Source of the DNA: Candidatus Eiseniibacteriota bacterium
GTDB taxonomy: Bacteria; Eisenbacteria; RBG-16-71-46; CAZAMP01
DNA: 64,000 nt
Assembly (NCBI GenBank): GCA_965224245.1
Contig: OZ245046.1
Span: forward strand, 3,488,001-3,552,000
Direction of reading: 5' to 3'
In this document: positions 1 to 64,000 of the stretch, piece by piece
How positions within the stretch are numbered: the stretch's first letter is position 1
Layout: every line of letters starts with the position of its first letter
The notes under the pieces: generated by a model
What the model was told of the DNA's origin: nothing
The model's database searches: none
Seen by the model: only the letters and a program-made list of their open reading frames with translations
Translations under genes and position numbers: made by a program

Positions 1-135
1 CAGCTTCACCAGAACCTGCCGCATGTGCCGCCGCCGTTCGTTTGGACCAACGCTACCCGACGTGTGCATCCGGGCGCCAATGGTAGCACCCGTCGATCGG
101 TCAGGATCGGTTCCGGCTCGCTCGCATGGGGCTGG

Positions 136-439
136 GTGCCGGCTCGACAAGCGTGGGGCGCTACGTCGCTCGTTTGGGGGCTGCGTGCCGGCTCGTCAAA
201 CGTGGGGCGCTACGTCGCTCCGGCTGCCGGCGTCACCCCGAGACCGGTCCGGGCATCATTTAGTGCCGGAGCGGCTCTGCGGCACTCGTGTGTCGCACGA
301 GTCGCGACTCCGGCCCCACGCTTGTCGAGCCTGTGCCGAGCTCCCCGAAGCTCGCTCCGGGGATGACGTGCTCGCCCCCGCGGGGCGACCCGCGGAGTGA
401 ACGAGCGTCACACCGCGCCCGGGACGCCGACGTGAGGAG
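136..439 (+). repeat. Left arm of long imperfect inverted repeat (REP/MITE-like structured element)
   Basis: 136-376 is the near-identical reverse complement of 919-1156, and 402-439 matches 857-894. Contains two tandem ~50-bp units and a perfect 19-bp internal inverted pair (141-159 / 313-331). Confidence 0.9.
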
Positions 440-856
440 ACCGACCGACTGACCGGCAGGCACGCGCCACGACGGTACCGCTTCCGCGTGAGTCTGGGTT
501 CGGCAGCCGCCGCCTCCGGGGCCAGACGAACCTCGAATCGGGGGTTCGTGGCGCGGTGGCCAGCTCTCTGACTCCACTCCCTGAGAGCGTTCCCGTCGAG
601 CGGAGACGGGGCCCTCCGGCGATGGGCGTGAACACTGGCGGATGACGCGAAGATTACCCGGGCGCAGCCGGACGGTGGCCGTGGCAGCAGTCGGGGCCGG
701 GGTCGTAGCGCTGGAGCCCTCGTGGGCGTCGAGGCCGTGGGCACCGAGCAACCTCGATCACGCCGTCGGGCGCCTGGCCATGCGCAGGGAACAGGGAGCA
801 CGTGGGTTCACCCGGCGCCAGTGACGAAGCGTGCCGGCGTGCAGGGGTCCGTCTAC

Positions 857-1156
857 CTCCTCACGTGGGTGTTCCGGGCTCAGTGTGACGCTCGGTAACC
901 ACTGCCGATCCCCGGACCGGCGAGCACGTCTCCCCGGAGCGAGCTTCGTGAACTCGGCGCAGGCTCGGCAAGCGTGGGGCCGGAGTCGCGACTCGTGCGA
1001 CACAAGAGCGCCGCAGAGCCGCTCCGGCACCAAATGATGCCCGGACCGGTCTCAGGGTGACGCCGGCAGCCGGAGCGACGGAGCGCCCCACGGTTGTCGA
1101 GCCGGCACCCAGCCCCAAACGAGCGACGGAGCGCCCCACGCTGGCCGAGCCGGCAC
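857..1156 (-). repeat. Right arm of long imperfect inverted repeat
   Basis: Reverse complement of 136-439 with scattered substitutions and small indels. Confidence 0.9.
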
Positions 1157-1210
1157 TCGAACCCGGACACCGTTGGCCGGAGCACCGGGCGACCCGCGAC
1201 GGTGGGCACG

Positions 1211-1242
1211 AAAAAGGGCCCCACCCGGAAGGGGTGAGGCCC
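1211..1242 (-). terminator. Rho-independent terminator of the large secreted protein gene
   Basis: Minus strand reads GGGCCTCACCCC-TTCC-GGGTGGGGCCC-TTTTT, about 30 nt after the stop at 1272. Confidence 0.85.
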
Positions 1243-1271
1243 CGAGTCGACCTATGTCAGGTCGGTCCGAG

Positions 1272-4200
1272 CTACTTCAGCACCACCATCTTCGTGGAGG
1301 CGTCGAAGCCGTCGGACGTCGACATGCGGGCCCAGTACACGCCACTGGAGACCTTCGCACCGGCGTCGGTGAGACCGTCCCACTGGAGGCTGTACGTGTT
1401 GGGCGCCTGCACCTCGTTCACGAGCGTGCGGACGAGGCGACCGTTGACGTCGTAGATCCCCAGGCTCACGTGAGCCTCGCGACCGACCACGTAACGGACC
1501 GTCGTGCGCGGGTTGAACGGGTTCGGGCTGTTCTGGTACAGCGCCGTCCGGACACCCGGGGACACGACTTCGTCAGCACCGACGATCAGCCCGTCGAACG
1601 ACTTCATGACCGTCGTGTTGGTCGGAGCCTCCAGGTAGTCGAAGACGTCGTTCAGACGCGCCAGGATCGCGTAGTCCGCGCACGGCGTGCCGTCGCCAGG
1701 GGCGTCGAGCGGATCGCCGTCACCGGTCCAGCCGGCCGGGGTCGCACGGAGGTAGTGGATCGAGAACGCATCGAGAACGGTACGGTAGCCCGTGCTCGTC
1801 GGCGACTGGTCGTTGGAGACCGACGCGTACGGAGTCTGGACCTCACCGTTGTCCTGATCGACCCAGATCAGGTCGCCCTGACCGTCGCCGACCGCGCCGA
1901 TGACGTCGAAGGCGAACTCGGTCGGGCAGCCGTTTCCGCGAGCGGACGAGTAGCTGCCGGCCGCACTGACGTCACTGGACGGATCCGCGTCGAGACGGAC
2001 GCACAGCGACGGATCCTCCACACCACCGGTCCGGTTCTCACGGTACGGCGCGGCGATGAAGCTCGTCTGTGCGAACTGGTTCAGCAGCGCGTTGTTGTCG
2101 GTGCGGTCGGTGCGGTTCAGGATCGAGGCGATCCCGTTGCCGCTGAGCCACAGACCGCGCGTGAAGTCGCTGCCGCCCGGACGGGCCACCGTCAGCCACG
2201 TCGCGATCAGGTCGGCGTCACCGTCACGGAGACCCTCCTGCGCGAACGTGCCCGTGTTGTACAGCATCGTCCGGTAGATCAGCGACTGGTACTTCGTCAT
2301 GCCGTTGTCACCGGACGACTCGCGAGCGAGCGGGGCCGGCACGTTGGACGACGCGGCGATGTAGTCGTAGCGATCCCAGTTGTCGTGCACGATGCCGTCG
2401 CGGTCGGTGGTCGTCCCGAGACGCGGGCGAAGGCCCTCGTCCTCGAGCGGCACCTGCGCGCCGAAGTTGAACGCATCCACGTACAGGACACAGGACGAGA
2501 GGTAGCCCAGGTTGTCCTGGCCGCCATCGTCCGGACCGATCGCGACGTTGCCCGGAAGCACCTCGAACTCGAGGAAGAAGAACGTATCCGGGTCGGTGTC
2601 GTTGTTCGTCGTGTCCGGGGTCACGCGGACCTGATCCGGGAACGAGGAGCCGACGACGGAGAAGAAGTACTCCACCGTCGAGCCCGGCGTCAGTTCGCCG
2701 TCCGGCAGGATCTTGTTGCCGTTCGCCGAGCTGTACGTCGAGAACAGACCCGGGTTGACGCCCGGATCGAGCTCGGTCATCTCGCAGGACGCGAAGCGAC
2801 CGTTGCCGTCCTCACCGTTGCCCTGATCGGCGACCGCGTCACCGATGCCACCCTGCGCGCCCACGATGCCGTTCGGACCGGCACCGGACTCGCCGAGGAA
2901 GGCATTGACGTCCCCGTCCGACATCGCGGGACCGCGATACAGACGGTAGTTCAGGTAGACCTCTGCGCCGCTCGCCGTGAGAACGGTCGCGGAGTCACCC
3001 ATGTTGGCGTTCGTCTGATCGGTGTCCGCACGGTTGTTGTCGTAGTACGAGTGCACGGACGCCGTGGCGGTCGGGAGCAGCGAGTTCTCGTCCGGGAACT
3101 GGTCCTGCCAGATGATCTCGGTCGAGATCTGGGGCGCATCCACAGGATCGCCGGCGAGGCCGATCGAGAGGTTGTCCCAGTACGGCGACTGGTTGGTCTG
3201 ATCCGGACCCGTGCAGTTCGCGGTTCCGAAGTCGTCGCAGTCACCGAGGAGCTCGAACACGATCTTCAGCGAGTCCACGCCGTTATCGAACGCGGTGGTC
3301 ATGAACTCCGAGTTGTCGGCGCGGAGCGAGACGCAACGCGCGCCGCCGAGACCGGAGAAGATGAAGCCACCGTCACCGGCGGGCTCGATCGTCCAGCCGA
3401 CCTCGTCGGTCTCCGGGCAGGTCCAGGGCCAGTAGCCCATCGACGCACGGTAGCCGACACCGTTCGACGTCGGGGTGTCTTCCCAGACATCCCAGTCGAG
3501 CAGGTAGATCGCGCGAGCATCGTCCTCACCGGTGACGACCGCGGGGTTCGAGATCAGGAGCTCACGCTGCTTCTGCGGGTGCGGGAACCCACCGGCGATG
3601 CTGCCGTCCCAGTCCGCCGCGACCATGACGAAGTCATTCTCGACGTCGAGCGTGATGGGGCAGGCGCAATCGTCGGCGATGGGATCCAGACTCGCCAGCG
3701 CGACGACCTGCTGGAAGTTACCGATCGCGGGATCGGTGGAGAACGTCCAGCCCTCTTCGTCCACCTCGAAGTTGTCCGTATCGGAGAGGCCGACTCCGTT
3801 GATCACGAAGTTGTCCATGCCGAACGGACCCCAGAACGAGTTCAGGAAGCCCGAGAACGAGTCCAGGCCGTCCGAGTACAGCGGGTCGGAGTCGAAGTTG
3901 AAGATGACCTGGAACGGGTCACCGTTGTCCGGCGGAAGGAACGCGAGGTCGATGACGATGGTGTCGGTGGCCGGGTTTGTCGGATCACCGATCCACGTGC
4001 CCTCTTCCTGCGCGCCGGAGTAGCCCCAGCCCTCGGGGGTCGACCACGCCGAGCCGTTCAGCGGCGTCGAACGCACACCCGCCACGTCCGTGTACACGTA
4101 GACGTAGTCGAACTGGGTCTCGCAGTCCGTGAAGTAGTCGAACTGGAGCGTGACGGTGGACGTGCCGCCGTAGATGAACGTCTTCGTCGCGTTGACGCCC

Positions 4201-4700
4201 CAGCCGTTGTCGTAGCCGAGTCCACCCGGCCAGCAGCCGGCCGCCGCCTCTTCGTCGTTCGCACCGGCCCACAGGGAGCCGACGCCGGACATCACCGGGA
4301 TCGTCGTGGCACCGGAGAAGTCGGCCGCCGTGATGCGACGGAAGTACGTGTCGCCGCCAGTCGACGGGTCACCCGGGGGGTCCGCCTGGCCGACGTCGGT
4401 CTTGTCTTCGGAGGACCAGCCCTGAAGCGTGCCGTCCTCGAAGTCCCAGATGCCGGTGGACTCACCACCCGAACGGTCGCCCTTGAACGCGAGGCCGTCG
4501 ACATCCTCACCGCCGAACCAGACCGTATCCGCGATGCCACGCTGCGTGTAGCTATCCTCGCGGACCGGCGGATCATTCAGAAGGTCCTGCTGGCCGCGCG
4601 GCAACAGGTCGGTGCGGACCTCCAGCTTGCCACCCGCGAGAGCGGTGGTGCTGAGACCGACGACGAGTACCGACGCCAGCACAACTGAGCGCTTAGCCAT
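1272..4700 (-). CDS. Large acidic secreted/surface protein with C-terminal FlgD-Ig / T9SS type A-like sorting domain
   Basis: Signal peptide MAKRSVVLASVLVVGLSTTALA; C-terminus LYQNSPNPFNPRTTVRY...IYDVNGRLVRTL...WDG...SSGVYW...KMVVLK; GGAGG RBS before ATG 4700. Confidence 0.85.
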   Translation of the reverse strand: MAKRSVVLASVLVVGLSTTALAGGKLEVRTDLLPRGQQDLLNDPPVREDSYTQRGIADTVWFGGEDVDGLAFKGDRSGGESTGIWDFEDGTLQGWSSEDKTDVGQADPPGDPSTGGDTYFRRITAADFSGATTIPVMSGVGSLWAGANDEEAAAGCWPGGLGYDNGWGVNATKTFIYGGTSTVTLQFDYFTDCETQFDYVYVYTDVAGVRSTPLNGSAWSTPEGWGYSGAQEEGTWIGDPTNPATDTIVIDLAFLPPDNGDPFQVIFNFDSDPLYSDGLDSFSGFLNSFWGPFGMDNFVINGVGLSDTDNFEVDEEGWTFSTDPAIGNFQQVVALASLDPIADDCACPITLDVENDFVMVAADWDGSIAGGFPHPQKQRELLISNPAVVTGEDDARAIYLLDWDVWEDTPTSNGVGYRASMGYWPWTCPETDEVGWTIEPAGDGGFIFSGLGGARCVSLRADNSEFMTTAFDNGVDSLKIVFELLGDCDDFGTANCTGPDQTNQSPYWDNLSIGLAGDPVDAPQISTEIIWQDQFPDENSLLPTATASVHSYYDNNRADTDQTNANMGDSATVLTASGAEVYLNYRLYRGPAMSDGDVNAFLGESGAGPNGIVGAQGGIGDAVADQGNGEDGNGRFASCEMTELDPGVNPGLFSTYSSANGNKILPDGELTPGSTVEYFFSVVGSSFPDQVRVTPDTTNNDTDPDTFFFLEFEVLPGNVAIGPDDGGQDNLGYLSSCVLYVDAFNFGAQVPLEDEGLRPRLGTTTDRDGIVHDNWDRYDYIAASSNVPAPLARESSGDNGMTKYQSLIYRTMLYNTGTFAQEGLRDGDADLIATWLTVARPGGSDFTRGLWLSGNGIASILNRTDRTDNNALLNQFAQTSFIAAPYRENRTGGVEDPSLCVRLDADPSSDVSAAGSYSSARGNGCPTEFAFDVIGAVGDGQGDLIWVDQDNGEVQTPYASVSNDQSPTSTGYRTVLDAFSIHYLRATPAGWTGDGDPLDAPGDGTPCADYAILARLNDVFDYLEAPTNTTVMKSFDGLIVGADEVVSPGVRTALYQNSPNPFNPRTTVRYVVGREAHVSLGIYDVNGRLVRTLVNEVQAPNTYSLQWDGLTDAGAKVSSGVYWARMSTSDGFDASTKMVVLK

Positions 4701-4764
4701 TACCAAAATGCCTCCATCGTTGCTGAAAGAACATCCCAGGCTTGCAGGTGGGTTGCGCGCCGGG

Positions 4765-4855
4765 GCGAGATGGGGTCGCCGACGGGAGGTTCACCTGCGG
4801 AGATGTCAACCCCTGGCTCTGCGACCTCCTTTTCCGGGTGTGCCCTTGATACCGA
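4765..4855 (-). ncRNA. Candidate c-di-GMP-I (GEMM)-like riboswitch, degenerate
   Basis: Minus strand AAGGGCACACCCGGAAAAGGAGGTCGCAGAGCCAGGGGTTGA resembles the GGCA(A/C)AC..GAAA..GG(A/T)CGCAAAGCC core. The 3' half fits poorly. Confidence 0.4.
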
Positions 4856-5047
4856 TGCCCTGCTGAAAAACGCAACTACGCGTCAAAGTCCTTCGTTGAC
4901 CAGTGGGAGAGTCCAGTCGACCGTCTCGCCGTGTTGCAGTCCTCGCTGTGTCTCGTCGCTGGCCGTGCACGCTCTGCACAGGGCCGACGTCACGACGCGG
5001 GGGATGGGAACCGCGTCGAGCGACGAGTGCATTCTGAGACAGCCGGA

Positions 5048-5076
5048 AGTATACGCGCGCGCGTAAAGGGCGTCAA
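5048..5076 (-). promoter_or_regulatory. Sigma-70 promoter for the large secreted protein
   Basis: TTGACG-N17-TATACT on the minus strand. Confidence 0.8.
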
Positions 5077-5088
5077 GAGCCCGTACAG

Positions 5089-6015
5089 TCAGGGTTTTCG
5101 CGCTCTGGCGATCCGTCTGACGAACCTCGCCAGCACCCCGGGAGGACGCCGCCACGCGCCCGACCTCCAGAACTCCGGGACTCGCGATTCGAAGAACCGC
5201 CACTCCCCCGGTCCGGGTACGGGAAGGCCGGCGCCGGCGCCCCGATCACCCCGGTGGGTCCGCTCGACGAGCCTCCCTCCGTCGAGGATCAGGACCCGGC
5301 TCACGACCGGCGTGATCCATTCCAGGTCGTGTCCTGCCAGCACGATGCCGCCCCCTCTGCTCGCGATCCTGGAGACGGCCGCCGCGAGGTCGGCGCGTCC
5401 GCGGACGTCCAGACCGGCCACCGGCTCGTCCAGAAGGAGCAGCCGCGGGGCGAAGACCAGGACCGACGCGATCGCGACGCGGCGCTGCTCCCCGGCGCTG
5501 AGCTGCCAGGGGCCCCGATCCTCGATGCCGCGGTCGCCGGCGAAGCCCATCGTGGCCAGCGCCGCCCGGGCCTGATCGCGGGCCTGATCGCGGGCCCGAT
5601 CGCCGGCCCGATCGTGGGCCCCCTGCGCACCGAACGCGACCTCCGACAGCACCGTGGACGCGAAGAACTGCCGCTCGGGGAACGACCGCGCCAGCCCGAC
5701 GTCGGGGAACGCCACCTGTCCGGGCGCCAGGGCCCGCCCGGCCACCGTCAGCTCGCCTCCCCATCGGGGATGGACCCCGGCCAGCACGCGGAGCAGCGTC
5801 GTCTTGCCCGACCCCGACGCCCCGAGGACGGCCACGACGTCGCCGGCGCGCACGGTCAGCGAGACGTCCGACAGGACGGTGAACGCCGATCGGGCCGGCT
5901 CCTGGCGGGGCCCCGGATCGGGGTCGGAGGCGCCCGGCCCTCGTCCATGGCCGGCGCGAAGCCGTCGGGCCACCAGGATCGGCTCGGCGGCGGGGCCGGC
6001 TAGCGCGCCGGCCAT
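5089..6015 (-). CDS. ECF-type transporter ATPase (EcfA'/CbiO-like)
   Basis: Walker A GASGSGKT, FPERQFFASTV, LSAGEQRRVAIA, LLLDEP; GGAGG RBS before ATG 6015. Confidence 0.8.
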   Translation of the reverse strand: MAGALAGPAAEPILVARRLRAGHGRGPGASDPDPGPRQEPARSAFTVLSDVSLTVRAGDVVAVLGASGSGKTTLLRVLAGVHPRWGGELTVAGRALAPGQVAFPDVGLARSFPERQFFASTVLSEVAFGAQGAHDRAGDRARDQARDQARAALATMGFAGDRGIEDRGPWQLSAGEQRRVAIASVLVFAPRLLLLDEPVAGLDVRGRADLAAAVSRIASRGGGIVLAGHDLEWITPVVSRVLILDGGRLVERTHRGDRGAGAGLPVPGPGEWRFFESRVPEFWRSGAWRRPPGVLARFVRRIARARKP

Positions 6016-6854
6016 CGGGCCTCCAGTTCGGCCCAGGACCGCGGACACCGCCGCACCGCCGCTGCATCCGGCCCGGCGTGGGCGGCATCGCCCTCGTGGG
6101 GCGCATGCGGTCCGGGCAGCTCGCCGAGCTGGTCCATCACCGTCAGCAGGGACGGCTCTCCGAGATCCCAGCGGCGCCACCGGCGCGTCCGGAGCACCTC
6201 GCCCGCGGTGTGCTCGTCGACGATCCGGCCGGAATCGAGCACCACGACGCGGGTCGCCAGGAGGACGAGGTCGATCCGATGAGTGGCGACCACGATCGCG
6301 TCCGGCGGCGGACCGGCCGTGGGATCGCCGGACAGGAAGCGGGTCAGAAGCCCGGTCGCGTCCACGTCGGCGTGAGTCGTGGGCTCGTCCAGGAGGACGA
6401 GCGGCGGTCCGGGCGCCAGCGCCGCGGCCAGATGCACGCGCTGCTGCTCGCCGGCCGACAGCATGCGAGGATCGCGACGTTCCAGGTCTAAGAGCCCGAG
6501 CCGCGAGACGGTCTCGGCCAGTCGACTCTCGGCCGCGTCTCCGGTCATCCCCCGACACGCGAGGGCGAACCGAACCTCGTCGGCGACGGTGTGAGAGGCC
6601 CAGGCGCCCGCCGGGGACTGCCGGACCAGTCCCACGTCGCACGCACGATCGGCCCGGCCCGATTGCGGCTCCAGGACCCCGGCCAGCACGTTCAGCAGGG
6701 TGCTCTTGCCCGATCCGTTCGCACCGAGAAGGACCATCCGGTCGCCGGGCCAGACCGAGAGCGTGACCCCGGCGAGCGCCGGCGGTGCGCCCGCGCTCAG
6801 CGTGACCGAGGCGTCGCTCATCGATGCTAGCGGTTCGCCGCGCGCGCCCACCAT
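6000..6854 (-). CDS. ECF-type transporter ATPase (EcfA/CbiO-like)
   Basis: GANGSGKST, TVADEVRF, LSAGEQQRV, LLDEPT, ATH motifs. Confidence 0.8.
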   Translation of the reverse strand: MVGARGEPLASMSDASVTLSAGAPPALAGVTLSVWPGDRMVLLGANGSGKSTLLNVLAGVLEPQSGRADRACDVGLVRQSPAGAWASHTVADEVRFALACRGMTGDAAESRLAETVSRLGLLDLERRDPRMLSAGEQQRVHLAAALAPGPPLVLLDEPTTHADVDATGLLTRFLSGDPTAGPPPDAIVVATHRIDLVLLATRVVVLDSGRIVDEHTAGEVLRTRRWRRWDLGEPSLLTVMDQLGELPGPHAPHEGDAAHAGPDAAAVRRCPRSWAELEARWPAR

Positions 6855-8002
6855 GCCGCCTCGGCCTCCCGGTACACCTCACGGACCGGGACGTTCGAGC
6901 TCCGGGCCGCGCGGCGGCAGTCGTCGTACTCTGGCGCCGCGGTCTCCCGGCCGCCGGGCCGGACGACGACCTTCACCCGGATCGTCCCGTAGTCGGTCTC
7001 GACCGTCTCGATCCGGCGGTCCAGCTCGTGACGCGCCTCGCGTCGCACGCGAAGCCCGATCGTGGTGGAGTGCGCGAGGACGAGGCTCGCCAGCGCGTCG
7101 GCCCGCCCCACCGGGGCGAGCACGGTCAGGAGGTGGCCCGATCGCCCCTTCTTCATCTGCACCGGTGTCACGAACACGTCCAGCGCCCCGTCGTCGATGA
7201 GACGCTCGGTGACGTCGGAGAGCCACTCGGGGGTCATGTCGTCGAGGTTGGCCTCGATCACGTCGACCGCGCCGCGGGGCGCCGCGGCGTCCAGCCGCAT
7301 CACGCGGACCATGTTCGGCGGTCCGACCTCGTCCTGGCGCGCTCCGAACCCGACCCCGATCGGCCCCAGCGTGACCCGGCCCGGCCACGTGTCCTCGCGC
7401 GCCAGCGCCGACACGATGGCCGCCCCCGTCGGCGTCGTGTGCTCGCCGGGCCGGCCCGTGAAGTGCACTGCCCGTCCGTCCAGGAGGTGGGCGGTGGCCG
7501 GTGACGGCAGCGGGAACACGCCGTGCGCCCCCGTCGTGTTGCCGGTCCCCAGCGGCAGTGGTCCGGCGAAGAGGTCGTGCGCGCCGAGAAGCTCCAGCGC
7601 GATCGAGACGCCGGCGACGTCCACGATGGAATCGACCGCGCCGACCTCGTGGAAGTGCACCCGCTCGAGCGCGATCCCGTGCACGAACGCCTCGGCCTCG
7701 GCGAGCCGGCGAAACACGTGCTCGGCCCGCTCCAGAGCGCCCGGGGCCAGCGAGCCGCGGCGCAGGATGGCCAGAACGTCCTCGAGGCCCCGGTGCGCGT
7801 GCGACTCGCCGATCGTGACGTCGACCCGTCGCCCCCGAAAGCCCCTCCGGACCTCCTCGACCACGGTCAGCTCCCACCCCTCGAGGCGGAGCGTGGCGAG
7901 CTGGGACCGGATCGCCTCCTCGGGAGCGCCGGCGTCGATCAGCGCCGCCAGCAGCATGTCGCCGGCGATTCCGCCCACCGGATCCACGAAGAGCCCGCTC
8001 AT
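6827..8002 (-). CDS. larC: Nickel pincer cofactor biosynthesis protein LarC (nickel insertase)
   Basis: GIAGDMLLAAL, VHFHEVGAVDSIVD, TPTGAA, EANLDD, MKKGRSG, PEYDDC motifs; start overlaps the larB stop. Confidence 0.93.
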   Translation of the reverse strand: MSGLFVDPVGGIAGDMLLAALIDAGAPEEAIRSQLATLRLEGWELTVVEEVRRGFRGRRVDVTIGESHAHRGLEDVLAILRRGSLAPGALERAEHVFRRLAEAEAFVHGIALERVHFHEVGAVDSIVDVAGVSIALELLGAHDLFAGPLPLGTGNTTGAHGVFPLPSPATAHLLDGRAVHFTGRPGEHTTPTGAAIVSALAREDTWPGRVTLGPIGVGFGARQDEVGPPNMVRVMRLDAAAPRGAVDVIEANLDDMTPEWLSDVTERLIDDGALDVFVTPVQMKKGRSGHLLTVLAPVGRADALASLVLAHSTTIGLRVRREARHELDRRIETVETDYGTIRVKVVVRPGGRETAAPEYDDCRRAARSSNVPVREVYREAEAAWWARAANR

Positions 8003-8766
8003 GACCGGTCGCGTCCCCGTACCACGAGCCGGTTGATGGTGGCCGCGGCGTATCCCGCACCGAAGCCGTTGTCGATGTTCACGACGGTCACGCCCGAGGC
8101 GCACGAGGTGAGCATGCCGAGCAGCGCGGCGACGCCGCCGAACGCCGCGCCATACCCCGTACTCGTCGGAACGGCGATCACCGGACGATCCACGAGCCCG
8201 GCCACCAGCGACGGCAGCGCGCCCTCCATGCCCGCCACGACGACGATCGCGTTCGCGTGCGTGAAGCGGTCGCGGCGCGAGAGCACGCGATGAACGCCGG
8301 CCACGCCGACGTCGGCGATGCGATCGACGGCCGCGCCCAGCGCGCTCGCCGTCACCGCCGCCTCCTCGGCGACCGGAGCGTCGGACGTCCCCGCGCTGAT
8401 CACGCTGACGGCGCCGATCGGGTCGGCCGGCTCGCGATCCACGTGAAAGACGCGCGCGCGACGATGCACGTCACCGTCCGGAAACGTCCGTGACAGCGCG
8501 GCGACCTGCTCGTCGGTCACACGCGTCAGCAGCACGCGCGACGAGGTGGCGAGAATCGTGGATGCGATCGCCACGACCTCCTCGGTGGTCTTGGCCGCGC
8601 AGAAGACCACCTCGGGATAGCCGCATCGGGCCTCGCGTGCGGCGTCCACGGTCGCGTTCGGGTGTGCGCCGCCCAGATGAGGCAGGAGCTCGTCGGCCGC
8701 GCGGTCGGCGGTCAGCGAGCCCGCTCGGACGGCCTCCAGTAGCTCGGTCAGCCTGACAGGGTCCAT
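7999..8766 (-). CDS. larB: Nickel pincer cofactor biosynthesis protein LarB
   Basis: GYPEVVF, AGTSD, DVGVAGVHR, AGMEGALPS, PTSTGYG, VVNIDNGFGAG. Confidence 0.95.
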   Translation of the reverse strand: MDPVRLTELLEAVRAGSLTADRAADELLPHLGGAHPNATVDAAREARCGYPEVVFCAAKTTEEVVAIASTILATSSRVLLTRVTDEQVAALSRTFPDGDVHRRARVFHVDREPADPIGAVSVISAGTSDAPVAEEAAVTASALGAAVDRIADVGVAGVHRVLSRRDRFTHANAIVVVAGMEGALPSLVAGLVDRPVIAVPTSTGYGAAFGGVAALLGMLTSCASGVTVVNIDNGFGAGYAAATINRLVVRGRDRS

Positions 8767-8840
8767 GTCGTCGATCTCCGCCCGCGCGTCGCCGCGAGCC
8801 CGATCGACCGGCGGCTCGTCGTCCCGGCGGGCGGACCAGG

Positions 8841-10298
8841 CTAGTGTGAGGACTCGCTCGCGGCGACCACCGCCGCTCGCTTCGCGTGGACCTCCTCGGC
8901 CGCCGCGGCGAACTGCGGATCGGAAGGGAGCTTCACGCGCAGTGCCGCGCCCTCGCCGCCGGTTCGATAGGCGATCTCTTCGGCCAGCGCGGCGCCGAGC
9001 GCCTGGTCGGAGATCCCGTCGGCGGCTCCGGGTCGTTCGCGCGACACGAAGTCTCTGAACGCCGTCAGTGTGGACTCATCGAACGCGTGAGACAAGTCCG
9101 GCGCGTGCTCGGTGCCGGTGTCCAGGAAGCCCGTGACGAGCCCGTCCACGACCAGGTCGACGACGAGCGAATCGGCCCCGGCGGCGGCGACGTGGACGTC
9201 TGGCGCGATGCCTCCCTCGTGGGCGAGGGCCGGGTCGTCCGACGCGATCGCTTCCACGCTGCGCCCCGAGGGCGTGTAGTAGTGGGCGGTGGTCAGCTTC
9301 AGGGCATGGCCGCCGGTGAAGCCGAACACCGACTGCACCGACCCCTTGCCGAACGTGCGCGAGCCCACCAGGACGGCCCGGCCGTGATCCTGGAGCGCAC
9401 CCGCGACGATCTCGGCGGCGCTCGCGCTGCCCTCGTCCACGAGGATGGCCATGGGCAGCGTGCAGGTGTGCACGAGCCCGGCGCGGTAGAGTCGGTTCTC
9501 GGAGGTCTGACGGCTTCGCACCTCCACGATCGCCTCGCCGGCGTCGAGGAACAGCTCGGCCACCTCCACGGCCTGCGTCAGGAGACCGCCGGGATTGCCG
9601 CGCATGTCGAAGACCAGTCCCGTGGCGCCCGCATCCTCGATCTCGGACAGCGCCCTCGCCACGTCCTGCCCCGTCGTCTCGGAGAACCGGCGCAGACGAA
9701 GGTAGGCCACGTCGTCGAACCACAGCGGCCCGATCACGCTCTCCACGCGGATCTCCGACCGCGTCAGCGAGATCGAGAAACTCGAGGCGCCGGGGCGATC
9801 GATCGAGAGCTCCACCTCGGAGCCGAGGTCCCCCCGGAGGAGGTGGACGACGTCCCCGAGCGGCATCCCCTCGGTCTCGGTCCCGTCGATGGCCAGGACG
9901 CGGTCCCCGGGTCGGATCCCGGCCCTGGCGGCCGGCGTCGCGTCCATCGGGCTCACCACGGTCGGGAATCCCCCGCGCTCGGCCATCACGACCCCGACCC
10001 CGTGAAACCGGCCTCGCGTCGTGGACTGCATGGTCGTGTAGGCGTCGGGCTCGAGGAATCGCGAGTGGTCGTCCAGGCCCGTCATCACGCCCTCGATGGC
10101 GAGGCCGATCAGCTCCTCGGTGGAGAAGCGCGTGACGTAGTGGTCCTGCACGCGCTCGATGGTCTCGAAGAAAAGATGAAAGTGCTGGTAGATGTCCGCG
10201 TCGTCCGAGCCGGCAGAGCCGGGGTCGCCGGCGGCGACGCCGATCGCGGTCGAGACGAGCAGCAGCGGGGTCCAGACGAGGCGGCGGTGATGCTTCAC
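8841..10298 (-). CDS. ctpA: S41 family carboxy-terminal processing protease
   Basis: Signal peptide, PDZ region, DMRGNPGGLL, SASAAEIVAGALQD, TFGKGSVQ. GTG start is approximate. Confidence 0.9.
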   Translation of the reverse strand: MKHHRRLVWTPLLLVSTAIGVAAGDPGSAGSDDADIYQHFHLFFETIERVQDHYVTRFSTEELIGLAIEGVMTGLDDHSRFLEPDAYTTMQSTTRGRFHGVGVVMAERGGFPTVVSPMDATPAARAGIRPGDRVLAIDGTETEGMPLGDVVHLLRGDLGSEVELSIDRPGASSFSISLTRSEIRVESVIGPLWFDDVAYLRLRRFSETTGQDVARALSEIEDAGATGLVFDMRGNPGGLLTQAVEVAELFLDAGEAIVEVRSRQTSENRLYRAGLVHTCTLPMAILVDEGSASAAEIVAGALQDHGRAVLVGSRTFGKGSVQSVFGFTGGHALKLTTAHYYTPSGRSVEAIASDDPALAHEGGIAPDVHVAAAGADSLVVDLVVDGLVTGFLDTGTEHAPDLSHAFDESTLTAFRDFVSRERPGAADGISDQALGAALAEEIAYRTGGEGAALRVKLPSDPQFAAAAEEVHAKRAAVVAASESSH

Positions 10299-10453
10299 GA
10301 TGATGATCCTTCGTGCTGGCGCCGGGGCGCGGTGCTGCACGAAGTATATCAACTGCGCTATGTTTTCGGGGAAGCCCCCTGCGCCGCCTCGAGCCGGAAA
10401 CGACGCGGACGCGCGACTCCGGTCGAGGTCGGCCGCGCCGGTGGGCCGCGCGG

Positions 10454-11083
10454 CTAGTCCGGGCCGGCGCCGATCAGGTCCCGCGTGCTCTCCCAGACGC
10501 GCGCCGCGATCTCGTCCGCGGACCGGGTCGCATCCAGGACCACCACCCGCGGCTCGGTGGCGAGCGACAGATACGTCTCGCGCACCCGGTCGTGAAACGC
10601 GATCGCTTCGCGCTCGAGCCGATCCAGGCCGCCGCGTCCTCGAACTCGCGCGAGGCCCTCTCGCGGATCCAGGTCCAGCAGGAACGTGCGATCGGGCCAG
10701 CGCGATCGCGTCGCGAAGGTGTTGAGCTCGGTCACGAGGTCCACGCCGAGCTCACGGCCGCCGCCCTGGTAGGCCGTGCTGGCATCCACGTAGCGGTCGC
10801 AGATCACGACGCGGCCCGCCGAGAGCGCCGGCTCCAGCTCGCGATCGACGAGCTCGGCCCGCGCGGCGAGGTAGAGAAGGAGCTCGGCCCGGGCCGACAC
10901 CGGCCCGCTCCCCGCATCCAGGAGAATCGCGCGCACGCGCTCGCCGAGCGGTGTGGCGCCGGGCTCCCGGAAGATCGCCGGCTCGCGACCGATCCCGGTG
11001 AGGCGCTCGGCGAGCCGTCCGATCTGCGTCGTCTTGCCCGCGCCCTCGCCTCCCTCGAACGTGATGAGGACCCCGGTGCTCAT
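10454..11083 (-). CDS. tmk: Thymidylate kinase
   Basis: ITFEGGEGAGKTTQ, REPG, DRYVDASTAYQG. Confidence 0.95.
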   Translation of the reverse strand: MSTGVLITFEGGEGAGKTTQIGRLAERLTGIGREPAIFREPGATPLGERVRAILLDAGSGPVSARAELLLYLAARAELVDRELEPALSAGRVVICDRYVDASTAYQGGGRELGVDLVTELNTFATRSRWPDRTFLLDLDPREGLARVRGRGGLDRLEREAIAFHDRVRETYLSLATEPRVVVLDATRSADEIAARVWESTRDLIGAGPD

Positions 11084-11667
11084 TCGTCCGCGAGCTTGCC
11101 GTACACGTGGACCAGTCGGTGGAGCGCGGTCGCGTGTACGAGCACGACCAGGACCCACAACACGATCGAGACCGCGGGCCCCCCGATCAGACACATCGCG
11201 ATCATCAGCACCAGACGTTCGGGGCGCTCCATCAGACCCACCGTGCAGGTGGTGCCGACGCCCTCGGCGCGCGCGCGCACGTAGCTGACCAGGAGCGATC
11301 CGAGCAGCACGAGCACGATCGCCAGGAGCGTCCAGTCGGCGCCCCCACGCCCGGCGAAGTACCAGGCGAGTCCGGCGAGAAAGAACCCCTCCGCGTACCG
11401 GTCGAGCGTCGAGTCGAGAAACGCGCCGCGGGCCGACGTGCGCCCGCTCTTGCGGGCGACCGCGCCGTCCATCATGTCGAAGATGCCCGAGAAGAGGAGC
11501 CACACGCCGCTCTCGCGAATACCCCCACGTGCGGCCGTCACGCCGGCCACGATCGCGCAGGCGAGCCCCACGATCGTCAGGACGTTGGGGTGCACGTTCG
11601 CCGAGGCGAGAAACGCCACCACGGGATCGAACACGCTGCGGACGTTCTCCTTGAACTCGTGAACCAT
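11080..11667 (-). CDS. CDP-alcohol phosphatidyltransferase, PIP-synthase-like
   Basis: PNVLT, DMMDGAVAR...GAFLDSTLDR, SYVRARAEG, GLMERPER. Confidence 0.88.
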   Translation of the reverse strand: MVHEFKENVRSVFDPVVAFLASANVHPNVLTIVGLACAIVAGVTAARGGIRESGVWLLFSGIFDMMDGAVARKSGRTSARGAFLDSTLDRYAEGFFLAGLAWYFAGRGGADWTLLAIVLVLLGSLLVSYVRARAEGVGTTCTVGLMERPERLVLMIAMCLIGGPAVSIVLWVLVVLVHATALHRLVHVYGKLADE

Positions 11668-11717
11668 GAACCGACCTCGATTCCGCCGCGAAGTCGCGGC
11701 TCGCTGACGTGCGGGGG

Positions 11718-12539
11718 CTAGCCGAAGACCTCGCGCGTTCGTGCCCTGGCCTCTGCCGGTGAAAGACCTTCCGCGAGAAGCCGCTCGTACGTGGCCAGCG
11801 CCTCGCCGTGAAACGTCGGGTCGTCGTCCGCCTCGTCCCTCGCTCCTGCCACGACGATCGTGAGCTCCCCACGCACCCGCTCGGTCTCCGCCCATGTGAC
11901 GAGCTCGGAGAGCCGCCCGCGCACGAACTCCTCGTGACGCTTGGTCAGCTCGCGCGCGAGCACCGCCGGGCGATCGCCGAGCGCCGCGACCAGATCGCCG
12001 AGCGTCTTCGCCAGCCGGGGCGGTGCCTCGTAGACGATGAGCGTCGCGTGGAGCGCTCCGAACTCCTCGAGCACGCGGCGGCGCCGAATGCGTCGGGGCG
12101 GCAGGTACCCGATAAAGCAAAACCGATCGGTCGGCAAGCCCGACGCCGCCAGTGCCGCCAGCGCGGCCGAGGGTCCCGGAACCGGAACCACCCGCACGCC
12201 GGCCTCCACCGCGGCCACCACCAGCCGGTAGCCCGGATCACTGACCGACGGCGTTCCGGCATCCGTCACGAGCGCCAGGGTCCGCCCGTCGACGAGCGCA
12301 CCGACGAGGCCGGGCGTCGTGGCGGCCTCGTTGTGCTCGTGATGACTCACCAGGCGCGCGCGAATGCCCAGGCGCTCGAGGAGACGGCCGGTGTGGCGAG
12401 TGTCCTCGCACACGACCTGGTCGGCGGTGCGGAGCGTCTCCTCGGCTCTCGGGGACAGGTCGGCCACGTTTCCGATCGGGGTCGACACCACGAACAGCGT
12501 TCCGGCGCGGTCGCTCACGACGATCTCCGGCGCCACCAT
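11718..12539 (-). CDS. rsmI: 16S rRNA C1402 2'-O-methyltransferase
   Basis: TPIGN, CEDTR, DAGTPSVSDPG, RELTKRHEE. Confidence 0.95.
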   Translation of the reverse strand: MVAPEIVVSDRAGTLFVVSTPIGNVADLSPRAEETLRTADQVVCEDTRHTGRLLERLGIRARLVSHHEHNEAATTPGLVGALVDGRTLALVTDAGTPSVSDPGYRLVVAAVEAGVRVVPVPGPSAALAALAASGLPTDRFCFIGYLPPRRIRRRRVLEEFGALHATLIVYEAPPRLAKTLGDLVAALGDRPAVLARELTKRHEEFVRGRLSELVTWAETERVRGELTIVVAGARDEADDDPTFHGEALATYERLLAEGLSPAEARARTREVFG

Positions 12540-14992
12540 CCGACGAGCCCGAAGGCGATCGAGCCCAGGGCCAGGAGGCGCCCGCCGTTCGAGAGACGCG
12601 ACGCCAGCACCTGCGAGGCGTCGTGAAACTCGAACACGACGTCGTGCTCGCCCGGAGGCACGGCGACCGCGCGTGCCACGTAGTCGGCGGGGACGATCGG
12701 AACCGGCTCGCCGTCCAGCGTGGCTCGCCAGTCCGTGTAGTAGGCGTCGGCGAGCACCAAGTAGCCTCCGTCACCGGACGTGCGCACGTCGACGCGCTCG
12801 TCGGCGTAGTGCGTCAGACGCGCGGTCGCGTGCCACGCGGTGGAGTCGGACGGGGCGCCCGCCCCCGCCGGCAACGGATGCGGAGACTCCAGCAGAACGG
12901 TGGACGTGGGATCGAAGTCCGGCTCGGCCAGCCGATCGAACATCGCGAGCGGGTCCTCGATCACCTCGGCGGTCGGCACCACCCAAGCCCGCTGGCTCGG
13001 ACCGTCGTACTCGAGCACGAGGATGTCGCCCACCGGGGACGGAGACGTCGTGATCAGGGGCAGCCCCATCTGCTCCGCGAGCGACTGACGATCCTCGGGA
13101 TGCAGACGCACGCCGGGAACGTGGATGATGACGTGCGACACGTCGAACATCGGCCAGAGCGAGTGGTTGTTCCAGGCCCCGACGTCGACAAAGTCGCGGA
13201 AGCGCCGGAGACCGGCGACGTGGTAGCCGCCGACCGTCTGCACGTCGATCTGGCCGTACTCGTTTCCCTTGTGCAGCTTCAGCTCCGCCGAGCTCTCACC
13301 CACGAAGAGATCGAACACCAGCACGCGCCGCGGCTCGGGCTCCGCACGCAGGATCCGCTCGACGTCTGGAGGAAGGCCGATGGTCTCCTGGATGCGCGCG
13401 GGCGCCATGGGCGCGTAGAACTGACGGTCGAGTCGAACCAGATCGACCGCGAGCAACACGAAGAGCCCACCCCAGAACGCCGCGACGGGGACGGTCCCCC
13501 GCCGGCGGAGCCAGCCGAGGCCGAGGACGCCCAGCGCCAGGAGCGAGGTGACGAGAAGATCCGAGTACCGCATGTCTCGACGCGCCTCGAGAATCTCGGG
13601 GGGGACCAGCGCCAGCGACTCGCCCGGCTTGGTGTACCCGGCGCCTGGCTCCGCGCCGGACAGCCCGCCCAGCAGACCGGCCAGCGCCGTGAGGGCGAAC
13701 ACGATCGCCAGCCCGACGAGAACGCGATCGGCCCGGCGGTCGGTCGCGACCGCATCGTCCGATGGGGGCTCCACGTCGGCGTCCGCGCGCCGGGATCCCA
13801 GCCAGTCCGCCGCGCGCATCATCGGCCACAACGCCAGGAACGGCAGCAGCCCGTAGATCATCGAGGGCACACGAAACCGATCGAAGAGCGGCAGCACGTC
13901 GTAGAGCGTTCGATACACCGCCGAGGCGTGGCGCCCGAACCCGATGGACAGCACCACGACGACCGACACCGTCACGAACCACCGCCGCCAGCCGGTCAGC
14001 AGCGCCATGCCGAGCGCGGCCAGCACGAGCGGGACGATGCCCAGCGCGTGCGTCGATTGCGTGAACGGCATCCAGCCGAAGTACGTGGCGGTCTGCAATC
14101 CGTAGTAGGACGGGAACACCAGCGAGATCAGCTCTCGTGGGTGGAACGACCAGTTGGTCGCGTACGCCCACGGCAGCGCGCCGCCTCCGCCGGCCTCGGG
14201 CAGGACGCTCGGCGCCCCGCGGATCGATTCGCCGATGTAGTGCGCGACCGGCACGTACGGCAGCGTGACCATCAACCCGGCGAGAACGAGAGCGGCGGCC
14301 AGCTCGGCCGCGCGACGACCTCGAACGCCGCTCCCCTCGCGCCACAGCCGCACCACGACGTAGGGACCGGCGATCATCCAGCTGTAGTAGATGATCTGCG
14401 GGTGGTTGGCCCAGAACTGGAGCGCGATCGCGATCGCGGCGACCCCGATGCCGAGCGCGCCCCCGCGCGCGAGCAGAAACTCGAGGCCCCAGAACACCAG
14501 CGGCAGGAACATCAGCGCCATCATCTTCGAGCTGTGACCGGCGCCCAGGTTTCCCAGCATGTACGGCGTGAACAGATACGCGGCCGTGCCCGCGAGAGCG
14601 GCCGGACGGCTCGCACCGCGTCCCCGGAACAGAGCGAAGAGCGCGATCGCACCGATCGCGAACCACAGGCAGTAGCGCGAGCCGCGGTTCATGTCGAACG
14701 TGCGGTGGGCCCAGCTGAGCGGACTCCCCGGCGTGAAGATGAAGCTCCCGTAGGACGGCATGCCGAGGAAGATGTCGGGGTACCAGAGCGGAACGTGACC
14801 GGTCTCGGCCATGTTCCGCTCGGCCCACGCCTTGTGAGCCTCGGCGGACGCGGTGTCCGCCGCGAGGGGCTCGCGTCCGTCGAAGACCATCGCGCGGAAC
14901 ACGAAGACGGTCAGCGCGATGAACCCGATCACGATCAGCGCGGAGACGACCGGGCCGCGGGGCGCGACGGCGCGCGAAGTGGAGTCGGTCAT
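12515..14992 (-). CDS. YfhO-family polytopic membrane protein (GT-C-type glycosyltransferase)
   Basis: PLWYPDIFLGMPS, NHPQIIYY, FRVPSM; C-terminal LVLADAYYTDWRA..DG...ADYVARAVAVPPGEHDVVFEF; many TM segments. Confidence 0.85.
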   Translation of the reverse strand: MTDSTSRAVAPRGPVVSALIVIGFIALTVFVFRAMVFDGREPLAADTASAEAHKAWAERNMAETGHVPLWYPDIFLGMPSYGSFIFTPGSPLSWAHRTFDMNRGSRYCLWFAIGAIALFALFRGRGASRPAALAGTAAYLFTPYMLGNLGAGHSSKMMALMFLPLVFWGLEFLLARGGALGIGVAAIAIALQFWANHPQIIYYSWMIAGPYVVVRLWREGSGVRGRRAAELAAALVLAGLMVTLPYVPVAHYIGESIRGAPSVLPEAGGGGALPWAYATNWSFHPRELISLVFPSYYGLQTATYFGWMPFTQSTHALGIVPLVLAALGMALLTGWRRWFVTVSVVVVLSIGFGRHASAVYRTLYDVLPLFDRFRVPSMIYGLLPFLALWPMMRAADWLGSRRADADVEPPSDDAVATDRRADRVLVGLAIVFALTALAGLLGGLSGAEPGAGYTKPGESLALVPPEILEARRDMRYSDLLVTSLLALGVLGLGWLRRRGTVPVAAFWGGLFVLLAVDLVRLDRQFYAPMAPARIQETIGLPPDVERILRAEPEPRRVLVFDLFVGESSAELKLHKGNEYGQIDVQTVGGYHVAGLRRFRDFVDVGAWNNHSLWPMFDVSHVIIHVPGVRLHPEDRQSLAEQMGLPLITTSPSPVGDILVLEYDGPSQRAWVVPTAEVIEDPLAMFDRLAEPDFDPTSTVLLESPHPLPAGAGAPSDSTAWHATARLTHYADERVDVRTSGDGGYLVLADAYYTDWRATLDGEPVPIVPADYVARAVAVPPGEHDVVFEFHDASQVLASRLSNGGRLLALGSIAFGLVGWWRRRSS

Positions 14993-15182
14993 CCCAGAGC
15001 CTCGGCAGGAGTGTCGGCGATCGCGGCACCGCGACCGCCCGTCGATCGCCGCGCCCGGCGTGCGGGCGCGGCGGGTCGCCCCGGCGGCTGTGCGGCGAAG
15101 AGCCGCGGGGGACGCCTCATCCCATCATCCCGCAACGACATGAGCGGGTGGTCGGGGACGACGGGGATGCACGCGCGATGTA

Positions 15183-15461
15183 TCAGGGCATCGCGACCTT
15201 GTCTTTGAGCTCCTTGGATACCTTGAACACGGGCACGCGCCGCGCGGGCACCTCGACGGCCTCGCCGGTGCGCGGGTTGCGCGCGATGCGCGCCTTGCGG
15301 TCCTTCACCTTGAACGTCCCGAAGCCGCGAATCTCGATGTGCTTACCCGACTCCAAGGCCCGAGCGACCGCGGTCAGAAACTCGTCGACGGTTTCCGCCA
15401 CGTCCTTCTTCGTGAGTCCCGTCCGTTCAGCGATCTCGTCGACCAGATCCGCCTTGGTCAT
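15183..15461 (-). CDS. hup: HU/IHF family DNA-binding protein
   Basis: MTKADLVDEIA...IEIRGFGTFKVKDRKARIARNPRTGE...VPVFK. Confidence 0.93.
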   Translation of the reverse strand: MTKADLVDEIAERTGLTKKDVAETVDEFLTAVARALESGKHIEIRGFGTFKVKDRKARIARNPRTGEAVEVPARRVPVFKVSKELKDKVAMP

Positions 15462-15566
15462 CGCTTCCCTCCTGCTCCTCGCCCGATGGGTGACCCATGC
15501 GGCGAGGGGTGTGTCGACTTGGCGCCGGGGCACATCATGAAGCGCCGCAACATCTTAACCGGATCG

Positions 15567-15595
15567 ACGCTAGCACGGGCTTTTGGGAGGGTCAA
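15567..15595 (-). promoter_or_regulatory. Sigma-70 promoter for the HU gene
   Basis: TTGACC-N17-TAGCGT with an upstream T-tract. Confidence 0.6.
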
Positions 15596-15632
15596 GAAAA
15601 AAGAGGTGTCTAACTCTTTGACTCGCTTGAAG

Positions 15633-16613
15633 CTACCGAGAACCCGGCGACGATTCGTTTGCGTCTCGAATGTGGAGCTGGAACTCGGCGGGGTGGATTC
15701 CGATGATCCGGAGCCCTCCCGCGAGGTCGACCGACGGCGTCACGGTGTGCGTGCCGGGGCCGAGACCGGCCGCGTCGACGTGGATCGTGATGCCCGTCGG
15801 CTCGCCGCGCGCGGCTCGCTCCCCGAGCCGATCGAGCCGGCTCCGGGGGCCGAAGAGCGTGACCGCGCCCGAGTCCGGGGTCACGTCCACGAGGTAGCGG
15901 CGCGCGTTCCGGACCGCGACCGGGATCGCGTCGAGCTTCAGCTGGGAGACGGGCTCGACGTCGGCGTGGACGGCCACGGTGCCCGGGTGCGCGGTGAGCC
16001 CGCGCGGAAGCGATATCTCGACGCGCTCGGAGACCGGACGATCCCAGGTCGACGTGTCGATGGGGCGCGTCCGGACCCCTTCGAGTCCCTCGACGATTCG
16101 CTCGGGCCCGGTGATCGCGACCGCCGACGGAGCGATGGTGACCTCGCCGCTGATGTCGAACCCCTCCGGCGGCGACCCGACCAGCGCGGCCTCGACGTCC
16201 ACCTCGCGGGTGAGCCGCTCGTCGAGACTCAGCGTCAACGCCTTCGGCTCGATGATCGCCAGCACGTTGACCGGAAGATCGAGCGGAACCACCACGTCGC
16301 CCCGGGCGAGGACCCGGCGGACGTCGGTCTCGTCTCCATCGAGACGGACCGCGACGAACACCCCGCTCTCGGCGGGCGGCGTGGAGCGGAGCTTCAGCGC
16401 CAGCCGTCCCTTGGCCGAGACGCGAATCGTCGCCAGCGGCGGCGGCTGACTCACGAGCACCATGTCGGGCGGGCGCTCCACGACGAGCCGAACATCCAGA
16501 TCCAGCTCGTGCTCGGTGTCGAGGTACACCCCCCCGAACACGACGAGGGCGAGCCCCAGGGCCAGGAGCTTGGCGCCCAGGTTCTCGGTCAGCCGCCTCC
16601 GGATCGGTGTCAT
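15633..16613 (-). CDS. YbbR/CdaR-like domain protein
   Basis: ENLGAKLLALGLAL N-terminal anchor followed by YbbR-like beta repeats (P..V.I.GP). Confidence 0.8.
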   Translation of the reverse strand: MTPIRRRLTENLGAKLLALGLALVVFGGVYLDTEHELDLDVRLVVERPPDMVLVSQPPPLATIRVSAKGRLALKLRSTPPAESGVFVAVRLDGDETDVRRVLARGDVVVPLDLPVNVLAIIEPKALTLSLDERLTREVDVEAALVGSPPEGFDISGEVTIAPSAVAITGPERIVEGLEGVRTRPIDTSTWDRPVSERVEISLPRGLTAHPGTVAVHADVEPVSQLKLDAIPVAVRNARRYLVDVTPDSGAVTLFGPRSRLDRLGERAARGEPTGITIHVDAAGLGPGTHTVTPSVDLAGGLRIIGIHPAEFQLHIRDANESSPGSR

Positions 16614-16665
16614 CCCCACCTCGCTTCGGGCGCGCGCCGTCGCGCGCGCCGCCCGGTCGCGCCGG

Positions 16666-17502
16666 TCAGGCGCGCGTCGCCAGGAACCACGCACCCGTCG
16701 TCAAGAGCTCTCCGAGTCCCGGCAACCGGCCGAGGAGCCCGGCCCGGACGACGGGAACGCGATACCGATACCGAAACGCGGGGCGCAACACAAACGCCGT
16801 TTCGTCCACGAGGGTCAGCGGACTCGATGCGATCGCGGCTCGCATGCGGCGCCGGCCGAGGCGGCAGCGTCCCAGGTGCAGGACCTCGGCCGAGTGGTCG
16901 GGGTCGAGACGCCGCGCCAGACCCAGGAAGCCCGGCACGTGCTGGATCCAGGGGAGCTTCAGGATCGGCCGTGACAGGAGCTGCTGGTGCGCGCCGAACG
17001 GCGACGCATAGGGCGGAAAGGTGAACAGCACGTGCCCGCCGGGTGCCAGGAGTCGCGCCAGCACCCCGAGCGCGCGATCCAGCGCCTCGACGTGTTCGAT
17101 CACGTCGCGAAGGAGAACGAGCGCGTACGGCGGACGGAGCTCTCCGAGGGTCGCCTGGTCGGTCACGTCACCGACCGCGAACCGGATCGCGCCGAATCCG
17201 AGGGGCTCGTTGATCGCGCGCGCGAGCTCGGTCCGCGGCGCCGAGAGCTCCAGACCGTCGGCGTCGAGGCCGGTCGCCACGTGGAGCGCGGCCAGACAGC
17301 CGCCCTCGCCGGCGCCCACCTCGAGCAGTCGCCCCGACGAGGGCCGCGCCCCATGCGCGTCGAGGTAGGGCAGGATGTGGTCGCGTGTGATCGCCCCCTG
17401 GAACTCCCAGTACGCGACCTTCCAGCGCGGCACGTCCGGTCCCAGACGCGCGAGGTCGGCCTCGGACAGCGTGGGGCGCAGTCGCTCGGCCCAGTACGTC
17501 AT
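16666..17502 (-). CDS. Class I SAM-dependent methyltransferase
   Basis: LLEVGAGEGG, LLRDVIEHV, LAPGG, FPPYASPFGAHQ. Confidence 0.85.
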   Translation of the reverse strand: MTYWAERLRPTLSEADLARLGPDVPRWKVAYWEFQGAITRDHILPYLDAHGARPSSGRLLEVGAGEGGCLAALHVATGLDADGLELSAPRTELARAINEPLGFGAIRFAVGDVTDQATLGELRPPYALVLLRDVIEHVEALDRALGVLARLLAPGGHVLFTFPPYASPFGAHQQLLSRPILKLPWIQHVPGFLGLARRLDPDHSAEVLHLGRCRLGRRRMRAAIASSPLTLVDETAFVLRPAFRYRYRVPVVRAGLLGRLPGLGELLTTGAWFLATRA

Positions 17503-19115
17503 CGAGGATTCCCCGGCGTGACGCCATCCTCGCCGACCACCTGGAAGATCACGTACCAGAACGTCGGGATCGGCATGTCCTTGGCCATCGGCCGGTAGCG
17601 TTCCGGGCGCCGCGCGAAGTACTCGGCCGGCACGTTGCCCTCCAGACGGTGGCTGAAGTGACTCTCCCAGACCACGAAGCTGCCGGCGGGAAGGCGGCGC
17701 AGCGTCTCGATCGTGACCAGCGGGTACCGCGTGCGATCGAACCGATCGTGGTCTCCCAGGAAGAAGAACCACGGGTGATTGACGGCCACCGGTCGACCGC
17801 GGGCGTTCGCATCGATCCAGCGCACGATGTCGGCGACCGCGCGTCGCTCGGGATTGAGCCCGATCGGCGGCTCGGCCACCGCCGTGGTCACCACGAGGAC
17901 GGCGACGACGGCCCACGCCCGGCGTGCCACGTCGCGGACGAGGGCGAACGCGGCGGCAGCCGCCACCGCGCTCCCGAACCAGATCCACGGCTCGACACCC
18001 CGGTTGACCGGGTGCTCCCACACGAGCTCGTGCACGCCGAACACCGCGATCGCGAGCGTGTGCGCGAGCGCGAGCGCCACGGCGACCCGATCGACCCACG
18101 CCCCGCGCCCACCGCGACCGGCTCCCGCGGGCTCCCAGGCAAAGCCGGCCACGAGCGCGATGAACGGACCGATGGCCACGAAGTGACGCAGATAGCCGAC
18201 GCTGCCCCCGATGTCGTGAGCGTTCCAGGCCAGGAGGCTCAGCCCCGCGAGCAGTGTGAGCACGCTCCCCGCCACGATCGTGCGACCGGTCCGCGCTCCA
18301 ACGCGCGTGGACCCCCGCGGCGCCGCGTCGGTGGGATCCGCGTCGCGGGCGCGGACGAGACCGCACAGCACGAACGCGTACAGCGCACCGCCGGTGACCA
18401 TCGGAAACGTCCGGACGTGATGGACGAGCGGCTGCCCCCCGGCGAAGGAGCGTCCGAACTCGTTCCCGAGGAGCTGGTTCAGGAGCCACAGCGGCTCGCC
18501 GTCGACGATCCATCCCCCGACGTTCCACACGATCAGACCGAGCGCGGCGAGTGGCAGCGGTCGTGGTCCGTACCGGCGTACGAGCGGCACGAGCAGCCAC
18601 GGCAGGACGAGAACCAGCTCCAGCCGCGTCAGGGGCACGAGCCCGATCAGGAAACCTGACAGCATCGCCCGGCCTCTCATCAGGGACCAGAGCGCGGCCG
18701 TCAGGAGCAACGCCGCCAGCGGCTCGACCAGCCCGCTGTACCCGAGCTTGAACGCGAAGGGCTGCGCCGCCACCGCCACCGCCACCGGCAATCGGACCGC
18801 ACCGAGCCCCAGCGCGCCGGCGACGCTCCAGGTCACCAGCAGCGTCGCCGCCGACACGAGCGCCGTCGTGATCTCGACCGCCCCGTACCCGAGCTGCGAC
18901 GGCAGCGCGTACACGAGCGTGAAGAGCGGCCGGCCCCACAGGCTGATCAGCTTGGAGGGATCGTGGATGCTCTGCTTGGCCAGGAAGTAGTGGGCGATGT
19001 CGTCGTCGTTGAACGTTCCGGGCGAGAGCCGGCCGTAGATCACCCAGACGAGAAGCCACACGACGCACACGGCCAGCACGCGCGCGTCGGGTCGGGTGGG
19101 GCGCACGGCGATCAT
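17499..19115 (-). CDS. Polytopic membrane protein, probable GT-C (ArnT/PMT-like) glycosyltransferase
   Basis: First loop NDDDIAHY, WGRPLFT, LVEP, TRLE, YLRH; about 11-13 TM segments; ATG overlaps the upstream TGA. Confidence 0.65.
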   Translation of the reverse strand: MIAVRPTRPDARVLAVCVVWLLVWVIYGRLSPGTFNDDDIAHYFLAKQSIHDPSKLISLWGRPLFTLVYALPSQLGYGAVEITTALVSAATLLVTWSVAGALGLGAVRLPVAVAVAAQPFAFKLGYSGLVEPLAALLLTAALWSLMRGRAMLSGFLIGLVPLTRLELVLVLPWLLVPLVRRYGPRPLPLAALGLIVWNVGGWIVDGEPLWLLNQLLGNEFGRSFAGGQPLVHHVRTFPMVTGGALYAFVLCGLVRARDADPTDAAPRGSTRVGARTGRTIVAGSVLTLLAGLSLLAWNAHDIGGSVGYLRHFVAIGPFIALVAGFAWEPAGAGRGGRGAWVDRVAVALALAHTLAIAVFGVHELVWEHPVNRGVEPWIWFGSAVAAAAAFALVRDVARRAWAVVAVLVVTTAVAEPPIGLNPERRAVADIVRWIDANARGRPVAVNHPWFFFLGDHDRFDRTRYPLVTIETLRRLPAGSFVVWESHFSHRLEGNVPAEYFARRPERYRPMAKDMPIPTFWYVIFQVVGEDGVTPGNPR

Positions 19116-19279
19116 CAGAAGAGCGTGTAGATGAACGGCGCCGCGCTCTGCCCGATCACGACCACGAGCCCGAGCGTCAACAGCAGCAGCACCAGGGGAA
19201 CCGGCCACCAGACCCGGTTCACCACCGAGTAGGCGCAGAGCTCGAGGAAGAGCCGGCCCAGATGTCGAACGCGCATCAT
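19115..19279 (-). CDS. DUF5989/SxtK-like small membrane peptide (54 aa) with C-terminal FIYxxF motif
   Basis: Hand-translated: MMRVRHLGRLFLELCAYSVVNRVWWPVPLVLLLLTLGLVVVIGQSAAPFIYTLF*. Below the ORF-track cutoff; its stop overlaps the next ATG. Confidence 0.9.
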   Translation of the reverse strand: MMRVRHLGRLFLELCAYSVVNRVWWPVPLVLLLLTLGLVVVIGQSAAPFIYTLF

Positions 19280-19325
19280 GACGACCTCGATCGGGTTCCA
19301 GAGGACCCAGCGGCTCTCGCCGGGA

Positions 19326-21161
19326 TCAGTCGAGCACGTAGTCCTCGCGCCAGTCGTCCCGGTCGGCGAACTCGGGCTGCCGGGACTTCTCGAGCACGCA
19401 GTTCTCGAGCACGAGATGGTCCATCTCCGTGCGCATGAAGCAGCGATACGCGTCCTCGGGCGTGCAGACGATCGGCTCGCCGCGGACGTTGAACGACGTG
19501 TTTATGATGACCCCGCATCCGGTCAGGCGCTCGAACGCCCGGATGATCGCATGATAGTCCGGGTTCCGCTCGGCCGTCACCGACTGTACGCGCGCGGAGT
19601 AGTCGACGTGCGTGATCGCCGGGATGTCCGAACGGACCTCGTTGACCCACTGGCGGAGATCGCCCGTCTGGGGCCCGGTGCCGGGGTCGAGCCGCCGCTT
19701 CTCGCGCACGTCGGCCACCAGCAGCATGTACGGCGACTCCACGTCCAGGTCGAAGTACTCGTCGATCGTCTCGTACAGCACCGACGGCGCGAACGGCCGG
19801 AACGACTCCCGGTACTTGATCTTGAGGTTCATGATCGACTGCATCTTCGGCGACCGCGCGTCTCCGACGATCGAACGGTGGCCGAGCGCGCGAGGTCCGA
19901 ACTCCATGCGTCCCTGGCAGAGCCCGACCACGTTCTGGTCCGCGATCAGCTCGGCCACGTGCTCGGCGCGGGCCTCCGGTGATTCGAACACGCGGTACGG
20001 GTACCCGTTGGCGTCGAGGTAGGCCCGGATCTCGTCGGGATCGAAGCGCGGTCCGAGGTACGCGCCCTGCATCGCGTCGTGCACCCCGTCGGGGGACCGC
20101 GGCTTGCCCGCGATCTGGTGCCACGCGTAGAGGGCCGCACCGAGCGCGCCGCCCGCGTCCCCGGCCGCGGGCTGGATCCACAGCTCGTCGAAGATTCCGT
20201 CGCGGAGCAGCCGTCCGTTCGCGACGCAGTTCAGGGCGACGCCACCGGCCATGACCACGCGGCGCTCGCCGGTGACGAGCCGGGCGAAGCGCGCCATCCG
20301 GAGCACGATCTCCTCGGTGACCACCTGGATCGAGCGCGCCAGGTTGCGCTCGCGCTCGGTGATCTCGCTCTCCGGCGTTCGGGGTGGGCCGTCGAACAGC
20401 TCGGCGAACGCACCGTTCGTCATCGTGAGCCCGCCCATGTAGTCGAAGTAGCGCTGGTTCATCCGGAACGAGCCGTCCTCGCGGAGATCCACCAGATGCT
20501 CGAGGATGCGGTCGACGTACGTCGGCTCACCGTACGGCGCGAGGCCCATCAGCTTGTACTCGCCCGAGTTCACCCGGAACCCGGTGAAGTACGTGAACGC
20601 CGAGTACAGGAGTCCCAGCGAGTGCGGAAACCGCAGCTCACGCACGAGCTCCACGTGGTTCTCACGACCCACCCCGATCGTGCTCGTCGCCCACTCGCCG
20701 ACGGCATCCAGGGTCAGGATGGCCGCCGAGGGAAACGGTGACGGGAAGAACGCGCTGGCCGCGTGGCTCTCGTGGTGCTCGGTGAAGTACAGCTCGACCG
20801 GGCGCGGGTACCCCAGTCGGCCCAGCTCGCGCTCGATCTCGTAGGGGATCCAGAGCTTCTGTCGCATCCAGAGGCTGATCGCCTTGCGGAACGACGAGAA
20901 CCCCCGGGGCGCGACACGAAAGTACGTGGCCGCCAGCCGCATGAACTTCGTCAGCGGCTTGTCGTAGAACACGACCACGAGATCGTCCGACGGCGACGCG
21001 CCGGCCTCGCGGAGACAGTACGCCACCGCGTGGCGCGGAAAGCGGAAGTCGTGCTTCCTGCGCGTGAACCGCTCCTCCTGCGCCGCGGCGACGATCTCGC
21101 CGTCCCGAACGAGGCAGGCGGCCGAGTCGTGGTAGTAGGCGCTGATCCCGAGGATGATCAC
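19326..21161 (-). CDS. O-carbamoyltransferase (CmcH/NodU/SxtI family)
   Basis: ILGISAYYHDSAA, EHHESHAASAF, GEYKLMGLAPYG, AGGVALN, EFGPRALG, KYRESFRPFAP, NTSFNVRGEP. Confidence 0.95.
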   Translation of the reverse strand: MIILGISAYYHDSAACLVRDGEIVAAAQEERFTRRKHDFRFPRHAVAYCLREAGASPSDDLVVVFYDKPLTKFMRLAATYFRVAPRGFSSFRKAISLWMRQKLWIPYEIERELGRLGYPRPVELYFTEHHESHAASAFFPSPFPSAAILTLDAVGEWATSTIGVGRENHVELVRELRFPHSLGLLYSAFTYFTGFRVNSGEYKLMGLAPYGEPTYVDRILEHLVDLREDGSFRMNQRYFDYMGGLTMTNGAFAELFDGPPRTPESEITERERNLARSIQVVTEEIVLRMARFARLVTGERRVVMAGGVALNCVANGRLLRDGIFDELWIQPAAGDAGGALGAALYAWHQIAGKPRSPDGVHDAMQGAYLGPRFDPDEIRAYLDANGYPYRVFESPEARAEHVAELIADQNVVGLCQGRMEFGPRALGHRSIVGDARSPKMQSIMNLKIKYRESFRPFAPSVLYETIDEYFDLDVESPYMLLVADVREKRRLDPGTGPQTGDLRQWVNEVRSDIPAITHVDYSARVQSVTAERNPDYHAIIRAFERLTGCGVIINTSFNVRGEPIVCTPEDAYRCFMRTEMDHLVLENCVLEKSRQPEFADRDDWREDYVLD

Positions 21162-22744
21162 GGTCGCGTCCCCGATCCGGTCCCGCGTGCCTGAAGGAGC
21201 GGGCGCACGCGCTCGTAGATCGCCGTGGCCACCGCGCGGGCCCCGTCCTCGTCGGTGTGACACCAGTCGATCATCGTGGGACCGTCGAGCTCGTCGAGGG
21301 CGCCGGTGATCACGTGCGTGCCCCCGCGCAGTCGCGCCGTCGCGGCCGCGTAGACCGTGCCCAGGCCGGGGCCGAAGCCGTCGCGAATGTGCGGCTCGTC
21401 CTCCACGAGGCGGACCTTGGTGTAGACACAGGGCTGCCAGAACGCCGCGACGTCGAAGCCGTAGCGCGCCCCGATCGACCCGGCGTGCGCGATCGCCGCC
21501 TCGTAGATGTCGACCGCGTGGCCGGCGAGCGTGTCGGCCGGCGCGGGAAGATCCGCCTCGCCGTAGTACCAGGTCCGGGGGGTCGCCGGCCTGAACGCGT
21601 TCGCCAGCACGTGGAGCCCGCTGAACCGCTTCAGGACCGGAAGGAAGCCGCGATCCTCGAAGCTGGCCTCGAGCTGGCGGTAGTTCTGCGGCGCGGGCTC
21701 GGGACTCGGGCGCTGGAGCTGGGCGAAGACGTCGTTGACGCCGTCGTAGAAGATCGCCAGATCGGGAACGTCGCCGGCCGCGCAGCGCTCGGCCAGGAGC
21801 ATCGCCTCCTGCCAGCTCACGTAGGCGGACTCGCCGTAGTTCACCGCCCGCACCGGCAACGCGTCGGCGGCGGCCAGCTCCGCGAACGCGGACGGGATCG
21901 TGTGGGCGTCCCGGTTTCCCTCGCCCCACATCGTCGACCCGCCGAAGAAGAAGACGGTCGCGACGGCGGCATCGCGCGAGGTCGGCGTCGCTCGCAGACC
22001 GCCGGCCACGCGAATGTACTCGCCCGAGAAGTCCTTGCGGCGCCATCCCGCGAACCCGGCGTAGCGCTGAGCCCGGCTCTGCTCGAGCTCGCGGAAGTAG
22101 TCGGCGGTCCAGCTCGCGTCGTCGTAGGCGGCCGCGTCGGCCCGCGCGTCCCCCCGCCGCCATCCATCGGCGCCGATCGCTCGCAGTGCGACCCCGGCCG
22201 CGAGATTGATCCCGACGACGGCGATGGCGAACGTGACCGCCGCCCGCCAGACGCTGGCACCCCGCGCGTCCACGTCCTCGGACTCGCGCCCGAACTGCCA
22301 GCGCGGCATCGAACGCTCGGCCGACGGATGCAGGCGAACCCAGTAGCTGCTCCGGGACGGCGAGGGCTCCGAGCGGGTCGGATCGCGACCGATCAGTCGG
22401 AGGATCACCGACACCAGCGTGAAGAGCGTGTAGAACACGGCCCCGAGGAGCACGACGCTGAGGATCCCGGACACGACGTGGCCCAGCCACGCGCCGGCGC
22501 GAGCGATCGCCCGCTCCGCCGCGCGCGAGACACGAGCCGAGATCGCCAGGGCGCCCCCCACGACCAGCACGACGATCGCCATGGGATGGTGCCCGAGGAA
22601 CCACAGGAGCGCGGCGACCGCGACCGGCACGAGGATCGACAGCCACGGCGAGACCCGGGGCGCCGGGTCCTCGACGGGAACGGACGGAACGCTACGCCAC
22701 ACCCACGAACCTCCAGGGGAACTCGTCCAAACGGCGTGGATCAT
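21158..22744 (-). CDS. SxtJ-like membrane domain fused to SGNH/GDSL domain
   Basis: SxtJ-like FYTLF...LRLIGRDP...SYW...QF; SGNH blocks FGGSTMWG, NYG, YDGVND, DWCH. Start uncertain. Confidence 0.75.
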   Translation of the reverse strand: MIHAVWTSSPGGSWVWRSVPSVPVEDPAPRVSPWLSILVPVAVAALLWFLGHHPMAIVVLVVGGALAISARVSRAAERAIARAGAWLGHVVSGILSVVLLGAVFYTLFTLVSVILRLIGRDPTRSEPSPSRSSYWVRLHPSAERSMPRWQFGRESEDVDARGASVWRAAVTFAIAVVGINLAAGVALRAIGADGWRRGDARADAAAYDDASWTADYFRELEQSRAQRYAGFAGWRRKDFSGEYIRVAGGLRATPTSRDAAVATVFFFGGSTMWGEGNRDAHTIPSAFAELAAADALPVRAVNYGESAYVSWQEAMLLAERCAAGDVPDLAIFYDGVNDVFAQLQRPSPEPAPQNYRQLEASFEDRGFLPVLKRFSGLHVLANAFRPATPRTWYYGEADLPAPADTLAGHAVDIYEAAIAHAGSIGARYGFDVAAFWQPCVYTKVRLVEDEPHIRDGFGPGLGTVYAAATARLRGGTHVITGALDELDGPTMIDWCHTDEDGARAVATAIYERVRPLLQARGTGSGTRP

Positions 22745-22855
22745 AGCGCGCCCTGCATGTCCGGGGAAGCCACCGGCCGGGAGCCGCCGGCGTGGCGCGC
22801 GAGGAGCGCAGCCGGGCCGACACCGAGGGCCCGGGCGGGACCGGAGCGGTCGACG

Positions 22856-24187
22856 TCAGCGAAACCGGATCCCGCAGCGGACGTTCATCAGGAAGAACGA
22901 CACGTCGTCGGCGTCGGTGTCGTGCGCCTCGACCGTGTACTGCGCGAACGCGTCCACGACGAGGACCGACCAGGCTCCGCCGAACAGGAGCGTCAGCTCG
23001 TCGAAGAGGAAGTCCGACGACTCCAGCGTGAGCGCGTCGGTGGTCGCGAAGTCCAGGGTGGAGCCCGACCCGAGGTAGTTCCGGTAGCCGACGGCGTTCT
23101 CCAGGTCGACCCACAGATCCAGATCCCCCGCCCCGAGATAGCCCACCCGCGCGATCAGCCGCGACTCGTCGTAGTCCCCTTCCCCGCTCAGGTCGGGGAT
23201 GGTCGTGGTGTCGCCATCGGTGGGATCGTCCGGCGACCGGACCCACTCCCCGCCGATCCCCAGCTCCGCCGATGCACCGCTCAGGGTGGACCACGCCCCG
23301 AAGAGCCGGCAACGCGCCAGTCGGTAGCTCGAGTAGGCCTCGTTCGGATCGTCGTAGTGCACGAGCTGACCGTCGACCTCGACGCGAGCGCTCCAGGTCC
23401 ACGAGAGCTCGCGCGTGAACGCGCTCCGCAGGTCGAGGTCGGTGTTGCTGGGAGACACGACACCCGCCTGGTAGTCGTACCGGGTCACCGACAGCGTCGC
23501 GTCGTAGCGCCAGGGCGTGGCCAGGAGCGTGTAGCCGCCGACCTCCCCGAACCAGCGCGTGCGGTCGCCGAAGTACCCGCTGTAGTCGTTTCGATGAGAG
23601 ACGTCGGCGACGGCCCGCACGGTCGTGTCGCCCCACGGCGCGGTGAGCCTGGCGCGGATGCCGGCGCGGTCGTGATCGTACAGGCTGTCGCCCGAGACGC
23701 GTGAGAACGTGTGCCGCGCGGTCAGTCGGAGCCTCGCGCGCGGCGCGAGGGCGCGCTCGGTCCAGACGTCGACGTCGTGGACGAGATCGCGGCTCCGGTC
23801 GTCGCCGGTGAGCCCGTGGTTCAGACGCAGATCCGAGCCCGCGCCGACCGACCAGCCGTCGGCGGGTCGTACTCGATACGCACCGGCGAAGGTCAGCGAC
23901 GAGCGCTCGGCGTCCTGCTCGTACTCGGCGTCGAGCCGCCGCTCGTAGTCCGTCGCCGAGCGCCAGCTCACGTCGACGAAGCCGCCGGCGAGCGTCTCGT
24001 CCGAGCGGATGCTCTCCAGCACGACGTCGGGCACCTCGTCGTCGAGCGAGGGACTGTCCTCGAGATCGAAGAAGAGATCACCCTGTCCGTACGACTCGCT
24101 GAACACGTCGAGCTGGAATCCGAGCTCGAGGCGGAAGGGGTCGAGCCCCTGGGCGGGCGCCGCGCCCGCGAGGGCGATCCCGAGCAA
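22856..24187 (-). CDS. Putative outer-membrane beta-barrel protein
   Basis: Signal-like N-terminus, alternating aromatic/polar strands, C-terminal ...NVRCGIRFR. Start codon uncertain. Confidence 0.6.
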   Translation of the reverse strand: MLGIALAGAAPAQGLDPFRLELGFQLDVFSESYGQGDLFFDLEDSPSLDDEVPDVVLESIRSDETLAGGFVDVSWRSATDYERRLDAEYEQDAERSSLTFAGAYRVRPADGWSVGAGSDLRLNHGLTGDDRSRDLVHDVDVWTERALAPRARLRLTARHTFSRVSGDSLYDHDRAGIRARLTAPWGDTTVRAVADVSHRNDYSGYFGDRTRWFGEVGGYTLLATPWRYDATLSVTRYDYQAGVVSPSNTDLDLRSAFTRELSWTWSARVEVDGQLVHYDDPNEAYSSYRLARCRLFGAWSTLSGASAELGIGGEWVRSPDDPTDGDTTTIPDLSGEGDYDESRLIARVGYLGAGDLDLWVDLENAVGYRNYLGSGSTLDFATTDALTLESSDFLFDELTLLFGGAWSVLVVDAFAQYTVEAHDTDADDVSFFLMNVRCGIRFR

Positions 24188-24224
24188 CCCGACGACGCCG
24201 AGGCCGGCGACGCCGCGCCGGAGG

Positions 24225-25259
24225 CTAGTCGCGAACGGACTCGACCTGCCCCAGGAGCGACGACGCCAGCTGCGCCTCGGCCAGCGCTTGCTTCGGGTTT
24301 CCGTCCTGGAGTGCGCGCCGTCCGCGTTCGACGTGCGACGCAGCGCGCTCCAGAAGCATCTCGACGTTACGATCGGAGCTCTCCCGCAGCTGGGCCTGGA
24401 GCAGGGTCAATCGGTCGGTCACGCGGACGATCACGGCTCGAACCTCGTCCGCGTCCGGCTCTCCGGCCTCCTGACGCAGGATGTCCAGCGCGCGCTGCCG
24501 GGCGCGAAGCGTCAGCTTGCGGGCGGGCTCCAGCTGGCGATCGCGCAGCCGCGCGCGCGCATCGTCCTGCAGGCGACGCGCCTCGTCGAACATCGGGTCC
24601 AGGGCGGGAGCATCATTCACGGCCAGTCGGGCCTCGCGCAAGAACTCTTCAGTGCGGTCGATCTCGGTCTCGATGCGCGCCGCGTCCACACGACCATCAC
24701 CCTGCGCCGCATGCAGGGAGCGCAGCAAGAGGTCGCGTCCGAAGAGCGCGAAACGAACGGCCTGGCGATACAGCCCATCGTCGAACGCGCGCCGGCCGCG
24801 CGAGAGCTGCTGGAGGCCCGCCTCCATCAGTCGCTCGGCCTCGGGATTGGGGGCCGACGTGAGCGCGTCGCGAATCCGGGCCACGAGATCCTCGTTGGCG
24901 GCCAGGGTGACCCGGACCTCGTCGAGCAGCCGGAGCTGAGATCGGGTGATGTCGACGGCACGGATGGCGCTGCGACGCGCCTCCTTCGTGAGCGAGAACG
25001 CGCGGACGCGGCTGTCGTTGCGGAACGCCGACCAGGCTTCGTCCTGCATCTCGGCCGCCAGCGAGAGCACGTTGGACGGGCGCGGACCGAGCGCATGCGT
25101 GACGACGTCGCGAGCCTCCATCAGGATCTCGTCGGTTCGCCGCAGCTCGGCGAGCAGCCGGTCGGCGTTGGGCTGAGCCGTCGCCGGGACGGTGACCAGC
25201 GCCGTCAGCGTGGCGGCGGCGACCAGCGCGAGCATGAGGTGTCGAATGGCGTTCGTCAT
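24225..25259 (-). CDS. Secreted all-alpha protein with four ~75-aa helical repeats
   Basis: Signal peptide ...TVPATA-Q; ABAB repeat pattern; GGAG RBS. Confidence 0.7.
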   Translation of the reverse strand: MTNAIRHLMLALVAAATLTALVTVPATAQPNADRLLAELRRTDEILMEARDVVTHALGPRPSNVLSLAAEMQDEAWSAFRNDSRVRAFSLTKEARRSAIRAVDITRSQLRLLDEVRVTLAANEDLVARIRDALTSAPNPEAERLMEAGLQQLSRGRRAFDDGLYRQAVRFALFGRDLLLRSLHAAQGDGRVDAARIETEIDRTEEFLREARLAVNDAPALDPMFDEARRLQDDARARLRDRQLEPARKLTLRARQRALDILRQEAGEPDADEVRAVIVRVTDRLTLLQAQLRESSDRNVEMLLERAASHVERGRRALQDGNPKQALAEAQLASSLLGQVESVRD

Positions 25260-25306
25260 CGTCGATCACTCCTGGGTGCTCCGACGGGAGCAGTGCCCCA
25301 GAGTTT

Positions 25307-25323
25307 AGCAGTCATCGTGCCAA
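25307..25323 (-). promoter_or_regulatory. Sigma-54 (-24/-12) promoter
   Basis: TTGGCACGATGACTGCT, GG-N10-GC, directly downstream of a sigma-54 activator gene. Confidence 0.8.
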
Positions 25324-25483
25324 CGGCCGGGCGCCGCATCGGCCGCCGAAACCCATTCTACCACAACACGATACCGACAGCCGGGGGACCGCCGGGTCTC
25401 CGTGGCCGGGCGCGGGAGGTGCCCGAGGGGGGACACCGACGCCGCGCGCTGCTCGCCCCGGTACACGGGCCCGTCTCGACCGC

Positions 25484-26899
25484 CTATGCGGGCTCGCCCG
25501 GCCCGGGCATGAGGCCGTGCTTCTCCATCCGCGAGTAGAGCGTGCGGCGGGTCAGCCCCAGGAGCCGCGCGGCCTGGCTCTTGTTGCCGCCCGCGCGCTC
25601 GAGCGCCGCCAGGATCAGGTCGCGCTCGACGGCCTCCAGCGAGAGCCCGTCCTCGGGAATCCGGACGACCGCACCCCTGGGGCCGCCCCCACCGGCGGGC
25701 CCCCTGGAATCGGCACCGGCGGAGTCGGCCAGCGACGGCAGCTCCGCTGGCGTGATCGGCCCCGCACCGGCCAGGATCAACGCGCGCTCGAGGACGTTCT
25801 CGAGCTCGCGGACGTTCCCGGGAAAGGGATGTGCCATCAGCGCCCGCATCGCGTCGGAGGTGACGGCCGTCTCGTCGCGTCCCCGGGACGCGAGGTAGTG
25901 CCGCACCAGAAGGGTCAGGTCGTTGTCCCGCGCCCGCAGGGGCGGCATCTCGATCGGGAACACGTTCAGGCGGTAGAAGAGGTCCTCGCGGAACTCGCCG
26001 GCGCTGATCATCGCCTCGAGCTCCCGATGCGTGGCGGCGATGATGCGAACGTCGGTGGTGAGCGTCTCGGTTCCCCCCACGCGCACGAAGCTCTTCTCCT
26101 CGAGCACCTGGAGGAGCTTCACCTGCGTCGCCGCGGTGAGCTCGCCGATCTCGTCCAGGAAGACCGTCCCCCCGTCGGCGACCTCGAACCGCCCCGGCTT
26201 GTCCCGGATCGCGCCGGTGAACGCACCCTTCTCGTGGCCGAACAGCTCGCTCTCGAGCAGCGTCTCGGGCAGCGCCCCGCAGTTGATCTTCACGAACGAC
26301 CGGGCGCTCCGCTTGCTCGCGGCGTGGATCGCTCGCGCGATCCGCCCCTTGCCGGTGCCGCTCTCTCCCCGGACGAGAACCGTCGCGTCGGAGTCGGCGA
26401 CCTTCCGGGCGAGCGTGAACACGTCGGACATCGCCGCGGACTCGCCGATGATGCCGTCGAACGCGGCGCCGGCGTCCCCGAGTCTCGTGACCAGGCGCTC
26501 GTTCTCGGCGCGCAGCGCGTCGCGATCGGCACGGACCGATCGGAGCTCGGCCACGCGCGTCGCCAGTGCCGACACCTCGTCCAGCTCGAACGGCTTGGTG
26601 AGATAGTCGTAGGCGCCGGCGCGCATGGCATCGACCGCGTTGGACACCGTACCGTGCGCGGTCATGATCACGACCTCGGGCGCGCCCTCGAGCTCCCGGC
26701 ACGCGTGGAGGACGGCCATCCCATCGGGTGGCGGCATCCGCAGGTCGGTGATCACCAGATCGTAGGCGTGCGCCGCCAGGTGTTCGAGCGCGGCGCGTCC
26801 GCTGTCGGCGGTGTCCACGGCGTGACCGTCGTCGGCGAGCGTGTCGGCGACCAGCCTCGCCATCCGGGTCTCGTCGTCACACACGAGTATGCGCATCAC
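25484..26899 (-). CDS. Sigma-54-dependent response regulator (NtrC/ZraR/AtoC family)
   Basis: REC (DD, DLRMP, KPF), GESGTGK, GAFTGA, FREDLFYRLNV, Fis HTH. Confidence 0.95.
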   Translation of the reverse strand: MMRILVCDDETRMARLVADTLADDGHAVDTADSGRAALEHLAAHAYDLVITDLRMPPPDGMAVLHACRELEGAPEVVIMTAHGTVSNAVDAMRAGAYDYLTKPFELDEVSALATRVAELRSVRADRDALRAENERLVTRLGDAGAAFDGIIGESAAMSDVFTLARKVADSDATVLVRGESGTGKGRIARAIHAASKRSARSFVKINCGALPETLLESELFGHEKGAFTGAIRDKPGRFEVADGGTVFLDEIGELTAATQVKLLQVLEEKSFVRVGGTETLTTDVRIIAATHRELEAMISAGEFREDLFYRLNVFPIEMPPLRARDNDLTLLVRHYLASRGRDETAVTSDAMRALMAHPFPGNVRELENVLERALILAGAGPITPAELPSLADSAGADSRGPAGGGGPRGAVVRIPEDGLSLEAVERDLILAALERAGGNKSQAARLLGLTRRTLYSRMEKHGLMPGPGEPA

Positions 26900-28263
26900 G
26901 TCTTCCCATCGAAGGGGACCCGCGGCAGGCGGACCCGGAACTCGGTTCCCGATCCGACCGCGCTGGTCACGTCGATCCGTCCACCGGCGTCGGACACGAC
27001 GCGCTGGGAGATGGCCAGCCCGAGCCCGCTGCCCGTCTCGCGTCCGGAGTGGAACGGCCGGAAGATCGCGTCGAGGTCATCGGCCGCGATCCCGACCCCG
27101 GTGTCCGTCACGCAGACGACCGCCTCGTCCCCGTCCAGCTCGGCGGACACGCGCAACGTACCGCCTTCGGGCATCGCCTGTCTCGCGTTCAGCACGAGAT
27201 TCAGGATCACCTGCTGGAGGGCGCCGGCGTCCAGCGCGACCCCCAGGCCGGTCGGGACGTCGACGGTCACGTCCACGCCCGCGTGGTCGAGGTCGGCGCG
27301 GACGAGTCCGAGCACGACGCCGGCCACCTCACCGACGTCGGCCACCGCGCCGGCATCCCCGGCGCCACCGCGTCGCGCGAATGCCAGGTACGCGTCGACG
27401 ATCGTGGTCAGCCGATCCACCTCGGCCGGGATGTAGTCGAAGAGCTCCTCGCCGGTACCGTGACGCTTGCGCAGCCGCTCGGCCGTGGCGCGGATGATCC
27501 CGAGCGGATTCTTGATCTCGTGCGCGACCGACGCCGCCATCTCACCCATCATCGACAGGGTCTCGGTGCGCTGAAGCGTCTCGTCCAGCTGCCACTGCAT
27601 CCGGACGGTGCGAAAAAGCGTCACGCCCAGAAGCACGATCGCGATCGCGCTGGCGCCTCCGGCCAGCAGCGCCGCGTGGCGCACGCGATCGAGCGCGCCG
27701 AAGTAGCCGGCGCCCGCCTCCACCGCCACCACGGCGATCACGTCCTCGCCGTCGCGGAGCGGCGCGTAGCCGTTCTTGTAGTACGCGCCGTGCGACGCGT
27801 AGAGGTCGCTGGTGGCGTCGAGGCCGCTGCGGGCCGCGGTAAACGCGGCCCGGTGGAGGCTCGCGACGGGATGCGGCTCACCCGCGGGCACGCCGCCGTT
27901 CAGGTCCACGAGTGATCGCCCGCCGACGTCCAGCAGGCTGACGTTCGCCAGATCCAGATCCGAGGCGAGCTCTTCGAAGTGCAGGCGCACCGAGAGCGCG
28001 CCGAGCGATCCCTCCGGATCGCGCCGGATGTCCTCGACGTCGCTCACGTCGATCGGACGCGTGGCCGCGATGGAGATCGCGGCCAGCCGCGCCCCCAGCT
28101 CGGAGTCGAGGGCGCCCCGGGTCGCGCGATAGAACCGCCAGCCCGCCACGTTCACCACGGCCAGGATCGACGCGAACACGAAGAAGAAGACGAGGATGCG
28201 CCTGGCCCGCCGGTCGCTCCGGCGCCGGACCCGGCGAGAGAACGTCGACTCGACGCGTCCCAT
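26896..28263 (-). CDS. Membrane sensor histidine kinase (ZraS-like)
   Basis: Two TMs around a periplasmic domain; AHEIKNPL, NLVLNA, DTGVG, GSGLGL. Confidence 0.93.
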   Translation of the reverse strand: MGRVESTFSRRVRRRSDRRARRILVFFFVFASILAVVNVAGWRFYRATRGALDSELGARLAAISIAATRPIDVSDVEDIRRDPEGSLGALSVRLHFEELASDLDLANVSLLDVGGRSLVDLNGGVPAGEPHPVASLHRAAFTAARSGLDATSDLYASHGAYYKNGYAPLRDGEDVIAVVAVEAGAGYFGALDRVRHAALLAGGASAIAIVLLGVTLFRTVRMQWQLDETLQRTETLSMMGEMAASVAHEIKNPLGIIRATAERLRKRHGTGEELFDYIPAEVDRLTTIVDAYLAFARRGGAGDAGAVADVGEVAGVVLGLVRADLDHAGVDVTVDVPTGLGVALDAGALQQVILNLVLNARQAMPEGGTLRVSAELDGDEAVVCVTDTGVGIAADDLDAIFRPFHSGRETGSGLGLAISQRVVSDAGGRIDVTSAVGSGTEFRVRLPRVPFDGKT

Positions 28264-28366
28264 CAGCGCTCGCTTCGTTGGATCCGGCGGCCGGGGCCCG
28301 CCGAACGTCCCCGGCCCCCTGCGCTCCGGCGGGCTCGCCGGTGGCGCGCGGCGGGCCGGGCCGTGA

Positions 28367-28846
28367 TCACCCGCGCGAGGCCAGGTTGGCGTCGCGGCGC
28401 GCCTTGGCCTCGGCGGCGCGGCGGCGGTCCTCGTCGGTCTCCAGCTCGAGCGGCGGGACCGGGACGGGCCGGCGCTGCTCGTCGAGCGCCACGAACGTGA
28501 GATACGCGCTGGACGTGTGCGTCTGATCCCCCGTCATCGGGTTCTCCGACCAGACCTTTACGCCCACCTCCATCGACGTGCGCCCGACGTAGTTCACCTG
28601 CGCCCTCAGGATCACGGCGTACCCCTGCGGGATCGGACTGCGGAACGTGATCTGGTCGACGTGCACGGTGTTGACCGGACGGCGGCAGTGGCGCATGGCC
28701 GACATGGCCGCCGCCAGGTCGATGAGGTGCATCACGCGCCCACCGAGGATGTTGCCCTGGTGGTTGGTGTCGTTCGGCAGCACGAGCTCGGTCATCTCCA
28801 CGCGGGAGGCGGAGACCGGCTTGGGCGCCGGCGTGGACGGGGTCAC
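28367..28846 (-). CDS. Acyl-CoA thioesterase (hotdog fold, YciA-like)
   Basis: LPNDTNHQGNILGG, VGRTSMEVGV, YLTFVALDE. Confidence 0.92.
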   Translation of the reverse strand: MTPSTPAPKPVSASRVEMTELVLPNDTNHQGNILGGRVMHLIDLAAAMSAMRHCRRPVNTVHVDQITFRSPIPQGYAVILRAQVNYVGRTSMEVGVKVWSENPMTGDQTHTSSAYLTFVALDEQRRPVPVPPLELETDEDRRRAAEAKARRDANLASRG

Positions 28847-29820
28847 CCCGCCATCGCCTTGGCCTTCTCGGTCATCTTCGGCACGATCTCGAACAGATCT
28901 CCGACGATGCCATAGTCGGCCACCTTGAAGATCGGCGCCTCGGGGTCCTTGTTGATCGCGACGATCACCCGCGAGGAGCTCATGCCGGCCAGGTGCTGGA
29001 TCGCGCCGGAGATCCCGCACGCGATGTACAGATCGGGCGAGACCGTGCGACCGGTCTGACCGACCTGATGCGAGTGATCGATCCACCCCGCGTCCACGGC
29101 CGCCCGGGACGCGCCCATCGCGCCGCCGAGTGCATCGGCGAGTGCCTGGATGATCGGGAAGTTCTCCGGCCCCTTCACGCCGCGCCCCCCGCTGACGATC
29201 GTGCGCGCCTCACCGAGATCCACCTTGTCGCCCTCGGCGGTGCGGAACTCGGTGATCGTGGCCCGCCCCGCGAGCTCGGTCGGTGTCACCGCCAGCGTCG
29301 CGACGGCCGCCGCGCCGCTAGCGGGCGCCGGGGTGAACACGTTCGGCCGGATGCCGATCACGTGCGGGCCGTCTCCCTCGAACCGGCAGCTCGCGCGGAC
29401 CTTGCTCGCGTACATCGGCCGGCGGACGCGGGGACGTCCCCCGTCCACGGTGATCTCGATCGCGTCGGAGACGTAGCCGACGCCGAGCATCGCGGCCAGA
29501 CGGGGCGCGGCGTCCTTGCCGAGCGCACTGCCCGCCACCACCACGGCGGCCGGCGAGACGGCGCCGCACGCCTCTCGCAGCGCCTCGGCCACGACGCCGC
29601 CGTGCGGCCGCGCGAACGCGGCGCCGTCGGCCACGTGCACGTGATCGGTCCCGCACTCGGCGAGTGCGCTCGCCGAGGACATGACGTTCTCTCCGATCAG
29701 GACCGCGTGCGACTCGCCGCCGAGCGCGGTCGCCAGGGCCCGGGCGGCGGTGGCCGCCTCGAACGCGGTGCGACGCAGCTCGCCGTCGCGTGCCTCCGCG
29801 AAGAACAGGACGTTGGCCAT
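28843..29820 (-). CDS. etfA: Electron transfer flavoprotein alpha subunit
   Basis: [39 protein letters not shown]. Confidence 0.96.
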
Positions 29821-29833
29821 CGTGCGTCGTCTC

Positions 29834-30625
29834 CTACAGAACCTTCGCGTCGTCGCGAAGAAGCGTCATCAGTTTGTCCACCGCCTCGTCGACGGGCATG
29901 TCGGCGAGGATCGTGCCGCTGGCTCGCTCCGGTGGCGGCGACAGCTCGTCCACGACGAGCGATCGACCGGTCGCACCGACGGTGGCGGGGTCCACACCCA
30001 GGTCGGACAGCGTGAGCGCCTCGATCGGCTTCTTCTTCGCCATCATGATGCCCTTGAGATTGGCGTACCGCGGCTCCTTGCCGCGCGCCTTCTCTGCGCT
30101 GAACACCGCGGGCAGCGAGGCCGTGACCACCTCGATGCCGCCCTCCACGGCCCGCTCGCACCTCGCCGTCGATCCGTCCACGGCGATGGGATAGGTCGCC
30201 CCCACGAACGGGCGCCCCGTCAGTGTCGCCAGCTGGGCGCCGACGGCGTGCAGGTCGTCGTCGGTGGCCTGCTTGCCGAGATACACGACGTCGGGCGATT
30301 CCTTCTCGACCACCGCGGCGAGGATGCGGGCCACGCCGAGGGAGTCGGACGCCTGGGCGGCCGGGTCGTTCACGTGGAGCGCGCGCGCGGCGCCGACCGC
30401 CAGGCACGAGCGGAGCTGAGCCTCGCACTCGGGCCCGCCGATGGTGACGGCGACGACCTCGCCCCCGTGCGCGTCGGTGAGCGTGAGCGCGTCCTCCATC
30501 GCGAACTCGTCGTACGGCGCGATGATGTGCTCGACGCCGGTGAGGTCGGCCGACGTTCCGTCCGCCGCCACCTTGATGCGCGCCGACGTGTCGGGAACGC
30601 GCTTGATGCAAACCAGGATCTTCAC
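29834..30625 (-). CDS. etfB: Electron transfer flavoprotein beta subunit
   Basis: KILVCIKRVPD, PYDEFAME, GKQATD, EPRYANLKGIMMAKKKP. Confidence 0.95.
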   Translation of the reverse strand: MKILVCIKRVPDTSARIKVAADGTSADLTGVEHIIAPYDEFAMEDALTLTDAHGGEVVAVTIGGPECEAQLRSCLAVGAARALHVNDPAAQASDSLGVARILAAVVEKESPDVVYLGKQATDDDLHAVGAQLATLTGRPFVGATYPIAVDGSTARCERAVEGGIEVVTASLPAVFSAEKARGKEPRYANLKGIMMAKKKPIEALTLSDLGVDPATVGATGRSLVVDELSPPPERASGTILADMPVDEAVDKLMTLLRDDAKVL

Positions 30626-30785
30626 GGGACGTATCCTTCCTTCGCCCGTTCGCCGCCGCTCGCCGGCGCCTCGCCGTTCGCCGCCGGTCGTGCCGCGCGT
30701 CCGGCCGGAGGGGCCGAGACGTCTCGCGGCCACCGAGGCGTGCGAGCTCGAGAGATCGGGTCGGGGTGAGAATTCGAGCCCGACT

Positions 30786-30814
30786 ACGCTAACGGGTCAC
30801 CCCGGTCCGGGCAA
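30786..30814 (-). promoter_or_regulatory. Sigma-70-like promoter for etfBA
   Basis: TTGCCC-N17-TAGCGT. Confidence 0.45.
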
Positions 30815-30837
30815 GGGTTTTGCCGAATGCCGGGCGC

Positions 30838-31713
30838 TCACGGGTCCTCGGGCCGCGTGGACACGTCCACGTGCTCGGCGTCGGAGGGCCAGCTCGGGAC
30901 GAACGCGTCGGCCGGCAGCTCGTCGGGCAGGTCCAGCCGACGAATCTCGATCGCGACGCGTTGATCGCCGCCCGGGTGGCTCACCGCGATGCGCTGGGGG
31001 ATCGTGCGTCCGTCCATCGCGCGGTAGCGCCCGTACGTGACACGCAGCCGCACGCGTCCGTCGACGGTGTGCTCGAGCGTCGACAGCCGCAGCCCGCCGT
31101 CGAACGTGGCGCGCCATCGCCCGTCGCGGCCGGGCACCCGGAAGCCGATCGACACCGAGTCCGCCGACGCGTCCAGGAGCGCGAGGTCGGTGGCGCCTTC
31201 CAGCGGCCCGTGCCCCCCGACGATCAGCAGCCGGTTCAGGTCGCCCGGGCGTGCGGCCAGCCCCAGACGGGCCGCCGCCCCCGCGTCGTCCGCCGGCGCG
31301 GAGTACCAGACTCGCTCCCGGTGGTCGAACAGGTCGAACGAGAAACCGTCCACGACGAGGTCGAACACCTTCTTGAACGCACCGTACGCTCCCACGAGAC
31401 GGAAGCGGTCGGGCTGGGCGATCGCGACCTGTCCGCCCAGCGTGAGGCGCCGGTCGCCGAGGAACCCGCCGGTGAACGTGAGGTCGAGGCGACCGGTCGT
31501 GTAGGACGCCATCGGGTCACCCTCGTCCAGGGCATCGAGGATGCGCTCGAGGTCGGGTGGAGTCCCCGCGTCCCACTGCGGAATCGGCCGCTTCGCACAC
31601 GACGTCGGCAGGAGCAAGGCGGCACACGCGGTCACCACCCCGAGCGCGCGCCACGCCGCCGCGAGCCGGGATCGATCGGAACCCCTCTGCCGGGAACGCG
31701 GTAGCGAGTTCAT
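30838..31713 (-). CDS. Lipoprotein, DUF4292/LolA-LolB-like fold
   Basis: Lipobox LLPTSC; PDRFRL; C-terminal YGRYR...IPQRI...LPADAF. Start uncertain. Confidence 0.6.
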   Translation of the reverse strand: MNSLPRSRQRGSDRSRLAAAWRALGVVTACAALLLPTSCAKRPIPQWDAGTPPDLERILDALDEGDPMASYTTGRLDLTFTGGFLGDRRLTLGGQVAIAQPDRFRLVGAYGAFKKVFDLVVDGFSFDLFDHRERVWYSAPADDAGAAARLGLAARPGDLNRLLIVGGHGPLEGATDLALLDASADSVSIGFRVPGRDGRWRATFDGGLRLSTLEHTVDGRVRLRVTYGRYRAMDGRTIPQRIAVSHPGGDQRVAIEIRRLDLPDELPADAFVPSWPSDAEHVDVSTRPEDP

Positions 31714-31777
31714 GCGCGGCATGGTAGAGATCGCGACCACCGCCCACAACCGTCCGGCATCGGGGCTCGGAGGACAG

Positions 31778-32896
31778 GTGCGTCAATCCGATCGATCATC
31801 CCGTCTCGTCCTCTCGTCGTGGATCGGGGCGGTCGTGGTCGCGTTCGCGGGGTGCGCCTGGGTCCGGTCGCCGGCCCCGCTCGCGGTGAACGCCGGAAAC
31901 GCCGCCACCGTGCTCGCCCAGGCGCTGGCGCGCGAGCTCGAGGTGGACCCGTGCACCCGGGTCACCCTGTACCCCGGCGTGGACCGCCCGGCTCTCTGGT
32001 CGGTCGCAAAGCCCCTGTGCCGGGACGTGGCCGGCGAGCTGTCACGCCTCGGATTCGACGTGTCGACGACACCATCGGCGGTGGCGGTGACCGATCCGCT
32101 GACCTTGTGGCTACGGGTCGAGGACGAGCGGGTGACCGCATCCGTCGAGCGCGTGCCACCGGTCACCGCCGGCCGCCGGCGAGCGGGTCGGGGCGATGTC
32201 GTCTGCCGGGCGAGCTACGCGTCGATCCCTCCCCCGTTGAAGGACGTCGAGCGACCGGCGGTTCCCGGTCACCGCTGGATCGCCGGTCCGACGCTGCCGG
32301 TTCGCGTGAGCGCGCTGGTCCCCGACGACGCGGCGTCGGGCGAGCGCTCGACGTCCGACGTCCTGGCCGCGACGTCGTCGGGAACGCTTCGACTCCGCGT
32401 GCGGACGGGTGGTGGTGACGACGTGCGCGTCGACGTGTCCCCGACCGACGACGTTCCGTGGGAATGGCAGCCGCTATCCCTCGTCGACGAGCGATCCGGA
32501 GAGCGGCGTGACGTGCCCGTGCGCGCGAGCATCCCGCTCGCGCGGGAGCCCGACGCGTTCGCGGCGCTGACCGGTGACGGACGCATCGTCTACGGCGCGC
32601 CTCTGGGACTCTGGGGCGCCCCGGAGCCCGGATACGGAGCGGGCCTCGCCCCGATCGGCACCGGCATCCTGACCGCGACCGACGCGCCGCCGGGTCGTCC
32701 CGACGCACTCGTCGTTCTCGTGATCGGGCCCGACCGGCGGCTGATCGAGACGGCGCGGATCCCCATCGGCGTCCACGGGGCGGTCGCGCTGGCCGAGGTG
32801 GACACCGACGGCGACGACGCGCTGGACGTGGTGCTGGCCCTCGACGTGCCCGGTGGCACGCAGATCGTCGTGCTGGTCTCGGAGGCGCCCGCGTGA
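31778..32896 (+). CDS. Hypothetical lipoprotein with C-terminal FG-GAP/VCBS-like motif
   Basis: Lipobox AFAGC; DTDGDDALDVV; stop overlaps the next start. Confidence 0.55.
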   Translation: MRQSDRSSRLVLSSWIGAVVVAFAGCAWVRSPAPLAVNAGNAATVLAQALARELEVDPCTRVTLYPGVDRPALWSVAKPLCRDVAGELSRLGFDVSTTPSAVAVTDPLTLWLRVEDERVTASVERVPPVTAGRRRAGRGDVVCRASYASIPPPLKDVERPAVPGHRWIAGPTLPVRVSALVPDDAASGERSTSDVLAATSSGTLRLRVRTGGGDDVRVDVSPTDDVPWEWQPLSLVDERSGERRDVPVRASIPLAREPDAFAALTGDGRIVYGAPLGLWGAPEPGYGAGLAPIGTGILTATDAPPGRPDALVVLVIGPDRRLIETARIPIGVHGAVALAEVDTDGDDALDVVLALDVPGGTQIVVLVSEAPA

Positions 32897-34047
32897 CGCG
32901 GCGCGGCGTTCTCGGGGTGGCGGCGCTGGCGGCGGTCCTGTCGGTCGGGGCGCGCCTGCCCGAGCGGGGCGGACGCGTGACGGTCCTGATCCCGGACTCG
33001 GACGAGGGCGTCGCGATCGCGGCCGCCCTGGGCGATCGCGCGGCGGAGACCTACCTCACCCGACCCGACGGCTCCGGCTCCCACGTCACGCCCGATCCTG
33101 GGCTGACGGGCGGCACGCCGCTCCGTCGGTCCTGGACCCTGGTGTTTCCGGATGCCTCGAGCCCCAACGCCGTTGACGTCGCCGACCGTCTCACCGCGCT
33201 CCTCGAGGCGCGATCGGCGGACCCGGCGCCCGGCCCATGGACCGACCTGACGACCGCGCGCGCGCTCGACGAGCGGCGGCTCGTCCTGGCGTTCGCCGAC
33301 GCGGTCTGCGCGCCTCTCGACCGCCTCGCACGGTGGCCGTTCCGGCCGGCGGGGCGCGGGTCGTTTCGACTCGCATCCGGATCGGGGGACTTCGCCCGGA
33401 ACGACCGCGCGCTCTTCACCCCGCGACTGGATCGTCTCGAGATCATCCTGGCCGAGCCGCCGTTCGCCCGGCCGCGGCGCGCAGAGCTGACCGTGCTGCC
33501 CGGACGATCCGACGACGACGACTCGACCGACCTCGGCGCGCTCGGCGAGGACGGGCTGGCCGTCGTGTACTGGATCGCCCTCGATCCATCGGTGCCGGTG
33601 GCGGAGCGCCGGTGGCTGGAGCGTATCCTGTCGCCGGCGGCGTTCGAGCCGCTCGTGGCGCCTCACGAGGCCGTCGCCCTCCCCGGCTGCGCGAGTCGGG
33701 AGGCCGCGTCGGCCGAGGTGACGCCGGTGACGGCCGGCCACGTGACGGTGACCGCGCCGGACGGGGAGCGCGGGGATCTGCTCCGGCGGCGCGCGGACGT
33801 CGTCCTGGCCGATCGGACGCGCGAGGCCACCGAGGCCGGAGCCGGCAACGGCGCCGGACAGACGATCGAGGTCACGATCGGGCGCGACGTCGTGCTCGAC
33901 ACCGGACCGATCAGCCTGGCCGCGGCGTGCGCGGCCGGTCCGCCGTCGACCCGGTGGCCGATCCTGGCCGTCGCGTACCACGTGGCTCGCGGCTCGGGCG
34001 TGATCGGTCCGATCGGATCGCCGGATCGGCTCTGGCTGGCCCGCTGA
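32893..34047 (+). CDS. Hypothetical exported protein, distantly resembling family-5 solute-binding proteins
   Basis: Signal peptide, RGGRVTV, ETYL, ARALDERRLVL, G.G.FRL, PRLDRLEI. Confidence 0.45.
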   Translation: MTRRGVLGVAALAAVLSVGARLPERGGRVTVLIPDSDEGVAIAAALGDRAAETYLTRPDGSGSHVTPDPGLTGGTPLRRSWTLVFPDASSPNAVDVADRLTALLEARSADPAPGPWTDLTTARALDERRLVLAFADAVCAPLDRLARWPFRPAGRGSFRLASGSGDFARNDRALFTPRLDRLEIILAEPPFARPRRAELTVLPGRSDDDDSTDLGALGEDGLAVVYWIALDPSVPVAERRWLERILSPAAFEPLVAPHEAVALPGCASREAASAEVTPVTAGHVTVTAPDGERGDLLRRRADVVLADRTREATEAGAGNGAGQTIEVTIGRDVVLDTGPISLAAACAAGPPSTRWPILAVAYHVARGSGVIGPIGSPDRLWLAR

Positions 34048-34080
34048 TCGGCGCGCATCACCGCAGATGCGCGCGCGATC

Positions 34081-36336
34081 TCAATCCACCAGGGACCGAC
34101 CGTGCACGTGCTCGGGGGCGTCCAGCTCCAGGAGCGCACAGATCGTCGCAAACATGTCGCCGATCCACGGCTCGTCCGAGTCGATCGGGAACGACGTGAA
34201 CAGGATCCCCTTCACGAACGCCGGATCCAGCGAGCAGTGGTCGCCGCTCCAGTTCTTGTCCTTGGTGTAGAAGACCTCGGCCGGCGTGTTGCCGAGCGAC
34301 GACTGCCACGAGACGCGGTACCCCGGCGTGTTGCACACGCGGAGATCGGGGATGAGCTTCGGATCGTATCCCTCACGATAGATCTCGTCGCGCCGGTAGA
34401 CCTTGCTGACCGGGTGGAGCCCGGTCTCGGGATCCACGAGGTTCTCCAGGCCCTCGCTGATCTCCCGACACACGCGATCGTACTCGTCGCCCGGCAGAAC
34501 GGTTCCCTCGGGCTCTCGGCCGAGCACGTTGATGTACACGTAGCCCAGTCCCAGCGCGAAGGCCTCCGTGCGCGACCAATCCACGTTGGGCCAGAACGAG
34601 CCGCGATCGAAGAGCGCCTCGAGATCCTGGCGCGTCCCCTCGCCGGTCAGGGTCATGAACCCGTTCTTGGCCAGCCAGGTGTTGAGGTTCACCGCGCGCC
34701 GCCAGGTCGCGAAGCCGTGGTCGGAGAGGACGATCAGGTGCGTGTCCTCGTCCAGCTTCGCCATCGCGTCCCCGACGATCCGGTCCATCTTCACGTAGGC
34801 ATCGAGGATCTTCGGCTCGTAGATCTTCGCGCGCTCCGCGTCGTAGCGCGCGTGGCCCGGATCGCGATAGTGCCAGAGCATGTGCTGCACGCGATCGGTG
34901 AAGTTGAACACCTGCGTGTAGAGCTCGACCCCGTCGTCCTCGATGAACGCGTCGAACATGCTCTCGAAGTGCCGGATGGACTCGTCCACGTCCTCCAGGA
35001 ACGTGTCGTCGGAGATCCGCTCCTCCTCCAGCGACCAGGTGTCGATCGACCAGCCCATCGTCTTGAACGGCCCCAGCTCGGCCGCGAGCTCGGCCAGGAA
35101 CCCGTGCGGGTGGCTGATGTGGACGAACGGCGGCACGGCCCGGGGATCGAAGTGCAACGGGCTCAGGTAGAGCTTGGTGTCCGGCGAGAGCGACTCCACC
35201 TTGAACCGGCCGATGCCCGTGACCTTCACGAACCGGTTGAACGCGAACCGCATGTCCAGCCAGTCGGACCACTCGCCCTCGGCCAGCGTCAGGTCGTGAT
35301 CGCCCACGCGGATGCGGACGGCGTCGTCGCCGATCTCCAGCTCCATCGGGAGGGTCAGCGTCTCGGGGACCCCGGACCGCCGGAGCTCGTCCTCGGCGAT
35401 CTGTCGGGCCAGCGCGGGGTTCTTGCCCTTCGCGACCGCCTCGTCCTCGGCGGCGTCCACGGCGTAGTCGTAGAACGGGATGTTGGGCGGACCGAACACG
35501 TCCACGTTGACCGCGCCGCGCCGGGGGATGTTCACGACCTCGACGCTGAAGTCGGCGTAGGCGTTCTCGTCGATCTCCTCGGACGTGTACATGGCCGGGG
35601 TGCCGATGCGTCCCCGGATGTCGGGAACGCCGAGCCCCGAGATCATCGTGCCGTGCGCCACCTCCGACGCCGGGAACGTAGCCGGGACGCGGATGGTCCG
35701 GGTGGTCACGCCACGCTCGGCCGCGTAGTCCCAGAACGTCTGCCCCTGCCGGTGATTGACCGGGATCGGCATCGCCTCGGGCAGATACGTGGCGCCGAAC
35801 CACCAGCCGGCACCGCCCGCGAGGAGCCCCAGAACCGCCGCGCCGCCGACCAGGCGGCGACCGCGCAGCCGGAGGAGCGCCAGCAGTACGAGCAGCACCA
35901 CGAACCCGACCGCTAACCCGATCATCGCGGTCAGCATGGGGTTGCGGTCGCCCCAGAGGAACGTCGTCTTCACCGGCGTCTGGAGGGCGAAGTCGGGCAG
36001 GTACGTGTCCGGGACGCGCTTGAGGAAGTCGAAGATCTCGGTGTGGCCCGGATCCATCCCCGTCGCGAAGGTCGACCATGAGACCGGCGTCTGCGGCGGG
36101 TTCGTCGGCATCAGCGGACGGAATGCGCCCCGGTCGCGGAGCGCGGCGAGGTTCGGGAGATGCCCCTCGTCCATCCACTGCTCGGTCAGCGCCGCGTCGG
36201 CCCCGTCGAACCCCAGGACGACCACGCGATCGCGCGCGTGCACCGGTGACGGCGACCCGAGCGCCAGCGCCGCCACGCCGATCGACGCGATCGCGAACCC
36301 AATTCCCAGACGACGTACGACGCCGAGCTCACGCAT
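34081..36336 (-). CDS. Alkaline-phosphatase-superfamily / type I phosphodiesterase (NPP-like)
   Basis: VLGFDGAD, PPQTPVSW, DRVQH, LSDHGF, WSGDH. Confidence 0.9.
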   Translation of the reverse strand: MRELGVVRRLGIGFAIASIGVAALALGSPSPVHARDRVVVLGFDGADAALTEQWMDEGHLPNLAALRDRGAFRPLMPTNPPQTPVSWSTFATGMDPGHTEIFDFLKRVPDTYLPDFALQTPVKTTFLWGDRNPMLTAMIGLAVGFVVLLVLLALLRLRGRRLVGGAAVLGLLAGGAGWWFGATYLPEAMPIPVNHRQGQTFWDYAAERGVTTRTIRVPATFPASEVAHGTMISGLGVPDIRGRIGTPAMYTSEEIDENAYADFSVEVVNIPRRGAVNVDVFGPPNIPFYDYAVDAAEDEAVAKGKNPALARQIAEDELRRSGVPETLTLPMELEIGDDAVRIRVGDHDLTLAEGEWSDWLDMRFAFNRFVKVTGIGRFKVESLSPDTKLYLSPLHFDPRAVPPFVHISHPHGFLAELAAELGPFKTMGWSIDTWSLEEERISDDTFLEDVDESIRHFESMFDAFIEDDGVELYTQVFNFTDRVQHMLWHYRDPGHARYDAERAKIYEPKILDAYVKMDRIVGDAMAKLDEDTHLIVLSDHGFATWRRAVNLNTWLAKNGFMTLTGEGTRQDLEALFDRGSFWPNVDWSRTEAFALGLGYVYINVLGREPEGTVLPGDEYDRVCREISEGLENLVDPETGLHPVSKVYRRDEIYREGYDPKLIPDLRVCNTPGYRVSWQSSLGNTPAEVFYTKDKNWSGDHCSLDPAFVKGILFTSFPIDSDEPWIGDMFATICALLELDAPEHVHGRSLVD

Positions 36337-36462
36337 GTGACGAACCTCCCGATGACTCTTGGCTAAAGGGTAACGACGACCTCAGGTTTGAGCGGACCGA
36401 GCATACCAGACCGGATCGCCTTCGCGCTTCGACCGGACGTCCCGAGCGCGTACCATCGGTCC

Positions 36463-38155
36463 ATGACGTTCAAATCCCGTTTGATCGGCGTGTTCTCCGC
36501 CGTCCTGATCGGCCACACGATCCTCCTGTGGGTCGTCGCGTCACGCCGGATCGACGAGAGCTTCGCCGAGGCCGGCCGCGAGGCGCTCGGGGCCGGCCTG
36601 GTCGCCGGACGATCCGCCTTCCTGAACGAGGCCTCCGCCCTGGCCGGGACCCTCGATCGCATCCTGGCCGGCGACGCCGAGGTCGGGCTCCTGCGCGACG
36701 CGGCCCGGGGCGTCCGCCGGCGCGATCGCCACGACGTCGTGAACGCCGCCACCCGGCTCAAGCCGGACGACGTGTCGATGCTCCGGATCCTCGATCGCTC
36801 CGGCATCGTGCTGAGCTCCAGCCCCGACCCCGAACGTTTCGGCAGCCACGAGCGGGATCTCGCCTCGCTGGCCACGATCCGGGAGACCGGGCCCTGGATC
36901 CGTTCGGTACGGGTGCTCGGCCGGGACGTGCCCGCGCTCGTGGATGCCCGACCCACCGAGGATCTCTTCGTTGTCGCGGCGCGCGTCCTGGACGACGCGT
37001 TCTTCGAGGAGCTACGGACGGCGCTGGGCGGTCGCGCCTTCGTGGAGCTCGGCGCCGACAGCGTGATCGGGCCGGTCGCGGAGGACGAGCGGCGGGCCAT
37101 CGCGGCAGGAGACACCACCGCATCCGACGGGGCTCCCCTCACCGTCGCGCGCGATCGGGTGATCGCGTCGACGCTCGTGGTCGGCGGCGGACGGCTGTGG
37201 ATCGCACGCACCGACGACGTGCTGCCCGATCTCCGGCGGCGGCTCACGCGCTCGGCGCTCCTGATCGGGGGCGTGGGCCTTCTCGTGGCCTGGCTGGTCG
37301 CGCTGGTGCTGACCCGGAGCCTGAGCGAGCCCCTGCGCGAGCTGACGGTCGCGACGGCTCGCGTCGCGGCCGGCCAGTGGGACAAGCCCATCCGGGTGTC
37401 GGGCTCGGTGGCCGAGGTCCGCTCGCTCCAGCGGGCCTTCGACCGCATGCAGCGCGACCTCCTGCGCCAGCAGACCGAGCTTCGCCGAGCCGAGCGGGCG
37501 GCCGCGTGGCGCGACGCCGCCAGACGCATCGCGCACGAGATCAAGAACGCGCTGACGCCGCTCCAGCTGAACTGGGAGCGACTGCGCACGATGACGGCCG
37601 AGGGGGACATCCAGCCCGACGTGCTCCAGGCCAGCTCGGAGAGCATCTCCCGGCAGCTCTCGATCCTGCGTCGGTTCCTCGGAGAGTTCTCCGAGCTGGC
37701 CAGGTGGCCCGAGGCGACCCTGGTCGAGATCGACATCACCGACCTCGCACGCTCGACGGTCGACCTCTACCGCGGCAACGCGCGCGCGTCCCTGGTGCTC
37801 GACGCGAACGAGCCGGTCCGCGCCTTCGCGGACGCGGGCCAGCTCACGCGCGCGCTGGCCAACCTGATCCAGAACGCGCTCGACGCGACGTCCGACCGCG
37901 GCCGCATCGTGGTGAGCGTGAGACTCGCCGAACCGAGCGTGCTATTGTCCGTGGCCGACGACGGGCCGGGCATGAGCGAGGACACGATCTCGGGAATGTT
38001 CACGCCGTACTTCACCACCCGCGACAGCGGCACCGGCCTCGGTCTCTCGATCGTGGAGCGCATCGTGGACGCACATCACGGACACGTCGACGTCACGAGC
38101 GCGCCCGGTCACGGCACCACGATCACGATCCGATGGCCGCGGACGCCCGACCGAC

Positions 38156-38163
<8 letters not shown>
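36463..38163 (+). CDS. HAMP sensor histidine kinase (NtrY-like)
   Basis: AAWRDAARRIAHEIKNALTP, NLIQNA, DDGPG, PYFTT, GTGLGL. Confidence 0.92.
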
Positions 38164-39529
<1,366 letters not shown>

Positions 39530-39773
39530 CCGACCCGCACGCGCCGAGTCCCGAAGACGGCTCCCCTCCGCCGGCGAGCGGGCGACGGCGTCCCCGTCCG
39601 CCCGGGACGGCGCCGCGGTCGCCACGTGTCGGCGAGGACACGTCGTGTGTCTCGCCTTCCACGTTCCCCCCGCCGCGCCGCTCCGTTCCCCGGGTCGCCG
39701 CGCGCCTCGGTGCCATCCCGCTGTCGGTCTCACACCATCACGTTAGACGGTCGCGGGTCCGCCCGCGGCGGGT

Positions 39774-39790
39774 CTGGCACGTGGCCTGCG
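39774..39790 (+). promoter_or_regulatory. Sigma-54 (-24/-12) promoter
   Basis: CTGGCACGTGGCCTGCG, GG-N10-GC, about 60 nt before ATG 39850. Confidence 0.78.
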
Positions 39791-39849
39791 TTGGTGTCGT
39801 CGCGACACGGCAACAACCCGCGCCCGACACGGCGCGAAGGAGGACCATC

Positions 39850-40965
39850 ATGCGGCACGACACTCCGTCCACGTGGATCCGGCTCGGCGCGGCGATCCTC
39901 GTCGCCACTTGCGGTGCGCTGGGCTGTGGAACCGACTACGACCCCCCTTCCGATTCGGTCTCGAACGACCGCGGCGACTCCCCCCGGACCGTCGCGCGCG
40001 ATCGGGACACGACCCCGCACGCGGAGGCGACGGTGATGCCCGAGGCGCCCGCGGTCGAGACGACGCCTGACGCGGTCACCGACCTCGCGTCGGCGCCCGA
40101 CACGATGCTCGGCGGCATCGTCGAGGACGTGATCGAGCCGGCGGCCGATCCGCACGCGGCCTACCTCGGCGCCGAGCGCGACTACTACCGCCACGAGTAC
40201 GATGCGTCGCGCGAGCAGCTGCTGTCGTCGATCGCGGCGCGCGACGACTTCGCGCCGGCGCACTACCTCCTCGGTCTGACCGAGCGGAAGCTCGGTCACC
40301 TCGAGTCGTCGCTCGATGCCTTCGACGACGCGATCGCGCTGGCGCCGGGGCTGGAGCGCGCGCACGTGAACCGGGCGCGCGTGATGATCGACCTGGGTCG
40401 ACCGGCCGATGCGCTGGACGGCCTGACGCGTGTGGAGGGCGACTCGGACGCGGCGTCGAACGTCCGCGGCCTCGCGTACATGGATCTGGGCCGGCTGGAC
40501 GAGGCGACGGCGGCGTTCGAGGAGGCGACCGCGCTCGACCCGACCAACGTGTACGCGTGGAACAACCTCGGACTCACGCGGATCCGCCTCGGTGACTTCG
40601 AGGGCGCGGTCGCGCCGCTCGAGACCGCGGCGACGCTTCCCGACGCGCCGGCCTACGTGTTCAACAACCTCGGCATCGCGTCGGAGCGCGTCGGCGACCT
40701 GGCCGGCGCCGAGCTGGCCTATGTCGAGGCCGTCAACCGCGGACACGCGCACGCGGGCACCTCGCGCGATCGGGTGACCGAGGCGATCGCGTATCTCGCG
40801 TCGATCGGCGCACCGGTCACGCTCGAGGCGAACGCGTCGGCGGGCGATCCCGGCTCCGGAGATGTCCCCGACGGTGATGCCGCGGCCGCGTCGGACGCCG
40901 TCGAGGAGGGCGCGGCCGTCACCGAGTCCCCGATCGCCAGCGCCGAGGTCGCCGGCGACCGCTGA
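39850..40965 (+). CDS. TPR-repeat lipoprotein
   Basis: AGGAGG RBS; lipobox ALGC; TPRs AHYLLG, AHVNRA, NVRG, AWNNLG, VFNNLG. Confidence 0.88.
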   Translation: MRHDTPSTWIRLGAAILVATCGALGCGTDYDPPSDSVSNDRGDSPRTVARDRDTTPHAEATVMPEAPAVETTPDAVTDLASAPDTMLGGIVEDVIEPAADPHAAYLGAERDYYRHEYDASREQLLSSIAARDDFAPAHYLLGLTERKLGHLESSLDAFDDAIALAPGLERAHVNRARVMIDLGRPADALDGLTRVEGDSDAASNVRGLAYMDLGRLDEATAAFEEATALDPTNVYAWNNLGLTRIRLGDFEGAVAPLETAATLPDAPAYVFNNLGIASERVGDLAGAELAYVEAVNRGHAHAGTSRDRVTEAIAYLASIGAPVTLEANASAGDPGSGDVPDGDAAAASDAVEEGAAVTESPIASAEVAGDR

Positions 40966-41056
40966 CCCCGATCCGACGCGACACCCATGGACCGCGCCCG
41001 AGCCGGGCGCGGTCCGATTCACGTGTCGCCGGATCCACCGCCGCGACGGGACGCGT

Positions 41057-41086
41057 TTGACAAGACCGAACGGGGGTTGATACCGT
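41057..41086 (+). promoter_or_regulatory. Sigma-70-like promoter upstream of khpA
   Basis: TTGACA-N18-TACCGT with an extended -10 TG. Confidence 0.4.
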
Positions 41087-41279
41087 CCCGGCCGGTCCGA
41101 CAGCTCGGGTGCATGATCTCGTCTCCGAACCTCGCTCGCGCTCCCGCGACGGCACCTCTCGACCATCGGGCGTTCAGAGCGCCGAGACACCTCTGCATCG
41201 CCCCCCGTCCGGCTCGCCGCCCACGGGCCCATCCGCGCGTGTCGCTCCCGCGCCACGCGATCGAGAACGAGAGAAACGG

Positions 41280-41561
41280 ATGAACGAACCCGCTGCTGGC
41301 GCGACCCCGAGCGATCGCGTGCCGGACGAGCTCCTCGACCTCCTGACGACCCTGTCCCGCGCACTCGTCGACGACCCGGACTCGGTCGACGTCCGCGTCG
41401 TCGCAGGACGATCGATGAGCGTCTTCGAGATCCGCGTGGCCAAGACGGACGTGGGCAAGCTGATCGGCAAGGACGGGCGCACGTTGCGCTCACTCCGCAC
41501 GATCATCACCGCGGTCGGCTCGAAGCTCCAGAGAAAGGCGCTCGTCGAGATCATCGAGTGA
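41280..41561 (+). CDS. khpA: KH-domain RNA-binding protein KhpA
   Basis: ALVDDPDSV...VAKTDVGKLIGKDGRTLRSLRTI...VEIIE. Confidence 0.92.
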   Translation: MNEPAAGATPSDRVPDELLDLLTTLSRALVDDPDSVDVRVVAGRSMSVFEIRVAKTDVGKLIGKDGRTLRSLRTIITAVGSKLQRKALVEIIE

Positions 41562-41612
41562 ACGACGGCAGACGGACCGCGAGCGTCGATCCGGTGCACC
41601 GCGCCTCGGGGC

Positions 41613-42713
41613 TCACGACCGTCGCAGCACGTCCGTGTAGGCCGCCAGCGTGGCCGTCACCATCGCGCGTGCCGTGAACCGCTCCAGCACCCGCTGCCGC
41701 CCCGCTCGGGCCAGGCTCCGGCGGAGCTCCGGGTCGGACAGGAGCCGCCCCAGTGCGCGCCCCAGCCCGTCACTGTCGCGGGGCTCCACGAGCAGCCCCG
41801 TCTCCCCGTCCCGGATGATCTCCGGAATGCCCCCCACCCGCGACGCGACCACCGGGCGATGGGCCGCGAGCGCATCGAGAATGCTCGTACCGAGCCCTTC
41901 CATCACCGACGGGAGCGCGAACACGTCGAACCCGGCCAGGACGTCGGCCACGTCGTCCCGGAAGCCCGCGAACGCGACGCGGTCGCCGATGCCGAGACGC
42001 TCCACCTCGGCCCGGAGCTTCGGCTCGTCCTCACCGCGGCCCACCAGGACCAGACGTGCGTCGGGCCGGTCGGCCAGCACGAACGGCCACGCCCGCACGA
42101 GGTACTCGAGCCCCTTGTGCCAGGCGAAGTGCGCGATCGTGCCCACGACGGGAACGTCGTGGCCGAGCGCCCACGACGCGCGCGCCCGTGCGCCGTCTCC
42201 CCCCTCGACCCGCGCGGGATCGATGCCGCTCGGCGCCAGGGAGATTCGATCGGGCTCGACGCCCGCCCCGATCAGCACGTCGCGGACGGCATCGGTGATC
42301 GCGAGGTATCGATCCACACCGACGCGATACTTCACCGCCGCCGAGAGCCCGGTGGGCACGAAGTCGACACGCCGCGACACGACCCGCCGCCCGACCCGCG
42401 CCAGCCGCGAGGCGACGACACCCAGCGAGTGGGCATGCGAGGTGTGCATGTGCACGACGTCCGGGCAACGCCGATTGAGGACGCGGACGAGGCGCCACAG
42501 CGCGAGCGGGTCGAGCTCTCCCCGCATCGGCACCGTCTCGACGTCGAGGCCGTCACCACGAAACCGCTCGGCGATCGCCGAGCCGGGCGGCGCGATCAGG
42601 AACGGCGCGTGTCCGTGCTCCAGGAGCCCCTCGACGAGGTAGCGGACCTGCTGCTCACCGCCCCGCCAGGTGAGCTCGGTGTCGAGGTGGGCCACCGAGA
42701 TCGGCCCCGTCAC
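41613..42713 (-). CDS. Glycosyltransferase family 4
   Basis: WRGGEQQV, SRRVDF, GFRDDV, PSVMEGLGTSILDA, VGGIPE. Confidence 0.92.
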   Translation of the reverse strand: MTGPISVAHLDTELTWRGGEQQVRYLVEGLLEHGHAPFLIAPPGSAIAERFRGDGLDVETVPMRGELDPLALWRLVRVLNRRCPDVVHMHTSHAHSLGVVASRLARVGRRVVSRRVDFVPTGLSAAVKYRVGVDRYLAITDAVRDVLIGAGVEPDRISLAPSGIDPARVEGGDGARARASWALGHDVPVVGTIAHFAWHKGLEYLVRAWPFVLADRPDARLVLVGRGEDEPKLRAEVERLGIGDRVAFAGFRDDVADVLAGFDVFALPSVMEGLGTSILDALAAHRPVVASRVGGIPEIIRDGETGLLVEPRDSDGLGRALGRLLSDPELRRSLARAGRQRVLERFTARAMVTATLAAYTDVLRRS

Positions 42714-43486
42714 GGGTCCGGCTCCCCGGCGCGGGCATAGCGGTACTTGAGTCGCACGTAGCGCGCGCCCATCACCGCCGCCGTGAGCCCCGCGCGACCG
42801 TCCAGGAGCCCTCGCTTGAGTAGCCACATGCGCAGGAAGCGGGCCACCGGGCGAAGCCACTCGTCCCAGACGTGCGCCCGACGGCCGTCCCGCGCGAGCT
42901 GGCGGGCGGCCAGTCGCGCGTACCGCTCGATCTTCTCGGCGTGATGCACACGGTCGCGATACGGATAGTGATGGAGCGGACCGGTCAGCGACCCCACGCG
43001 TCCGTCGACCGAGACCCCTTCGTGCACGAGGCGGCCGTCGAAGACGGCCCGACACCGCCGGAAGAGGCGGAGCTTCGGATCGGGATACCAGCCGCCGTGG
43101 CGAATCCAGCGTCCCAGATAGGACACCATTCGCGAGACGCGGAACCCCGCCGCGTCGGATCGTTCGGCTAGCACCCGCCGGATCGACTCGCGGAGCTCCG
43201 GCGAGACCTCCTCGTCGGCGTCCACCCAGAGCACCCAGTCGGTGTCGAGGAGCGACATGGCGAACGTCTTCTGCGCGGAGTATCCACTCCACGGTTGCAC
43301 GTGGACCTCGGCGCCCAGCTCGCGGGCGAGCCGGACCGTGTCGTCGGTGGACTCGCTGTCGACCACCACCGTGCGATCGGCGAACCGGACGCTCTCGAGG
43401 CAGCGGGTGATGTTGTCGGCCTCGTTCAGCGTGATCACGATCACGCCCAGCGTCTCGGGCGCCGACGCCCCGGTCGACGGCATCAT
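42710..43486 (-). CDS. Glycosyltransferase family 2 (WaaE/KdtX-like)
   Basis: ITLNEA, DSESTDDT, VDADE, GWYPD, VHE. Confidence 0.92.
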   Translation of the reverse strand: MMPSTGASAPETLGVIVITLNEADNITRCLESVRFADRTVVVDSESTDDTVRLARELGAEVHVQPWSGYSAQKTFAMSLLDTDWVLWVDADEEVSPELRESIRRVLAERSDAAGFRVSRMVSYLGRWIRHGGWYPDPKLRLFRRCRAVFDGRLVHEGVSVDGRVGSLTGPLHHYPYRDRVHHAEKIERYARLAARQLARDGRRAHVWDEWLRPVARFLRMWLLKRGLLDGRAGLTAAVMGARYVRLKYRYARAGEPDP

Positions 43487-44622
43487 GGGGCGGACCCCGC
43501 GGGAATCGGGGCGCCGCGCCTCGCGAGCGCCGAGGCGTACAGCTCGTCGTGCCGCGCGACGATCACGTCACGGGCGAGCGCGGTCACCGCCCACCGGCGA
43601 GCGGCGTTTCCGAGAGACGCGCGGGCGTCCGGATCGCGGGCGAGCTCGGACAGTGCGGCCGCCAGCGCGGTGGAGTCGCCCGGTGGCACCAGTCGTCCCG
43701 TCTCTCCGTCGGTGATCATGTCCGGAAGCACGCTCACGTCGCTCGCGACGACCGGGAGCCCCGACGCCATCAGCTCGCCGCCGATCCGACAGATCGCCTC
43801 GGATCCGGTGGATGCGACGACCCCCACGTCGAGCGCCGCGAGGACGGTCCGAACGTCCTCGAGACGCCCCACGAAACGAACCCGGTCGGCGATCCCGAGC
43901 TCGCCGGTCCACTCCCGGACGTCCCGCTCGGTCAGCTGAGCCGGCTCTCCGGCGATGACCAGCACCTTCGGGATCGGTCCCGCGACGAGACGAGCCCACG
44001 CCTCGAGGAGAACGCGGTGCCCCTTCACCGGGGAGAGGCGGGCGACGATGCCGGCCACGAACGCGTCGTCCGGCAGCCCGAGCGACCGACGCGCCTCGGC
44101 GCGCTGGCCGGGCGTGAACGGGACGAAACGGGCCGCGTCGATCGCGCCCGGGATGACGGCCGGGTCCCGTCCGGTCATCGTGCGGACCGGCGGCGCCAGG
44201 AAACGCGCGGGCACCGCGACCGCGTCCGCGCGGCGATACAGCCATCGGTTCCACGGACTGGGCTGTGGGCGGCGGACCTCGCCCTTGGTCCGCACCAGCG
44301 CGACCGCCGGCGCTCCGGCGCTCCTCGCGATCTCGGCCGCTGCATGCCCCGCCCCCGTGTGTACGTGCACGACGTCCGGCCTCTCCCGGGCGAGATGGCG
44401 CGCGAGATCGCGGGCCAGCCGGAGCTGGCCGGTCACGCCGCGCGAGATCGGGACGGCCAGGGGCACGCCGGCGGCCCGTGCGCGCTCGGCGGACGGGCTG
44501 TCGGCCAGCGCGCAGACCGTCACCCGACGTCCGGTCCGGTGCTGGGCGGTGGCGAGATCGATCGCGTAGGCGGCGATCGCGCTCCACCAGCGAACGGCCA
44601 CCACGTGTGCGACGTGAACCAT
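43483..44622 (-). CDS. Glycosyltransferase family 4
   Basis: ARLSPVKGH, GSEAICRIGGELMASGLPVV. Confidence 0.9.
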   Translation of the reverse strand: MVHVAHVVAVRWWSAIAAYAIDLATAQHRTGRRVTVCALADSPSAERARAAGVPLAVPISRGVTGQLRLARDLARHLARERPDVVHVHTGAGHAAAEIARSAGAPAVALVRTKGEVRRPQPSPWNRWLYRRADAVAVPARFLAPPVRTMTGRDPAVIPGAIDAARFVPFTPGQRAEARRSLGLPDDAFVAGIVARLSPVKGHRVLLEAWARLVAGPIPKVLVIAGEPAQLTERDVREWTGELGIADRVRFVGRLEDVRTVLAALDVGVVASTGSEAICRIGGELMASGLPVVASDVSVLPDMITDGETGRLVPPGDSTALAAALSELARDPDARASLGNAARRWAVTALARDVIVARHDELYASALARRGAPIPAGSAP

Positions 44623-44715
44623 GACGGGACAGGATACTGGACCCCGTGCCCGCCATCCATGCCGGCAGGGCGGTGAGGCCGGTGCGTGGTTCGGCGGGGT
44701 GGGTCCGGGGACGGG

Positions 44716-45597
44716 TCAGCTCGACACGCGACCGGCGGTGCTCGGGAGGGCCAGGCGCGCGTTCGGGGAGCCGGGGCCACGAACCCGGCGCCACCACGAG
44801 CCGACACGCCCGCGCAGCGAGTAGTGACGTTCCCAGGCGCGCTCGATGTCCGGAAGGCACCGCATCGCCTCGCGGTACCCGACCTCGATCATCGCCTCGG
44901 CCTCGCGGATCTCGAACGAGTTGAACTCGCTCAGGTCGGGCTTGATGCACACGTCGGCGGCCCGCTCGGACACCGCGGCGTTCTGCTGTGCGACGAGCCC
45001 CATCGTATGCATGATCAGCGCGAGCATGTGGCGGGGTGGATTGGCGCGCTTGCGGTGAAAGCCGAGGTTCACGCCGACCACGAGGGGCGGCTCGTAGGCC
45101 TCGAGCGCGCGGGTCGGCATGTACTCGACGAGGCCGCCGTCGACGTACAGCGAGCCGTTCATCTCGACCGGAGCATAGATCTGCGGAATGCACGACGAGG
45201 CCTGGGCGGCCTTGGCCACGGGGCCCGAGTCGAGCGCCTCCTCGCGGCCGTCCTGCAGGTTCGTGACGATGATCGAGAGCGGGATCCGCAGCTGCTCGAA
45301 GGTGACGTCTCCGATCGCGTCGACGACCATCCGGTACAGCTTGTCGGAGGACAGGAAGCCCAGCCGCCGAAAGCCGATGCGGCCCAGGTCGGTCAGCTTC
45401 ATGCTGGACGCCTTGGCCGCGATCTCCTCGATCGGGATCCCGGCGCAGTAGTACGCGGCCACGATCGATCCGCCGCTGGTGGCCGCCACCCGATCGATGA
45501 CGATACCCGCCTCGTCCAGCGCCTTCAGCACGCCGATGTGAGCCACGCTCTTGGCCGTGCCCCCCGAGAGGGCCAGTCCAATGTGAATGGGTCTCAT
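44716..45597 (-). CDS. Patatin-like phospholipase
   Basis: LALSGG, ATSGG nucleophile elbow, ASSCIP, VDGG. Confidence 0.9.
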   Translation of the reverse strand: MRPIHIGLALSGGTAKSVAHIGVLKALDEAGIVIDRVAATSGGSIVAAYYCAGIPIEEIAAKASSMKLTDLGRIGFRRLGFLSSDKLYRMVVDAIGDVTFEQLRIPLSIIVTNLQDGREEALDSGPVAKAAQASSCIPQIYAPVEMNGSLYVDGGLVEYMPTRALEAYEPPLVVGVNLGFHRKRANPPRHMLALIMHTMGLVAQQNAAVSERAADVCIKPDLSEFNSFEIREAEAMIEVGYREAMRCLPDIERAWERHYSLRGRVGSWWRRVRGPGSPNARLALPSTAGRVSS

Positions 45598-45764
45598 GCA
45601 CGATCCCGTGGTGATGCGCCGCCGAGGCCGCGCGGCCTCACTGAACGTTCGACAGATTCAACCCCGATCTCGTGGATTTTCTTCCCACCCGAGGTCGAGG
45701 TCCGCCGATCCGGGTGGCCCCGGCCGCGTCCGGGCGAGTCGATCCGCGGCCGGGGATCACACGA

Positions 45765-47630
45765 TCAGAAGTGCAGCGTGGCGGCGAACCGGAGCGAGCT
45801 CTGAACCAGCGACACGTCCTGCGCGGCGTAGTCGGCGTCGGTCGCGCCGGCGGCGAACTCGTAGTCGCCGGAGAACGGATCGTATAGGCTGAACGGCGGC
45901 GTGCCGCCCCACCACGTCACGTAGTCGGTGGTGGCCCGGCGGAACGACATGTCGAACCCGACCCGGCCGGAGTGGAAGCCGAGCCCGAACGAGACCGCGT
46001 TGCCCGTGGCCTCTTCGAGCTGGGGGAAGCCGTCCGCGTCCAGTAGGACCGGGCGCTCTGTGACTCCCTGGTCGTTGACCTCCTCGTCTCCCAGGACGAG
46101 CGACGGGAACGCGAACGGGACCTCCTCCCATCCCAGACGAAGATCCAGGCCGAAGCCCGCCCGGTCGAACAGCGGGGTCTCGAAGCCGACGTGGATGGAC
46201 GTCTTGTCGTACAGGTTGGCGCTCCCGTCGTGCAGCTTCAGGTTGGTGTCGACCGAGATGTCGGTGTCGTCGCCGAGCTCGTCCTGGAGAGCCTGGTTGA
46301 TGAACTCGAACTCCTCGGAGAGCTCGTCGTTGGTCAGGAACTCGTCGACGTGGTCGACGGTCGCGTCGGAGAGCGTCGTGGACGAGTAGTCGACGTCGAC
46401 GCGGCCGCGCCCGAAGAAACGGTGCACGTAGCCCATGATGCCGCCCCGATCGACGCCGTCGCCGAGCAGATTCGTGAGATGAACGGAGCCTCCGACCGTC
46501 AGCGTGGCCGGGATCGTCATGTCGTAGTCCGCGATGCGACCATCGACGACCAGCGCGACCGTGGGGTTGCCGACCGAGAACCCGTCCTGCACCAGCTGGT
46601 ACTTGCCGCTGCGCATCTCGAGCGTGTACTCGGGCCGGAAGACCGCGCCGGCGGTGACCGCACCGCCGCGCAGACCGATCTGGGCCCCCAGGTCGAACGC
46701 GGTCCCCGTGAACTTCTGGGTGATGGACGCGTCGTTCAGGAGCGGGCCCGGGTACTCGACGACGAGCTGCGTGAGCTGGGAGACCGTGAACACCTGCTCG
46801 GCACGGACGCGGCCGCTGGCGAGGTTGGCCGCGCCGCCGAGGTTGAGCCACGCGTTGCCGTCGCGATCGCCGAGCGTCGTGGCCAGACCGAACACGAGCG
46901 CGCCGATGCCGCCCTCCTCCCGCGACTGCCCGGCCGACTTCAGCTCGCCGGTGAGCCCCTGGACGCCACCCTCGGGGAGCCAGCGCGTGATCGCGTTGGT
47001 GGAGTTCTTGATGTCGACGAACTCCCGGTAGCCGACCGCGAGCGCGGTTCGCCCGAGGAAGCGCCCGAAACCGCTGTCGGCGTCGGGATCGTAGAACGGT
47101 AGGCCGGACATCATGAGCCCGTCGTGCACGAGCGCGTAGCGGGGCTCCACCGCGACCTCGAGCGGATCGATGCGCCCGACGATGCCCGTGTCGAAGATCA
47201 AGAAGTCGGTCAGCTCGCTCTGGCTGGATCCGAAGAAGTTGCCGATCCCCACCCGGACGTCGCCCGCCGACCCGTCCGGACGCCAGGCCAGACCGGCCGG
47301 GTTGATGACCAGCGCCTCGGCGCCGCTGGCCGTCGCGACGGCGGCGCCGCCGAGCGCGTCGGAGCGGGCCGAGCGACTGGCCCCGGCGAAGTCCAGGTCG
47401 TGGTTCAGGTAGTAGAACTGGGGGGCCAGCGTGGACAGCGTCGCGTACTCGAGCCCGTAGGGATCGCTCTCGGCGTCGACGCCGCGCGGCAGCGGGGCCA
47501 GGCGGTTGAAGTAGTTCAGGAGGTAGTAATCGAGATTGACGGTGCGACGAATGATTTCCTGGGCATCGGCCGTGGTCGCCAGGATCGCGAGAAGGCCGAA
47601 CGCGGTGAGGACACGCGCGCGTGCGGACAT
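45765..47630 (-). CDS. Outer-membrane barrel of FadL/OmpP1-like type
   Basis: Signal peptide; ARSDALGGA...INPAGL hatch motif; C-terminal Phe. Confidence 0.7.
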   Translation of the reverse strand: MSARARVLTAFGLLAILATTADAQEIIRRTVNLDYYLLNYFNRLAPLPRGVDAESDPYGLEYATLSTLAPQFYYLNHDLDFAGASRSARSDALGGAAVATASGAEALVINPAGLAWRPDGSAGDVRVGIGNFFGSSQSELTDFLIFDTGIVGRIDPLEVAVEPRYALVHDGLMMSGLPFYDPDADSGFGRFLGRTALAVGYREFVDIKNSTNAITRWLPEGGVQGLTGELKSAGQSREEGGIGALVFGLATTLGDRDGNAWLNLGGAANLASGRVRAEQVFTVSQLTQLVVEYPGPLLNDASITQKFTGTAFDLGAQIGLRGGAVTAGAVFRPEYTLEMRSGKYQLVQDGFSVGNPTVALVVDGRIADYDMTIPATLTVGGSVHLTNLLGDGVDRGGIMGYVHRFFGRGRVDVDYSSTTLSDATVDHVDEFLTNDELSEEFEFINQALQDELGDDTDISVDTNLKLHDGSANLYDKTSIHVGFETPLFDRAGFGLDLRLGWEEVPFAFPSLVLGDEEVNDQGVTERPVLLDADGFPQLEEATGNAVSFGLGFHSGRVGFDMSFRRATTDYVTWWGGTPPFSLYDPFSGDYEFAAGATDADYAAQDVSLVQSSLRFAATLHF

Positions 47631-47639
47631 GGAAGCCTC

Positions 47640-48116
47640 CTAGAAGTTCCGATCTCTGGCAGCCAACAACGCGGCTCCGACCCCCATGGACCAGAACACG
47701 ACCCGACGGATCGTCTGGGCCTTGTCCGTGGCCATCCGCTCCACCGAGAGGATCTGATCGCGCTCGACGATGAGCCGGTCGAGATCCTCCTCGTCGACGT
47801 ACAGGCGAAAGTCGCGGATGCGCTCGGCTTGATACCGGTTGGATGCGGTGTCGTCGAGCGTGACCAGATCGGCCACGACGATCTCGGTCTCGTCGACCGA
47901 TTCCACCGCACCGCGGAACGTCCGGCCGGCGCTCGAGTAGGTGACGGTCTCACCGTTGTCGATGCGACCGACCATCGAAGAGCCGTCCTGGAAGGTCAGG
48001 ACGACCTTCTCCTCGCGAGAGAAGTCGACGCCGTCGACCGGCACGCGCATCGTGCATCCGAAGAGGACGAGGAGGGTCGGAAGACACATCCACCCAGCCA
48101 CCCATTTGGTACCCAT
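47640..48116 (-). CDS. Hypothetical lipoprotein
   Basis: GGAGG RBS; lipobox LFGC; hydrophobic C-terminal helix. Confidence 0.65.
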   Translation of the reverse strand: MGTKWVAGWMCLPTLLVLFGCTMRVPVDGVDFSREEKVVLTFQDGSSMVGRIDNGETVTYSSAGRTFRGAVESVDETEIVVADLVTLDDTASNRYQAERIRDFRLYVDEEDLDRLIVERDQILSVERMATDKAQTIRRVVFWSMGVGAALLAARDRNF

Positions 48117-48309
48117 CGAGGGTCCTCCCGTTGTCTGATTGTCGCCCCGGCGAGAGAGTGAGCGCGACGACACGCCGTGCATGTGGGAGAGGGGACGCCA
48201 CCACCGCGCGACGCGCCGGCAAGCGAGGCGCCGCCGCGGACTTCCTGCCCGTCACGCGCCGTGTTCGGCCGGTGGCTCTCGGTCACGCTAAGTGACTGAG
48301 AGTGGGCGA

Positions 48310-48338
48310 ACTATAGGAAGGTGGCCTGGGGGTGTCAA
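48310..48338 (-). promoter_or_regulatory. Sigma-70 promoter for the lipoprotein/FadL-like genes
   Basis: TTGACA-N17-TATAGT. Confidence 0.8.
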
Positions 48339-48450
48339 GGGTGGGCGCCCGGCGGCCCGACGCCCGCGCAGGCGGTCGCGGGGACCGCCCACCGGGATCG
48401 GAGAGACGCACAAATGCCCTGATGGCAACGGGCTGCTGGCGGGATCGTCC

Positions 48451-49785
48451 TCAGGACGCCGGCTGCATGTGCGCCTGGAGATCCTCGTCCGAGAGGTTGA
48501 GTCCGGCTGGATCCAGCGACGCCACGACGCCGAGCTCCGGCACCGCGGCCAGATCGAGCGTCTCTCGCCCACCCCAGCGCCGGACCACGGGCCGGAACAC
48601 GTCTTCCTTGCGTGGCCCCTCCACGACGACGGCCAGCGTCTCGTCCGAGAGGCGGACGAGGCTTCCCGGCGGGTACGCGCCGATCATGCTCACGAACACC
48701 TTCGTGAGCGTCGGATCGAAGGCCCTGCCACGCTGGTGCCAGATGTAGCTCATGGCGACCGCCGGCGTGATCGGGACCTGGCGGTACGCGCGCACCGACG
48801 TCATCGCGTCGTAGCAGTCGCAGAGGGTCACGATCCGCGAGTACATCGCGGGGGCCGCGGGCACGCGGAGCTCGGGATAGCCCGAGCCGTCGTAGCGGAT
48901 GTGATGCTCGAGCGCCACCTGCACCGCGCGGATCATCGTGGGCTCGAGCCCCCGGCGCTCCAGGAGGATCCGGGCACCGAGGAGCGGATGCGTCTTCATG
49001 ACCTCCCACTCCTGCGGCGTGAACTTCCCCGGCTTGTTCAGGATGCGGAGAGAGATCTTGATCTTGCCGACGTCGTGGAAGAGTGCGGCCACGCCGAGCT
49101 CGCGGGCACGAAGCCGGTTCAGCCCGATGCGCGTTCCGAGCGCGGAGGCCAGGATGCACACGTTCACCGAGTGCTGGAACGTGTAGAGGTCGTAGTCCCG
49201 GATCGTCATCGCCGCGAACAGCACCTGCTCGTCGGTGACGAGCGTCTCGACGATGTCTCCCACCAGCCGGCGACCCCGGCGGACGCTGAGCTCGCCGCGA
49301 TCGCGGGCATCGTGATAGATGTCGCGGATCTCGCCGATCGCGCGCTTGTAGACGCGTTCGGGCGTCCGGGTGCGTGAGCCCGGACCATGAGACTCCAGAT
49401 CGGGGGAGACCGGCTCGGCGTAGCAGTCCTCCGGCGCCTCCCAGGCATCACGCTGTGACATGGCGGTCACGAACGCGGCCAGCGCCGCCGGCTCGGGCGG
49501 GGACGTGAAGGCGAACCCGCCAATTCCCATCCGCTCCAGACGTGCCCGGAGGTCGGCGACCTCGTGGACGTGCCGCACGCGCTCGCGGTTGACGAACATC
49601 TGATCGGTGGTGACGGTCAGCACGCACTCCCCGTCGTTCAGGAACGCGGCGTGAATGCTCTCCAGGAGGCGCCGGAGCGCGCGCTGCGCGGCGTCGTTCG
49701 CGCTGTCGTGCACCTTCAGGATGTTCAGGGCCACCTGGAAGTTCAGGGCCATGCCGACGATCTCGGCGTCGGGGCTCCAGCTCAC
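48451..49785 (-). CDS. HD-GYP cyclic dinucleotide phosphodiesterase
   Basis: YTFQHSVNV, FHDVGK, HPLLGA, EHHIRYDGSGYP, DCYDAMTS.R.Y. Confidence 0.92.
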   Translation of the reverse strand: MSWSPDAEIVGMALNFQVALNILKVHDSANDAAQRALRRLLESIHAAFLNDGECVLTVTTDQMFVNRERVRHVHEVADLRARLERMGIGGFAFTSPPEPAALAAFVTAMSQRDAWEAPEDCYAEPVSPDLESHGPGSRTRTPERVYKRAIGEIRDIYHDARDRGELSVRRGRRLVGDIVETLVTDEQVLFAAMTIRDYDLYTFQHSVNVCILASALGTRIGLNRLRARELGVAALFHDVGKIKISLRILNKPGKFTPQEWEVMKTHPLLGARILLERRGLEPTMIRAVQVALEHHIRYDGSGYPELRVPAAPAMYSRIVTLCDCYDAMTSVRAYRQVPITPAVAMSYIWHQRGRAFDPTLTKVFVSMIGAYPPGSLVRLSDETLAVVVEGPRKEDVFRPVVRRWGGRETLDLAAVPELGVVASLDPAGLNLSDEDLQAHMQPAS

Positions 49786-51398
49786 GACATCCCCCGTTGG
49801 TGAGTGGCCTCGGCCAGATAGTCCTGCACCGCACGAGGCCCGGACGACATGAGCTCGGCCTTGAGCACCTCGGCCTCGGGATGTGTCATCAGGGCCAGCG
49901 CACCCGCCGCACACAGCCGGTCGTCGTCGGCCTGCTTGCGACGCAGCCAGCCCTTCTGGGTGAGGAGCTTCCGGAGAAACGGAAGCACCTCCGGCACGTT
50001 CGTGCTGCCGAGCGCCTGGAAGAAGACCCTCCGCTCGTCGATGTCGCGATCTCGGAAATTGGAGCGGAGCATCTCCTTCAAGAGCGGCTCCAGCGCCTCG
50101 CGCACACCGAGCCGCGGCAGAGCCCACGCGGCGCGACAGCGCACGTCGGTGGACGGGTCCGACAGGAGACGCGCGAGCACCGACCGCGCATGCGCACCGC
50201 CGATCGACTCCAGCGCCTCGACGACCTCGACCCGGGCGGCCGTGGGGGCCGTGCGGAGAATCTCGCCGAGAGGGGCGACGACCTCCTTCGTCTTGACCTC
50301 TTTCAGAAGCCGGATCGCCGCGATCAGGGGGTCGCCTTCGAGCTGGGACAGGCGATCGGTCACCGCCTCGGGGCTCCGGCGGAGCTGATCGGCCAGCCCC
50401 GCATGCACGATGGCCCGGCCGTCACCGTCCGGCATCGACAGGAACGCGTCGAACAGGTGCGGCGTCGCCGATCGGCGGAGCTCGGCGATCAGCGTCACCG
50501 CGGCGTCCGCGCTGTCCCAGGTACCCGACGCCAGCGCGTGCGTGATGGCGCCCACGGCCTCGGAAGACGCGAAGCTCTCCTGGCACTCGACGATCGCCCG
50601 CATCTTCTCCTCGGTCAGGCCCTGGGGCTCGGCGCGGAAGTGATCGAGCAGCTGGATCGTCTCGCGGGCGCCCGAGAACTGGCCGTCGCGGATGCACTGG
50701 TCCACGACCGACCGGAGAAGCTCGAGCGCGGTGGAGAAGTGATCGCGCTCGCTCTCCAGTCCGAAGAGCTGGCAGAGAATGCCGCCGACCTGGATCGGTG
50801 TGGGCGCGGTGGCCAGAGCCGCGACCTCGGAGGAGAGCACGGCGCTCTCCTGGTCGTTGTGGGTGAAGTCGCGCTGGGTCCACTCCGCCGGCGAGAGCGG
50901 CTCGGGCATCCGGTTCTCCGGGAGGGTGCTGTTGAAGTGGCTCGGCTCCTCCTCCTTGGGCTGCGAGGGCACCTCGACCGCTTCCCAGCGGACGTTCGGC
51001 CAGTCCCGCTCCCACAGCATCGTGGCCAGATCCGCGTCCAGGCGCATGCTCTCGAAGTCGACGGCGATCAGCGAGACGAGCCCGCTCAGCTCCTCCTCCG
51101 TGATCGCCGGACCCAGCTCCAGGAACGCGAGGCCGCCCGCGGCCAGACGGCGGCCGAGATCCGCGGCGTCCTCCGTCGACAGGGTCGTCCCGCCGAGCTC
51201 GAGCCCGCCGGCGGCGCTTCTGAGAACGACGGGCTCTCCGTTCGAGACCGCCCCGAACGCGCCCAGCAGCTGCTCCACCAGCGCCCGCCGGCTGGCGTGG
51301 TTCTCACCGTAGAGCGCTCCCGTGCGGATCGTCCGGGAGAGCACGGCCACGAGCTGGAGATGCGTCTCGGGGCTGTGATCGGTGGGGTCACCTGACAT
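49782..51398 (-). CDS. HEAT-repeat protein
   Basis: N-terminal LYGENH motif; C-terminal HEAT repeats (DPSTDVRCRAA); coupled to the HD-GYP gene. Confidence 0.8.
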   Translation of the reverse strand: MSGDPTDHSPETHLQLVAVLSRTIRTGALYGENHASRRALVEQLLGAFGAVSNGEPVVLRSAAGGLELGGTTLSTEDAADLGRRLAAGGLAFLELGPAITEEELSGLVSLIAVDFESMRLDADLATMLWERDWPNVRWEAVEVPSQPKEEEPSHFNSTLPENRMPEPLSPAEWTQRDFTHNDQESAVLSSEVAALATAPTPIQVGGILCQLFGLESERDHFSTALELLRSVVDQCIRDGQFSGARETIQLLDHFRAEPQGLTEEKMRAIVECQESFASSEAVGAITHALASGTWDSADAAVTLIAELRRSATPHLFDAFLSMPDGDGRAIVHAGLADQLRRSPEAVTDRLSQLEGDPLIAAIRLLKEVKTKEVVAPLGEILRTAPTAARVEVVEALESIGGAHARSVLARLLSDPSTDVRCRAAWALPRLGVREALEPLLKEMLRSNFRDRDIDERRVFFQALGSTNVPEVLPFLRKLLTQKGWLRRKQADDDRLCAAGALALMTHPEAEVLKAELMSSGPRAVQDYLAEATHQRGMS

Positions 51399-51621
51399 GC
51401 AGCTGGAATCCTCACGCTGACCGTCTGAGTGCTGGCCGCGGCGGGCAGACGGGTCTCCGCTCGGCCGCACGGGCTCCCGGTCGTGTCACCCTCTGAGTGG
51501 GGTATCGGCGATCCGGAGGCGGAGGTTCACTGGGCAGGGGGCGCTTCGGGACTCGGAGAGGCGTTCGAGGCGGGGCCGCCGGCCGAGATCGGCCGGCGAC
51601 CCGATCGGTCCGAGCCGGACG

Positions 51622-53073
<1,452 letters not shown>

Positions 53074-53249
53074 CGGATACTCCAGGTGGATCGAGGAAAG
53101 GGAGACGACGGCGTGACGGCCGTGCGCGGTCCCGTGCATGTCATGCGGTGCTCACGAGCTCGGAGCCCGTCATTCTAGCCGCGTCGTTCGACGACGGGCA
53201 ACCAGCGGGTGAGTAACGTCGTCGGCCGCGTTCCGGTTCCCGTCGACCG

Positions 53250-54272
53250 TCACGTCCGGCGAGCCCGGTTGTGCGCCACCGCGCGGGCGTTCCGGCGCAG
53301 ACCGTCGACCCCCGCGCGCCGCATCGCGCTCCCGGCGATGCGCGCGTCGAGGTCCTCGTCGGACGCGTCGATCCACTCCGAGAGCGGCCGCGAGGTGACG
53401 TGCGCGCGTTCGGCGAAGTCGGGCTCGCGGGTCGGGGCGGCGAACGCGTTCCACGGGCACACCTCGAGGCAGATGTCACAGCCGAAGAGGTGCTCCCCGA
53501 TGCGCTCGGCGTCGGCGGGCCCGAGCTCGCCCCGGTGCTCGATGGTCAGGTACGAGATGCAGCGGCGCGCGTCCATCACGTAGGGCTCGGGAAACGCGCC
53601 GGTCGGACACGCGTCGAGGCAACGCGTGCACGACCCGCAGAAGTCGAGGTGTGCCGCGTCGCCCGGGAGCTCGACATCGGTCAGGATCTCGCCGAGAAAC
53701 GTCCAGCTTCCGAGCGAGCGGCTGACGAGGTTCGTGTGCTTGCCCCGCCAGCCGAGCCCGGCTCGCTCGGCCCATGCCTTCTCGAGAATCGGGGCGGTGT
53801 CCACGGCTACGCGCGTGCGGGCCCCGGGCACGAGCTCGGCCACACGAGTGGCCAGCGTGGTCAGCTTGCGCCTCAGAACACGGTGGTAGTCGCGGCCGCG
53901 GGCGTAACGTGCGATGCGAGGCGGCGCGTCGCCACCGGCCGCCGCCACCGACCCCCGGGAGCCGCTCGCGTCGGGACGGTCGGGACCGGCCTGCGCCGCC
54001 GTCTCGCGTCTGCGACCGGTCTCGTGACCGTAGCCGTGCGCGACGCAGATGACGCTCCGGGCACCGTCGAGGAGGTGCCGCACGTCGGCACGAAGCGCCC
54101 GCAGGCGGGCGAGGTAGTCCATCGTCCCGTGACGGCCACGTGCGAGCCACTCGTCGAGCCGGGCGGCCTCGGCGTCCAGCGGCACGGCGGCCGCGACCCC
54201 GAACGCGTCGAAGCCGAGCGCGCGTGCCTCGTCGGCGAGTCGCGATCGCAGCTCGTCGGCCCGGAACGTCAT
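53250..54272 (-). CDS. queG: Epoxyqueuosine reductase
   Basis: ARYARGRDYH, VDTAPILEK, GWRGKH, CGSCTRCLDACPT, GCDICLEVCPWN. Confidence 0.95.
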   Translation of the reverse strand: MTFRADELRSRLADEARALGFDAFGVAAAVPLDAEAARLDEWLARGRHGTMDYLARLRALRADVRHLLDGARSVICVAHGYGHETGRRRETAAQAGPDRPDASGSRGSVAAAGGDAPPRIARYARGRDYHRVLRRKLTTLATRVAELVPGARTRVAVDTAPILEKAWAERAGLGWRGKHTNLVSRSLGSWTFLGEILTDVELPGDAAHLDFCGSCTRCLDACPTGAFPEPYVMDARRCISYLTIEHRGELGPADAERIGEHLFGCDICLEVCPWNAFAAPTREPDFAERAHVTSRPLSEWIDASDEDLDARIAGSAMRRAGVDGLRRNARAVAHNRARRT

Positions 54273-54706
54273 TCCGAGTCCAGCTCGCGGTCGTGCGCGT
54301 CCTTCTGCCGCATCGCGGCCTCGATCTCCTCCCGCGCATGGAGGCGGCCCCGACCGATGCCGCTGCAGAACGAGCGGACCTCGGCGTTCCAGGCGGCCCG
54401 CTCCATCGTCTCGGGCCAGAAGGGCCACGTGCGACACGGGACCGGCCGAACCGGGTAGATCGTGCACCGGCAGTCGGAGAGGAACTCGCAGGCCCCTCCC
54501 CGCGAGCGCGCGATCAGGTAACCGTCCTCGTCGCGGAGGTGTCGCCGGCGCAGTGCCGTCAGCGACAGGCCGAGGTGACGGGCCAGCGCGCGGGCCTCGC
54601 GCCGCGTGAAGTAGACGCGATCGTACTCACCGTGGTTGTGGCAGCAGTCACCGCCCTCCCGGCAGCCGAACCGCACGCCCTCGGCGTACCACGCCCCGTC
54701 ACCCAT
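54269..54706 (-). CDS. YkgJ-family cysteine-cluster protein
   Basis: CREGGDCC, CEFL, CTIYPVRPVPCRTWPFW. Confidence 0.9.
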   Translation of the reverse strand: MGDGAWYAEGVRFGCREGGDCCHNHGEYDRVYFTRREARALARHLGLSLTALRRRHLRDEDGYLIARSRGGACEFLSDCRCTIYPVRPVPCRTWPFWPETMERAAWNAEVRSFCSGIGRGRLHAREEIEAAMRQKDAHDRELDSE

Positions 54707-55946
54707 CGATGATCGCCGATGCGAACGAGACGACCGAGCCGTCCTCGACCCACTGGTGATAGGCGACCACGTCGGCCTCCCGCTGGCCGGTCCAGGCCAT
54801 CGTCGCGTAGACGGCGCTCAGCCCGCAGATGCGCCGCGGGTTGCCGTCCTCAGAGACCGACCGGAAGAACGCGCCCGAGTCGCCGGCCGCCACCGTCTCG
54901 AGCGTCTCGCGATCGAGGCCCTCGAGCGCCTCGAGCTGCTCCTCGTCGACCGGCTCGGGATCCTCGAACCGCGGACCGACGTGAGCCATGTCGGCTCCGG
55001 CGATGACCGTGACCGTCAGGTGGCGCTCGCGCGCGGTCTCGGCGATGGCGGTGACCATCGCGTCCACCTCGTCTTGGCGTTCCGGTCGCGTCGGGTCGGT
55101 GTCGGACGGCACCAGCGATCCGCACAGAAAGGGGAGGATCGGAGGCACGCGCTCACCGAACACGTGCCGCAGGTAGACGGCCTGGAACTCCAGGGAGTGC
55201 TCGGTCCGGTGCAGACACTCGTCCGCGAAGAGCTCGCCGGGGTATCGACGCACGATGTCCTCGAGCACCTCCTCGGCCACCGGACACGGGCCCAGCGGCG
55301 TGTCGTACCCGATCGAGCTGGCGATGAACAGCTCGTGCGTGAGCGCGTGGGCGGTGCCGAACAGCACGACCACGTCGGGACGCGCGTGTCCGTTCGCGAA
55401 CGCGGCGTAGGCCGCGGCGTACGTCGTCTCGGCCACGCGGAGATCGATGTGCGGCACGATCAGGCCGAGCGGCGGATCTCGGCGAACGGCGAGCGGGATC
55501 GCTCGGAACGACGAGGCCAGCTCGCGCGAGAGCTCCGATGCATCCGCGGAGTAGCTCACCCCGGCGAACGCCGGTGCGCGCCGTCCCTGCTCCCGGTAGC
55601 CGGCGTTCGCCGCGCGGCGGCGTGCCTCGAAGCGAGGCGAGTCGAGGAAGCCGTGCTCGTCGAGGCCTCGCACGAACCCCTCGACCACGTCGCGGCTCGC
55701 GTCGATGGCATGCCGTTCCCGGATGGCGCGGACGACGTCGTCGAGCGTCCGCGTGCCGTCGAAGCACTCGAGCAGCACCGACGACATCGGCGTCATCGCG
55801 ATCGGAGCGTCGACGATCCCGGTCGGATCCTCCAGGACGAGCTGTGCATCGTCGCCCTGCCCGACCAGATGGTGCTGCACCGGCCGTAGCCGGGGCCGGA
55901 GCGGGATGGCGCCGCTCCCGCCCGACGTGTCGGAGATGTCTGTCAT
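54699..55946 (-). CDS. amrB: AmmeMemoRadiSam system protein B (Memo) with PqqD-like N-terminal domain
   Basis: AFAGVSY, PHID, GTAH, EHSLEFQ, DMAHVG, ICG; N-terminal FDGTRTLDDV. Confidence 0.88.
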   Translation of the reverse strand: MTDISDTSGGSGAIPLRPRLRPVQHHLVGQGDDAQLVLEDPTGIVDAPIAMTPMSSVLLECFDGTRTLDDVVRAIRERHAIDASRDVVEGFVRGLDEHGFLDSPRFEARRRAANAGYREQGRRAPAFAGVSYSADASELSRELASSFRAIPLAVRRDPPLGLIVPHIDLRVAETTYAAAYAAFANGHARPDVVVLFGTAHALTHELFIASSIGYDTPLGPCPVAEEVLEDIVRRYPGELFADECLHRTEHSLEFQAVYLRHVFGERVPPILPFLCGSLVPSDTDPTRPERQDEVDAMVTAIAETARERHLTVTVIAGADMAHVGPRFEDPEPVDEEQLEALEGLDRETLETVAAGDSGAFFRSVSEDGNPRRICGLSAVYATMAWTGQREADVVAYHQWVEDGSVVSFASAIIDG

Positions 55947-56566
55947 CCGGATCCGCCTCCCTCCTCACCGGCGTGACGGAGCCAGCGGAAGACCCCGTGC
56001 ACGCGCGTGGCCGGGCGCGCGTCCGGCGTATCGGGTCGTGCGACTCCGGCGCCCGTCGCCTCGGCGCGGGAGTCCGGTGCGGACGGACGGCCGGACCCGG
56101 TCGACTCGACCCGCACCCACCACACCCGGTCCGTGACGCCCGGCGGATCGGTGGAAACTACCACATCGACGAGCATCGGATCGGGTGGCGCGCCGGGGCC
56201 GGGACCGGGCGTGACCGCGATCCAGCGCTCGGGTCCGAGGAGCCGCCGCGCCGCCTCGGCCCGTCGTCCCCGGTCGACGATCTCGATGCCATCGGCTTCG
56301 AGGGCGCACTCCAGGTCGCCGCGCACGAGGATGACGATCCCGAGCGCCTCCAGGACACCGCGCCTCTCCAGCCAGTGCCGGTCTCCGGCGAGGCGCGAGA
56401 GCCTGGCGGCGTCCACGACGAGCCAGCGGGTCGCCGGATCGAGCGCCTCGACCTGGGTCATGAACGCCGCGTCGTCGTCGTGCCCGTCGTCGCTGGCGTA
56501 GATCGGGGGCGAGGGCGGGCGGTGGTCTGGATCCGGGCGTCCACGCACTGGGCGCCGGTCAGGCAT
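55943..56566 (-). CDS. Hypothetical protein
   Basis: ORF fills the gap and overlaps both neighbours; no recognisable family. Confidence 0.55.
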   Translation of the reverse strand: MPDRRPVRGRPDPDHRPPSPPIYASDDGHDDDAAFMTQVEALDPATRWLVVDAARLSRLAGDRHWLERRGVLEALGIVILVRGDLECALEADGIEIVDRGRRAEAARRLLGPERWIAVTPGPGPGAPPDPMLVDVVVSTDPPGVTDRVWWVRVESTGSGRPSAPDSRAEATGAGVARPDTPDARPATRVHGVFRWLRHAGEEGGGSG

Positions 56567-57560
56567 GCAGCTCCACGACGTCGCCATCGCTCAGCACGTG
56601 ATCGCGCTGAACGTGCTGTCCGTCGAATGCGCCGGCGCCCCAGATCCGTGCGAACGAGAGCCCCTCGGCGAGCTCCCGGTGAACCGCCTCGGCCAGATCC
56701 AGCACGGTGCTTCCCCGATCGAGGAGGAACGGACTCTCCATGTCGGCCTTCTTGCCCGGCTGCTTCGTGTAGACGCGGACGACCCGGAGGCTCTCGAAGA
56801 TGGCCTGCCGAAGGGCTTCGAGGCCCTCGCCGGTCTCGACCGACGTGCGCAGGATCTCCCAGGGTCGTGAGAGGGACTCCCGGAAGATCTCCTCCCGGAG
56901 GTCCGCACCGTCGTCATCGGCATGCGTGGCCACGAGTAGAGTGGGGCGCTCGAGCACGGGCCCCGCCCCCGCGCGGTCGACGTCCTGCGGCGCAAGCTCG
57001 CGGGCCGGAACGAGCATCGTGTGCCAGTGCTCCAGCACGCCGAGCGTGTCCTCGGTCGTGGTGAGAATGTCGTCGTCGCCGAGGCTCACGACCCAGAGGA
57101 TCAGATCACAGGCCCGGACCTGGCTCTGCATCCACGCCCGCACGAACTCGGACGACACCGCCGGTGCGTCGACCAGCTGCACCTGGACGTCGTCGATCGG
57201 CATCATGCCGGGATGGAAGCGGGTGGTGGTGTAAGGGTACGGCGCGACCTCGGGCTCGGCGGCCGTGAGTCGGTCCATCAGCGCGGACTTGCCCGCGTTG
57301 GGACCCCCCACCAGCACGACCTGCTTGTGCCCGTCGCGATCGACGTACTCGCCGGGGACCCGGCCGCCGGACTTCCGGGTCTCGGCCCCCTGCAGCTTTG
57401 CGATGCGCTTCTTGAGATCGGCCTGGAGCTTCTCGGTTCCCTTGTGCTTCGGGATCAGCCGGAGCATCTCCTGAAGACACGACAGCTTCTCGTCGGGGGT
57501 CGACGCCTCGCGCATGCGGGCTTCGGCCGCCTTGTACTGCGGGGTGAGGTTCGCCGGCAT
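56559..57560 (-). CDS. DRG-like Obg-family GTPase with TGS domain
   Basis: MPANLTPQY, PKHKGTEKL, GGPNAGKS, YPYTT, DAP, RVYTK, ARIWG. Confidence 0.92.
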   Translation of the reverse strand: MPANLTPQYKAAEARMREASTPDEKLSCLQEMLRLIPKHKGTEKLQADLKKRIAKLQGAETRKSGGRVPGEYVDRDGHKQVVLVGGPNAGKSALMDRLTAAEPEVAPYPYTTTRFHPGMMPIDDVQVQLVDAPAVSSEFVRAWMQSQVRACDLILWVVSLGDDDILTTTEDTLGVLEHWHTMLVPARELAPQDVDRAGAGPVLERPTLLVATHADDDGADLREEIFRESLSRPWEILRTSVETGEGLEALRQAIFESLRVVRVYTKQPGKKADMESPFLLDRGSTVLDLAEAVHRELAEGLSFARIWGAGAFDGQHVQRDHVLSDGDVVELHA

Positions 57561-57717
57561 GGACCTTCTCCGGACTCGTGCCACCGGGTCGCGCTCGACG
57601 TCGAACGCGCTCCCACCCCGATGGTGACGAACCGGGACGCCTCATCGCAAGCGCGGAGGACACGGAGGCCGGGTCGTTTCGTTGGTCGACGTCACCGCGC
57701 GACCGGGCGGACCGAGC

Positions 57718-57882
57718 CGTCGCGTGAGGAACGAGGACGTTCCCACATTCCCTTCGCACCGTTGCCGGCCCAAACGACGCTCAGTTCGTTTGTGTGCGAA
57801 GAGCCCCGCGTAACCGATCGGCCGTGCCTCTCCCCTCATCACGTCCGCTCGGCGGGAGCGCGCCACGCTCCTCACGCGACGA
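57718..57882 (-). ncRNA. Candidate sigma-54-transcribed structured RNA or leader
   Basis: 16-bp closing stem (57866-57881 / 57718-57733) starts at the predicted TSS; nested stems have G-U pairs that work only on the minus strand. Confidence 0.55.
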
Positions 57883-57891
57883 GAGAGCGGA

Positions 57892-57908
57892 TTGCAAGCG
57901 CGGTGCCA
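57892..57908 (-). promoter_or_regulatory. Sigma-54 (-24/-12) promoter
   Basis: TGGCACCGCGCTTGCAA, near-consensus. Confidence 0.8.
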
Positions 57909-57971
57909 TCGGCCACGACGACGTAACCGACGCCCCGACGGTCCGCTGATCGCCGGCCGCGCACCGCGTGG

Positions 57972-58006
57972 CGTCGCCGCGCCGACACATCGTCGGGTTC
58001 TCGACG
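57972..58006. promoter_or_regulatory. Tandem palindromes, candidate enhancer (UAS) sites
   Basis: CGTCG-N6-CGACA at 57972-57987 and CGTCG-N6-CGACG at 57991-58006. Confidence 0.45.
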
Positions 58007-58182
58007 GTCCGGGCCCCCACGGGATCGGCGGCGCGCCGGGTCGCCCCGAACAAAACCATTGATCCAACTCTATGAAATGACATAACATACACAGCCATCG
58101 GGATTGATCCGGCGACCTCGATTACCGTCCAGCACCCCATGAGCGGATCTAGCCCTGCATCGGGTACTTACGAGGGGGTCCC

Positions 58183-58545
58183 ATGGATGATCGCCAGGAT
58201 TCGCTGGCATCGCCCTCGCATCCGGGGGGAAGCACGATCACCGTCGAGTGCAATCACGCGCTCACCGACGGTGGTCTGCGTGTGACCGAGATCCGCATCG
58301 CGCTTCGCGGCGAAGACAAATTGAAGGCGTTCGTCAGCGTCACGCTCGAGCGCAGCCTCGTCATTCGTGGAATCAAGATCATCGAGGGTCGACAGCGGCT
58401 GTTCGTCGCGATGCCGAGTCGCTCCAAGACCGACGGGTCGTTCCAGGACATCGTGCATCCCATCAATCAGGAGACGCGCGCACGGCTCGAGAGCTGCGTG
58501 CTCGAGACGTATTACGACGTCGCCGAGACGCGCGAGATCAACTAG
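58183..58545 (+). CDS. spoVG: SpoVG-family nucleic-acid-binding protein
   Basis: VTEIRI...KLKAFVSVT...IRGIKIIEG...LFVAMPSR...FQDIVHPINQETR. The true start may be GTG 58282. Confidence 0.92.
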   Translation: MDDRQDSLASPSHPGGSTITVECNHALTDGGLRVTEIRIALRGEDKLKAFVSVTLERSLVIRGIKIIEGRQRLFVAMPSRSKTDGSFQDIVHPINQETRARLESCVLETYYDVAETREIN

Positions 58546-59665
58546 ACGCGGGCGGCCTCCAGACCGGCTGATCACCCAGCGCCGCGCACAGCTCCACCAG
58601 CGACAGGAGATCGAGAGCGTTGTGCAGAAACACCGGCGCCAGGATTCGCCGGTCCCCGCCCCGGATCGCCTGCCGGTAGAGCCGGGGAACGTCGCCCCCC
58701 GGCACGTCGCCTGATCGTTCCCGCCCGAACACGTGCCTCTCGATGCTGACCAGACGACAGTTCGGAAGCCGGGTCTTCCACGCTCGGCGTGCCGCGTGCA
58801 GAAGGTCCACGTCGGAAGGCCGGGGCCAGGGACGGATGCGGTGGCGGGCGGCACGATCGCGCAGCAGCGGCAGGTCGTAGCTCCGGCCGTTGTAGGTCAC
58901 CACCCGTTGCGCGCGGGAGAGACGGTCGGCGAGTCCGGCCAGGAGAGCCCCCTCGCGATCGATGTCCGCGGCGAAGATCTGCTCCACCACGACGCGCTCG
59001 CCCGTCACGCTCGCCAGCCCGACCAGGAAGATCATCTGCGACCCGAGCCCCAGGGTCTCGGTGTCGAGGAACAGCGTGGTCTCCGGAACGTCGGCGGGCA
59101 AGCTCGCGAGCAACGAGGGCGGGCACGGGATCTCCAGCTCACGGGCGAGGATCGAGCCCCTGGACGTCTCGCGGCTCCGGAACGGGGATGGCGCGAAGAG
59201 CCGCGGATGATCGGTCCAGTCGGGGCGCGAAGGACGCGCCGAGGTCCCGAGCGCATCACCAGCGGGACGGGCGGCCGGCGGCTCCGGATCCGGCGGCGTC
59301 CCGCCGGTCGTCGGCACCGGAGACACGGGAGTGGTTCGTGACGAGACAGATTCCGCCGGGCGCGCGGGCCCGAACCGCGACGTGAACCGGCGGCGCCACC
59401 ACGGCTCGGCGTCCGGGCCGGCACGGCGAGCGGCGGCGGGTGCCACGGTGTCGGATGCCACGGTGTCGGGTGCCGAGGCGTCGCGCGCCGAGGTCGCTCC
59501 CGCCGCGACGTCTCGCGCCGTGGTGGCGTGCGGCGCGGCGTCCCGTGTCGGCTCGTCTCGCACGGCGTGGAACCTCGACGACGGACCCGCCGGCGCGCGG
59601 ACCTCCGGCCGCGCGCCGCGCGCGATCGCGGACAGGCGGCGCCGGAGGGTCGAGGAGAGTCTCAC
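58538..59665 (-). CDS. YprB/MrfB-like RNase H-fold (DEDD) exonuclease
   Basis: FLDTETLGL, VTYNGRSYDLP, DLLH, HNALDL; low-complexity N-terminus. Confidence 0.85.
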   Translation of the reverse strand: MRLSSTLRRRLSAIARGARPEVRAPAGPSSRFHAVRDEPTRDAAPHATTARDVAAGATSARDASAPDTVASDTVAPAAARRAGPDAEPWWRRRFTSRFGPARPAESVSSRTTPVSPVPTTGGTPPDPEPPAARPAGDALGTSARPSRPDWTDHPRLFAPSPFRSRETSRGSILARELEIPCPPSLLASLPADVPETTLFLDTETLGLGSQMIFLVGLASVTGERVVVEQIFAADIDREGALLAGLADRLSRAQRVVTYNGRSYDLPLLRDRAARHRIRPWPRPSDVDLLHAARRAWKTRLPNCRLVSIERHVFGRERSGDVPGGDVPRLYRQAIRGGDRRILAPVFLHNALDLLSLVELCAALGDQPVWRPPASS

Positions 59666-59859
59666 GCGTCAGTGCTCCCGGGGAGAGGCCGTCCACGCAC
59701 GCTAGCAGGATTCGACGCCCGGGGCACGCATCGGGTCGCGCCACGCCGCCGCCATCTCCTCGCGTGTGGTCGTCACGCCACCGCGGCCACTTTCGCGCGA
59801 CGGAGCACGCGTGGTACCCTCCGCGCTCGTTTCGACCCATCCCTCACGGAGATGCCGAG

Positions 59860-60330
59860 ATGGCATTGATGGACGAGCTCACCGCCCGCATGAAGGCGGC
59901 CATGAAGGCCAAGGACCAGCGCGTGCTCGACACGATCCGCATGGTGCGATCGCGCGTCATCGAGGTTCAGAACGCCGCCGACTTCTCCGGAGAGCTGACC
60001 GACGACGTCGTGCGCGACGTGATCGCCGCCTACTCCAAGCAGCTCAAGAAGTCCCTCCCGGACTACGAACGAGCCGGCGAGTCCGGACACGAGATGGCCG
60101 AGAAGCTCCGCTTCGAGGTCGACTATCTCTCGGAGTTCCTGCCGTCGATGCTGGACGAGGACGCCACGCGTGCCATCGTCGCCGCGACGGTCGCGGAGCT
60201 CGGCGTCACCGATCCCAGGCGGGCCGGACAGGTCATGGGCGCGGTGATGAAGGCCAACAAGGGCCGAGTCGAGCCGGGCCTCGTCAAGCGCCTCGTCGAC
60301 GAGGCCCTGGCCGGCGGCGGTACGGGTTAG
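59860..60330 (+). CDS. GatB/YqeY domain protein
   Basis: MKAAMKAKD, LSEFLP, GQVMGAVMK. Confidence 0.92.
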   Translation: MALMDELTARMKAAMKAKDQRVLDTIRMVRSRVIEVQNAADFSGELTDDVVRDVIAAYSKQLKKSLPDYERAGESGHEMAEKLRFEVDYLSEFLPSMLDEDATRAIVAATVAELGVTDPRRAGQVMGAVMKANKGRVEPGLVKRLVDEALAGGGTG

Positions 60331-60410
60331 TCTCTGGAACGAGCGCGGCCCGCCCTGTAAGGTACGGGCCTCTGTCCGTCGAAACGCCCTCAACGGAGTT
60401 CACCCCTACG

Positions 60411-61886
60411 ATGTGCGGATTTGTCGGTGTGATCGGCGTTCCCCATGCGGCACGCGAGCTGTTCATCGCGCTCCAGACGTTGCAGCATCGCGGACAGGAC
60501 TCGGCCGGCATCGCCACCAAGGACGGCGACCGGTTCCCCGTGCTGAAGGAGATGGGCACCGTTCCCCTGGCCCTCCGCGAGCACGAGCTCGGCAGCCTGA
60601 ACGGTCGCGTGGGGCTCGGTCACGTCCGCTACCCGACGTTCGGCCGCCCGGTCCGCGACGACGCACAGCCGTTCTTCTATCGCCAGCCCGGCGTGCTGAT
60701 GGCACACAACGGGAACGTCACGAACTACCACGAGCTGAAGGCCGCGCTGGCCGAGAGCAGCATCCACCTGCTCTCGTCGTGCGACATCGAGCCGGTGCTG
60801 TGTCTGTTCGCCACCGCGCTGATGGCTCAGCGCCCGCGCGGCCACACGATCGAGGATGCGGTGATCGCACTGCGAGAGGTCCAGGCGCGGGTCACCGGCG
60901 CGTACACGGTGGCGACGGTGCTGGAGCTGGACGGCGAGGATACGCTGGTGGTGTTCCGCGATCGCCTGGGCATTCGCCCGGGCGTCTGGGGCCGGCGCGG
61001 CGATGCGTTCATGGTCAGCTCGGAATCGGTCGCTCTGGACGCGCTCGGGTACGAGTGCGCACGCGAGATCGACCCGGGCGAGGCGCTCTTCCTGCGCGCC
61101 GGGCGTGAGCCCATCACGAGGGAGCTGAGCGCCAGCTCCCGGCGGGCGCCCTGCATCTTCGAGCACATCTACTTCGCGCGTCCCGACTCGGTCATCGACG
61201 AGCGCACGGTGTACGAGGTGCGGCTCAGTCTGGGCCGCCGTCTCGCGGACGAGCTGCGGCAGCACGGCCACGAGATCGACACGGTGATCCCGGTCCCGGA
61301 CACGTCGCGACCGGCGGCCACAGCGATCGCGGAAGCGCTCGGCAAGCCGATGCGCGAGGGGTTCATCAAGAACCGATACTCGGGTCGCACGTTCATCATG
61401 CCCGACCAGACGACGCGCAACACGGCGCTCCGACTGAAGCTGAACCCGATCCGGACCGAGATCGAGGGGAAGCGAGTGCTGCTCGTCGACGACAGCATCG
61501 TGCGCGGCAACACGGTGCGAAGCATCATCGCGCTCGTTCGCGACATGAACCCGGCGGCCGTCCACCTGGCGATCTACGCGCCGCCGGTGACGCACCCGTG
61601 CTACTACGGCATCGACATGTCGCGCCCCGAGGAGCTGATCGCGCGGCGTCACCTGGATCGGTCGGGGCTCTCCCGTCCCACGCTGGAATGGCAGCGGCGG
61701 TACGAGGCGGAGCTCGCCGACGAGCTGCTCCTGGACTCGCTGACCCACCTCTCGAACGAGGGCCTCCACGAGGTCGCGAGCTGGCCCCTCTGCTCGGCGT
61801 GCTTCACGGGCGAGTATCCGGCGCCGCTGTCGGACGCCCAGCGAGAGGCGATCGAGATCAACCGGAACGCCGTCGAGCCGGTGTGA
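60411..61886 (+). CDS. purF: Amidophosphoribosyltransferase
   Basis: MCG start, LQHRGQDSAG, GHVRYPT, HNGN, LVDDSIVRGNT, CYYGID, CSACF. Confidence 0.95.
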   Translation: MCGFVGVIGVPHAARELFIALQTLQHRGQDSAGIATKDGDRFPVLKEMGTVPLALREHELGSLNGRVGLGHVRYPTFGRPVRDDAQPFFYRQPGVLMAHNGNVTNYHELKAALAESSIHLLSSCDIEPVLCLFATALMAQRPRGHTIEDAVIALREVQARVTGAYTVATVLELDGEDTLVVFRDRLGIRPGVWGRRGDAFMVSSESVALDALGYECAREIDPGEALFLRAGREPITRELSASSRRAPCIFEHIYFARPDSVIDERTVYEVRLSLGRRLADELRQHGHEIDTVIPVPDTSRPAATAIAEALGKPMREGFIKNRYSGRTFIMPDQTTRNTALRLKLNPIRTEIEGKRVLLVDDSIVRGNTVRSIIALVRDMNPAAVHLAIYAPPVTHPCYYGIDMSRPEELIARRHLDRSGLSRPTLEWQRRYEAELADELLLDSLTHLSNEGLHEVASWPLCSACFTGEYPAPLSDAQREAIEINRNAVEPV

Positions 61887-61903
61887 GATCCGGAACGCCG
61901 AGC

Positions 61904-62665
61904 GTGACGCCCGGTCCCGTTCGCACGGTGCTCTTCGACGCGCTGGGGACGCTCGTGCACCCCGCGCGTGTGTTCGAGGCCACCTACGCGGCGCACTTCC
62001 GGGAGCTCGGCGCCCCGGACGTCGGCATCTCCGAGATCGCCCGCGCATTCGCCGCGGCCCGGGCCGACGTGAACGTCGACCTGGATGGGGTCCACGACCG
62101 CTACCGCTCGCACCCCGGTGGGGACCGCGGGTTCTGGCGGGCGTTCGTGGGCCGCGTGGTGGGATACGCCGATCTCTCGGCGGTCGTGGACGCCGACGCC
62201 GCCTTCGACCGCATCTGGGACGACCTCGCACGCCCGGACGCGTGGTCGCTCTTCGACGACGTCTCGCCCACGCTCGCCTTGCTGGCGGACGCCGGCTTCC
62301 GCCTCGGCCTCGTCTCGAACTGGGACTCGCGCCTTCGCCCACTCCTCGACGCGCTCGACCTCACCCGCTGGCTCGATCCGATTCTGGTATCGATCGAGGA
62401 AGGCATCGAGAAGCCGAACCCCGAGATCTTCCGCGCGGCTGCGAGACGGGCGGAGACGCCACCGGCCGCGTGTGCGTACGTCGGCGACTCGCTCCCGCTC
62501 GACGGCCTGGGCGCGCGCAACGCGGGGCTCCGGTCGTTCGTGGTCGTCCGGGGCGATGCCGACACCCGTTCGTCGACGCGCGCCCGCGCGGAGGGGAGCG
62601 GTGTCGGCGTGATCGAATCCCTCACCGCCCTGCCCGGCGCCCTCGGGCCCCACGTCCCGGCCTGA
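61904..62665 (+). CDS. HAD-superfamily hydrolase (REG-2-like)
   Basis: FDALGTL, VSNWDSRL, EKPNPEIF, YVGDS...DG.GA. Confidence 0.9.
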   Translation: MTPGPVRTVLFDALGTLVHPARVFEATYAAHFRELGAPDVGISEIARAFAAARADVNVDLDGVHDRYRSHPGGDRGFWRAFVGRVVGYADLSAVVDADAAFDRIWDDLARPDAWSLFDDVSPTLALLADAGFRLGLVSNWDSRLRPLLDALDLTRWLDPILVSIEEGIEKPNPEIFRAAARRAETPPAACAYVGDSLPLDGLGARNAGLRSFVVVRGDADTRSSTRARAEGSGVGVIESLTALPGALGPHVPA

Positions 62666-62680
62666 CTTGGCACCGGGCGC

Positions 62681-64000
62681 TCAGGCCGGCATCCGCGCCT
62701 CGGCACCGTGGTGCGCCTCGCGCCCACCCCGTCCGCCGTGCTCTACGTCCTCCGCGCTCAGCACACGCAGCAACGCCAGCGTGGCCGTCTTGCTCGGGAT
62801 GCCGGGGCGGAGCTGAACCTCCGGGTCGTCGTGGAGCGACGCGTCCAGCGGCGGAAGACCCACGCACGATGGACACCCGCTGGCGCACGGACACGTCTCG
62901 ACGAGCTGGAGCCCGGCCGACGCGACGGCCGGGAAGCGCTCGAAGACCTTCTCGGCGAAGCCGAGCCCGCCGGGGTAACGATCATAGATGAAGAGCGTCA
63001 GGAGACCCCCGTTCGAGGCCTCGAGGGCCGTGCCGAGGTCGTGCCGATCGCACATGACGAGCCGCGGCGCCAGGTGCTGCACGACGTTTCGCAGCCCCGA
63101 CATCGCGTCGCGCACCGAGAAGCCGGCGCGCTTCGCGCGTCCGGCCGCCGTGGCGGACGGCGCGTACCAGAGCGCCGCGGTGGAGAGCTCCTGATACGGC
63201 AGATCCAGCGCGTGATACCCGATGGCGTCCTGCCGATGAAACTGGATCTTCTTGAACGCCGTGGTCGCCCAGTGAACGTCGACGTCGCCGAAGAACACGG
63301 TCTCGCCCGGAGCCGCGACACGGCGCTCGTGGACGTCCACGACGCGGACCCGGTCGTCGACCAGGGCCTGCGTGTAGTAGTCGACCTCGCGCGGCTCCAC
63401 GAACGCGACCTTCTGCTCGAGATCCAGCTCGCGCACGTAGAAGGTCCGCCCCTCGTGGAGATAGATGGCCTCGGGGTACAGGAGCTCGAGCGCGCTGATC
63501 GAGTCGACGTTGCCGATGACGGCGTTCTCGCGCGTCGTATCCATGATCGTGTACGTGTCGTCGGACATGTTCCGGAGGCTGACGGTGCCGGCCGGGAACT
63601 CGTCGCCGGACCAATACCAGGCGTCCTCCAGCCGGCGAAGGCGCTCGTCGGCGGCGAGTGCGTCGGCGACCGGCTCCAGCGTGTCGCCGAAGTAGCGCGC
63701 GTCCTCGGTGACCAGGGGCAGCTCGGATGCGGCACACGCGAGCTGCGCGGCGAGAATGTAGGGATTGTCCAGATCGATGACCGCGTGCTCGGGGTTCTTG
63801 CCGAGGACGTCGTCCGGCCGCCGGACGAGGTACTGATCGATCGGCTCGTTGTAGGCCACGATGACGACCAGGCTCTCCTCCCCGCTGCGTCCTGCCCGCC
63901 CCGCTCTCTGCAGGGTCGAGGCGACCGATCCCGGAAACCCCGCCATGACCACGGCGTCGAGCCCCCCGACGTCGATGCCGAGCTCGAGGGCGTTCGTGCT
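62681..64000 (-). CDS. DEAD/DEAH helicase with DUF1998 (MrfA/YprA/SftH-like), 5' part outside the window
   Basis: TNALELGIDVG, QRAGRAGR, YPEAIYLHEG, IYDRYPGGLG, CPCASGCPSC. Confidence 0.92.
   Translation of the reverse strand, partial: STNALELGIDVGGLDAVVMAGFPGSVASTLQRAGRAGRSGEESLVVIVAYNEPIDQYLVRRPDDVLGKNPEHAVIDLDNPYILAAQLACAASELPLVTEDARYFGDTLEPVADALAADERLRRLEDAWYWSGDEFPAGTVSLRNMSDDTYTIMDTTRENAVIGNVDSISALELLYPEAIYLHEGRTFYVRELDLEQKVAFVEPREVDYYTQALVDDRVRVVDVHERRVAAPGETVFFGDVDVHWATTAFKKIQFHRQDAIGYHALDLPYQELSTAALWYAPSATAAGRAKRAGFSVRDAMSGLRNVVQHLAPRLVMCDRHDLGTALEASNGGLLTLFIYDRYPGGLGFAEKVFERFPAVASAGLQLVETCPCASGCPSCVGLPPLDASLHDDPEVQLRPGIPSKTATLALLRVLSAEDVEHGGRGGREAHHGAEARMPA

Follow-up and report, generated by a model that had tools for sequence, protein, structure and literature searches.

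Five translationally coupled genes on the minus strand of the window, the whole stretch of DNA that was analysed (64,000 nucleotides), encode an SxtJ-like/SGNH fusion protein, a carbamoyltransferase, a 54-aa peptide ending in a Tyr-containing tail, a polytopic membrane protein and a methyltransferase. The operon suggests a candidate route for carbamoylating surface sugars, which would combine the Tyr-tailed peptide with the carbamoyltransferase. Tentatively, and at somewhat less than an even chance, we read it as an MBOAT-independent carbamoyl relay of Dlt/PatAB-like build, which would be fed by the carbamoyltransferase and whose chemical steps and acceptor we infer.

A five-gene operon and its Tyr-tailed microprotein

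In agreement with the original prediction of a tight operon, all five genes were found in their predicted places, and their ORFs and junctions were checked. In order, they encode the fusion protein (22744..21158, 528 aa), which consists of an SxtJ-like membrane domain, a disordered loop, a single membrane helix and an SGNH domain; a NodU/CmcH-type carbamoyltransferase (21161..19326, 611 aa, GTG start); a DUF5989 (SxtK-type) microprotein (19279..19115, 54 aa); a polytopic membrane protein that is ArnT/PMT-like (GT-C) by its features (19115..17499, 538 aa); and a SAM-dependent methyltransferase (17502..16666, 278 aa). The stop of the fusion gene is overlapped by the GTG start of the carbamoyltransferase gene (GTGA), a 46-nt gap containing GAGG precedes the peptide gene, the peptide stop and the ATG of the 538-aa protein have one base in common (TGATG), and the methyltransferase gene overlaps the preceding membrane protein gene (ATGA).

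The carbamoyltransferase matches both Pfam domains of its type over their full length (PF02543, E 1e-94, profile positions 2-346 of 346; PF16861, E 6.4e-73, 1-170 of 170) and carries a GPRALGHRS motif at residue 422. The methyltransferase matches PF13489 (E 1.1e-14) and four more methyltransferase families. For the 538-aa membrane protein the Pfam search gave no significant match, so that its predicted GT-C-like character draws instead on ~12 hydrophobic segments and on its language-model neighbours: some of the nearest Atlas clusters are named ArnT family glycosyltransferase or carry PMT_2/PMT (scores 0.98-0.99).

The predicted 54-aa peptide was confirmed by a match to PF19451 (DUF5989; E 7.2e-12, 45.6 bits, cut-off 27), and the third-position GC of its ORF, 0.91, is typical of real genes in this genome, which has 70% GC. 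It has a basic N-terminus, a WW-P motif, a single membrane helix and the tail QSAAPFIYTLF, directly followed by the stop. The C-terminal hexapeptide F49-I-Y51-T-L-F54 is encoded at 19118..19135 on the minus strand, with the codon of Tyr51 at 19127-19129 (codons checked). Twelve close relatives of the peptide were found, and the DUF5989 family as a whole comprises 4278 representative clusters distributed over many phyla; the 7 sequences of one cluster have a Ser/Thr kinase domain fused ahead of the peptide, at its N-terminus, which also bears on the topology.

The tail Tyr had been predicted to be conserved in DUF5989 and proved nearly invariant: among the best 150 representatives, Tyr is found at position -4 in 147, Phe at -1 in 146 and Phe at -6 in 133, and 131 have F.Y..F at the extreme C-terminus. 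In a sample of 80 DUF5989 loci, which is biased since its members were selected by the pattern APFIYTLF and ordered by their similarity to the window peptide, the stop directly follows the tail motif in every case. The motif is not a chance occurrence, as just 2 of the 70,084 stop-to-stop ORFs of at least 50 aa in the whole 6.9-Mb window genome terminate in F.Y..F, each of the two being a DUF5989 gene. The peptide of one of the three DUF5989 genes in this genome ends in ELYRIF, with the first Phe lost. Around the helix of the 80 sampled peptides, 252 Lys/Arg residues lie on the N-terminal flank and none on the C-terminal flank, a charge bias which suggests that the tail is located outside the cytoplasm.

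Tail likeness to acyl carriers and the absence of an MBOAT

The Tyr of the FXYXXF motif in DltX and PatA is the acyl carrier to DltD and PatB, and the C-terminus of NgPatA reads FIYANF, as described in PMC12148441. The tails of MBOAT proteins from the window's own phylum have the same form as that of the peptide: all 18 MBOAT ORFs sampled end in FIY.. and 17 of them in F.Y..F, with ends of the (P/Q)FIYFQF type. A profile comparison of DUF5989 with the MBOAT ends aligned the last helix and the tail in register (probability 87.4%, score 29.0), while 20 of 20 column shuffles, which served as control, reached at most 1.2%. Upon removal of the six tail residues the probability fell to 2.3% and the score to 12.6. 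The Pfam model of DltX matched none of the three DUF5989 peptides of the window genome at E <= 10. At the level of sequence, the likeness to DltX and MBOAT proteins is thus confined to the six tail residues and is that of a motif; the predicted similarity stands for the form of the MBOAT tails and, with DltX, goes no further than this motif.

The original prediction had placed the system in a setting without an MBOAT protein. Indeed, no MBOAT (PF03062) was detected in the whole genome of the window (completeness 97.4%), whereas an identical search of 14 control genomes was positive in 3. Within the phylum, 28 of the 43 genomes with DUF5989 are likewise without an MBOAT, and in the other 15, by our reading of the tables, the MBOAT is never nearer than ~20 kb on a shared contig.

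The SxtJ-SGNH fusion protein and the proposed relay

The fusion protein was aligned with 17 homologues, 11 at 38-52% identity and 95-97% coverage and 6 at 28-32% and 84-93%, in all of which SxtJ is likewise fused to SGNH; an AlphaFold2 model of the 528 residues has a mean pLDDT of 77 and a pTM of 0.64. The SxtJ-like domain (approximately residues 30-135; 22340..22657, minus strand) is modelled with helices at 33-49, 53-72 and 74-117, followed by an RDPT...YW motif. Its match to PF19588 (E 0.008, 17.3 bits) lies under the cut-off of 24.4, so that the predicted SxtJ label is weak on this protein taken singly. It is rescued by the relatives, as 8 of the 18 fused homologues match PF19588 and a profile built from the N-domain of the fusion finds a same-strand SxtJ gene of ~140 aa in 69 of the 80 DUF5989 loci. 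The conserved columns of SxtJ are P, G, P, R-G-D-P-L, YW and Y..QF, with one proline in the middle of the third hydrophobic stretch; among them there is no His, Ser or Cys that could replace the MBOAT histidine.

A membrane helix (residues 165-189; 22178..22252, minus strand; hydrophobic segment 169-187) links the SxtJ-like domain to the SGNH domain (approximately residues 225-521; 21182..22072, minus strand). The latter has the block I sequence FFGGS and the residues Ser270 (21935-21937), Gly304, Asn337, Asp493 (21266-21268) and His496 (21257-21259), and none of these five residues varies among the 18 aligned sequences. Its match to PF13472 (E 8.1e-5) is under the cut-off. Stand-alone partner SGNH proteins possess one N-terminal membrane anchor, similar to the linking helix of the fusion. 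Lys/Arg residues around these anchors number 118 on the N side and 62 on the C side, with 24 of 32 anchors richer on the N side, which points, less strongly than for the peptide tail, to an SGNH domain outside the cytoplasm. The charge bias of peptide and SGNH agrees with the extracytoplasmic location of both that was expected from the original prediction.

A Foldseek search with the SGNH domain gave 40 PDB matches at E <= 0.001, and the matches listed are all SGNH-type esterases or acyltransferases. The best is CgnD of the crocagin cluster (E 2.2e-9), which is also the nearest solved relative by sequence (E 1.1e-5); PatB follows at ranks 43-44 with E ~1e-3, and DltD is absent among the matches listed. 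The closeness to CgnD raises the possibility that the peptide is itself the substrate, with its tail or Tyr as the end product in the form of a carbamoylated and perhaps methylated microprotein or released short peptide, and with the SGNH domain acting as a peptidase as in crocagin biosynthesis. CgnD cuts the C-terminal core off a precursor, and its cluster includes a carbamoyltransferase and a methyltransferase (PMC10070186); a methyltransferase is also part of the window operon. We consider this reading improbable. The DUF5989 family occurs in many phyla, in loci rich in glycan genes and not in peptide-maturation genes, and what it conserves, a membrane helix followed by a tail, does not resemble a leader with its core. 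Moreover, CgnD is very slow, for which prior carbamoylation may be the explanation according to its authors (PMC10070186).

In the carbamoyl relay, which we favour, a soluble SxtI-type enzyme at the inner membrane face would form carbamoyl-AMP from carbamoyl phosphate and ATP and would be held at the membrane by SxtJ, here the N-domain of the SGNH protein. Tyr51 in the FIYTLF tail would then accept the carbamoyl group on its hydroxyl and, with the tail at the outer face, hand it on to Ser270 in the anchored SGNH domain, from which it would reach an envelope glycan, again at a hydroxyl. The neighbouring ArnT-like transferase and the methyltransferase may act on this glycan as well. For the membrane crossing two routes are conceivable. 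Either the hydrophobic tail dips into a cavity of SxtJ, for which the conserved mid-helix proline of the third stretch might be relevant, or the peptide is loaded in the cytoplasm and then inserted. With a protein so short, this insertion would be post-translational, and each molecule could be used only once. A precedent for the carbamoylation of a protein tail would be HypF, a relative of these carbamoyltransferases, which carbamoylates the C-terminal cysteine of HypE. Several points count against the relay. The membrane is predicted to separate the donor enzyme from the Tyr, SxtJ has no conserved counterpart of the MBOAT histidine, the likeness to DltX and MBOAT proteins does not extend past the tail, one of the window genome's own peptides has lost the first Phe, and many loci have no SGNH nearby. 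Moreover, enzymes with a carbamoyl-serine usually turn over slowly, and the SGNH fold is nearer to CgnD and ordinary esterases than to PatB.

The gene neighbourhoods bear on two further explanations. In the biased sample of 80 loci the carbamoyltransferase is found on the same strand in 73, which together with the 69 loci containing SxtJ bears out the predicted co-occurrence with DUF5989; 8 loci have the order enzyme-SxtJ-peptide-SGNH and 17 more the order enzyme-SxtJ-peptide. A less biased sample from the phylum has 33 of 50 DUF5989 genes next to a carbamoyltransferase and, by our tally, 17 that are not; among the 43 DUF5989 genomes the N-domain of the enzyme is present in 40 and was not seen in 3, and in the window genome two of the three peptides are unlinked from the enzyme. 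Such separate copies would fit a Tyr shuttle for a different group, in which the peptide and SGNH would carry an acyl group from some donor to the glycan, and the carbamoyltransferase would act on that glycan separately. This is less probable still than a substrate role of the peptide, given how regularly the enzyme accompanies DUF5989 in genomes and loci; furthermore, no other recurrent cytoplasmic enzyme was found in the neighbourhood of unlinked copies, and the window genome offers neither an MBOAT nor another known conduit for acyl groups.

The SGNH protein was predicted to co-occur with the peptide, and it is a frequent neighbour without being a universal partner. A membrane-anchored SGNH on the same strand lies within 4 kb in 24 of the 55 loci with full flanks and is missing from the neighbourhood of the other 31, at a background of 10 SGNH matches across the 6.94-Mb genome. 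Of 16 peptide copies unlinked from the enzyme, 8 are within ~2.5 kb of an SGNH and 8 have none beside them. Where enzyme and peptide are split, the enzyme retains SxtJ without the peptide in 7 of 7 cases. The remaining neighbours of DUF5989 loci are glycan genes: GT2, WecG, Bac_transf, epimerases and sulfotransferases.

NodU, CmcH and TobZ, members of the carbamoyltransferase family, modify small molecules directly at their hydroxyls. In a tether model, the sole role of SxtJ and the DUF5989 peptide would be to keep the carbamoyltransferase at the inner face, where a lipid-linked sugar or other membrane-bound precursor would be carbamoylated directly; the outer SGNH would be a separate hydrolase, an esterase or decarbamoylase, for trimming the completed polymer, and the tail a protein contact. 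The SxtJ motifs R-G-D-P-L, YW and Y..QF sit in Lys/Arg-rich, cytoplasmic-looking loops, which would suit docking of the enzyme, and the constancy of SxtJ beside the enzyme in split cases, the many loci without an SGNH and an SGNH fold no less similar to esterases than to PatB are consistent with such a tether. In addition, the gene listed after sxtK in the sxt table of PMC2679770, sxtL, is entered there as a decarbamoylation gene and not as a transferase gene. Nevertheless, a tether needs neither a near-invariant Tyr and terminal Phe across the membrane nor a tail formed like a proven acyl carrier, and it leaves unexplained both the SxtJ-SGNH fusion and the presence of SGNH, rather than the enzyme, beside half of the unlinked peptides. 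On balance we find it a serious contender, if a rather doubtful one.

Comparison with known systems

The window system shares with the Gram-positive Dlt pathway (DltB MBOAT, DltX, DltD SGNH) a microprotein of ~50 residues with a single membrane helix, an F-x-Y-x-x-F tail, predicted to be outside for the window peptide, and a membrane-anchored SGNH partner. It differs in that the genome is without an MBOAT, whose place is taken by a small SxtJ membrane protein lacking a conserved histidine, in that the DltX model does not match the peptides, and in that the donor is a soluble carbamoyltransferase instead of a carrier protein with a thioester. With PatA/PatB and other motif-fused MBOAT-SGNH pairs it has in common the FIY..F extreme C-terminus after a membrane helix (PFIYTLF in the window peptide, (P/Q)FIYFQF in MBOATs of the phylum). 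Here, however, the motif is on a free peptide, the likeness ends with the tail, and PatB is a distant fold match.

HypF, which belongs to the same superfamily and has YrdC-like and Kae1-like domains, parallels the role proposed for the window enzyme in that it attaches a carbamoyl group to the flexible C-terminal tail of its partner HypE. In HypE the modified residue is a cysteine, HypF and HypE both reside in the cytoplasm, and the carbamoyl group is converted to cyanide for hydrogenase.

CgnD (PDB 8a2n) is the only solved structure found by sequence, aligns with the window SGNH domain with a TM of 0.69 on the target and has the GGST block I in common with it. Unlike the window protein it was purified in soluble form, with a slow cleavage of a peptide bond reported in the main text of PMC10070186, in which the terms cgnJ and cgnK are absent.

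The cyanobacterial sxtI-sxtJ-sxtK(-sxtL) genes likewise combine a carbamoyltransferase, SxtJ and a 54-aa product, and size and order suggest that DUF5989 corresponds to SxtK and that SxtL, a GDSL protein, belongs to this SGNH subfamily. In the saxitoxin sxt table of PMC2679770 the carbamoyltransferase and SxtJ are accompanied by a 165-bp gene (54 aa) and then sxtL; the original prediction recognised the link to sxtI/J/K and overlooked this next gene with its decarbamoylation entry. Loci of the window type differ from sxt in that they lie in the context of envelope glycans and not of an alkaloid pathway, and in the window SxtJ is fused to SGNH.

The five-gene operon and its fusion protein

Five genes on the minus strand of the window (GC about 70%) encode an SxtJ-like/SGNH fusion protein of 528 aa (22744-21158), a carbamoyltransferase of 611 aa (21161-19326), a DUF5989 peptide of 54 aa (19279-19115), a polytopic membrane protein of 538 aa (19115-17499) and a SAM methyltransferase assigned by Pfam (17502-16666). 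The junctions are, in order, GTGA, a 46-nt gap with GAGG, TGATG and ATGA. With these overlaps and the short gap, the five genes fit one translationally coupled operon. A promoter and terminator scan of positions 16000-25500 gave nothing exceeding shuffled sequence.

The carbamoyltransferase is of the NodU/CmcH type, as PF02543 (E 1e-94) and PF16861 (E 6.4e-73) both match over their whole profiles and the GPRALGHRS motif is present. Its assignment as a NodU equivalog was rejected, with 127.7 bits against a cut-off of 1000. The 538-aa protein had been called GT-C-like in the original prediction. Its about 12 hydrophobic segments and its nearest Atlas feature neighbours, which include ArnT family glycosyltransferase/PMT_2 clusters (0.98-0.99), agree with this label, whereas Pfam gave no significant match (DUF2079 at E 3.8), and we keep the label as a lead only. 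Directly upstream of the operon lies a 443-aa ORF (22856-24187, minus strand) that matches nothing in Pfam or NCBIfam. Among its Atlas neighbours, which are unnamed clusters, one has SlipAM in 19% of its members; the ORF may encode an outer-membrane barrel of the same surface-glycan locus. Further upstream, an ORF pair (25484-28263, minus strand) consists of a sensor kinase-like ORF (26896-28263) overlapping a response regulator-like ORF (25484-26899), which has an AAA+ and DNA-binding look as judged from its translation.

The layout of the fusion protein is common to 17 aligned homologues, 11 with 38-52% identity over 95-97% coverage and six with 28-32% identity over 84-93%. Its N-terminal part matches the SxtJ model PF19588 below the gathering score (17.3 against 24.4 bits; E 0.008; profile positions 61-99 only), and a whole-genome scan with PF19588 gave no match at E <= 0.1. 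The model is matched by 8 of 18 fused homologues (best E 2.1e-5), and a profile of the N-domain finds a same-strand ORF, mostly of about 140 aa, at 69 of 80 peptide loci from many phyla and at all seven loci where the peptide lies elsewhere in the genome. Hence, we accept the N-domain as a divergent SxtJ domain. A conserved His, Ser or Cys was sought in SxtJ as a catalytic residue and none was found, so that SxtJ is not an MBOAT in reduced form.

An AlphaFold2 model of the fusion protein (pLDDT 77, pTM 0.64) has helices at residues 33-49, 53-72 and 74-117; residues 126-163 form a disordered loop, and a further helix (165-189) precedes the SGNH fold, which is modelled with confidence. The C-terminal domain has blocks I, II, III and V of the SGNH superfamily together with the fold; Ser270 in FFGGS, Gly304, Asn337, Asp493 and His496 are invariant in 18 of 18 sequences, and the PF13472 score is below the cut-off (23.6 against 32.9). 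A Foldseek search with the domain returned 40 PDB matches at E <= 0.001, of SGNH type throughout those listed. CgnD (8a2n) ranked first (E 2.2e-9; TM 0.69 on the target), followed by esterases at about 1e-5, with PatB at ranks 43-44. CgnD was also the only match below E 0.1 when the SGNH family profile was run against PDB sequences, at 1.1e-5 and spanning GGST through D..H. It shares the GGST block I with the SGNH domain of the window (21182-22072).

Within the crocagin cluster, whose genes include one for a methyltransferase and one for the carbamoyltransferase CgnI, CgnD acts as a slow hydrolase, and its authors note that the slowness might be due to carbamoylation preceding cleavage (PMC10070186). 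The cluster is therefore a third setting where an SGNH protein of this kind accompanies a carbamoyltransferase. In view of this slowness and of the carbamoyltransferase encoded with it, one may ask whether CgnD is truly a peptide-cleaving enzyme. The relation to CgnD also feeds an alternative reading of the operon, in which the DUF5989 peptide is itself the end substrate; we consider this improbable.

The peptide tail and its likeness to acyl-tyrosine shuttles

The peptide matches the DUF5989 model PF19451 above the gathering score (45.6 bits against a cut-off of 27; E 7.2e-12; profile positions 3-49 of 49), and its reading frame has a third-position GC of 0.91, as in the neighbouring genes. 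It is built of a basic N-terminus, a WW-P element, a hydrophobic helix and QSAAPFIYTLF, followed by the stop. A profile from 15 such peptides matched 4278 representative clusters at E <= 0.001. In agreement with the predicted conservation of the tyrosine, Tyr is at position -4 in 147 of the best 150 of these, Phe at -1 in 146 and Phe at -6 in 133; F.Y..F is terminal in 131 and FIYTLF is the commonest tail (106), with conservation somewhat overstated because the best 150 are the representatives most like the query. The three sequences without the Tyr look mis-called, as the match is internal to a longer call. Only two of the 70,084 ORFs of at least 50 aa in the window's genome end in F.Y..F, and both are DUF5989 genes. 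The genome has three DUF5989 peptides, with the tails FIYTLF, FIYDIF and ELYRIF. Among PDB sequences, neither the peptide nor the family profile found more than chance matches to signal-peptide-like stretches.

Such tails are known from envelope acylation. In DltX, the Tyr of a C-terminal FXYXXF takes D-alanine from the MBOAT DltB and passes it to the SGNH protein DltD; PatA has this Tyr in a tail of its own, where it acetylates it, and PatB takes acetyl from the hexapeptide FIYANF. The shuttle via acyl-tyrosine, in DltX as in PatA, was established only recently and is described as a feature of MBOAT pathways (PMC12148441).

For comparison with the peptides, we took 18 MBOAT genes from the phylum to which the window belongs. 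FIY.. ends all 18 proteins and F.Y..F 17 of them, with the consensus (P/Q)FIYFQF. When the profiles of DUF5989 and of the last 55 MBOAT residues were compared, helix and tail came into register, with a probability of 87.4% and a score of 29.0. Cutting the six tail residues reduced these to 2.3% and 12.6; reversed MBOAT rows gave 1.6%, and 20 of 20 column shuffles at most 1.2%. As the likeness is gone without the tail and absent from the shuffles, it is real but located in the tail. On the level of sequence, we take the two families to share a motif in the same place, on the same kind of helix, rather than an established homology. The DltX model PF12459 matched none of the three DUF5989 genes in a scan of the window's genome at E <= 10 (its one match, E 0.176, lies at an unrelated place), and none of the 15 peptides at the same threshold. 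The expected alignment of the peptide tail with those of known shuttles was thus borne out for MBOATs, 17 of 18 having the same form, while the Pfam model of DltX finds no peptide.

The original prediction had noted that an MBOAT is missing from the window, and this absence extends to the whole genome (97.4% complete), in which a PF03062 search gave no match; the same search was positive in 3 of 14 controls. Among 125 genomes of the phylum, each at least 90% complete, 43 have DUF5989, 37 have an MBOAT and 15 have both, so that an MBOAT is missing from 28 of the 43 DUF5989 genomes; these counts are not independent because the genomes are related to one another. In the 15 genomes with both, DUF5989 and MBOAT genes are never nearer than about 20 kb on a shared contig. 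The Pfam matches of 120 longer DUF5989 forms listed likewise include no MBOAT family.

Carbamoyltransferase domains occur in 5 of these 120 longer forms, and P0247, P0306 and P0313 were read. Such enzyme-DUF5989 fusions were rejected as a Rosetta stone, as two of the three have Arg-rich nonsense linkers, typical of frameshifted GC-rich calls; the fusion in P0313 may be real. SxtJ-DUF5989 forms number seven, of which six were read; P0238, P0251 and P0298 are true fusions by appearance, and the other three seem frameshifted. A 405-aa form (P0235, a cluster of seven sequences) joins a Ser/Thr protein kinase domain to the whole DUF5989 helix with its FIYTLF tail, and a TPR protein (P0205) is fused to a DUF5989 part in the same manner. 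The tail module may serve outside carbamoyl systems as well.

Gene partners, split systems and topology

An APFIYTLF scan of one genome per species gave 589 stretches, 252 of which encode relatives of the peptide, and the best 80 loci were kept. This sample covers many phyla and is biased towards the exact APFIYTLF tail and the window's peptide; genes in its GC-rich loci were found by six-frame profile matches and clustering. The stop directly follows the motif at all 80 loci. A same-strand carbamoyltransferase is present at 73 of them, four of the seven exceptions having the peptide at a contig edge, and SxtJ at 69. With an iterated profile, a same-strand SGNH gene was found within 4 kb at 30 of the 80 loci and at 24 of the 55 with at least 4 kb on both sides, and an SGNH gene anywhere in the locus at 31 of the 55. 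This profile, which was trained on the 80 loci, has 10 matches in the 6.94-Mb genome of the window, so that chance adjacency would be well under 1 in 100. Pfam confirmed both main neighbour clusters as GDSL_2, and two members also have faint matches to DltD and AlgX. A member of the partner SGNH family in the window's genome (G000:C1:3486981-3488195; profile E 1.2e-51) reaches into window positions 1-195 (minus strand), about 19 kb from the operon.

The genes are most often arranged as enzyme-SxtJ-peptide (17) or SxtJ-enzyme-peptide (14), followed by the same two with an SGNH gene after the peptide (8 and 6, respectively). Further neighbours are glycan genes (GT2, WecG, Bac_transf, epimerases and sulfotransferases) and ABC transporters. 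The table of the saxitoxin cluster lists sxtI, sxtJ, sxtK (165 bp) and sxtL ('decarbamoylation') consecutively, with sxtJ and sxtK both entered as genes of unknown function (PMC2679770).

Of the 50 DUF5989 genes that score above the cut-off in the phylum, 33 have a same-strand carbamoyltransferase at a distance of up to about 5 kb, and the other 17 do not. That the peptide is a tyrosine shuttle for a group other than carbamoyl appears very improbable to us. Of 16 unlinked copies inspected, 14 from other loci and two from the window's genome, eight have an SGNH gene within about 2.5 kb, four of these encoding SGNH-TPR proteins of 660-800 aa, and the remaining eight are surrounded by unrelated genes. 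Among those with an SGNH gene, one locus (L099) ends at a contig edge beside an SxtJ, so that its enzyme may be cut off. In all seven genomes with unlinked peptides, an orthologue of the enzyme adjoins SxtJ without a peptide. Hence, the system is divisible into enzyme plus SxtJ on one side and peptide with or without SGNH on the other. This bears on the main rival explanation, in which the peptide tethers the enzyme to the membrane and the SGNH protein is an unrelated periplasmic hydrolase. The division is hard to square with a peptide that is a mere enzyme anchor, and we regard this explanation as rather unlikely.

The window's genome has three carbamoyltransferase paralogues, and only that of the window is of the SxtJ-linked kind. 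Its third DUF5989 gene (tail PELYRIF; G000:C1:5985754-5988391, L005 6824-9391) is tail-to-tail with a gene for a 794-aa protein, which combines a single N-terminal anchor with a GGS-type SGNH domain and with TPR repeats at its C-terminus; an asparagine synthase gene precedes it. The pairing of a peptide with an SGNH-TPR protein is also found in three other genomes of the phylum (L087, L093 and L099). A recurrent second donor enzyme beside unlinked peptides was considered and rejected: asparagine synthase lies by one copy in the window's genome, and none recurs in the 14 further loci. The second DUF5989 gene (tail PFIYDIF) stands alone at G000:C1:2373120-2373281 (L004 9120-9281), between an OYE-type flavin reductase gene and a convergent NagZ, SpoIID and AnmK block, with no carbamoyltransferase, SxtJ or SGNH gene nearby.

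Over the 80 peptides, the 15 residues that precede the helix contain 252 Lys/Arg in total, against none behind it. A cytoplasmic N-terminus is also indicated by the Ser/Thr kinase fused ahead of DUF5989 in the cluster of seven sequences. Among the stand-alone partner SGNH proteins, all 33 have at least one strongly hydrophobic segment, which precedes block I in 28. The SGNH anchors have 118 Lys/Arg before and 62 after, the N-terminal side being richer in 24 of 32. Many of these proteins (L012-L086) have a Glu near the end of the anchor helix, followed by L/F-R-(L/V)-x-G...P. This recalls the L-R-L-I-G-R-D-P at the end of SxtJ and may be a low-complexity chance likeness or a shared docking element. 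From the SxtJ-DUF5989 fusions and the SxtJ-helix-SGNH arrangement, we infer that the RDP loop of SxtJ is cytoplasmic and that its long third hydrophobic stretch, in which 93% of sequences keep a Pro, turns back to that side; the AlphaFold2 model draws one long helix here.

A possible carbamoyl relay

The reading we favour, tentatively and at somewhat less than even chances, is a carbamoyl relay. The enzyme would carbamoylate Tyr51 in the peptide tail, the tail would hand the carbamoyl group to Ser270 of the SGNH domain, and Ser270 would pass it to a glycan hydroxyl outside the membrane. The first step is the weak point: a soluble enzyme of the cytoplasm would have to act on a tail whose predicted place is outside. 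The tail might receive the group inside a cavity formed by SxtJ, or the peptide might be loaded before insertion and used once. HypF carbamoylates the C-terminal Cys of HypE, which is a precedent within the superfamily for a protein tail as acceptor. A complex prediction of fusion protein and peptide, run without controls, scored 0.00 and 0.00 against a mark of 0.32 and speaks neither for nor against binding.

The relay may extend beyond this operon, which we hold to be a little more doubtful. DUF5989 (SxtK) would then be the tyrosine carrier of a widespread MBOAT-free system, leading from an SxtI-type cytoplasmic enzyme via SxtJ to an SGNH transferase outside, with a protein tail carbamoylated as in HypF-HypE. 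If true, envelope group transfer would have a third kind of machine in addition to MBOAT-SGNH and AT3-SGNH, and SxtJ and SxtK would gain the function they have lacked since their naming. The SGNH proteins that accompany carbamoyltransferases, that of the window, SxtL (whose gene we take to be a GDSL gene) and perhaps CgnD, would be carbamoyl transferases and not hydrolases. The tyrosine shuttle would then cover a chemical group and a donor enzyme that are new to it, and O-carbamoylation of surface glycans outside the cytoplasm would be a common, unstudied envelope modification. It would also pose sharply the question of how a small group crosses the membrane without an MBOAT. A literature search found no paper naming DUF5989 (the 2023 paper defining the motif was outside its scope and may mention the family) and nothing relevant joining acyl shuttle, tyrosine, SGNH or DltX with carbamoyl transfer or a carbamoyltransferase.

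What stands out is a shuttle-type tail on a very common microprotein whose partners include a carbamoyltransferase and no MBOAT. As in the MBOAT-SGNH systems (Dlt, PatAB and Alg), the peptide ends in FIYTLF and a stop after a membrane helix, its position on the outer face being predicted from charge bias only, and its SGNH partner is membrane-anchored and predicted to be extracytoplasmic, here fused after one membrane helix. Unlike in those systems, the genome has no MBOAT. The half formed by the Tyr tail and the SGNH protein is hence as in Dlt and PatAB, while the donor half, a carbamoyltransferase and SxtJ without an MBOAT, is new.

Follow-up and report, generated by a model that had tools for sequence, protein, structure and literature searches.

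A gene for a DRG/Rbg-like GTPase and a divergent spoVG gene flank a spacer in which a sigma-54 promoter sequence is followed, at the predicted transcription start, by one arm of a long inverted repeat. The question raised by this arrangement is whether the promoter would produce a small RNA that acts on its own or the 5' leader of the GTPase mRNA. The earlier note on this DNA described an unannotated sigma-54-driven structured RNA and named both outcomes. Our comparison uses the source genome, G000, from which a stretch of 64,000 nt (the window) was analysed, and G001, the sole other genome in an order that consists of these two genomes only.

Organization of the locus

The divergent genes are separated by 622 nt (57561-58182) in DNA of 69% G+C, and by 588 nt in G001, where spoVG and the GTPase gene are likewise divergent (Table 1). 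Among the loci of GTPase homologs that were compared, G001 alone keeps this arrangement. GTPase-based scans of metagenome_contigs and genome_contigs returned no relative above ~52-57% identity, and spoVG lay beside the GTPase homolog at none of the loci from these scans. A search for the spacer DNA in 40 relatives gave short chance matches only. Contigs from four sequencing runs consisted of the same DNA or of short pieces from unrelated organisms, with no variants of the leader among them.

The GTPase is 62% identical between G000 and G001. Its closest solved chains are those of yeast Rbg2 (E 3e-23) and Rbg1 (E 6.5e-21); because these are DRG orthologues, the label 'DRG GTPase' used in the earlier note holds. 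The ATG is at 57560, 322 nt past the predicted +1 and thus at the distance of about 320 nt given before. In G001 the Shine-Dalgarno sequence at the equivalent place reads GGGAGAGAAG.

The genes downstream of the GTPase on the same strand are, in order, a 214-aa ORF without an assigned family, a Memo-like gene and a QueG-like gene. In G001 the gene overlapping the GTPase stop encodes a protein 47% identical overall to the Memo-like protein, and because the GTPase and Memo-like genes overlap directly there, we regard the 214-aa ORF as a G000-specific insertion. An ORF of the same length further along in G001 is unrelated. The Memo-like protein begins with an additional region of ~120 aa, which is also conserved in G001; its PqqD-like match is weak and falls below the cut-off (E 2.5e-4). 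On the other side of the spacer, spoVG scores 98.3 bits against NCBIfam NF009749, under the curated cut-off of 108. A gene of the RNase_H_2 superfamily (a predicted exonuclease) adjoins spoVG in both genomes (58538-59665, minus strand; L111 3403-4236, plus strand), and its G000 version has a long low-complexity N-terminal extension of ~190 aa.

Table 1. Positions of the features discussed (window coordinates unless a genome is named)
Feature	Position	Strand	Basis or remark
GTPase gene, DRG/Rbg-like with TGS domain, 333 aa, first gene of the operon	56559..57560	-	Pfam MMR_HSR1 and TGS
Codons 4-7 of the GTPase gene (CCUCACCCC), complementary to the loop of hairpin A	57541..57549	-	duplex prediction
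Shine-Dalgarno sequence of the GTPase gene, GGAGAAGG	57564..57571	-	read from the sequence
214-aa ORF filling ~610 nt between the GTPase and Memo-like genes	55943-56587	-	no Pfam or NCBIfam match
Memo-like (AmmeMemoRadiSam B-type) gene, downstream of the GTPase gene	54699..55946	-	Pfam Memo; NCBIfam TIGR04336, 99 bits
Sigma-54 (-24/-12) promoter TGGCACCGCGCTTGCA, TGGCAC-N5-TTGCA; predicted +1 ~57882	57893..57908	-	11/11 consensus positions, zero mismatches
Closing helix P1, 5' strand, starting at the predicted +1	57854..57881	-	MFE fold; pair probabilities 0.88-0.93 in the full leader
Hairpin A, 41 nt, with the 13-nt loop AUGAGGGGAGAGG at 57839-57827	57813..57853	-	gap-free alignment with G001
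Variable inner hairpins B and C of the first domain	57754..57809	-	MFE and centroid folds
Closing helix P1, 3' strand	57718..57744	-	MFE fold, inverted repeat
Second leader domain, closed by a ~20-bp helix	57572..57717	-	pair probabilities near 1.0
Two adjacent GTCG-N6-CGAC palindromes, 19 nt apart, candidate activator-binding site	57972..58006	.	-90 to -124 from the predicted +1
spoVG sigma-70-type promoter TTGATC-18-TAACAT, back to back with the sigma-54 promoter	58059..58088	+	top-conserved block of the intergenic alignment
spoVG gene, divergent from the GTPase gene	58183..58545	+	Pfam SpoVG, 100 bits
csrA and sigma-54 site region	G000 C1:1316921, 1318139-1318294; G001 C1:134336-134491, 142767, 145724

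The sigma-54 promoter

The promoter had been described as near-consensus; it is an exact match, and so is the site TGGCACATCACTTGCA at the orthologous place in G001, which also agrees at 11 of 11 positions. The two sites stand 348 nt (G000) and 304 nt (G001) upstream of the GTPase ATG. They were located by pattern search, since global alignments of the two spacers misplace them. The position of the predicted +1 assumes that the C of the -12 GC element stands at -12.

Within the window the exact consensus occurs once, at this site. Allowing up to one mismatch gives three matches against 0.54 expected, a count reached by 3 of 100 shuffles. G001 has five perfect sites in 4.4 Mb, and by our own estimate the odds of a perfect site falling by chance on the correct strand of its 588-nt spacer are ~3e-4. 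Genome-wide, perfect sites are not enriched over a reversed-pattern control (6 vs 10 in G000, 5 vs 7 in G001); they do exceed variants with the wrong spacing (0-2). G000 encodes one copy of rpoN (a single Sigma54_DBD match, 220 bits); of its 42 Sigma54_activat matches above the Pfam cut-off, 35 reach E <= 5e-42. Perfect conservation at the orthologous place in G001, together with rpoN and many activator genes, makes the promoter very probably real. Judged by its consensus spacing and by the rpoN and activator genes of the genome, it is an unexceptional promoter of the sigma-54 type.

The conserved promoter suggests that the gene is activated by a specific signal through an activator, as opposed to being expressed constitutively. 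No activator gene adjoins the locus in G000 or G001, and the strand that carries the GTPase gene yielded no second promoter-like site for it. Four of the five other perfect sites in G000 lie 4-48 nt ahead of an ORF (by a crude ORF call), so that the long leader kept in both genomes stands out. The site appears to be confined to this pair of genomes: in a set of 100 further loci with GTPase homologs, drawn from metagenomes and from relatives in the class, no site reaches 10 of 11 positions and five loci have one at 9 of 11; among 80 genome_contigs GTPase loci, one 9/11 match was found in the forward direction vs eight on the control strand.

The earlier note also pointed to two CGTCG-N6-CGACR palindromes upstream. 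Both are present (57992-58005 and 57973-57986), but the second begins with TGTCG and is imperfect. The pair accounts for two of the five occurrences of GTCG-N6-CGAC in the 64 kb. The palindromes as such are not conserved in the G001 spacer, where only CCGACGAT...TCGG is common to both genomes. As an observation on the window as a whole, GTCG-N6-CGAC is under-represented (5 vs 13.8 +/- 3.8 in shuffles, with at least five in 100 of 100). Conservation in the spacer extends further to the sigma-70-type promoter of spoVG, which reads TTGACC-18-TAACAT in G001 and was picked up there by a promoter scan, and to the ribosome-binding site.

Two genes for sigma-54 activators lie elsewhere in the window, at 25949-26452 (minus strand) and 38576-39079 (plus strand). 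Just downstream of one of them is a sigma-54-like site matching at 10 of 11 positions, TGGCACGATGACTGCT (25307-25322, minus strand); 47 nt beyond it begins an ORF whose start resembles a signal peptide.

Fold of the leader

From the predicted +1 to the ATG the leader measures ~322 nt in G000 and ~278 nt in G001. In the minimum free energy (MFE) fold the 5' end pairs in a stem of 17 bp, two of them G-U (57881-57865 with 57734-57718), which closes ~165 nt; as DNA this is a 19-nt inverted repeat, 89% complementary (57718-57736 / 57863-57881). The 16-bp stem proposed in the earlier note is therefore present and slightly longer than stated, but it is no better than chance. It is listed 19th of the 85 inverted repeats in the window, and a 222-nt stretch containing the fold has no excess stability over shuffled sequences (z -0.08; 85 of 200 fold as well). 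The best 162-nt window of the G000 leader likewise gives z ~0 against the best windows of shuffled leaders, 16 of 30 being as good. Trimming the domain precisely to its stem yields z -4.3, but that choice of borders is circular and the value was set aside in favour of the window test (z ~0). In G001, the corresponding domain is stabler than 30 of 30 shuffles (z -3.8). Mismatches become G-U pairs on the minus strand only, as had been noted, and this strand folds slightly better than the other (-100.9 vs -95.7 kcal/mol).

The two genomes share a layout in which a long closing helix, P1, is followed by a hairpin. P1 comprises 25 bp in G000 and 20 bp in G001, with pair probabilities of ~0.9 and 1.0, and delimits domains of 164 and 157 nt. 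Directly 3' of its 5' strand, with zero spacer in both genomes, comes a hairpin that we call A. The remainder of the domain differs. The region of hairpins B and C in G000, which contains a CUCUUCGCAC/GUGCGAAGGG alternative and a CCG-GCAA-CGG hairpin, is not conserved in G001 and is replaced there by one long hairpin, so that the helices meet in a four-way junction in G000 and a three-way junction in G001. The second domain of the leader is described for G000, and no counterpart is shown in G001.

This arrangement changes the interior pairing that the earlier note had drawn. The segments it listed as nested helices are complementary, but in both the MFE fold and the comparison with G001 GGACGU sits in a local hairpin and not opposite ACGUCC; that pairing is displaced by the stem of hairpin A. 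The purine-rich stretch recorded as unpaired is the loop of hairpin A and the most conserved part of the leader. The rod-with-bubble likeness to 6S RNA is not borne out, as the domain is multi-branched and has no 6S match.

Beyond hairpin A the leaders cannot be aligned, and words common to both occur at chance level only. Two such words, GCGUGGCGCG and CCCGGCCUC, were considered as conserved elements and set aside because they are not colinear and have chance frequency. A search of the whole window with Rfam 15 at gathering thresholds gave no match, and at E <= 10 the interval 57400-58300 gave three chance-level rows; those of the G001 spacer are at chance level too, and none is common to G000 and G001, in keeping with the earlier failure to assign the RNA to a known family. 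Between the promoter and the ATG, neither genome has a terminator-like site on the strand of the gene. The leaders contain no conserved small ORF: the possible frames, of 65 codons in G000 and 26 codons in G001, are unrelated, and the G000 frame has low third-position G+C. The 26-codon frame of G001 opens at an ATG 4 nt past the loop motif of hairpin A; G000 has no start codon there, and the frame was rejected as a shared feature.

A conserved hairpin next to the closing helix

Hairpin A is the one segment of the leader that aligns between the genomes without a gap. In G001 it occupies L007 1263-1303 and has a loop of the same length, 13 nt (GUAUUGGGAGAGG). Eight loop bases are identical, and the loop ends in the motif GGGAGAGG. 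All 11 stem pairs are standard in both genomes (22 of 22 cells pair), five having changed on both sides, two on one side and four being invariant; controls in which the partner was slid by 1-3 columns pair in 23-50% of cells. The earlier note had suggested a covariation analysis of homologous spoVG-GTPase spacers, and for this G001 is the only homologous spacer: hairpin A keeps 11 of 11 pairs, five of them with compensatory changes, and the rest cannot be aligned. This covariation is a comparison of two sequences, and 18 of 500 shuffles reach the observed values. The sense strand gives the stabler hairpin in each genome (-15.3 vs -13.6 kcal/mol in G000; -21.1 vs -13.1 kcal/mol in G001), with one pair per genome being G-U on that strand only.

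How specific the hairpin is depends on where it is sought. At E <= 10, a model built from the two sequences has no match in either genome apart from the two hairpins themselves. With a model built from G000 only, the G001 hairpin ranks first within the 15-kb G001 locus (17.8 bits, E 0.0099; next match 12.6 bits). In the whole of G001, this model finds three unrelated matches of 17.6-20.1 bits, so the 17.8-bit match is significant only with its place fixed beforehand. Across 206 genomes of the phylum, the promoter is combined with GGGAGAGG at a distance of 50-80 nt downstream in two, G000 and G001, in each case at the spoVG-GTPase locus.

A class-wide scan with the hairpin model at E <= 1 matched 22 of 151 genomes, the two known loci included. 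None of the 11 inspected among the 24 other matches has a sigma-54-like site (at least 8 of 11 positions) within 250 nt upstream, and one inspected match, L205, contains GGGAGAGG. Three class-wide matches were compared with the place of the GTPase gene, two in G009 and one in G034, and lie on other contigs.

At the level of sequence, then, the promoter and the hairpin are present and conserved on the strand of the gene, and an RNA motif defined from two genomes is plausible. What stands of the structured RNA claimed before is the 41-nt hairpin and the helix-then-hairpin layout common to both genomes; what does not is the 165-nt fold, which in G000 is thermodynamically unremarkable and whose sequence is unconserved.

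Alternative explanations and the favoured reading

The stand-alone RNA raised at the outset would be a sigma-54-dependent sRNA of ~165-215 nt that acts in trans through its purine-rich loop, with a 3' end generated through processing or at a non-canonical terminator that follows P1. In its favour, the domain of both genomes is compact, begins at the +1 and has a long closing helix, each genome has a single copy of the hairpin, and sigma-54-driven sRNAs such as Qrr exist. Against these points, terminator-like hairpins with a U run are absent from this strand between promoter and ATG in both genomes, and none of the sRNA families in Rfam gives a match. The GTPase gene would also lose its one candidate promoter, there being no other promoter-like site on its strand. 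Since no terminator precedes the ATG and the long distance to it is kept in both genomes, a leader of the operon fits better, and we consider the free sRNA unlikely. An RNA on the plus strand has also to be weighed, because hairpin A folds on that strand too (-13.6 and -13.1 kcal/mol). Some staphylococcal sRNAs are known to target ribosome-binding sites with C-rich loops, and an antisense transcript would present the loop CCUCUCCCC for pairing with Shine-Dalgarno sequences. However, the sense hairpin is the stabler in both genomes, markedly so in G001, the G-U pairs point to the sense strand, and no promoter-like site in the leader points the other way; we hold the antisense RNA to be highly improbable.

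The remaining alternatives accept less of the conservation as functional. The promoter may be real and the leader without a structured function, its stems being what a spacer of 70% G+C ordinarily contains and the hairpin a coincidence. The near-zero z scores and the rank of the stem in G000 are consistent with this, as are the shared words at chance level, the three equally good matches of the G000-only model elsewhere in G001 and the chance-level matches of the class-wide scan in 20 other genomes. It would nevertheless leave to coincidence two gap-free hairpins with equal loop length, eight identical loop bases and 11 of 11 pairs kept, each placed directly after a long closing helix, along with a G001 domain that beats 30 of 30 shuffles and a long leader kept in both genomes. 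This explanation is doubtful in our judgement, though it deserves to be taken seriously. One step further, the consensus match itself could be a chance site or a relic, with the GTPase gene transcribed from an unrecognised promoter nearer the ATG. Perfect sites are indeed no commoner genome-wide than the reversed-pattern control, but chance or decay would then have left 11/11 sites at orthologous places in two otherwise unalignable spacers, in a genome with rpoN and many activator genes and with no sigma-70-like site on the strand, and we think this very unlikely.

The reading we favour, by a modest degree of belief, is that the spacer is the control region of the GTPase/Memo-like operon and comprises an activator-dependent sigma-54 promoter and a cis-acting structured leader. 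On this reading the element is probably a structured 5' leader limited to this lineage and containing one candidate conserved motif; a new RNA standing on its own is less likely.

Loop complementarity and a model for the leader

The loop of hairpin A is complementary to codons 4-7 of the GTPase gene. The predicted duplex has an energy of -15.7 kcal/mol and rank 2 in G000, where a different segment is the best predicted partner of the loop, and -11.5 kcal/mol and rank 1 in G001. The exact codon choice CCUCACCCC is found at 2 of 114 homolog loci that encode NLTP, G001 among them. Because both partners are conserved, the pairing counts in effect as a single observation. The loop also resembles the ribosome-binding site of its own genome in each case.

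From the DNA we infer a transcript, its 3' extent and its possible regulatory action as follows. An activator bound upstream, with the palindromes at 57972-58006 as its candidate site, would drive sigma-54 transcription from 57908-57893 with a start near 57882. The transcript would consist of a ~322-nt non-coding leader continuous with the GTPase/Memo-like operon. Folding from its first bases, the leader would form the ~165-nt domain closed by the long helix, and the 41-nt hairpin would display the Shine-Dalgarno-like GGGAGAGG in its 13-nt loop. Helices as long as 20-25 bp typically act as determinants of stability or processing, and here the base-paired 5' end and long helix may fix how long the mRNA lasts or how it is processed. 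The purine loop, being exposed, may control the start of translation, either by pairing with CCUCACCCC or by binding the 30S subunit or a protein.

A more specific version of this scheme takes the hairpin as a mimic of the Shine-Dalgarno sequence, through which a gene for a ribosome-interacting DRG-type GTPase would sense the translation machinery; the exposed GGGAGAGG loop would pair with the gene's own codons 4-7, or would capture 30S subunits or the GTPase itself. We regard this as a long shot. If it were true, translation of the activator-gated sigma-54 transcript would be confined to a particular state of the ribosome, and the leader would belong to a type of cis-regulatory RNA not described so far and limited to a single order within an uncultured phylum. 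The bacterial relatives of DRG/Rbg GTPases from eukaryotes and archaea have received almost no study, and the conserved hairpin offers a concrete, mutable handle on post-transcriptional control; its practical value is limited, the element being known from two uncultured genomes only.

Comparison with known systems

The promoter agrees with sigma-54 promoters served by enhancer-binding proteins in its exact -24 GG and -12 GC elements, its canonical spacing and the accompanying rpoN and ~35 strong activator genes. Activator sites usually lie ~80-150 bp upstream of such promoters, and the paired palindromes, 90-124 bp upstream, fall within this range but are not kept in G001. The locus differs in its unusually long leader, in that the gene served is a DRG-like GTPase, and in that no cognate activator is encoded nearby.

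GlmY and GlmZ of enterobacteria are sigma-54-dependent small RNAs. The Qrr sRNAs depend on LuxO and sigma-54 (10.1101/2021.07.01.450815). The leader shares with Qrr1-5 of Vibrio and with GlmY/GlmZ a non-coding structured RNA that starts at a sigma-54 promoter. We considered it as a member of these families and rejected the assignment: it has no Rfam match in sequence or structure and no terminator, and the RNA would run on into the gene.

Another system for comparison is the rpoS leader of Escherichia coli, a long 5' leader that folds back on its own translation start. Both leaders are several hundred nucleotides long and contain a segment complementary to the initiation region, here the loop against codons 4-7. 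In our case, however, the pairing is predicted, would be made by a hairpin loop ~290 nt upstream, and has no known trans-acting partner. With 6S RNA the first domain shares a size of ~165-185 nt and ends paired in a long helix, but no 6S family is among the Rfam matches even at E <= 10, the branched junctions take the place of a rod with a central bubble, and the domain lies within a leader. The RNA is thus neither 6S nor a known riboswitch or sRNA, and it is probably not a free sRNA at all.

Leaders bound by CsrA carry A-N-GGA in short hairpin loops and a further site at the Shine-Dalgarno sequence. Like CsrA/RsmA targets, the GTPase leader has one GGA in a hairpin loop and another within the Shine-Dalgarno sequence, and both genomes possess csrA. 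It differs in that the 13-nt loop has no A-N-GGA core (it reads AGGGGA / UGGGA) and in that the two GGA sites are ~260 nt apart. Separately, csrA lies 1-11 kb from other perfect sigma-54 sites in both genomes, in what may, going by the usual placement of csrA, be a flagellar-type cluster.

Other features of the window

Among the well-matched inverted repeats of the window, the two longest lie at 128-344 and 959-1154, far from the locus. Their arms are ~150 nt apart and they have a word in common, GCCCCACGCTTG / CAAGCGTGGGGC; they may be copies of a repeated element.
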